From positions 1-31,384 of IMG/VR virus record IMGVR_UViG_3300036783_000060: a DNA stretch of 31,384 bases. One strand, given 5' to 3'. This DNA comes from a virus. Taxonomy: Duplodnaviria > Caudoviricetes. Below are positions 1-31,384 of this stretch, piece after piece; position 1 is the stretch's first letter; the number at the start of each line of letters is the position of its first letter. A program made the position numbers and the translations under genes. Below the pieces are notes generated by a model, which was not told the DNA's origin, searched no databases, and was given only the letters and a program-made list of their open reading frames with translations.

Positions 1-1
1 T

Positions 2-457
2 TTATTAAACGCGAACACTCTAGAGCATAATTTTAAAAAAATATCCTTCCCCCCCGATATAATTGTAACCTCTACCGATATTGAAAATTTAGTGGCAAAA
101 ATGATTTGGGGAACGAGATATCAACCTGAAGAGGATCTATTAACTCAAACAAATATTATGACGTCACTCAAACGACTGTCTAAAAGTCCAGGAACTGAAG
201 ATTTGATGCCTACTTATGAATTTTTGTGTGATATTGCTCACCCTAGCTTTATAGGGAATACAAGCTATTGGTCACATATTGAAGCCATTAATCCTGATGG
301 TTCAGAAAAAAGACTTATGTCACGCTTATCAGACCGGAACTTCAACAATGAAATCACAGATAAAACATTATGGGCCTTAGCTTGGTCCGCAGCTTGTACT
401 CAAAATGCCTTTTTAATAATGAAGAATGCAAACACCGTCTTGCTCAGCAAGATATAA
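2..457 (+). CDS. AT-rich accessory protein, 5'-partial (frame open to window edge); possible HEPN/DUF5677-like
   Basis: No stop codon from nt 2 to the stop at 457. The YEFLCDIAHP motif resembles the Y..LS...H signature of HEPN-related DUF5677-type proteins (recall, weak). Confidence 0.5.
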   Translation, partial: LLNANTLEHNFKKISFPPDIIVTSTDIENLVAKMIWGTRYQPEEDLLTQTNIMTSLKRLSKSPGTEDLMPTYEFLCDIAHPSFIGNTSYWSHIEAINPDGSEKRLMSRLSDRNFNNEITDKTLWALAWSAACTQNAFLIMKNANTVLLSKI

Positions 458-489
458 AAACAGAATAAAATGCCATTATTGGATACACG

Positions 490-513
490 GCCCGCCTACG
501 AGCGGGCTTATTT
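490..513. terminator. Hairpin between convergent genes
   Basis: GCCCGC-ctacga-GCGGGC followed by ttattt. Confidence 0.4.
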
Positions 514-647
514 GAGTTATACTCCACTCACTATTTAGCTCACTATAACGTTAGATAGTTTCTCTTTCGTCACTTTACCAAGCATTCTATTGAATATTGC
601 TCAGAACAGCAAAACCCCAGATAAGTCTTAAGTAAAACAAATTAATT

Positions 648-3600
648 TCACTTATTAAAATACGGATTAACTCTCTCGACCGCCTGTTGCACCAGTTTAT
701 TTCGCTGGGTCATAAAGCGGTCAATCCGTTCCCTCTTCTGCTCGGCCGTCAGAATACGATCAATGCGCACCAGCTCAATCCGGTTATTCAACTGGCGGAG
801 CTCTGTCTGCGTCGCCGTTAATCCCTTCCGTTGTGACAACTTATCCCTGTTTTCCGCCTGCAGCTCTTGAGCATCTTCAATTCGCCCCTGCTTACGATAC
901 GAATTAATGGTGCTGTTGATCTGATTTACCTGCGTCATCATCCGGTAGAAGTCCTCACTGAACTGAGTAGACTTCGCTGGGTCGTCACCATAGCCACGCA
1001 ACAGTGATTTAATCACCGGCATTTCGTCCAGTCGCATAGACGCAGTTTCACCATTATCCTGCATGCCACGCATCATGATATTAGTCGCCCCCATGACATA
1101 TGCGCCTAGGCTGCCGGTGTACCCCTGAATGATGTGATCCAGCATCTTCGGTGACAGATTTGTAGCCTCACCGATTTCACGCATTAACAGGCTGGTCTGG
1201 TCGTTATATCTGGCCCCCGCAATCAGGTTACTGTCCGCCATGTTCTCGATCGGCCCACCTTTAAAGAAGTCATAATTAACATACGCTTCAGCGATCGGCA
1301 TTGCTACCTGTGGGATTGGGTTAAAGGCCATTGTCTCCATGAAGTTGTGGGCCACCAGCTTGCCAAATTTGCCTGGGCTGTCCTGCCCACCCAAAGTTCG
1401 AATAAACCGCTCCGGCAACGTACCGAACATCAGTCCAATTTCGAACGGCTTCGGCAAACGGATGTGAATACCGCCGGGCAGCCAGGCATGCCAATAGGTG
1501 TCTTTATCCCAGTCTGGCAATTCCTCATAACGTTTATCGTCCCAGTTTAGGGCCAGCAGTGCCAGAGAGGCGGCAGTAATCATGCCTCCGCGCTTGAGAA
1601 CCGATTTCGGATCTTCTTTAATCGCCCTGCCCAACTTACTCAGTCCCTGCATACGGGCGTTAAAGAACGGCAGCATGTCACTAAGGTTAATCATGATCTT
1701 GCTGGCACCCATCATGCTGAAGTCCATCAGGTCACGCGATTCAAACGCAGCCTGCGCCTTACCTTTGCCAGATTTAATAGCCGCTTCATAAGTAGCCAGG
1801 CGATTGGCATTCTCCGCTGCTTCACTGAGGTGACGGTACTTCTCAAGCCCAGATCCCAATTTATCCATGACATCCTTGCCACTTTTAACGATTGACGACT
1901 CGAATTCTTTGATCTGGCTGTCGTTATACCCTTTTCGGCGTAGCACGCCACGGATTGAACGCGCAGTCGATGCCGGATCATAAACGTTGGAATAAAGCTC
2001 CGGGTCATTGACCTGTACCAGTTGCTCTTTGCCATCAGTGAAAACCTTAACCACATCTTTTCCGATACGCTCAAATTCCATTTTGTTCGGGGACTCGATC
2101 ACCTCTAACATGCCAGTGTCAGCCAGGTTAACCACGGCACGACGCATCGCCTCATTCTTCATCGAGGCATCCACTGACTTGGCCACGTAATTGAACAGAT
2201 TCTCAATCGGATCCTTGATTGTCAGGTCGCTTCCTTTAAGTTTGCGGACAGTACTGCTTTGGTTGGCGATGCCACGCGTACTCCATGGCCCTTTCACATC
2301 GCCGTTTTCCGCTTCACGGTAATAAGGCAAATACCAGGCGCTTTCCCAGTTGGCTCGACTGTCCGGATCAATAAGGCCCATATCCTGCTGCAGATCCAAA
2401 ATCGACTTAATGAAGGCGTCATATTTTTTCTTCTGAGCGTCAAACAGCACCTCATTGCCCTTATTCAGCCCCTTCATATAGGCGATCTCGTCGGCCGTGA
2501 AGTTGTTTTCTTTCCCTTCGGCCATCAGTCGCTCAGACCGGTGACCAGCAATCCACTTAATGAAGTTTTCGCGATGATTACCAAGGGCGTCCAGAATGCC
2601 CATCAGCGCATCCTCTTTACCCGTTCCCGCCTGTCGCTCTACGACACCATCGGCTTTATTGTATTTGGGCAGGCCGTGCTCCAGAGTCGCCGCAGTGACT
2701 GAGCCAGCACCAGCAGCCATACGCGCCCCAATGTATGCCGAAGATCGGGCATCTGATTTACCAGCTGCGTCTTCCGCATACTTTAACGGCGCCATACCGT
2801 CGAAGGTCTTGGTGTTTAATTTGCGGCCCATCTCCTGCAGCCAGCTTTTCAGCTCTGTTCTGTCCTTCGATTTCACCATGCCGTAAAAGTCTTTGGCCTT
2901 TTCGACCTTCCCTTTTTCGACGTTGAACCCCATTTTCCTGTTGGTGATCTCGTCCATGGTGGCTTCACCAGTACGGGAGTACAGCGCGGTGTTCTTGCGG
3001 ATATCATCGGGAGAGAGTATATTTTTACTTGAGCCGCTAAGGGTGTTCGCCTCGGGCAATTGGAGCCCGACTGCATGAAGCCACTTAGCGGCTTTTCCAT
3101 TATTCAGGTACAGCAGGTTGTTATCCAACTGACGCTGTAACGCTACGTTATTGTCCTTCCCGTAAACGCTCGCAATCTTATTGATCTCAGCAAACCCTGC
3201 CCCCTTTCCATTAAGATGAATGGCCGCAATCACCGGGTTGCCGTAAACATCCTTGGCCTCAACCAGCGATACGAGAGCATCCCCCTCGGTAGCAGATCGC
3301 ATCACCGCGACCGGGTCAGCAATGAGCTCAGGTAACCGCTGCATATCTTCCAATCTAACCTGGTGCGCGCGTACAGTTGGATCGGTCGCCTTGTGCACGA
3401 CAGACGCAGGCATAACCATTTCCAGATTGCGGGCACCAAGAGCCCGATATACTGCCGGAGTATCACCGAGACGCACCATGCCGCGAGGGGCGTTCTCCAT
3501 TCCGGCGATATCCTCAACTTCGGCAGCGAAATTCTTGGCGTCGTAACTGTCAGGCTTAAACGGATCCTTCCTTCCAGATGCTGAGTAAAGCGCGTCGGTG

Positions 3601-4295
3601 CGGCTGAAAGTATCGTCAAATTCCCTGCTACCTGGCTGCTCTCCTTCATACATTGCTGTACGTTTAAACCGGCCGGCAATGGAGTGCAGGATATTGCGGA
3701 TTTCAGCTGGAGTGATATCCCCCGGGTTGAAGAAACCGGCATTACGCAAGGCATTGGTGATGATGGCAACAAACCGATCCCATACATGGCCCAATCCGGT
3801 TAATTCAGAACGCTCTGCCATGTGCGCCAGAAACTCATTCGCCTGGACTTCGGGCGACTCGTTGCCGTAGGCCTTTTGCACCTGACGCCAAACAGACTGA
3901 ATTTCCGGGTTCTTGCTATCACGCGTCTGGTGAAGTACGCGGATAATACGGTCATATTCCACATCCCCGATCACTGAGGCCAGGCCATGGTGTGCCAAAA
4001 TCTCATGGCGCAACTTGGCACGCAGCTGCTTGCCGTCGGCAATATTATCGGCAACCACAATCACGCGGCTGAGCTCGGGCTGGTAAATGGCGTGCACCGT
4101 ACCAAATTCTTTCGGGATGCCATTCGGCATCATAGCCGCGGCGTCGGCCTGGTACTGAACAACCTGAACTTTGATTTTTGCCGCGCCATTGAAGCGGCGA
4201 ACCCACTGGTCAGCAATGTGCTGAGCCTGTTTGTCCCCCATCCCCTTATCCGGTTTAGCCCCGGACGCATCAAAATTGCCCTCAGAAAGGATACT
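648..4295 (-). pseudogene. N-terminally truncated large polyvalent virion protein (metallopeptidase-like HEILAHH, MuF-C-like domain, C-terminal LPD38-like domain)
   Basis: 1197-aa ORF 648-4241. The frame continues upstream of the ATG (SILSEGNFDASGAKPDKG-M) to a junction near 4292, and there is no well-spaced SD at 4241. LYSR/LYSA linkers and the LPKPFEIG...PERF motif are typical of these proteins. Confidence 0.7.
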
Positions 4296-4672
4296 TCCGT
4301 GACACTTCGACGCGGCTCAACAGCGAACAGGACTGCGACCTTTTCGAACGGACGAACAAACGCGATATGGTTCGCAGACATGACATTAAAGTCGATCCCC
4401 GCCACAAGGACTGCGCCTGGCTCATCAGGCCGTCTCAGTTGCTCGGAGAGATCGATAACATGCAAGCGCTTAACACATTTCACCAGTGAGTTTTCAGTCA
4501 ACGCATACGTCGTTCCCGGCGTTGCGTCGAGTAATGTCAGCTCTTCACGACAGAACAGCGATTCACGACAAAACGCGATAGCAGACTCAAGCACCGATTG
4601 CCGCATCATGATCTCCAGCGGCCCGTTGATGTGACGCCGGATCGCAGGCAGAAATACGTCAAGCGATGCCAT
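4292..4672 (-). pseudogene. 933W-like virion/adaptor protein, C-terminally truncated by deletion
   Basis: MASLDVFLPAIRRHINGPL...AVEPRRSVTEV, then reads out of frame into the polyvalent protein gene. Confidence 0.6.
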
Positions 4673-5121
4673 TACTCGCTATCTCCACCAGCCTGCTTAG
4701 CTTTAATTGCATCACGAACACGGATGCGGAAATCGCCAACCTTCTCTTGCGGATCCTGTTTCAGCTCCAGCTCTTCGGCTTCAATCAGCGTTGCCAACTG
4801 CACGGCGGTGAGCTTGGCGAGATCGACCTCATCATTGCCAATTTTCACGACGAAACTGTTTTCAGCTGCCAATGCGGCTAATCGCGCTTGTTCCAGACGA
4901 TCAGCTTCTGCCTGATTTTCTGCGGCGTTAGCCTTCGTTTTCATCACGCTTTCGAGGAAATCCGCTTTTACGAATACCGTAGGGTAATCAAGCAACCGAT
5001 GTGCAATAGCTGACTCGACATCAACAGGGGTAAAACGCGGGAACACCAGACGGCTGCCGGTGATCGTGTCGCGCTTTTTGTCTTTTGGCCCGATATAGGC
5101 AACTGCGATAGTTTGGGTCAT
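4672..5121 (-). CDS. Phage virion morphogenesis protein (933W-like late gene)
   Basis: 149-aa ORF with SD GGAG, YIGPK...DTITGS motif, located downstream of the capsid gene. Confidence 0.65.
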   Translation of the reverse strand: MTQTIAVAYIGPKDKKRDTITGSRLVFPRFTPVDVESAIAHRLLDYPTVFVKADFLESVMKTKANAAENQAEADRLEQARLAALAAENSFVVKIGNDEVDLAKLTAVQLATLIEAEELELKQDPQEKVGDFRIRVRDAIKAKQAGGDSE

Positions 5122-5185
5122 TGGAACGCTCCAATAAAAAAGGCCCGCACTTGGCGAGCCTCTTGGGGTTACGGGGATTAGCGGA

Positions 5186-5569
5186 TCAGTAGCCAGTAGC
5201 TACATATTTAACGTTGACCACCAGACGGCCGGCGGCATCACCACCAGAGAGCGTTGCAGTAATCTTCTCACCGCTAGCGACAGTGCTGTACGGCACAATG
5301 GGTACCACTTTCGCGACAGCAGCCGCATGACTCGCAGCGGCCACCAGCGTGGTGGTGCCGGACTTAATCGCCACCGTTACACCGGCACCCAACGCTTCAC
5401 TGACGATATCCAGTGAATAAATGCGCATGCCGATCGGCATTTCCAGCAGCTCTACCACATCGCCAGATTTTGCTGCCGACAAAATGATCTGCCCTTCTGC
5501 AATCGACAGGTTGCCCTGCGGGCCCTGATAAACAGCATCTCGCATAGATGGCGCGATAATCGTTGCCAT
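5186..5569 (-). CDS. Capsid-associated/decoration-like protein
   Basis: SD GGAGAAG before ATG 5569; Ala/Gly/Val-rich; follows the capsid gene and its terminator. Confidence 0.65.
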   Translation of the reverse strand: MATIIAPSMRDAVYQGPQGNLSIAEGQIILSAAKSGDVVELLEMPIGMRIYSLDIVSEALGAGVTVAIKSGTTTLVAAASHAAAVAKVVPIVPYSTVASGEKITATLSGGDAAGRLVVNVKYVATGY

Positions 5570-5582
5570 AGTTTTCTTCTCC

Positions 5583-5607
5583 AAAAAAAAGCAGGCCGAA
5601 GCCTGCT
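5583..5607 (-). terminator. Intrinsic terminator after the capsid gene
   Basis: AGCAGGC-TTCG-GCCTGCT hairpin followed by a T run on the minus strand. Confidence 0.75.
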
Positions 5608-5614
5608 GGTTGAA

Positions 5615-6020
5615 TTAACGGCCCAGCGTAATCGCTGAGTCCACCACCATGATGCCGTGGTCGTTCACGCGCCCGTCTTTCTGCTGGAAACGGATTTTCT
5701 TCAGGCCGTTAATCCAGCTCACAGAGATTTCAGCGCCATTGCCATGGTCAACCTTCTCTTCGTGATAACCGAAGTGGCCACCAGCTTCACCGGTACCGTA
5801 GGCATTACCCAGAGCCTGGCCGCCCAGCAACAGTGCGCGGTCAATGGTGGTACCGGCTGTTTTATTTGAAACGCTGGCCACGTTGTCGTTATTTGAAACC
5901 GCGACGGTCGAGCCGGTATTGAAGCGGATCGGCATGCCGGAGTATTTGCGGATCAGGATGTTGCGCCACATCGCGCATTCACCTTTAAACAGCGGATGAT
6001 CGAAGCCTTTCGAGCGGTTA
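5615..6020 (-). pseudogene. C-terminal fragment of an N4-gp56/DUF4043-type major capsid protein
   Basis: NRSKGFDHPLFKGECAMWRNILIRKY...DRALLLGGQAL...EEKVDHGN...GLKKIRF...DHGIMVVDSA. The N-terminal part is absent. Confidence 0.75.
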
Positions 6021-6446
6021 CCGGATCCATGTCGTACACCAGCAATGGCGGCTTACAGTGGCCTTGCGCTTTCATCGTGCTGATAGCATCGAATACGCGG
6101 CGGCCAGAAGTCAGGAACGCCTCCAGTGGTGTGCTGGGGAACTCCTGTTTCATTTCGTCGCGCTGTTCGATTTCTTTGTTGATATACCACTGGCGCTGCT
6201 CGGCGCTGAGTGTGATCTGCATCGACAGCTCAACACCGGCAAAATATTCCCTGTGGTATTTGCTGAGACGTAGGCCGGCAGCCGGTACCTGAGCCACATA
6301 CTTAGGATCCTGCCACCAGGCAAAGAAATGAAACTTCCAATCCTGCGTAGTCAGCTCGATACCAGACTGCCCCAGCTCCATTGAGCGGGTGCTCATCTCG
6401 TGGAAGTCGCCGCCGACACCCTCCGCCGTGCTTTCGATGAAGGCTA
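6015..6446 (-). pseudogene. Internal fragment of the terminase large subunit of the second phage
   Basis: AFIESTAEGVGGDFHEM (motif III region), WKFHFFAWW, MKQEFPSTPLEAFLTSGRRVFD; both ends are missing. Confidence 0.8.
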
Positions 6447-6712
6447 GCCGTTGCGCCGTCGGCGTCGACCGTGGCTGTCAGTTTGTCCTCAAGTACCGCC
6501 GTCACATCGTCGATCTGTACCTGAACCTGTGTTCTCAGCTCCGCCAGGCCGCGATCCACTTCTGCGATAGTGGTTTTCACGATAAGAATATCCGCCCGCA
6601 CCGTCCCGTATTGCGCCCACTGGTGCTCTACCGTCGCGTTGTTAGCCAGCGCATCCTGCAGGATGCCCTCAATATTGGTATCGATGTCGCCAGTAAGGCG
6701 ATCGCCGTCTTT
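6445..6712 (-). pseudogene. Distal fragment of tail tip/host-specificity protein J
   Basis: KDGDRLTGDIDTNIEGILQDALANNATVEHQWAQYGTVRADIL...LEDKLTATVDADGATA, a coiled-coil segment typical of the J C-terminal region. Confidence 0.65.
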
Positions 6713-7139
6713 AATCTACACGGGTGCCTACCTGGTCGCCGTTGTCTTCCTGTTTTAGCAGCGTCGGCCAACCAAGACGCAGGCGAACTGCTGATAATTG
6801 GGTGTTACTAACCGCACGCACCCACGGCTGAGAGGCTTTTAACTCGGTCCCTATGCTGATCTCGTTTTCGGCACCAGGCACACCCTGGATATAACTCTGG
6901 GTCTGCGTGCCCGGTCGGAACTCCCACTCAACACCGGGAAAATTCGTCGTGCTATCAGGAGACAGTAACGGCGTACCATCGAGATAAATATTCGTCCCAT
7001 CCAATCCGCCAGCAAACTCCCCTTCACCAATTGCCAACAAAATTTTTGTTCTGGCGATCGACTGGATACTGTCCGGCGACTCTGTTGGCGTATGACCACC
7101 GCCGCCACCACCTTTGCGCCCCTGAATTTTATTTTCCAT
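6711..7139 (-). pseudogene. N-terminal fragment of tail tip protein J
   Basis: IQGRKGGGGGGHTPTESPD...LAIGEGE...IYLDGTPL...FRPGTQTQ. It stops after ~142 aa, whereas J is normally >1000 aa. Confidence 0.88.
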
Positions 7140-7399
7140 GGTTTCGCCCATAAAAAAGGCCCGCCGAAGCGAGCCAAAATGATTACTGTGAAAATGTCAG
7201 GATTTACTTCGTGGTGTTGTTGAGCTTATTTTCAACAACATGCATCATCTCTAACGGAAAAATCTAAAGTACCCTGTGATTTTCAGGGACAGATACGCAG
7301 CAAAAATTGGAAGTGAAAAACACCCCCAATAAAAGATGCATTCCTTTATCAATCCGCCATGAGAAACAAAAAAATTCATTACACTCATAAGGGCCTCAC

Positions 7400-7795
7400 A
7401 TGGATGTCAACATTAGCTTAGTTATATCTTCCCTATCTCTATTCGTATCAGTAACAGCAATAGTCTCCACCTATTTCATCAACCGAAAGGTCGATTCTGA
7501 TAATACAAAAAGGAAAGAGTTCAATGAGTTAGCAGAACCCATAGTTGAATATCTGGAAAGCATGGAAGTAACTTGGCGCAGTGATGGTAACTACGTTTTC
7601 TCCCCCATGTATTGGGACGATAGAGTTTCAAAAATAAAACGGCGTCTCACCACAAGGCAGGCGAAGAAACTTGATGACCTCATCAACCAATATGAAAACG
7701 CCTTCGACACTGCTAAAAATCATCGCGACGCCAAGTCTTGTACGGTATTGGTTAAATGCTCAGAGAAGCTACGCAATTACCTGAGGGTGAGATAG
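7400..7795 (+). CDS. Moron-like membrane-anchored hypothetical protein
   Basis: 131 aa, N-terminal hydrophobic helix, AT-rich, opposite strand to the tail operon. Confidence 0.7.
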   Translation: MDVNISLVISSLSLFVSVTAIVSTYFINRKVDSDNTKRKEFNELAEPIVEYLESMEVTWRSDGNYVFSPMYWDDRVSKIKRRLTTRQAKKLDDLINQYENAFDTAKNHRDAKSCTVLVKCSEKLRNYLRVR

Positions 7796-8422
7796 TCACT
7801 GCTGGTCTTCGGCATAGATGCCGGCAGAGATAATAGCGCCACCGATCTCCCGGCTGCCCCAAAGAGCGCCGACAGGGTTACCCTGCGCCGTGGAGTTCAC
7901 CGGGCCGCCGAATGCGTATGACGGCTTATTGTCGGCGTCCTGACTGACAGAGAGGCCGCCGGGCTGCGGGGACAACATTTGGATCACGCCGCCGATCATC
8001 ATAGAGGCACCAACCATAGCAGCCATACCTGTAGCCCCACCAGCTGTAAACGCCCCCATAGCCCCAGCTGCAGTGCCGGCAGAGAAGTACATTGCGACAG
8101 CAACTAATGCGGCACCAAGGATAGTCTGAAACATTCCTGCACGCTTGCTACCAACAATAACGGGAACAATGCGAATATTATCGTTACCTTTTGTCATGGC
8201 TAGTTGGTCCTCGCTGATGTTCCGTTTACCAACGAAAACTGCGAAGGTGAGCCCTTTCTTTTCAGCTTCGAGCAAAAATCGCTCAAAGCCAGGTACTAAC
8301 CCTTTTAAAGCTCTTATCGCATGAGGAACATCGCGGGCGCGATACTTGAATTCTTTTATAAACTTTTTGCCAAGAATACCACTTAGCTCAATAGTTCTAA
8401 TGGGGATAGGGTTCAACTCCAT
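7796..8422 (-). CDS. Tail assembly protein I (lambda gpI-like)
   Basis: IRIVPVIVGSKRAGMFQTILGA...SYAFGGPVNSTAQGNPV...REIGGAIISAG. Confidence 0.92.
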   Translation of the reverse strand: MELNPIPIRTIELSGILGKKFIKEFKYRARDVPHAIRALKGLVPGFERFLLEAEKKGLTFAVFVGKRNISEDQLAMTKGNDNIRIVPVIVGSKRAGMFQTILGAALVAVAMYFSAGTAAGAMGAFTAGGATGMAAMVGASMMIGGVIQMLSPQPGGLSVSQDADNKPSYAFGGPVNSTAQGNPVGALWGSREIGGAIISAGIYAEDQQ

Positions 8423-8434
8423 ATTACCTCCAAT

Positions 8435-8457
8435 AAAAAACCCGCCGAAGCGGGTTT
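8435..8457 (-). terminator. Intrinsic terminator after the lipoprotein gene
   Basis: AAACCCGC-TTCG-GCGGGTTTTTT. Confidence 0.75.
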
Positions 8458-8464
8458 AATCTGA

Positions 8465-8824
8465 TTATAAACAATAATTTATATCTGATATAACTTCATT
8501 GTTTCTGTACTTTAAAACACCGCCAAAGGGCCTGGCCCCCTCACCACGATAAATAACGTTCGTTCCGCTCTCAGTCGGAATGAGGTCTATATAATCACTC
8601 CCATTCACCAACGCTAAGGTGACTACGTTGCCACTCGAAGGCTTTACAACTGTCTCAATCAGACGGCCATTAAATGTACGCTTATCTGATCTGTCGGTAA
8701 TACATGCCGATAGTTGCTTTTCATTTTTTTGCGACGTGAACTCTGCCGTTGTTTTCTTCGTTAACTCTGGATTTGCGCAACCACTCAAAACCAGCACAAT
8801 CAGTGGTAAAAATAATATCTTCAT
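8465..8824 (-). CDS. Lipoprotein moron between tail K and I
   Basis: Lipobox LSGC after a hydrophobic signal, AT-rich, own terminator. Confidence 0.8.
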   Translation of the reverse strand: MKILFLPLIVLVLSGCANPELTKKTTAEFTSQKNEKQLSACITDRSDKRTFNGRLIETVVKPSSGNVVTLALVNGSDYIDLIPTESGTNVIYRGEGARPFGGVLKYRNNEVISDINYCL

Positions 8825-8881
8825 ATCCCTATCCCTTGCTAAATTTGAAATATCGTAGCAGAGAGATAGTGCATGGCAAAA

Positions 8882-9595
8882 TCATGCCATCAACTCTTTA
8901 CGCCGAACAATTTTGATCGTGCGCTCTTTGAAGTACCCACCCCACGGCACCCGCTGGCTCAGTTGACCGTATAAATGGTGCAGCAGCATATTTCCCTCCA
9001 GCAAGATCCCCGCATGGTTAGGTACTGGCGATTGCACCTGCATGATCACCATGTCGCCGGGCCGCGCCTCGCCGCTGAACTCACGAAAACCGCAATCGTG
9101 CCAGTTATCCATGTAGAGGTTTTCACCTTCTTCCCACCAATGACGCTCAATGCTGTAGTTCGGCAGGGTGAGGCTATGTTCTTGACGGTAGTAGTCCATA
9201 ATCAGCGACCAGCAGTCGGCATGCCCAAGCACAAACTGGCGTCCCACCAGCGGGCGATCACCGCGTGGGTATATCGCCCTGATATCACCTTCTGGCCATG
9301 ATGCAATAACCCACGGCAACTCGTTAACATCGCACTGCAGCTGGTCCAACTCGCTCGGCTGCGTGGTGGCGCCATCGCCAGGGTGGCTATGCACAATGGC
9401 GACCACTTCGCCCCAATCCTCCGCTTCCACGTATCCTATCGGATCCAGCTCAAAATGTTCCGTTGGCTCCGCTGAGCGGTTAAGACAGGGAAAATAGCGC
9501 TCTACCCGCCCGCGCTGCGCCAGCACGCCGCAACATTCATTCGGGAACTCTCGCTCCGCATGCGCCAAGATGGCATCAATCGTTTTCTGCCGCAT
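8882..9595 (-). CDS. Tail tip assembly protein K (JAB + NlpC/P60)
   Basis: E-CCG, VHSHP...PSELD JAB motif; DCWSL...NHAGI NlpC motif. Confidence 0.93.
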   Translation of the reverse strand: MRQKTIDAILAHAEREFPNECCGVLAQRGRVERYFPCLNRSAEPTEHFELDPIGYVEAEDWGEVVAIVHSHPGDGATTQPSELDQLQCDVNELPWVIASWPEGDIRAIYPRGDRPLVGRQFVLGHADCWSLIMDYYRQEHSLTLPNYSIERHWWEEGENLYMDNWHDCGFREFSGEARPGDMVIMQVQSPVPNHAGILLEGNMLLHHLYGQLSQRVPWGGYFKERTIKIVRRKELMA

Positions 9596-9596
9596 G

Positions 9597-10352
9597 CTAC
9601 CTCCTGATCAATGACGAGCCAGGGAACCCGCCGAAATCCAGTTCGTTGTTTTCGCCAAAACGTTTTTTACAATCCACCAACAGGCCGGAACATTCATCCT
9701 TCGCCGGATCATCTGTAGGGTTGCCATCTTTATCAAATCCGCCATTTTGCCCGGCATACGCGCACCCATCGCCAGTTTTATACTGTCCCCGCATGCACCA
9801 GGTGCAAAGGGATGTGATTTGCCGCGTCGGGATACGCAGCCCCTGCAGGTCCATTGGGCTCGAAAGCGTGAACTCCACGTTTTCGTTATCTTCACCGCTT
9901 TTGCTGTCGATGTAGAAAACCTGCTTAAACTCCTGCTCAGGATCAGCCTGCGAATTACCGTCGGGGAAATTGCACGCGTCCAGATAATGCACAAAGGTAT
10001 CGTGGATTGTCACTTTGGCCTGAACCATGTCATCGAAGCGTAGGCAAAGCGCGGTGATCAGTGCATCGATATTGGAAACAACCAGTTTTGGCTGGGCTGC
10101 TGTCCCATCGCTGGCAGATTCCAGCCCCGTAATTTCGTAGGGATAAGCGCCGTACTCCTTACCCTGCCACCAAACGGTTTTTGGCTGAAGCTTCGCCTCA
10201 TCACCGGCAGCGCCGTCGATTTCAGCTGGCGTATGCGGGATTGTTTCCTTATGGAACCGCAGAACGTCGGCACCGAAAGCGGTCCCATCCACTTCAATAA
10301 AGCGGATACGGTTGCCGGGCTCCAGTTTCTGCACGTCATTGGTGATCACCAC
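9597..10352 (-). CDS. Minor tail protein L (Fe-S cluster Cys)
   Basis: WQGKEY, LSSPMDLQG..IPTRQI..LCTWC..C...C...C.KRFG...FGGFPG. Confidence 0.93.
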   Translation of the reverse strand: MVITNDVQKLEPGNRIRFIEVDGTAFGADVLRFHKETIPHTPAEIDGAAGDEAKLQPKTVWWQGKEYGAYPYEITGLESASDGTAAQPKLVVSNIDALITALCLRFDDMVQAKVTIHDTFVHYLDACNFPDGNSQADPEQEFKQVFYIDSKSGEDNENVEFTLSSPMDLQGLRIPTRQITSLCTWCMRGQYKTGDGCAYAGQNGGFDKDGNPTDDPAKDECSGLLVDCKKRFGENNELDFGGFPGSSLIRR

Positions 10353-10360
10353 CTTCCCTC

Positions 10361-10702
10361 CTACGGCGCATTGGCCTGTTCAAATGTCGCGGAAATTGAC
10401 ACGGCCGGGCCACCAATAGGCACCACCCGGATCGAGTCAGCCGTAACGCGGTATAACCCCTTCTCACCGAGCGGCGGCGTCCAGATAAATGATTTTGTGG
10501 TGTGCTGGCGAACGAACGCCAGCAGTGGCTGCATATCTTGCTTGTTGCCGCTAAACGACAACGGCCAGCTTTGCGTTTCAGGGTTGATACCGTCGCCTGA
10601 AACCTGCTTATAGCCTTCTCCAAACTGTGCCGAACGCACTCTCTGGTTTAGGCTCCCTTCTGGCTGTCCCTGCACCCGCCAGGTGAATGTCTCGATCGCC
10701 AT
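10361..10702 (-). CDS. Minor tail protein M
   Basis: ETFTW...AQFGEGYKQ..GDGINP...SFIWTPP...ATFEQ. Confidence 0.92.
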   Translation of the reverse strand: MAIETFTWRVQGQPEGSLNQRVRSAQFGEGYKQVSGDGINPETQSWPLSFSGNKQDMQPLLAFVRQHTTKSFIWTPPLGEKGLYRVTADSIRVVPIGGPAVSISATFEQANAP

Positions 10703-10717
10703 GTTTCCTCCATGCGT

Positions 10718-10741
10718 AAAAAAACCCGCACATGGCGGGTC
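10718..10741 (-). terminator. Intrinsic terminator after the tape-measure stub
   Basis: ACCCGC-catgt-GCGGGT-T run. Confidence 0.7.
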
Positions 10742-10743
10742 TG

Positions 10744-10815
10744 TTAGCGTTTGTTTAAAGCATTCCAGAGCGGTGTTCCTGGTCGCATGGACTGGTCATT
10801 AATCGTATCGATAAC
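10744..10815 (-). pseudogene. Extreme C-terminus of tape measure protein
   Basis: VIDTINDQSMRPGTPLWNALNKR* resembles the ..RPG.LW.. end of lambda-like tape measure proteins and lies directly upstream of M. Confidence 0.65.
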
Positions 10816-11443
10816 TGTCCATCAGCGACGGGATGTAATCAGCAGGCAGGTTGGCTTCGTTATCGAACGTGGAGGCCTGCACCAGTCCGTACAGTTTCGC
10901 AAGATGGGGCTTATCCCTGACCTCTTTCACAAACTGGAGCCAGACGAACTTAAACCCCTCTGGCGTCGTGGTGACGTCGATCCCGTTGCGCAGCCCGTCA
11001 ACCTTGTAACGCATACGCGCGATGATTTTTCGCCAGGCCTTTTGCGCCTTATCCTTTTTCATCACGTCGAGCTCATCAATCAGCGCATTACCGATTTTGA
11101 AGCCCACGATGGTTTCCGGTTTTTCCATTGAGCGGCAGATCGTCGTTCCCCGGTACTGACGCCCGGCGTAGAAATGCACCTCTTTGTTGCTCTCGTTGAT
11201 CTGGACGCGCATCCCCCAGTCGTGCGCCACCTCTTCGACTGTCGGATAGAAAATATCGCGGATTTGCGGATAGGTCGGGGCAAAGTAGCCCTGGTTGATG
11301 CGAGGGAACTCCCACATGCCCTTACAGATGCCGCCACAGCCTACCCAGGTCTTACCGCTACCGAACCCTGCAACGTAGGCTTTGAACTTGTGAGGCATCG
11401 CCAGAAAACGGGCCTGAGGGATATTAAGCGTCGGCGCTATCAT
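10799..11443 (-). pseudogene. Terminase large subunit, ATPase half only
   Basis: Walker A AGFGSGKT, Walker B ALIDE, TTTPEG. It ends at ~211 aa with no nuclease domain. Confidence 0.88.
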
Positions 11444-12230
11444 CGTCCCTCACTTTGGCATCCACCACATTGATGTTGATCGCCACTGGTTTCGGCATGT
11501 CGTTGTCGTCATCGTCGGCCAGCTCTTTACCCAGTTTTTCACACTCCAGGCGGGTCTTGTCCGTTGCTGCACGGCGAAAATCGGTATCGGCTTCGATTTT
11601 TGGCAGCATCGCCTCAGTAACGGCCAACTGGCTGAAGGTTCGCAAAATCGACTCGATGCGCGCAGTGTTGCGATCCATTGCCTGCTCAGCGCCGCGGATG
11701 TTTTCGCGCAGGACCTTTTTGCGCTCCTCGCTTTCTTCATCACGGAGCGCCTCACCCCAGCGGCCAATGTTCGCAGCGGCAATCAGGTTTGAGGCCTGCA
11801 CCCGGCGCAGTTCATCTTCCAGCCCCATCGCCTCGGCGTCTTCAATCACATCATCAGATAGCAGCATTCGGCGGGCATAGCCGCCATGTTTCAGCGCTGC
11901 CCTGTTGTTAGAGCCGAACGGATTGATTGGCGGGTCGGTACGCTTTCCACGTATCGGTTTCGTTTTGGGTTCAGGGGCCTCATCGCTTTCTTGGGAGTCT
12001 CCAGATTTGGCGCTACGTCCGCCGGTACGCACCTTTGATTTTTGCGTACCGCTTTTGCGTACCTGCGTACCTTTTTGCGTACCAGCTTTTCCCTTGCGTA
12101 CCCATCCGTGTTTCTTGGCGCGCTTTCTAATGGCCCCTTCACTGATGCCGTGTATCTCTGCCAAGTCTCGGAGAGAAAGTTGACCGGCACAGTAATCGCG
12201 CTCAAGGCCGCTTTCTTCCGGTTGTGACAT
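11424..12230 (-). CDS. Terminase small subunit
   Basis: N-terminal HTH (SLRDLAEIHGISEGAIRKRAKKHGW), NRAALKHGGYA motif, SD GGAG before ATG 12230, overlaps the terL start. Confidence 0.85.
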   Translation of the reverse strand: MSQPEESGLERDYCAGQLSLRDLAEIHGISEGAIRKRAKKHGWVRKGKAGTQKGTQVRKSGTQKSKVRTGGRSAKSGDSQESDEAPEPKTKPIRGKRTDPPINPFGSNNRAALKHGGYARRMLLSDDVIEDAEAMGLEDELRRVQASNLIAAANIGRWGEALRDEESEERKKVLRENIRGAEQAMDRNTARIESILRTFSQLAVTEAMLPKIEADTDFRRAATDKTRLECEKLGKELADDDDNDMPKPVAININVVDAKVRDDDSADA

Positions 12231-12240
12231 AGCGTGCTCC

Positions 12241-12293
12241 ATAAAAAAAGCCACCAGCGCTACCCCCACAGCGAGCCGGAGTAACGAGGTGAC
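12241..12293 (-). terminator. Long hairpin plus T7 just upstream of terS
   Basis: GTCACC/GGTGGC and CGTTACTCC/GGGGTAGCG stems (with G-U pairs) followed by TTTTTTT. Confidence 0.55.
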
Positions 12294-12595
12294 TTTGCTT
12301 GCGCATTGCCACATTTATCGCTTTTAAGTGCATCGCGTAATTTCCTCTGGTACGTTTCCCCCTGCTGGCGCAGTTGCTGATTTTGCTTTTGTTGTTCTGC
12401 CACCAGCATGCGGTTACGGGCGTCCTGTTCCTGCATGGTGGCAATCAGTCCTGACTGCTGCGTCAGCGTTTTTTCCTGCTCTTTTATCTGCTCACTAGCC
12501 TTTACTGCGCTACCGTGAAAGTGAAATGCCAGCCATGCCAGTAAAATGAAGATGAGCAGCAATGCGGCACCAATGGCCACTGTCAGTCTGTTCAT
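12260..12595 (-). CDS. i-spanin (Rz-like), probably C-terminally truncated
   Basis: N-terminal TM plus coiled coil after the endolysin; no o-spanin lipoprotein ORF is visible. Confidence 0.7.
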   Translation of the reverse strand: MNRLTVAIGAALLLIFILLAWLAFHFHGSAVKASEQIKEQEKTLTQQSGLIATMQEQDARNRMLVAEQQKQNQQLRQQGETYQRKLRDALKSDKCGNAQAKSPRYSGSLWG

Positions 12596-13122
12596 TTATC
12601 CAACCCCCAGCAGGCCAATTCAGCTTCCTGATCCCGTCGCGCCACCTGGCCGAAACAGTTATTGGAACGAATGCGACAATCCCGCCCACCGTCGAATATC
12701 CAGCGGCGGATCTCTCGGCATGCACCAGGGCGATCACCGGCATTCAGTTTTTTGTAGAACGTCGAAGTGAAGCATTTGCTGGGGCCAATGTTCCACGGGC
12801 AGAATGACGCGATACCGACTTTCTGAGGCTCAGTCAGCGTCACCTTGACGTTGCGGTCTACCCAGTCGAGAGCCTTTCTCTGCTCCGCTGCGTCAATCCG
12901 CTTGCACTGCTCACTGGTCAACCGCATGCCCTTCACAACTTTTTGACCGTTGACCATTGTCACGCCGCCGCAAATTGTCCAGATGCCGACACCATCCTGA
13001 TAGGCGTTCAGGCGCTGGCCTTCTTTCTCTTCCTGAAACTGCGCCATCATCACCGGAGCCGATGCGCCGGCGGCTATTAGCGCCAACATGGCGGCACTGA
13101 GTTTGCTTTTCATCGAAGCCAC
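12592..13122 (-). CDS. SAR endolysin (GH24 lysozyme)
   Basis: N-terminal Ala/Gly-rich SAR helix; E-x8-D-x5-T catalytic triad (EGQRLNAYQDGVGIWT). Confidence 0.93.
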   Translation of the reverse strand: MASMKSKLSAAMLALIAAGASAPVMMAQFQEEKEGQRLNAYQDGVGIWTICGGVTMVNGQKVVKGMRLTSEQCKRIDAAEQRKALDWVDRNVKVTLTEPQKVGIASFCPWNIGPSKCFTSTFYKKLNAGDRPGACREIRRWIFDGGRDCRIRSNNCFGQVARRDQEAELACWGLDK

Positions 13123-13385
13123 TACTCGCCCCCTATCAGGTCAATGTCCTGAGCACTGATGTTTTTGTTTGATCGGTCAATCAGGTACATTTTGAGCAGT
13201 TTTTCTCGACGACATCTAAACCAGACGCCGACAACGCACCCGATGACAGAGCAGAGAATGCCGACGAAAATGCCGATCACCATCCATTCACTGGGCGAAA
13301 AATAATTAATCGCCCCGAGCAGCAGGCCAATCAGCCAGCCGCCATGCGTGGCGCTATCTGCGATTTTTTCCGGCATGGATCTCAT
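13122..13385 (-). CDS. Class II holin/pinholin with dual-start motif
   Basis: M-R-S-M start like phage 21 S (MKSM), two TM segments, basic tail, precedes a SAR endolysin. Confidence 0.85.
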   Translation of the reverse strand: MRSMPEKIADSATHGGWLIGLLLGAINYFSPSEWMVIGIFVGILCSVIGCVVGVWFRCRREKLLKMYLIDRSNKNISAQDIDLIGGE

Positions 13386-13453
13386 CCTTCCCCCTTATCG
13401 GGGCATGCCCCGATCATCGGGTAATAAAAACGAAAAACCCGACGGCGGCCGGG

Positions 13454-14176
13454 TTATGGTGAATTTTCTGGTTTTGGGTAGGGCTTCGGGCTAAACAGTT
13501 TTGTGTTGAGTCGCTTACGCGCTCGCTTGTTCAAAAATCGGATATAGCGGAACTGGTTGAATGTATGCGCAGTTGCCCGATGTGCATTTTCCTGTAAAAA
13601 ATTGCCTCGGCTACCGGCCTTGCGGCCCTTCGTGGTCATGGCGATCTTGTGGTACCACTCACCATCGAGTTCGTAAAACGTCGTTTGGTGGCTGCCGACA
13701 TAATCGAAATTGCTGGCCTGGTACACGACGCCGAACCGTCCGCACCGTTCATCGGCAAACGTCTGCACCCACTCAACGGCGGGATACAATAGCTTGATGC
13801 TTTTCAGCGCGTAGCTGATGGCGCGAGATTCGGTATTACGTGGCATCCGGTCATGAACCCACAACCGGTTGAGCTCCATGTATTCGCGGTTGCCGGTACC
13901 GGTTACGACGCGCGCCCCACTGCTGGGATTCATCGCGTAGCCCCACTGCATAACGCCAACCAGATCGCGACCGTCAAAAATACCCAGGTGCAGATAGGAG
14001 TTGTTCACTACACGCTTGCTGTAGTGAAAGTGGCTGATAACAAGACGGGCCAGCCAGACAGGAATAGTTGCAACGTGCAGATCTTCACACCCATAACCGA
14101 CGGTTTCGCCTGCGTAGACGATCGGCGCTGGCTTTCCGCTGGCGCGTGACACAACAGCATTAACATGATTCTTCAA
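13454..14176 (-). CDS. mom: Mu Mom-like adenine modification enzyme (GNAT fold)
   Basis: Long stretches match Mu Mom as recalled: [87 protein letters not shown]. Confidence 0.92.
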
Positions 14177-14280
14177 TGTTTAAGTACTCCAATAGAGACG
14201 GTGTACTCGTGACCTTTGACGCGGGTATGCAGCCTCGGAAAGCAGCAACTTTCCGGGGCACCCATCAGAGCGTAGAAACG

Positions 14281-14306
14281 AAAAAACCCGCTCGAATGGC
14301 GGGTTT
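14281..14306 (-). terminator. tR'-like terminator of the late leader
   Basis: AAACCCGC-cattcga-GCGGGTTTTTT about 50 nt downstream of pR'. Confidence 0.8.
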
Positions 14307-14351
14307 CTTATGAATTTGTCGCTGCGGATACTACTTCGCGAAGCTTAACCT

Positions 14352-14379
14352 AATTTAACCATTTTCCGCGCAAAGTCAA
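14352..14379 (-). promoter_or_regulatory. Late promoter pR'
   Basis: TTGACT-N16-TAAATT immediately after the Q stop codon. Confidence 0.65.
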
Positions 14380-14936
14380 CGGTAAAATCTTTCAACGTTT
14401 GAGTCGAATGCATCGCTCATCGGTAGATAAAGCATGTACTCGGCAGTTTTCAGCCAGACGGCAATCCGAGTTTCGCAGGTACGCATACACCATTCAGGTC
14501 GAATATCGTGTAAATCGGCTGCCATGGCTTTTTTGCTTTTACCGTGCCCGATGTACCGCTGCTGAATGACGTACCTCAACCCCGGGTGATCCAACAAGAT
14601 AGCCCCGATCACCTGGTCAATGGTCGCCGCTTCCTGGTCTGTGCAAAATGCCAGGCTGCTTTTTTGCTTACCTTCCATGATATCCAGTAGATAACGCTGC
14701 AACTCGTCTTTGTTGCATCCCGTTTTTTTAAGTTGCCGTAATGCCTGGGCGATCGCGGTCTTTGTCACTTTCTCACTGGCCAATAATCGGTTAAACATAC
14801 TGCCAGCACTGCCATGCTTTGCCAGACCAGACCAGCGACCCCACATTTTTAACTTACCCTGGATCCACACTTGCTCCAGCGCCCGCAGGTGGAGTTCTTT
14901 GCCATCGCCCTTACCTATATTTTCAGGATAAATCAT
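14376..14936 (-). CDS. Late antiterminator Q (DUF1133-type)
   Basis: WIQGKLKMWGRWS motif, C-terminal HTH, position before pR'/lysis. Confidence 0.8.
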   Translation of the reverse strand: MIYPENIGKGDGKELHLRALEQVWIQGKLKMWGRWSGLAKHGSAGSMFNRLLASEKVTKTAIAQALRQLKKTGCNKDELQRYLLDIMEGKQKSSLAFCTDQEAATIDQVIGAILLDHPGLRYVIQQRYIGHGKSKKAMAADLHDIRPEWCMRTCETRIAVWLKTAEYMLYLPMSDAFDSNVERFYR

Positions 14937-15220
14937 AACTTGCCCTCACTTCTCAAAATGGCTTGCGTGCGGAATACGCCCTCAGCGTGCATCAGCCGCA
15001 GTTCGTCGCGCGTATATTCGGTTTTCTTTCTGCTGTCGATAGCGTCATGACATGCACTGCATCCCCACGCGCCCTGCTCGTCGTCAGGTTTCATGCCGCC
15101 GCCGCAGGTACCGGCCAGACGGTAATGCGCCAGAACGGTTGTTTCCGGATTGAAATTGCAAACGCCTGGAATTCTAATTTGGCAGTCGCGGCCTCTGGCC
15201 TCTTCTCGTAAATTAGCCAT
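14933..15220 (-). CDS. YbcO/DUF1364-family Zn-binding nuclease-like protein
   Basis: LREEARGRDCQIRIPGVCNFNPETTVLAHYR...CSACHD. Confidence 0.88.
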   Translation of the reverse strand: MANLREEARGRDCQIRIPGVCNFNPETTVLAHYRLAGTCGGGMKPDDEQGAWGCSACHDAIDSRKKTEYTRDELRLMHAEGVFRTQAILRSEGKL

Positions 15221-15813
15221 TACGCGAAGCTCATCAGTTGTGCTGCTGCATTATCAACCTCGAGATGCGAGCGGAAAGGTTTATGCAGGATCCAGCGCCA
15301 GAGGACATCGAGCGCGGCTTTGTACAGTTGATGGAATTCTGTTTCATCCATGTTGGCGAAAGCAATACTGCGTGGGTGTTTCCGAAGGGTGCCGTCTGGA
15401 AGTTGGATTGCGTCGTAATGCCCGGCTTCGACCGTCACCCACGCGCGATAAGCATCGAAGGATTTACAGGCGCTGATACTGCCAGCACGTCGATCGGCGA
15501 TACACTCCAGATACTGATCGGCAGCGTCGAGTAACGCGGACTCATTGCCGCCAAATTTGGCGAGGAATTTTGCATAGCCGGCCACCAGCTTGCGCTCGTT
15601 CGTTGAGATGGCGCCGCCGGTAGGTTCCCAGTATTCAAAGCCCAGGTTGAGAAGCGCAAAAAATCGGCGGTGAAACGCCGGGTTGCGCACCTGCTTGAAG
15701 TCGGCCACCAGCACGGCGCCGAGCTTGCATTTTGTTTGCAGAAATTCGCTGGTCTCCGGGCTGGCCGGGATCAGTATTCCTGATGATTGCTTGATAAGCT
15801 GTAACTGCGCCAT
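15220..15813 (-). CDS. DUF1367/YdfU-family protein
   Basis: RNPAFHRRFFALLNLGFEYWEPTGG...SIAFANMDETEF. Confidence 0.88.
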   Translation of the reverse strand: MAQLQLIKQSSGILIPASPETSEFLQTKCKLGAVLVADFKQVRNPAFHRRFFALLNLGFEYWEPTGGAISTNERKLVAGYAKFLAKFGGNESALLDAADQYLECIADRRAGSISACKSFDAYRAWVTVEAGHYDAIQLPDGTLRKHPRSIAFANMDETEFHQLYKAALDVLWRWILHKPFRSHLEVDNAAAQLMSFA

Positions 15814-15855
15814 GTTCTCTCCTGTGGCGCAGCAGGCACGGGGTGTTCAGGCCCG

Positions 15856-16098
15856 TTAAGTGAGTTTATCAGAATTCGGGATACGGTAACCGGCTCGTTC
15901 TAAAATTTGCGTTATCAGTTTTGGCGTGCCGACAATATCTTCAGCCTGCAAGGGCATGAAGGAGATCTGATCGCCCTTTCGGTACATCAGTGCCCGCTCA
16001 CAGACAGGGAAATGTTTGAATCTGGCAACCACTGCATCATCCATGCAGCGTACAACCTTGTATCCACCTTTGGGCGCGTCATACTGTAATCCGGCCAC
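15856..16098 (-). CDS. Putative SOS-induced antirepressor (Gifsy GfoA/GftA-like)
   Basis: SD AGGAGG plus GTG; second gene of a LexA-box dinI operon; the cognate cI has no autoprotease domain. Confidence 0.6.
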   Translation of the reverse strand: MAGLQYDAPKGGYKVVRCMDDAVVARFKHFPVCERALMYRKGDQISFMPLQAEDIVGTPKLITQILERAGYRIPNSDKLT

Positions 16099-16137
16099 TT
16101 CATACCTCCTGTACTGAGAAATTATCGGGCCAATAAA

Positions 16138-16371
16138 TTAATAAAACCAATCGTCAGTGCTTTCCCAAGTTTCCTGCAGGATCTCTTCTACGCGCTCCTT
16201 GGTTTCCTTTTTGGCCCCCAGCACAGATAAATTATCTTGCCCGCCAAGCCGCACAGCGACACTGCAATCGGGGAACACTTTACTCAACCGTTTCTGGAAC
16301 TCATGCTCAATAGCGGCCACAGCCCCAACAGGTAACTCCTTGTTTTTCTGGATTACTAATTCAACTTTCAT
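16138..16371 (-). CDS. dinI: DinI-family protein
   Basis: ELPVGAVAAIEHEF.KRL...LSVLG..KE.KERVEEILQETWES.DDWF. Confidence 0.9.
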   Translation of the reverse strand: MKVELVIQKNKELPVGAVAAIEHEFQKRLSKVFPDCSVAVRLGGQDNLSVLGAKKETKERVEEILQETWESTDDWFY

Positions 16372-16385
16372 TATGCGCCCCCGAG

Positions 16386-16436
16386 TACTGGTTATTTATA
16401 CAGTATAATTATGGGTAGAATAATTTAAGTTTGCAA
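16386..16436 (-). promoter_or_regulatory. SOS promoter with LexA box
   Basis: TACTG-gttatttata-CAGTA (16386-16405, CTG-N10-CAG) just downstream of TTGCAA-N17-CATAAT. Confidence 0.9.
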
Positions 16437-16522
16437 GAAAAGAAAAAGCCCACATGGGGCTTTTGTGTGCTACAGAACAAAAAATGCACCATTTCTTTAA
16501 TTTTTAGCCAGTTACGCAACTC

Positions 16523-17140
16523 TCATCTGTTAAGCCTTTCGAGCTTCCTGATCACGTTCTTCAGCATGGTTTGTGCGTATAACCCAGGGGCCAAAGCTTT
16601 CGGCGCGTCGGTGTAGCCTGCTTTCACGTAGGCCGCTTTGGTTATGTGAGGAGCGAGTTTTAAATTTTCTATTTTGTTATTGTCATCATCGTTATCAAGA
16701 TGAATAACTGTATATCCTTGAGGCAGAGGGCCGTTTACGCACTCCCAAACATATACATCTAAGCGCATCAATTTTTTGTCTATTAGTATTCTGCGATTTT
16801 TGGTTGGTGGAGTTCCGTACTTACCCCACCCCCTAACCTTCATCGTAGTTCTAATTGCGGCTACTTTTTTATCCTCTGAGAAAACTCGGTTAAATTCCTC
16901 GGTTATTTCAGCGTAAGTTCGATGCTTGTTTGCATATATAAAACTTAATTGAGCTTCGGTATACCGCCGCTCTAATAGCATCGTTTTTCCTAACCCTAGC
17001 GCTTTAATTTTTTGTAGTACATTTACCGTGTCAAAGTTGCAGCCAAATTTATAATTTAGCGCTTCAGTTATCTCTCGGTATGTATGGCCGCTGCAATTTT
17101 CTTTCAGCCATAATATCTGTGTATCTGTGAATTTTTTCAT
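16523..17140 (-). CDS. HNH_3-like protein with N-terminal repeated helical domains
   Basis: VWECVNGPLPQGYTVIHLDNDDDNNKIENL; two FT/YT..Q..(W/F)..N...TY.EITE..N..F repeats. Confidence 0.7.
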   Translation of the reverse strand: MKKFTDTQILWLKENCSGHTYREITEALNYKFGCNFDTVNVLQKIKALGLGKTMLLERRYTEAQLSFIYANKHRTYAEITEEFNRVFSEDKKVAAIRTTMKVRGWGKYGTPPTKNRRILIDKKLMRLDVYVWECVNGPLPQGYTVIHLDNDDDNNKIENLKLAPHITKAAYVKAGYTDAPKALAPGLYAQTMLKNVIRKLERLNR

Positions 17141-17367
17141 TCTTCTATCCCCAATACCCTAGGCACTCGGCCGGCATAGCCGTCATACACGGCTTTCTGC
17201 GCATCCAGCGCCACGCGATAAGTCTGAATCATCGTTCCCGCAACTTCCGATACGGCCTTAGCACGTGAGATCTCTTCCAGCAGCGCTTCACCTTTCAGTG
17301 ATGGATCGGTGAGATTTTCCAGCATCATGAACTGGTGGTTTACCAGGTCCGCAAGTTTGTTCTTCAT
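17137..17367 (-). CDS. Small conserved phage protein partnered with the HNH gene
   Basis: MKNKLADLVNHQF..LE.L.D...EEISRAKAVSEVA; ATGA overlaps on both sides. Confidence 0.75.
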   Translation of the reverse strand: MKNKLADLVNHQFMMLENLTDPSLKGEALLEEISRAKAVSEVAGTMIQTYRVALDAQKAVYDGYAGRVPRVLGIEE

Positions 17368-17744
17368 GCTGACGCCCTCCCACTTACACTGGCCAGAGCC
17401 TGATCAAACATTTTGTGCACGTGGCAGAACCGCAGCTCCACTGGATGAAAATGCCAGAGAGTTTTATCAGGCGTGCCGGTCTCGCTGTTCGAATGGAAAT
17501 TAATCTCTGCAAGTTCCATGTACCGGGCAGTTGCACTGATTAATTTGTACCGGGTGCCGTGCCCCTGCCCCTTCACCACAATTACAACGTTTGGTGATCT
17601 GACCATCGACTTCAATCGAGGCATGAGTGACGTTCTTGTCATGCCATTGCCTGGGTAAGTCTCTTGAGCCAATTCAACAATTTCCTTGGTACTCAATTCT
17701 TGCCCTAGGATCAGCTCTATGAGTTGCTTGGTTGTAATTCTCAT
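17364..17744 (-). CDS. Winged-helix-like hypothetical protein
   Basis: 126 aa downstream of the helicase loader; start lies in the GGAGCATAACCAATG motif. Confidence 0.7.
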   Translation of the reverse strand: MRITTKQLIELILGQELSTKEIVELAQETYPGNGMTRTSLMPRLKSMVRSPNVVIVVKGQGHGTRYKLISATARYMELAEINFHSNSETGTPDKTLWHFHPVELRFCHVHKMFDQALASVSGRASA

Positions 17745-17758
17745 TGGTTATGCTCCGA

Positions 17759-18499
17759 TCACTTGATCACCCGGAGGTGAGTCACATTTTTACGATAACT
17801 TCCCCAGGTGAAATCCACCCAGATCCCGCTATCCATCGTTAATCTATCCATGACTCTGGCGCCTAAAACATTGGTTAATTCCCCCGCATTCAGGTTGGTT
17901 AAAACTCCCACCGGCTTTAGCGACGACAGCCGGCGATCAATAATCTGATTCAAAATCACCCACTCCCCGCGCGTTTCGCGCTGCACACCCACTTCGTCAA
18001 GAACGAGCAGATCGACCTTGCACAAGTCGTCAAGCAGTGCAGCCTCGGACTCTCCGCCATCGTAGCAGCGCCGAACACGCAACATCAGGTCGGGGATTGT
18101 GACAACCAGCACCGTGTGATTACTTGCCAGTAACTGGTTACCGATAGCCGCGGCCAAATGGTTTTTGCCGGTACCGCACCCGCCGCTAAAAACGAAACAG
18201 CCAAATCCCATACCAAAATTCTGCGCATAGCTCTTGGCCTTGCTTAGGGCGTGGCGCTGACCGTCGTTGGCTACTTGGTAATTGGCAAACGTGCAGTTGC
18301 GGTGCAGGTCGCAGATCCCCGAACGTCCGAAAATTCGCTCTGCGCGTGTCTGCTGATTCACCCTGTTCAGCTCAGCGCTGCGCTTATCGCCCTCCACTCG
18401 ATGCCAGGCGAGCAGTTCGTCGGCCGTCCGAAACTTTGGCTCAATACCCGGTGGCATGATGCGCTGCAGTCGGCTGAGCAGTGTCTCTGGTGTTTTCAT
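17759..18499 (-). CDS. DnaC/IstB-like helicase loader ATPase
   Basis: Walker A GGCGTGKNH, Walker B LLVLDE, RVMDRL. Confidence 0.92.
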   Translation of the reverse strand: MKTPETLLSRLQRIMPPGIEPKFRTADELLAWHRVEGDKRSAELNRVNQQTRAERIFGRSGICDLHRNCTFANYQVANDGQRHALSKAKSYAQNFGMGFGCFVFSGGCGTGKNHLAAAIGNQLLASNHTVLVVTIPDLMLRVRRCYDGGESEAALLDDLCKVDLLVLDEVGVQRETRGEWVILNQIIDRRLSSLKPVGVLTNLNAGELTNVLGARVMDRLTMDSGIWVDFTWGSYRKNVTHLRVIK

Positions 18500-18514
18500 G
18501 GTTCACCTCGTGGT

Positions 18515-19474
18515 TCAAGAAAAGCCTGCTGGTTTTTCGTCGTAGTTGCCTGATGGCTCAAAACCGCCCCGCCGCTGGCGCCCCGTCTTACCAGCCTGTG
18601 GTAAGCCAGTGGACTGACTAGCAAGATGCCGGGCAAATTTTTGTTCCCACTGTACCTGGTGGAATGCCTTGCCCTCGGCTTTCCAGTAATCCCGAAATGC
18701 CACCAGTTCGTGCGGTTCCCACCCAGTAGCAGGCAGAATCACGTTCCACAGAGCTGCGCGCTGGCGGAAATCCGGAGACGGTTGCCAGTCTGTAGTCATC
18801 GTGGATTTCAAGGCAGGATTATTCGACCAGTAATCCTCGACAGGTTCTGGTGGTGATTCAACCGGTGGAAATCCATCTTCACGCCCGCTCGCGTTATATG
18901 TGGGGTTTAAGATCTGTTTACTGCTTACTGCTTTCTGGAAAGGTCTTGGCAAAGACTTAGCCTTATCCCTAGCCAGAGGATTAGCCAAAGTGAAAGCCTT
19001 ATCGAAAGCCAAGCCCATAGGTTCAGAAACGCCGTGGGACGCGGCTCTTAGCGATTCCAACGCCTCATACTTAAGGTTGCATTCCGGCAGTAATTCGAAT
19101 GCCCGCACCCATGATTTAATAACGTTTACCGATGTTGGCGGGTTGTGCTTTGCTGCATTCGGCAACCAAAAAACTCGGGCTTGGGTGTCAGCTTTCACCA
19201 TACCTAGAGATAAGGCTTCGCCTAAGGCTAAGTCGAAGGCTTCGACATCCCACCCCAATTCCTCGGACAAAGCAGCTCGTCCCGCCTTAAAGAGACCAGG
19301 TATAATCCCGGTGAAAGGCCCTGTAAGTAGGTATACGAACAAGCTCTGCCCACTAGGAGGCAAAGGGGATAACGCCCTGAAACTCGGGTCATCCCACATC
19401 GTTATTTTCACCTTTCGGTAAGGCTCGTTATTAGCCTTACTCTTAGCCAAAGGTTTTGGCATACTATTAGCCAT
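18515..19474 (-). CDS. Replication initiator (O-like) with C-terminal DnaT-like domain
   Basis: MWDDPSFRALS N-terminus; DWQPSPDF...F..YW.AEGK..HQVQWEQKFAR; upstream of the DnaC-like gene. Confidence 0.85.
   Translation of the reverse strand: MANSMPKPLAKSKANNEPYRKVKITMWDDPSFRALSPLPPSGQSLFVYLLTGPFTGIIPGLFKAGRAALSEELGWDVEAFDLALGEALSLGMVKADTQARVFWLPNAAKHNPPTSVNVIKSWVRAFELLPECNLKYEALESLRAASHGVSEPMGLAFDKAFTLANPLARDKAKSLPRPFQKAVSSKQILNPTYNASGREDGFPPVESPPEPVEDYWSNNPALKSTMTTDWQPSPDFRQRAALWNVILPATGWEPHELVAFRDYWKAEGKAFHQVQWEQKFARHLASQSTGLPQAGKTGRQRRGGFEPSGNYDEKPAGFS
18957..19012. repeat. 12-bp-period iteron-like array (probable phage ori)
   Basis: AGCC core at 18959, 18971, 18983, 18995, 19007. Confidence 0.65.
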
Positions 19475-19537
19475 AAATCCGCCTTAAAATCGGCTCATTG
19501 ATGCATCTTTTGAAATGCGTAACTACAAGGAATTGCA

Positions 19538-19732
19538 ATGAAAACCTTTAACCATGTGCTGCCTCATCGCGATGAAATTACCATCGAGCTGTTAGAAGGA
19601 AATGTTGTTCAACTCACTCAAGAAAATCCTTCTGCAAACCAGCCCGATCAACTCAGAATCCATGCTGACGATATTCCAATGCTGATCGACACACTTACTC
19701 GCGCATTAAATGTCGCTAAAGCAGACTTTTAA
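19538..19732 (+). CDS. Small hypothetical protein opposing the pR operon
   Basis: 64 aa, SD AAGGA, fills the gap between two minus-strand genes. Confidence 0.55.
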   Translation: MKTFNHVLPHRDEITIELLEGNVVQLTQENPSANQPDQLRIHADDIPMLIDTLTRALNVAKADF

Positions 19733-19750
19733 TAGAGCACCTGCATAACA

Positions 19751-19987
19751 TCACCGGCGCCCCATACGGCGCCCTGGTACGTGCGGCCGGTCTGGCTTTC
19801 CCTTCACTCGCTTGTAGTGCTTGGCATGGTTCTTTGCCCAAACTAACAACTCGGCAAGGCTAATCCGCGGGTTAGTTGCCTTGTGGTCAATAGCAGCCAT
19901 AGCAACAGATGTGGCTGTAGCCTCATCCAACTTTGCCTCTCGCAACTGAGCGGTAATTTGTTTTAAAAGAAAATCTTGATTGGTCAT
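19751..19987 (-). CDS. Hypothetical protein (78 aa)
   Basis: SD GGAG and ATG at 19987 (MTNQDFLLKQ). Confidence 0.7.
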   Translation of the reverse strand: MTNQDFLLKQITAQLREAKLDEATATSVAMAAIDHKATNPRISLAELLVWAKNHAKHYKRVKGKPDRPHVPGRRMGRR

Positions 19988-20006
19988 TGGTTTATGCTCC
20001 GGTCTA

Positions 20007-20576
20007 CTAAAAACAGCCGCTGAATACCGCCGCGGCACTGGCCATAACTGCAGCCCACCGATCCGGCGGCGCCAGTCTTACCAGCGATTCGATACCCTCA
20101 CGAATTTCTTTCTCGAGCTCGCGCAACGGCGCGCCGAGTAATGCTGCCTGCTTGGCGTCCGCGCATTCTTTGATGGCATCGGCTACCAGCTCAAACTTGG
20201 TTTTCCCCTGCTTTAATCCGTATTTTCTGGCGATCTCGATCGGCATCACGTCGGCGATCACCGGCGCCAGCTGCCGGACATAATCGGCGTATTTCTCCGT
20301 ACGGTTCGGGTTGTCCAGCCAGCGGAATATGTTCTGGCGGTTGTTACGTTCGATGTCGCCAAGCTGTAAGCCCTTCCCCCCGCGCCGAAACCACTCATCA
20401 GTGATCAGCTTCGCAATGGTGTCCTGCGCCTTGCCTGGTAACGTGCTTTGCCACTCTTCGACGGCCAAGCGAACCGTCTCGGGTTTAACGCTGGAACGGC
20501 GGCGCATGGAAGATTGATTTTCTGAACTCAGGCGCTGGCCACCGCCCCTGATAGCATTCTGAAATGCGAATGACAT
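20007..20576 (-). CDS. CII-like regulator (YdaT family)
   Basis: Directly after cro; N.QNIFRWLD and IKECADAKQAALLGAP..EL.KEIREGI motifs. Confidence 0.8.
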   Translation of the reverse strand: MSFAFQNAIRGGGQRLSSENQSSMRRRSSVKPETVRLAVEEWQSTLPGKAQDTIAKLITDEWFRRGGKGLQLGDIERNNRQNIFRWLDNPNRTEKYADYVRQLAPVIADVMPIEIARKYGLKQGKTKFELVADAIKECADAKQAALLGAPLRELEKEIREGIESLVRLAPPDRWAAVMASAAAVFSGCF

Positions 20577-20578
20577 GG

Positions 20579-20809
20579 TTAATCCTCCGCCTGCTGGGAC
20601 AACCCGTCGGAGGGGTTAGGGTAAAGATCGGGGCGTAGTTCGTGGGGTGTCACGCCGGTAGCTTGGTGGATAGGTAGAACGCGATGGGCGGGAACAATTC
20701 CCTTACCATCATTTTTCCACAAGCTAATTGCCATCCGTGAAATACCAAGCATTGAGCTAAGGTTCTTTGCTGAACCAGCAATCTCAATTGCCTTATCAAG
20801 TGCTGTCAT
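20579..20809 (-). CDS. Cro-like repressor (YdaS/Cro family)
   Basis: SD AGGAG; ALDKAIEIAGS..LS..LGIS..AIS.W...TGVTPHELRPDLYP. Confidence 0.88.
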   Translation of the reverse strand: MTALDKAIEIAGSAKNLSSMLGISRMAISLWKNDGKGIVPAHRVLPIHQATGVTPHELRPDLYPNPSDGLSQQAED

Positions 20810-20836
20810 AATTGCTCTCCTGTTATTGAGAATAAA

Positions 20837-20911
20837 AGTAAAGCAATTATTTACCACAAGGTCAAGCAAAAGGTGCCTTGTTAAAGTAAAGCAAACATTT
20901 ACAATGCCAAC
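20837..20911. promoter_or_regulatory. oR region: pR, pRM and two 17-bp operators
   Basis: GTAAAGCAATTATTTAC (20838-54) and GTAAAGCAAACATTTAC (20886-902). pR is TTGACC-N17-TTTACT (minus). pRM is TTGTTA-N16-TACAAT, 6 nt before the cI ATG. Confidence 0.8.
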
Positions 20912-21292
20912 ATGACTACAGAAGAATCGCAACCAAGCCTGATTTCTAGGCTCGAAACATTGAATAAAAAAGGGCTTTCCAAAGCGGAAATGGCTCGGGT
21001 TGCTAACGTCAGTAAGCAAGCTGTTACGGGATGGTTTAAGACCGGAACAATGAGCAAAAAATCGGCACTTGCCATTGCTGATGCAGCTGGCGTATCCCTC
21101 ACGTGGCTTCTTGGTGAAGAAGTCGAAGAAGGTAGTGGCCTTAAACCTAAAGAGTCCGCAATGCTCGAGCTATTCCGCCAACTACCGGAGGCCGAACAAG
21201 AGCGCATGATCGACCTTTTCCAGGTGCGGCTTAAAGAGATCGACGACTACGTTGAGAAGTACTTGAGGGGCCGGTATAAGCCAACGGAGTAG
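20912..21292 (+). CDS. CI-like repressor, HTH only (no S24 peptidase domain)
   Basis: SKAEMARVANVSKQAVTGWF HTH, divergent from cro, 126 aa. Confidence 0.88.
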   Translation: MTTEESQPSLISRLETLNKKGLSKAEMARVANVSKQAVTGWFKTGTMSKKSALAIADAAGVSLTWLLGEEVEEGSGLKPKESAMLELFRQLPEAEQERMIDLFQVRLKEIDDYVEKYLRGRYKPTE

Positions 21293-21360
21293 TTTTTAAC
21301 TTTCGGACTGTTTAACGCAATTTTTAAAGCATGCACTCCAGAAAAAATGTAAGGAAAACA

Positions 21361-21708
21361 ATGCTAACATCCGATGGATTCAAAGATTATTTAGCAAGAA
21401 TGAATATTTCCCCAACATGTTTGTGTTGCGGTAATAATCAATGGAGCGCATATGCTGGAGTTGCATCAGATAACATCATCGCCGATGGAGATGTAAGTTA
21501 TACCCCTGTTAATGCTCTTGGTCTTGTGGCTATGACAACCAATCAAGCAGGCCACATAGGCTATACACGGGATGGCGGAATAGCCATTGCATTTCTTACA
21601 TGTAATGGCTGTGGTCATATGATCCCATTTCACTATCATTATGTTGCAAGTCGCTATGCTTTTTTGATTAGTAAGAAAAATACTAAGGGCGGCGAACCTG
21701 ATGAATAG
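21361..21708 (+). CDS. Zn-ribbon accessory protein in the immunity region
   Basis: CLCC...CNGC; AT-rich; SD AAGGA before ATG 21361. Confidence 0.7.
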   Translation: MLTSDGFKDYLARMNISPTCLCCGNNQWSAYAGVASDNIIADGDVSYTPVNALGLVAMTTNQAGHIGYTRDGGIAIAFLTCNGCGHMIPFHYHYVASRYAFLISKKNTKGGEPDE

Positions 21709-22144
21709 TAAAGTGACCCGTGCTAACATTACAGTTGTAAATGAAAATTATGTTCCTGATTTTAGCGAGTACGAAGCCCGTAACTCTCATAGTGGAGGCG
21801 ATGGCGGAGGTGGTAACATGACGGAGCGATTAGAACGTTTAGAAAAGAAAGTAGATTCAATGGAGTCTACTTTGTCGCGCCTGAACGAAACAATGCTTCG
21901 GCTTGACTCCAAATTTGATCGCGTTGATGACAGATTTGGTTCAATCGAAAAAAGCTTTGGTGAAGTTGACAAGCGACTTGAGTCTGCGATGAAAGGAATT
22001 GGCGAAAAAATCGAAGTGGCAACAAAGCTCACCGAAGCAAGTACCAAAACTGCAGTTGCAGAAGCTAAGCTTGCGATAATCCTAGCGGTGCCTGCTATCA
22101 TAGGGGCTATATATACAGCTTACCGCCTACTTTCAAAACAGTAA
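21701..22144 (+). CDS. Coiled-coil protein with C-terminal TM helix
   Basis: Heptad repeats, then LAIILAVPAIIGAIYTAY; overlaps the upstream gene. Confidence 0.75.
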   Translation: MNSKVTRANITVVNENYVPDFSEYEARNSHSGGDGGGGNMTERLERLEKKVDSMESTLSRLNETMLRLDSKFDRVDDRFGSIEKSFGEVDKRLESAMKGIGEKIEVATKLTEASTKTAVAEAKLAIILAVPAIIGAIYTAYRLLSKQ

Positions 22145-22195
22145 CTTTTATCCGGCCACCTTCCGGACCAGTCGATCATAATGCACCTCTTTTCT

Positions 22196-22220
22196 AACCG
22201 GCCACTGTGCCGGTTTTTTT
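22196..22220 (+). terminator. Terminator of the cI operon (timm-like)
   Basis: AACCGGC-cactgt-GCCGGTT-TTTTT. Confidence 0.8.
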
Positions 22221-22236
22221 GTGCCCAGCCCCGCAA

Positions 22237-22300
22237 GTAAACCCATGCTTTACCATTTTTGACATTATTACTTGACTGCAAAGTAAAGAACATGTTTACT
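22237..22300 (+). promoter_or_regulatory. oL/pL
   Basis: Operators GTAAACCCATGCTTTAC (22237-53) and GTAAAGAACATGTTTAC (22283-99); TTGACT-N17-TTTACT. Confidence 0.8.
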
Positions 22301-22497
22301 TAGACCCATCGCAGCAACGAGTCATCAAGGCAGGATGCCCACGAAGTAGCCGCCACCGGCGCACGAAAAGGTGGATGAGATGACAGAAGCAGACGCGCAG
22401 CAGGTACAAACGTTCTGACAATTCGGGAAAGACCGGAGGACCGCCGGAAAGACGGCGAGCATAACCAATGTTCAACCACGCGATTGAGGGTTAACCA

Positions 22498-22695
22498 ATG
22501 ATCAGCACAGCAATTCCTCACAGCGGTAAGGCCACCAGCTTCCGCAACAAGCGTACCGGCGCGGCATGGGTGGCGCATTACGATATACACGGCCAGGTAT
22601 ATCGCTTTGAGCCAACCGGCAATCTTCGTGCAATCAAGGCGCCGTTTGAATCTCGCAGTATTCCGCCATATTTCGAGCCAGCCGGTACGCACTAA
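22498..22695 (+). CDS. Early-left hypothetical protein
   Basis: SD GAGGG, 65 aa, first sizable pL gene. Confidence 0.65.
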   Translation: MISTAIPHSGKATSFRNKRTGAAWVAHYDIHGQVYRFEPTGNLRAIKAPFESRSIPPYFEPAGTH

Positions 22696-22774
22696 AACGT
22701 AGCAATTAAATAAGTAATCCACTGACTGATTAATTCAGTCACGGGATCCCATTACCTAAAATCGGAGCATAACC

Positions 22775-23077
22775 ATGATCAAGACTGTAGAAATTAAATT
22801 AAACCTCTTACACAGCAATATCGTTGAAGTATTAAGTGAAGGTGAAACCATTGGCTTTATCGTTAATACAGATAACAAAGAAAAACCTCATTCTCTGGTA
22901 ACCCCAACAGGGAGTGATGCCGGTGATTTCGATTGTCCTAAATGTGCCATTGATGCCGCAGTCCGCAAGCACTTTAACGTAGGCAGCGAGTACGCCACCG
23001 AGTTCGAAGTCAAGGGCCGCCCGTCACCGAAAAAGCTGCTCCTGCTGGCGTTACTGGCGATGCTGGCCGACGAATAG
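22775..23077 (+). CDS. Early-left hypothetical protein (CPKC, hydrophobic tail)
   Basis: SD GGAG, 100 aa. Confidence 0.7.
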   Translation: MIKTVEIKLNLLHSNIVEVLSEGETIGFIVNTDNKEKPHSLVTPTGSDAGDFDCPKCAIDAAVRKHFNVGSEYATEFEVKGRPSPKKLLLLALLAMLADE

Positions 23078-23094
23078 TTGCTGTGTGTAGTCTT

Positions 23095-23120
23095 CCCCGC
23101 CGTCGCTGGCGGGGTTTTTT
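23095..23120 (+). terminator. tL-like terminator
   Basis: CCCCGCC-gtcgct-GGCGGGG-TTTTTT. Confidence 0.8.
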
Positions 23121-23208
23121 AGAGTTATTGAAATGTGTCCAGCGTTTCCCATCCGGGGCGTCAACTCGCCGGGCATATTTCAATATCAACAACCACGAGA
23201 GGTTAACA

Positions 23209-23436
23209 ATGGAGAAGATATTTTCCCCTGTCGCGGCACGAAAGGCACAAGAGGAATATTGCAAGAATAAACGCGTTCCTCATTTCGCGCCAAACGATGG
23301 GATTTGTTTTCGCTGTAAGAAAGATATTTATCAGCAGAATGGGTTACGTGGGTATGAAACCGGTATATCGCTCAATGAAGCAAATACCACGCACGTTATT
23401 TACTGCCCACACTGCAACCGCAGTTACTGCGATTAA
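23209..23436 (+). CDS. Small Zn-finger protein
   Basis: SD GAGG; PHFAP.DG.CFRC...CPHCNRSYCD. Confidence 0.75.
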   Translation: MEKIFSPVAARKAQEEYCKNKRVPHFAPNDGICFRCKKDIYQQNGLRGYETGISLNEANTTHVIYCPHCNRSYCD

Positions 23437-23441
23437 AACGT

Positions 23442-23561
23442 AAAAAGGCCCGCACAAGGCGGGCCAGTCTACCGGCTTAACGTCCCGGAGACGGGTTACC
23501 GGGGAACCACCCCCAATAACCGGAGCATAACCAATGACCAACCGAGGCGGGCCACTGATTG
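23442..23561 (-). ncRNA. Candidate antisense sRNA carrying the anti-RBS sequence UCAUUGGUUAUGCUCCGG
   Basis: GTGCAA-N17-TAGAAT (-10 at 23568-73), minus-polarity terminator GGCCCGC-cttgt-GCGGGCC-TTTTT, and a G-U-rich stem that folds only on the minus strand. Confidence 0.6.
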
Positions 23562-23597
23562 GCCTGCATTCTACCTAAGTTTAAGGAGAATTGCACA

Positions 23598-26500
23598 ATG
23601 CAAAACGTGTATGACTACCACCTAAAGGCAAAACAGAAATCAGGCAATGCGTCGCTTTTTATCTGGTTTGAAGCCAAAAACGATGCCAGGGCAAAACGTG
23701 ACCTCGAAAATTACATTGAGGATGCTGAAATTGATATGTCCGGCTACTTCAAGCCTGTTCGTACAAACCACCCTGTCGTTGATGATCTGCCACCGGAAGG
23801 TGAGTTCTGCGCAAAATGGTGTGAACGCAATGCACTGGACGACAATCTGTCATGGCAGAAAATTATTGCTCCAGCAGCCTCCGTCGAGACAGTACAGAAA
23901 GAACCAAAAGCTGCTGCTGAATACTTCGCGTCAAACCTCGATAAGCACACCGTGATCGCCGCCGCCTGGCTGTATGGTCGCGACTGTCTGAAACTGAGCG
24001 ATGATCAGTTAAAAGCCGCCAAAGCGCTTGTTATGGACGATGCTCAACGCTACCCGCAAAACGTAATTCTGGCGCTTACCAGTCTCAAACAGCACGAGTT
24101 CGTGTATCCAGAAATGCCGATCGTTGCGATAGCCGGCATGAAGGCCGTGTGGCCTCCGTTCGGGAAAGCGCCAGAGCTGGGCAAGCTGTGCCAGTTTGCG
24201 ACCGAATACCTTGATGCCAAGGACGAGCAGCGTGCAGACGTCATAACAAAGTGGACCACCGGTGGCGCCAAGCCAACAGAGCAAGTCGAGGAACAGCCAC
24301 GCACAGAGTCAGGTGCAATCCTCTCTAACGGTACCGAACCTGCCACCGGCACTCCTATCGACTCCCAGCAGATGCTTGAGACAGTGATCGGTTGCGCGCT
24401 GTACCCTTCTGATTTCGACATTTCCAACCCGCCGGGCTCCATCATCCGCGCAGTTACCGAAATGAAAAAGCGCAACGACAAAACGCTCAAGGCTTGGAAT
24501 GAACAGCTCAGCAATACGCCAGGTGTTTTGCAATTCTCCCGTGAAGCGATCGTTGCGCTAATCCGCGGTGCCGAGGAAAACCTCTATCTCACCCCCGGCG
24601 CGCTACGCAGCTACATCAACGCCAATCTGATCGAGGTCGACCCTAAGGCTGTGCAACAAGAACGGGAAACCGCGCAACAAAGTGGCGCTGACTTGCAACA
24701 AACCGCCTCAAATGAGGGTGAAAAAGAAGAAGTGGCGACCGTTGATACTACGGTTGTCGAGTTTGAAACCGAGCGCCGAGCATGGATCCGCAGCGAAGTT
24801 ATAGCGGCATTGAGCGGCGACACCGGCGTTATGGGTGAAGATGACGTTGCTGAGCTCATGGCTGTAATCGGCGAAGGTGTATCGCACACGTATATCGCGC
24901 GACTACTGGCCAAAGAGATTGAGCCGTGCGATCCGTTCAACCAACTGGCTGCAGATGAAATTCATCACCTTACCTGCGACGTGCTGGAAAACTGGGTAGA
25001 TGAAAAAGATCCGCGCATTGCTTTCATCAATGGGCGCGTTGAGTTCTACCTGAAAGAAGCGTGTATATCGCGAGAACAAGCCATCAGTGCTAGCCAGCAA
25101 GAAAACCCAGAGCCAGCACGGGCTGATGCTCCAAATAAGGGCGAAAAAACAGAAGTCGCCCAGCAGCATCAACCTGGCGAACTGCGCAGCATGGGCGGTG
25201 GCCATTTTGATGTATCCGCTCTGTTTGCCGAGTCACCATTGGCCAGTGTCATCGTTGATAAGCCAGCATCAACCGATTTGTCAGGTACAGAGGTGGCGCA
25301 AACCTGTCAGGTGCCATCAACACCGCCATACTTCGAACCTGGCCGTTATCACAACATCCCGAATGAGGTTTATCACTCAGCCAATGGCATTAGCAGCACA
25401 ATGGCTAAGGATGCGCGGATCAGCCTGATGTACTACCACGGCCGCCACGTCATCAAATCTATCAAGCGTGAACGCACCGACGCGCTGACATTCGGCTCGC
25501 TGGTTCACACTCTGGCTCTCGAGCCTGAAAAACTCGACGAAGAATTTAGCGTTGAACCGTTGCTCCCCGAGGGTGCATTCACTGATACAGCGTCAATGCG
25601 CGCGTTTATCGATAACCACAACAAGTCACTGCCAAAAATGACTGACGCCGACACGCTACGTTCAATGATCGAGAAGCACAACGCCACGCTTCCAAGCTCA
25701 CGAGCTTTAGGTGGCAACTACGAAGAAACCGCGCAATTTTATGTCTCGCTGCCGGTTGAGTTTCAAAGCCTAGCGACGGCTGAGCCTACGGCAGCAGCGA
25801 TGAAGGGCTGCATCAAGACGTACAACGCCACCCTGCCAGCACCGCTGAAAACTACCGGCAGCCGTGATGCCCTGCTTGAACAACTGGCGACCATCGAACC
25901 GGAGTTTGTCGAAAAAGAACGCGCGATCCCGGTGCCGCTTCCGGTTAGCGGCAGCAAAGAGGAAATGGCCGCACGTATCAAAACTGTATTACCCTCCGCG
26001 ATTTTTGCAGATGAGGTGATCAGCGAATGGTACAGCTCAAGCGCTGGAAAACAGCAAATCACGCAGCAACAAATGCAGTATGCGAAAGCCATTCAGCGTG
26101 CGCTTTTTACCCACCCGTCAGCAGGCCAAATGTTACAACACCCGCAGCGTGCAGTGGAGGTGAGCTATTTCGGTATTGATGAGGAAACCGGCCTTGACGT
26201 GCGAGTCCGTCCGGACCTTGAAATTGAAGCTGGCGGCCTGCGTATCGGCTTTGACCTGAAAACAGTCACGATGGGGAACGTAAAGCAAAGTGCCCTGCGT
26301 GCCAGGCTGCACCGCGAAATTATCGAGCGTGATTATCACCTGAGCGCAGGCATGTATTGCGACGTGGCCGCATTCGATCAGTTCTTCTGGATCTTCGTTA
26401 ATAAAGACGAGAACTACCACTGGATCGCCATCGTAGAAGCATCTGCGGACCTGCTGGAACTTGGCCGCCTTGAGTACCGTAAAACATTGCGGGATATCAA

Positions 26501-26606
26501 ACAGGCGCAGGATACCGGTATCTGGCCAGAGCCGATCACAGAAGAAATCGTGGACGACATTAACGACTTTGACCAGCGCCGCATGGAAGCGCTGCGCGTA
26601 GCTTAA
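23598..26606 (+). CDS. recE: RecE-like exonuclease VIII
   Basis: SD AAGGAG before ATG 23598. N-terminus resembles Rac RecE (YFKPVRTNHPVVDDLPPEG). C-terminal PD-(D/E)XK: YHSANGISST, RVRPD, DLKT. Confidence 0.88.
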   Translation: MQNVYDYHLKAKQKSGNASLFIWFEAKNDARAKRDLENYIEDAEIDMSGYFKPVRTNHPVVDDLPPEGEFCAKWCERNALDDNLSWQKIIAPAASVETVQKEPKAAAEYFASNLDKHTVIAAAWLYGRDCLKLSDDQLKAAKALVMDDAQRYPQNVILALTSLKQHEFVYPEMPIVAIAGMKAVWPPFGKAPELGKLCQFATEYLDAKDEQRADVITKWTTGGAKPTEQVEEQPRTESGAILSNGTEPATGTPIDSQQMLETVIGCALYPSDFDISNPPGSIIRAVTEMKKRNDKTLKAWNEQLSNTPGVLQFSREAIVALIRGAEENLYLTPGALRSYINANLIEVDPKAVQQERETAQQSGADLQQTASNEGEKEEVATVDTTVVEFETERRAWIRSEVIAALSGDTGVMGEDDVAELMAVIGEGVSHTYIARLLAKEIEPCDPFNQLAADEIHHLTCDVLENWVDEKDPRIAFINGRVEFYLKEACISREQAISASQQENPEPARADAPNKGEKTEVAQQHQPGELRSMGGGHFDVSALFAESPLASVIVDKPASTDLSGTEVAQTCQVPSTPPYFEPGRYHNIPNEVYHSANGISSTMAKDARISLMYYHGRHVIKSIKRERTDALTFGSLVHTLALEPEKLDEEFSVEPLLPEGAFTDTASMRAFIDNHNKSLPKMTDADTLRSMIEKHNATLPSSRALGGNYEETAQFYVSLPVEFQSLATAEPTAAAMKGCIKTYNATLPAPLKTTGSRDALLEQLATIEPEFVEKERAIPVPLPVSGSKEEMAARIKTVLPSAIFADEVISEWYSSSAGKQQITQQQMQYAKAIQRALFTHPSAGQMLQHPQRAVEVSYFGIDEETGLDVRVRPDLEIEAGGLRIGFDLKTVTMGNVKQSALRARLHREIIERDYHLSAGMYCDVAAFDQFFWIFVNKDENYHWIAIVEASADLLELGRLEYRKTLRDIKQAQDTGIWPEPITEEIVDDINDFDQRRMEALRVA

Positions 26607-26617
26607 GGAGCATACCA

Positions 26618-27739
26618 ATGAGCAACCAACTCGCACTGATTCAGAAAGATTTAGCAGCAGAGCTGGCACCGGCCAAGGAGATTTTGCCGAGCCATGTCAG
26701 CTTTGAGAAATTTACCAGCGCCGCGGCGGTGGCACTTGCCAACAATAGCGATTTATTGGGCGCCGACCGCCAAAGCGTTATTAATGCCCTTTCATCCTGC
26801 GCAAAAGACGGCCTGATCCCTGATAACCGGGAGGCAGCACTTGTCGTATACAAGACGAAAAATGCTAACGGCGAATGGGTAGCGAAAGCACAGTACCTAC
26901 CGATGATCGACGGTGTGATGAAGCGGGCGCGCCAGTCCGGTGAGGTAGCGGTGATCGCCGCACGTGCCTGGTACAAGAATGACCAATTTCGCGTCTGGAT
27001 GGACGAGGACGGCGAACATATTTTTTATGAGCCTAATCTCTTGAACCGAGGCGAATTACTCGGCGCCTTCGCCTACGCCAAGATGAAATCCGGTGAGCTT
27101 CAGTTCGAGGTGATGAACACTGACGATATTGAGAAGGTTCGGGCGGCCAGCAAAAACAGCGATCGCGGCCCTTGGGTGAACTGGTATGAATCAATGGCGC
27201 GTAAATCCGTCATGCATCGCCTGTGTCGCCGCTTGCCGAACAACTCCGAGATGATGGAAATGCTCGAGCGTGGTACCGAGATGGTGTGGCAAAAAGAAAG
27301 GGACGTCACCCCAGAAACCCGCGTTACTGCAGGCCAACTGATCGAGGCCGCCGAGCACACATCAGAACCGCCAGTTACCGACGTTGGCGCCCCTGAAAAA
27401 ATGGCATCTGATATCCGTGGCAGCATCGACAAGATCACCACCCCAGCGGAAGCAACAGCCCTCCGGGCATCAGTTGAAGAGTTGAAGACACAGTTGGGGA
27501 TCACGCTGTACACCGAATTGAAAAACAAAATCGTGAAGCAACACCACCGCCTCAACGCTATTTCGGCACTGGGTGCCTCGATCGATGCAGCCGGAGTGAA
27601 CGGCGGAACTTCACATCAAGAACGCGCCGAGCTGGAAGCCCTGCTCCGTCGTTCCGAACGCCTATTAAACGCAGATGAGGTTCAACGGTATCAACAGGCA
27701 ATAGCGGACCTGGCGCCACAGCCGGAGGCGGCATGTTGA
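26618..27739 (+). CDS. recT: RecT-family annealase with C-terminal extension
   Basis: GLIPDNREAALVVY, QYLPMIDG, GPWV.WYESMARKSV..RL...LP. Confidence 0.9.
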   Translation: MSNQLALIQKDLAAELAPAKEILPSHVSFEKFTSAAAVALANNSDLLGADRQSVINALSSCAKDGLIPDNREAALVVYKTKNANGEWVAKAQYLPMIDGVMKRARQSGEVAVIAARAWYKNDQFRVWMDEDGEHIFYEPNLLNRGELLGAFAYAKMKSGELQFEVMNTDDIEKVRAASKNSDRGPWVNWYESMARKSVMHRLCRRLPNNSEMMEMLERGTEMVWQKERDVTPETRVTAGQLIEAAEHTSEPPVTDVGAPEKMASDIRGSIDKITTPAEATALRASVEELKTQLGITLYTELKNKIVKQHHRLNAISALGASIDAAGVNGGTSHQERAELEALLRRSERLLNADEVQRYQQAIADLAPQPEAAC

Positions 27740-27918
27740 CGGTTATCGGTTTCGTTCTGCTCGTCAGCCCCTGCGGTTTCGATGCATGCGACGCATTACC
27801 GGTATCTGAAAAAGTATACCCCACGCTGAACGACTGCAATCGGGTGAAGGATGCAATCCAGTTGCGCCGGCCCCGCGCTGTTCTGTACTGCAGCGAAGTA
27901 TACCGACCTGAAAACTGA
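27733..27918 (+). CDS. Small Cys-containing protein (YebW/DUF1482-like)
   Basis: Hydrophobic N-terminus, CG.DAC...YPT..DC; SD GGAGG. Confidence 0.6.
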   Translation: MLTVIGFVLLVSPCGFDACDALPVSEKVYPTLNDCNRVKDAIQLRRPRAVLYCSEVYRPEN

Positions 27919-27988
27919 TTTTTGAAAATCAAAACACAACGCAGGCCACGGCTAAGATCGTGGCCGGTTGTGCGTAGGAGCATAACCA

Positions 27989-28264
27989 ATGACTAAAAAG
28001 CTGACGTTAGAAGAATGGTGTGATGAAACTTACTCAGGCAAGAAACCAACACTGCAAACATTATGGCGTTGGGCCAGAAATGGGAATTTTTATCCGCCAG
28101 CAGAAAAACACGGCAAACAGTACCGGCTGACACCAGGGACTATTTACATCAACCCCAATGATCTCACCCTGGGGAAAAAAATAAAGGAAGCGCAGAGCCC
28201 ACAACCGGCGAGGCAAGCGTTCATGGAAAAGGTGATCAATGACACGGCGAAGGGAGGGGTATGA
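27989..28264 (+). CDS. xis: Excisionase
   Basis: LTLEEW......PT.QTL.RWAR.G..YP..EKHGK.YR is lambda Xis-like; overlaps the int start. Confidence 0.9.
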   Translation: MTKKLTLEEWCDETYSGKKPTLQTLWRWARNGNFYPPAEKHGKQYRLTPGTIYINPNDLTLGKKIKEAQSPQPARQAFMEKVINDTAKGGV

Positions 28265-29321
28265 CATGCGGCTACCGAAAAACCTCACTTTTCGCCGCAA
28301 CAGAAACGCGTTTTATTGGCGTAATCCTGTCACAAAAAAGGAAATCTCTCTTGGGCAGATTGCGCGCCGTGACGCCATAGCTCAGGCGATCGAAGCCAAT
28401 CACTACATCGAACAGAATTACTCCCCTGTACTGCTGCTGGAGAAAATCAAAGGCAGCCACGAGTACACGCTAAACTCGTGGCTCGAGCGGTACGATGTAC
28501 TTTTCAAGCGCCGGAGTCTGGCCGAGAACACTTACAAGGTTCGCATAGGTCAGTTTGCCATTATCAGCGAAAAGTTAGGCGGCATGGTGCTATCAAAAAT
28601 CACGACTCGCCACGTCGCCGAGTTCTTAGAAATTTGGATTGCTCAGGATAAAAAAACAATGGCTGCAACTATGCGCTCCGTACTGTCTGACATATTTCGT
28701 GAAGCGATTGTGGAAGGTCATATCGAGAACAACCCCGTTACACCCACGCGAGCGGCAAAGGTGGTGGTGAAGCGCGAACGGCTAGAGTTGGCGCAATACA
28801 TGTCCATTCGTGAAACTGCTGCCACTATGCCGCCGTGGTTCGGCCTGGCGATGGATCTCGCACTGGTCACCGGGCAACGGCGCGAAGATTTGACGCAATT
28901 CCGATTCGAGCATGTCGTAAATGGGCGGCTACAGATCGAGCAAGGTAAAACAGGCGCCATGATCTCCCTTCCCCTTGATCTGGAACTGAAAGCGGTAAAC
29001 CTGCGTCTTGGCACCGTGATCGATCGTTGTCGGCTCGCCAGCAACACCGAATTTATGCTCAGTGCCGGAATCCGGAAAAACAGCCCGGACGGCTCTTTGC
29101 ACCCAGATGGATTAACGAAAAAGTTTGTTGCTACGCGAAAAGCATCGGAGTTGGTATTTGAGGAAAATCCGCCGACGTTCCACGAGATCAGGAGCCTGGC
29201 CGGACGGTTGTATGAGAAGGAAAAAGGAAAGGAATTTGCGCAGAAATTACTGGGGCATAAATCCGAAAAAATGACGGGTAAATACCTCGATACGAGGGGG
29301 AAAGAGTACGTAATGTTGTAA
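28239..29321 (+). CDS. int: Lambda-type tyrosine integrase
   Basis: Arm-binding N-terminus LPKNL..YWRNP; catalytic TGQRRED, KTG, HEIRS, LLGH, Y all present. Confidence 0.96.
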   Translation: MTRRREGYDMRLPKNLTFRRNRNAFYWRNPVTKKEISLGQIARRDAIAQAIEANHYIEQNYSPVLLLEKIKGSHEYTLNSWLERYDVLFKRRSLAENTYKVRIGQFAIISEKLGGMVLSKITTRHVAEFLEIWIAQDKKTMAATMRSVLSDIFREAIVEGHIENNPVTPTRAAKVVVKRERLELAQYMSIRETAATMPPWFGLAMDLALVTGQRREDLTQFRFEHVVNGRLQIEQGKTGAMISLPLDLELKAVNLRLGTVIDRCRLASNTEFMLSAGIRKNSPDGSLHPDGLTKKFVATRKASELVFEENPPTFHEIRSLAGRLYEKEKGKEFAQKLLGHKSEKMTGKYLDTRGKEYVML

Positions 29322-29336
29322 AAGACCGAATATAGA

Positions 29337-29400
29337 AATTCGGACATAATTCGGACACTTTCGGGCAAATGAAAATAAACACTTTAAAATCAACAACTTA
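29337..29400. other. Phage att arm: three Int arm-type repeats plus an IHF site
   Basis: TTCGGACA (29339), TTCGGACA (29350), TTCGGGCA (29360); AATCAACAACTTA (29388-400) fits WATCAANNNNTTR. Confidence 0.75.
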
Positions 29401-29505
29401 AAAAAAGACCGAATACGATTCCTATATTCGGTCTAGGGAAATGGCTCTTGGGAGAGAGCCGTGCGCTAAAAGTTGGCATTTTGTGCAAAGCTTGTTCAGC
29501 CGTGC
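29400..29505 (-). ncRNA. sdsR: SdsR (RyeB) sRNA; the prophage junction is at its 3' end
   Basis: ATGCCAACTTTTAGCGCACGGCTCTCTCCCAAGAGCCATTTCCCT..GACCGAATA..GGAATCGT.TTCGGTCTTTTT matches the SdsR core; synteny with yebY. Confidence 0.93.
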
Positions 29506-29511
29506 ACTTTA

Positions 29512-29518
29512 AGAGTAG
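29512..29518 (-). promoter_or_regulatory. RpoS-type -10 of sdsR
   Basis: CTACTCT (C at -13) followed by TAA, 6 nt before the predicted 5' end. Confidence 0.7.
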
Positions 29519-29637
29519 CTTACCGCGCTATTTTTGCCAGCCTGCCACACGGCGAGTGATAGTTTCATTAAGAAATTATTTCCGCATGATTTTTCATCAC
29601 CGGTTCCCCCCAAACTAAGCCATTGTGGGATAAGCGA

Positions 29638-29979
29638 TTAGTTAGCGCACAGCTTCTCGGCACGTTCGCGGTACGGCTCAACACTCATTTTATGACCGGG
29701 ATTAGCGGCATCATCCAGCAGGATCACTTCAAGCGGCTGGGCGCGCTGCTGCCCTGCTTTCACCTGTGCTTCTGCGGCTTCGTTGAGCGGGTACTGCATC
29801 AGCGTGCTGTTGTTGAGCACGAACAATGCGCCGCCGCTGCGGCACTGCAACGTCACCTCTTCTTTGGTGAACGCCCATTGTTTGCCGTATTCCAGCTTGG
29901 TGATGTTCACCAGTTGATCTGCCGCCAGCGCACCGGTCGCGGTTGCCAGCAGCGTTATGCCAAGTAATGCCGATTTCAT
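29638..29979 (-). CDS. yebY: YebY periplasmic protein (DUF2511)
   Basis: Signal peptide; WAFTKEEVTLQCR...TLMQYPLN. Confidence 0.92.
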   Translation of the reverse strand: MKSALLGITLLATATGALAADQLVNITKLEYGKQWAFTKEEVTLQCRSGGALFVLNNSTLMQYPLNEAAEAQVKAGQQRAQPLEVILLDDAANPGHKMSVEPYRERAEKLCAN

Positions 29980-30048
29980 GTTGTGGCCTTAAGGTTGCTA
30001 TTTGATTCAATTTTCCCGCAGTTTGGGGGCATCCGGCAAGCCGCAATG

Positions 30049-30930
30049 TTACACCGGCGCATAAGTTGCAAATAAACTGACCAGCAGCAGCACGCCCGCG
30101 CCCAATCCCACTTCAATCCAGCAGGCCAGCACCAGCCCGCGCTGTGCCAACTGCGGCATACTGCTCATAGCCGGGACGATAGCGTATCGGTTGGCCAACG
30201 CCACCATCACCATCAGCGCTACCAGTGCGGTTTTGAATAGCAGCAGGCGCTGGTAAGGTGAATCGACATCCAGCGGCCAGCTACCGAGAATAATCAAACT
30301 GTTGATCACGCCGCTCAACACCACCAGCGCTACCGCAAGGTGGCCCCAACGCGAGAAGCGTATCAGCGTGGTGACCGCGTCGCTGCGGCTTTGCGGTTGA
30401 GCCAGATAACGCAGGCAAACCAGCAACGGCAGCAGGCTGCCAAACCAGTAACCGGCTGCCAACAAATGCAGTGCGTGGTTAAAACGATGTGCTACGCCGA
30501 GTGCTCCATCATGCATTGCTGCATGGCCGATGAATGCCATGCTGACCAGCAACAGTGTGGAAAGCAGTGCCAAAAACTGCGTGCGGCGCGGTTCTGCCAA
30601 CCACAGGCTCAGCAATGCCAATAATGAAATGCCCAGGTGCCAGCGCCAGACTTCACCGAAGGTAGTGCCCAGGACCGCCCACCACACGTCCAGTCGCCAG
30701 GTGTCGGCCCAGCCGTCACCCATCTGTCCGGCCTGAATAGCCAGCAGCGCCACGGCAGAAAGCCCGGCAAGCCAGGTACAGGAGACCAGTAAAGGACGCA
30801 CATCACGGGTGAGATACGGGGAAAGGCGCTGTGGCGACAATAAGGCGGTGAACAGGCTGGAGCCAAACATCAGCATCACCGCCGCAAAGTGCACAAAGCG
30901 ACACAGGACAAACAAGGTCGCCAGACTCAT
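30049..30930 (-). CDS. yebZ: CopD-family copper uptake membrane protein
   Basis: Multiple TM segments; GHAAM, HLLAAGYWFG.L, RFSRWGH. Confidence 0.93.
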   Translation of the reverse strand: MSLATLFVLCRFVHFAAVMLMFGSSLFTALLSPQRLSPYLTRDVRPLLVSCTWLAGLSAVALLAIQAGQMGDGWADTWRLDVWWAVLGTTFGEVWRWHLGISLLALLSLWLAEPRRTQFLALLSTLLLVSMAFIGHAAMHDGALGVAHRFNHALHLLAAGYWFGSLLPLLVCLRYLAQPQSRSDAVTTLIRFSRWGHLAVALVVLSGVINSLIILGSWPLDVDSPYQRLLLFKTALVALMVMVALANRYAIVPAMSSMPQLAQRGLVLACWIEVGLGAGVLLLVSLFATYAPV

Positions 30931-30933
30931 GAG

Positions 30934-31317
30934 TTAGTTTACGGTGAAGCTGTACTGGCCTTTGGTTTTATGACCGTCGACCGAAACCACATGCCAGCTG
31001 ACGTTATATTTTCCTGCTGCCAGGTCGCCTTCAATAGGCAGGTTAACCTGGGTATTGTTGTTCGCATCAAGCTGCAACTTGCCGGTTTTCACTTCGGCGT
31101 TGTCGGGCCCGGTGATTTTAATGCCGCTAAAGTTAGGCTCGATACCTTCGGAGAAGTTAAGCGTCAGCACTTTTGGTGCCGGGCTAACGCTGGCATCTGC
31201 CGCCGGCGTTTCAACTTTCAAATGGGCATGCGCCAGCGCCTGCTGTGAAGACAGCCCGACAAACAGCACGAAAATAGTGGAAAGCAGGCGATAAGAAGAA
31301 CGAATTTTACCAATCAC
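30934..31317 (-). CDS. yobA: CopC-family periplasmic copper-binding protein
   Basis: Signal ALA-HAHL; WHVVSVDGHKTKG. Confidence 0.94.
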   Translation of the reverse strand: MIGKIRSSYRLLSTIFVLFVGLSSQQALAHAHLKVETPAADASVSPAPKVLTLNFSEGIEPNFSGIKITGPDNAEVKTGKLQLDANNNTQVNLPIEGDLAAGKYNVSWHVVSVDGHKTKGQYSFTVN

Positions 31318-31384
31318 AGTGATATCCCTTAAAGCAATAATCGAGGGTGATAAGGGTTAAGGCTAACCGCCAGGGCGATGTATC

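Follow-up and report, generated by a model that had tools for sequence, protein, structure and literature searches.

A conserved, predicted antisense sRNA gene in front of recE of a lambdoid prophage and its predicted pairing with the start boxes of six early genes

The prophage and its early region

The window, that is, the whole stretch of viral DNA analysed here with a length of 31,384 nucleotides, is a Gifsy/Rac-like lambdoid prophage. Its minus strand carries cro-like and cII-like genes together with replication, dinI, Q, lysis, and tail genes. CI, encoded at 20912, is short and has no peptidase domain, and the plus strand after it features recE (ATG 23598), recT (26618), xis (27989), and int (28239). 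SraC/SdsR adjoins the prophage. Among named genomes, the closest relatives of its RecE are from Serratia, and it is by these relatives only that the host would be placed there. The landmarks around the element described below are the following:

23598..26606, plus strand: recE (exonuclease VIII), serving as landmark, with no box at its start
23209..23436, plus strand: putative zinc-ribbon gene of 75 aa, just past the terminator of the predicted sRNA
22234..22299, plus strand: two operator-like repeats at the inferred pL, found by repeat search, function inferred
20835-20902: two more operator-like repeats

None of the operator-like repeats found lies near the predicted sRNA promoter (23560-23600). 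A LexA-box-like palindrome is located at 16388-16411, just upstream of the dinI-like gene. On the minus strand, 10361-11424 matches the terminase large subunit over 214 aa only, with tail genes within ~500 bases, and the ORFs tested include no head genes; the prophage may have suffered a deletion here, or the record a mis-assembly.

The predicted sRNA gene

Directly in front of recE and antisense to it lies a conserved sRNA gene, the expression and effect of which are predicted. Its parts are as follows:

23442..23560, minus strand: predicted sRNA of ~118 nt, IsrB-like, with +1 inferred 7 nt past the -10 box
23591..23596, minus strand: weak -35-like hexamer GTGCAA, overlapping the recE ribosome-binding region, not conserved
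23568..23573, minus strand: -10 box TAGAAT
23529..23560, minus strand: hairpin 1, the 3' arm of which is the near-invariant anti-AUG half of the seed
23522..23528, minus strand: single-stranded linker AUGCUCC, predicted toehold, complementary to the Shine-Dalgarno (SD) half of the box
23494..23521, minus strand: hairpin 2, with three pairs changed on both sides
23467..23492, minus strand: hairpin 3, of ambiguous fold
23442..23465, minus strand: intrinsic terminator, stem (23465-23447) and U-run

The promoter had been given in the preliminary description as GTGCAA-N17-TAGAAT, and the two hexamers are indeed present at 23596-23591 and 23573-23568 with 17 nt between them. The -35 had been called weak; the hexamer overlaps the recE ribosome-binding site and varies in relatives. 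The -10 box of relatives reads TACAAT, TAAGAT, TATACT, or TATAAT; it was counted in 166 of 170 loci by a criterion too loose to discriminate, and a promoter pattern scan of the window did not return the predicted sRNA promoter. The inferred +1 coincides with the first base of hairpin 1. At the other end, the U-run follows the terminator stem on the minus strand alone, as had been described; terminators were counted in 122 of 170 loci by a scan that overlooked visible ones, and neither of these two counts is relied on here.

Fold of the predicted sRNA

The minus strand folds with -62.1 kcal/mol (z -4.37, unmatched by any of 200 shuffles), and for the plus strand of the same element z is -3.03. 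The favoured fold consists, from 5' to 3', of hairpin 1, the free linker AUGCUCC, hairpin 2, the less certain hairpin 3, and the terminator. In 17 relatives, it is 98% paired—a value reached by 4 of 500 shuffles—and 3 of its 32 pairs are changed on both sides, all three in hairpin 2. The linker has an unpaired probability of 0.9-1.0, and a linker of 7-8 nt occurs in each of the 17 folds. The 5' arm of hairpin 1 varies with G-U pairs keeping the pairing, which marks the minus strand as the folded one; the near invariance of the 3' arm indicates a constraint beyond the stem. The first bases of hairpin 2 lengthen the pairing with some targets, and hairpin 3 is missing from shorter relatives and from IsrB.

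A different first stem, long and enclosing a loop of 14 nt, had been drawn in the preliminary description. It amounts to -36.3 kcal/mol compared with -60.0 kcal/mol for the free fold, is 95% paired in the 17 relatives, beats none of 500 shuffles, and has 0 of 14 pairs changed on both sides; being ~24 kcal/mol costlier and lacking co-variation support, it was rejected. The second hairpin of that description, our hairpin 3, appears in the single-sequence fold, but the consensus has a competing pairing. Likewise, the loop display of the anti-RBS motif holds for the 7-nt anti-SD part, which is predicted to be single-stranded; the remainder lies in hairpin arms, with half of the seed predicted to be paired within hairpin 1, which counts against the proposed pairing with targets.

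The loop of hairpin 2 (23494-23521, minus strand) keeps UGGU, and UUUGGUC in most other lineages and in IsrB. It is complementary to the ACCA/GACCAA part of the box and may provide a further point of contact or else be bound by a protein.

Relation to IsrB and expression

No described family had been recognised for this element; however, IsrB of Salmonella has the same place and orientation. An Rfam search matched isrB (RF01386) exactly at the element with 21 bits (E 1.7; gathering threshold 35 bits), the six true IsrB members scoring 49.7-99.3 bits. Since the score is below the Rfam cut-off, the element is IsrB-like and not a filed IsrB member. The same scan places isrB at the corresponding site of Gifsy-1 and Gifsy-2. 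A model of window-like RNAs (R1) found the IsrB site in 4 of 6 Rfam-positive loci with 13.3-22.1 bits, missing both Gifsy copies, and gave up to 21.8 bits for unrelated terminator regions of the window. The Rfam look-alikes Trp_leader and asX2 were discarded as terminator-driven chance matches.

IsrB-1 and IsrB-2 (of Salmonella Gifsy-2 and Gifsy-1, respectively) and the predicted sRNA are all antisense and directly in front of recE (sbcA), between it and the upstream gene. They share a TAGAAT box 20-24 nt from the recE start, a GCCC terminator, a 5' hairpin, and a hairpin with a UGGU-containing loop. IsrB is 88-94 nt long, compared with 118 nt and an extra hairpin for the predicted sRNA. Furthermore, IsrB lacks the anti-SD/anti-AUG seed and the Gifsy starts lack the box, whereas the predicted sRNA and its window have both.

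According to excerpts of the respective reports, IsrB was detected by Northern blot and primer extension as species of 88 and 94 nt induced in starvation (PMC2330248); is expressed in strain 4/74, with Gifsy-2 lytic genes silent in D23580 and agreeing patterns in 4/74 and D23580 (10.1101/787010); counts among the prophage RNAs that associate with ProQ and probably function in lysogeny (PMC5391140); and was 2-fold enriched with Hfq on 4 reads (PMC2515195). The literature searched, comprising abstracts and articles in part (among them PMC13397905), names neither a target of IsrB nor an antisense regulon of shared start sites.

The search of RNA-seq data yielded no strand-specific reads of the predicted sRNA; in 22 runs, a fraction of at most 0.17 of the words searched was present. 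The contigs of a relative from three RNA runs of one study all end at ~23545-23554, near the predicted 5' end, and a probable DNA run in the same comparison continues past this point; as these are unstranded contigs of 1.3-1.6 kb from a single study, the ends are not counted as evidence for the sRNA.

Start-codon boxes in the window

The core of the predicted sRNA is complementary to a start box common to six early phage genes, and a further copy of the box lies opposite the sRNA itself:

27977..27993, plus strand: start box of xis (ATG 27989), predicted target, 17 nt complementarity
26607..26627, plus strand: start box of recT (ATG 26618), predicted target, complementarity with one gap
22763..22778, plus strand: start box of gene 22775 (100 aa), predicted target, 13 nt complementarity
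22457..22494, plus strand: box of leader ORF 22468 (8 codons), predicted target, 14 nt complementarity
19980..20003, minus strand: start box of gene 19987, predicted target, 12+11 nt around one bulged A
17741..17757, minus strand: start box of gene 17744, predicted target, 17 nt complementarity
23534..23578, plus strand: cis copy of the box with a 14-codon ORF, stop 19 nt before recE

All six complementarities claimed earlier are thus present. Gene 19987 (78 aa) lies between cII and the replication gene; gene 17744 (126 aa) comes after the dnaC-like gene and has a weak Lpa-like match; family searches found none for the products of genes 19987 and 22775. The stop of leader ORF 22468 abuts the start of gene 22498, and the recT box is confined to the window's own lineage. 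Upstream, the inferred pL leader (22306-22470, plus strand) forms a series of hairpins, the last of which immediately precedes the boxed leader ORF; this leader may serve in antitermination or attenuation.

When 1028 ATG contexts were ranked by duplex energy against the 30-nt seed, the cis copy took rank 1 and the six named starts ranks 2-7, followed by start 5121 at rank 8 and start 22498 at rank 10. A score of at least 15 of 20 was reached by 5 of 1023 contexts, compared with a mean of 0.1 and a maximum of 1 for 60 shuffled seeds in which GGAG and ATG were kept. The predicted net co-folding energy of the six targets ranges from -14.6 to -22.6 kcal/mol; among 23 other trans starts, 20 fall between -0.8 and -6.9 kcal/mol, the stronger ones being 22498 (-9.3), 5121 (-13.4), and int 28239 (-18.6 kcal/mol). 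The good values of int 28239 and of the late-region start 5121 fit poorly to a simple silencing of early genes. At the first in-frame ATG of int (28239; 28228-28244, plus strand), 12 nt can pair with the seed, three of them as G-U pairs, and a second ATG with a strong SD follows at 28266. The partial box at 5110-5130 (minus strand) opens a 149-aa late-region gene (phrog_482), which comes after a terminator sharing 14 nt with that of the predicted sRNA.

Co-variation of seed and boxes in relatives

Relatives were collected by RecE-anchored searches yielding 18 and 80 viral and 79 bacterial loci in partly overlapping sets, in addition to five named phages; a blastn search against phage records matched pAEv1818 only. 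A regular expression for the seed region matched 151 of the 170 loci with enough upstream DNA, leaving 19 unclassified. The Escherichia/Shigella Rac-type recE loci (L114-L121) have a different upstream sequence, in which the seed pattern is absent.

Seeds differ by lineage, with at least nine variants among the relatives, and the boxes of orthologous genes mostly follow the seed of their own phage—the outcome of a check that the preliminary description had called for. Among 69 hand-picked loci of the 151, scored with half credit for G-U, the mean top-3 score is highest with the own seed for 6 of the 7 groups that bear boxes; in the remaining case, the two seeds concerned are a single A apart. 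For the B and IsrB groups (25 loci), which have no SD/AUG seed, the mean is at most 0.25 sites whichever seed is used. True IsrB and the large B lineage thus have the RNA gene without matching boxes, so that the function proposed below is not that of the whole family.

Gene by gene, the box was present in 10 of 10 loci where gene 19987 was found and in 9 of 9 where gene 17744 was found, each with four seed types, and in 8 of 8 loci for gene 22775, two of them via G-U-compatible changes. The xis box follows its own seed in 7 of 11 loci: in xis proteins 79-80% identical to that of the window, the box switches from GGAGCATAACC to GAGGCATGACC along with the RNA; two xis genes 34-36% identical (L050 and L051) have the box of another lineage, and two more (L058 and L063) have none. 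The recT box occurs in 4 of the 12 loci shown, and gene 22498 follows only partly.

A covariance model built from 15 window-like RNAs matched in 5 of 151 genomes and led to two loci by way of the RNA instead of RecE, both with new seeds: L264 has 6 sites for its own seed, including xis, versus 2 for the window's seed, and L268 has 3 versus 0. Three RNA copies in one genome (G125) have 0, 1, and 1 own-seed sites. For seven of the eight new model matches listed, the -10 box reads TATAAT or TATACT, and the remaining one (L269) seems to be a chance match to a terminator alone. In L264 (genome G135) and L268 (genome G023), the RNA sits one gene further upstream, and an ORF of 684-707 aa ~340 nt downstream also bears the box. 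The three G125 copies (L265, L266, and L267) have diverged, two with single seed changes and few or no matching starts, and possibly represent decaying prophages.

The sequence, conservation, complementarity, and co-variation of the sRNA and the boxes are thus observed features of these loci, the loci being related and the co-variation counts not independent events. A wobble-bias test was set aside since the SD constraint and relatedness confound it; for the core of 122 unique targets, A/C changes were G-U compatible in 24 of 37 cases, and incompatible G/T transitions numbered 4 of 21. Moreover, co-variation is not unique to RNA pairing, since gene conversion or a protein evolving along with the boxes would lead to it too.

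Gene conversion would make the boxes a dispersed repeat, homogenised by recombination between strong starts at module-exchange junctions with no regulator involved. Some matches reach 21-28 nt, extending into coding sequence, and the phage encodes RecET, as such an origin would have it, and copies outside the RNA gene that read ATA resemble copying from it. Starts have, however, also adopted GAGAC and GAGTTTT, which are poor SD sequences, and the copies are limited to the start codons of early genes and are gone from lineages without the seed in their RNA. To recombine efficiently, most matches are too short and too broken up, and we consider a repeat of this kind very improbable.

The cis copy, ATA copies, and the zinc-ribbon gene

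The plus-strand copy at 23522 has an SD, an AUG, and a frame of 14 codons and could thus be just one more start. Its stop lies 18-19 nt before recE in most window-type loci; elsewhere, the ORF is in frame with recE, overlaps recE, or is 4-26 codons long. Neither frame nor peptide is kept family-wide, and a conserved peptide or a device for coupling to recE was rejected on these grounds. ATA takes the place of ATG in the RNA's own copy for 58 of the 61 pattern matches (from 59 viral loci), as well as for L062 and L268; among the other box copies listed, 143 of 151 have ATG. An ATA own copy facing ATG targets is tolerated as the U of the RNA still pairs with the G of the target. This loss of the AUG from the RNA's copy in two lineages tends to favour pairing by an RNA over a plain repeated ribosome-binding site, the ATA loci being close kin that stand for some two or three events. 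ATA is also seen in eight of the listed copies that lie away from the matched site, two of these being the RNA copy via a second match. Some copies are therefore not start sites, which keeps both gene conversion and transcription termination alive as rivals.

For the latter, pairing between RNA and box would act by termination or mRNA decay at leader ORFs, or else time the lytic shut-off of early genes. Many boxes open leader ORFs of 6-15 codons, some between cII and the replication gene; copies reading ATA are unable to start translation; and the full-length cis duplex (-92.5 kcal/mol) could act directly on the pL transcript. A precedent is P4 CI RNA, which terminates transcription by pairing according to excerpts of PMC4825925. 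Against this stand the anchoring of the box on SD and AUG, with the ATG kept in those 143 copies, and the targets in the window, most of which are full-length genes; furthermore, IsrB is present in uninduced lysogens, as stated in part of 10.1101/787010, which speaks against termination or a lytic timer. Taken together, we regard such an action as unlikely.

The box could also be the site of a phage protein, on the pattern of the start-associated sequences discussed below, with the copy at 23522 as a further site or plus-strand decoy and the antisense RNA acting in cis only. A candidate reader is the 75-aa zinc-ribbon-like gene, which adjoins the element in 38 of 39 window-type loci; the cis copy has SD, AUG, and an ORF, and a co-evolving protein would give co-variation too. 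Yet the gene is absent, as judged by tblastn, from 19 C-type loci, 2 P-type loci, and L004, all of which show box-seed matching; with 0 of 21 C- and P-type loci carrying it, it cannot be the general reader. In addition, the cis copy of two lineages lacks the AUG that the targets retain; in every seed type folded, the linker left unpaired is the part facing the SD half of the box; and an RNA could go through six or more concerted seed switches more readily than a protein could. A protein site thus appears unlikely.

Comparison with other phage RNAs and start-site repeats

P4 CI RNA, P1 C4 RNA, and the IsrK-C4-like module (CL00128) are structured phage antisense RNAs like the predicted sRNA. P4 CI and P1 C4 pair with more than one short site of early transcripts and thereby support immunity, as described in parts of PMC4825925 and PMC3632133. 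The predicted sRNA resembles them, at the level of sequence, in having several short complementary sites in early RNAs. However, C4/CI RNAs are processed from the strand of their target operon, and the sites on which they act lie in their own neighbourhood, whereas the predicted sRNA has a promoter box and a terminator of its own that face against the recE operon, with start codons in both early operons as its sites. The C4, c4-a1b1, and isrK models gave no match at gathering score in the window and none at E of at most 5 in 19000-24200; the same Rfam scan detects C4 in Gifsy-1.

P22 Sar, lambda OOP, and aQ are sRNAs with their own promoters opposite an early operon and block or destabilise phage mRNA, according to part of PMC12197685. 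Each of them has a single cis-overlapping target; the predicted sRNA has mostly trans targets with one common box, the ORF that it overlaps being a non-conserved one of 14 codons and six further sites lying elsewhere.

The start-associated sequence SAS of cluster K mycobacteriophages is a phage-specific 13-nt motif at many translation starts, for which excerpts of PMC3203893 consider an RNA or a protein as reader. Its host and sequence are unrelated, and no matching antisense RNA gene is named in these excerpts; the window prophage encodes a co-varying antisense RNA gene.

Proposed mode of action

The sRNA probably pairs with the six start boxes and would thereby block translation as a back-up to CI. 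A minus-strand RNA of ~120 nt silencing several genes had been claimed before; what stands of this is the co-varying shared start box, repression and its timing belonging to the model. We infer expression, repression, lysogeny timing, and release of the predicted sRNA as follows. Its own promoter, outside the control of CI, would keep up a steady supply of it in the lysogen, where IsrB is present as well. The free AUGCUCC linker is predicted to dock on the GGAGCAU half of the box, upon which pairing would open the weak G-U arm of hairpin 1 and spread across the AUG. Ribosomes would be shut out of xis, recT, 22775, 19987, 17744, and the short leader ORFs. The messages covered would be the leaky early ones, including the leader ORFs that head pL and that precede the replication genes, with polarity on the genes behind these ORFs. 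Upon induction, read-through from pL would yield a perfect full-length antisense copy and converge on the sRNA promoter; the sRNA would be overcome by this copy, whose titration of it would give a threshold response.

The wider proposal that the IsrB-like family is an RNA repressor with its own set of operators—seed-matched starts that define RNA immunity groups, with Gifsy IsrB as a derived member—is put forward tentatively, the odds being somewhat against it. If true, each lineage has rewritten the unrelated starts of early genes in both early operons to fit its seed, and Gifsy IsrB is the form that lost its box targets. A second layer of immunity would then silence excision and other early genes, both in the resident phage and in any incoming one that shares its box, to be turned off by its own antisense read-through upon induction. 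The phage antisense RNAs covered in part of PMC12197685 each act on a single phage gene or on genes of the host; an RNA that reads a co-evolving code of start sites shared across the early regulon would be a new design of lysogeny control, in phages the CI of which lacks the self-cleaving domain. It would also be the first concrete function proposed for the IsrB-like RNA before recE, present in 151 of 170 RecE-anchored loci. Lineage-specific cross-immunity would become predictable from sequence alone, the natural seed variants would be ready orthogonal RNA-target pairs, and the model suggests a possible explanation for the start-associated repeats of other phages.

A neighbouring RprA-like motif

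The terminator after gene 22775 (23077-23120, plus strand) starts with TTGCTGTGTGTAGTCT, which in RprA, a host sRNA, forms the 3' seed region. The Rfam RprA match at this site has 28.6 bits and is below the cut-off. Of 164 loci, 23 have the RprA-seed motif no more than 2.5 kb ahead of recE, and the RprA-like terminator may give rise to a 3'-derived RNA mimicking processed RprA.
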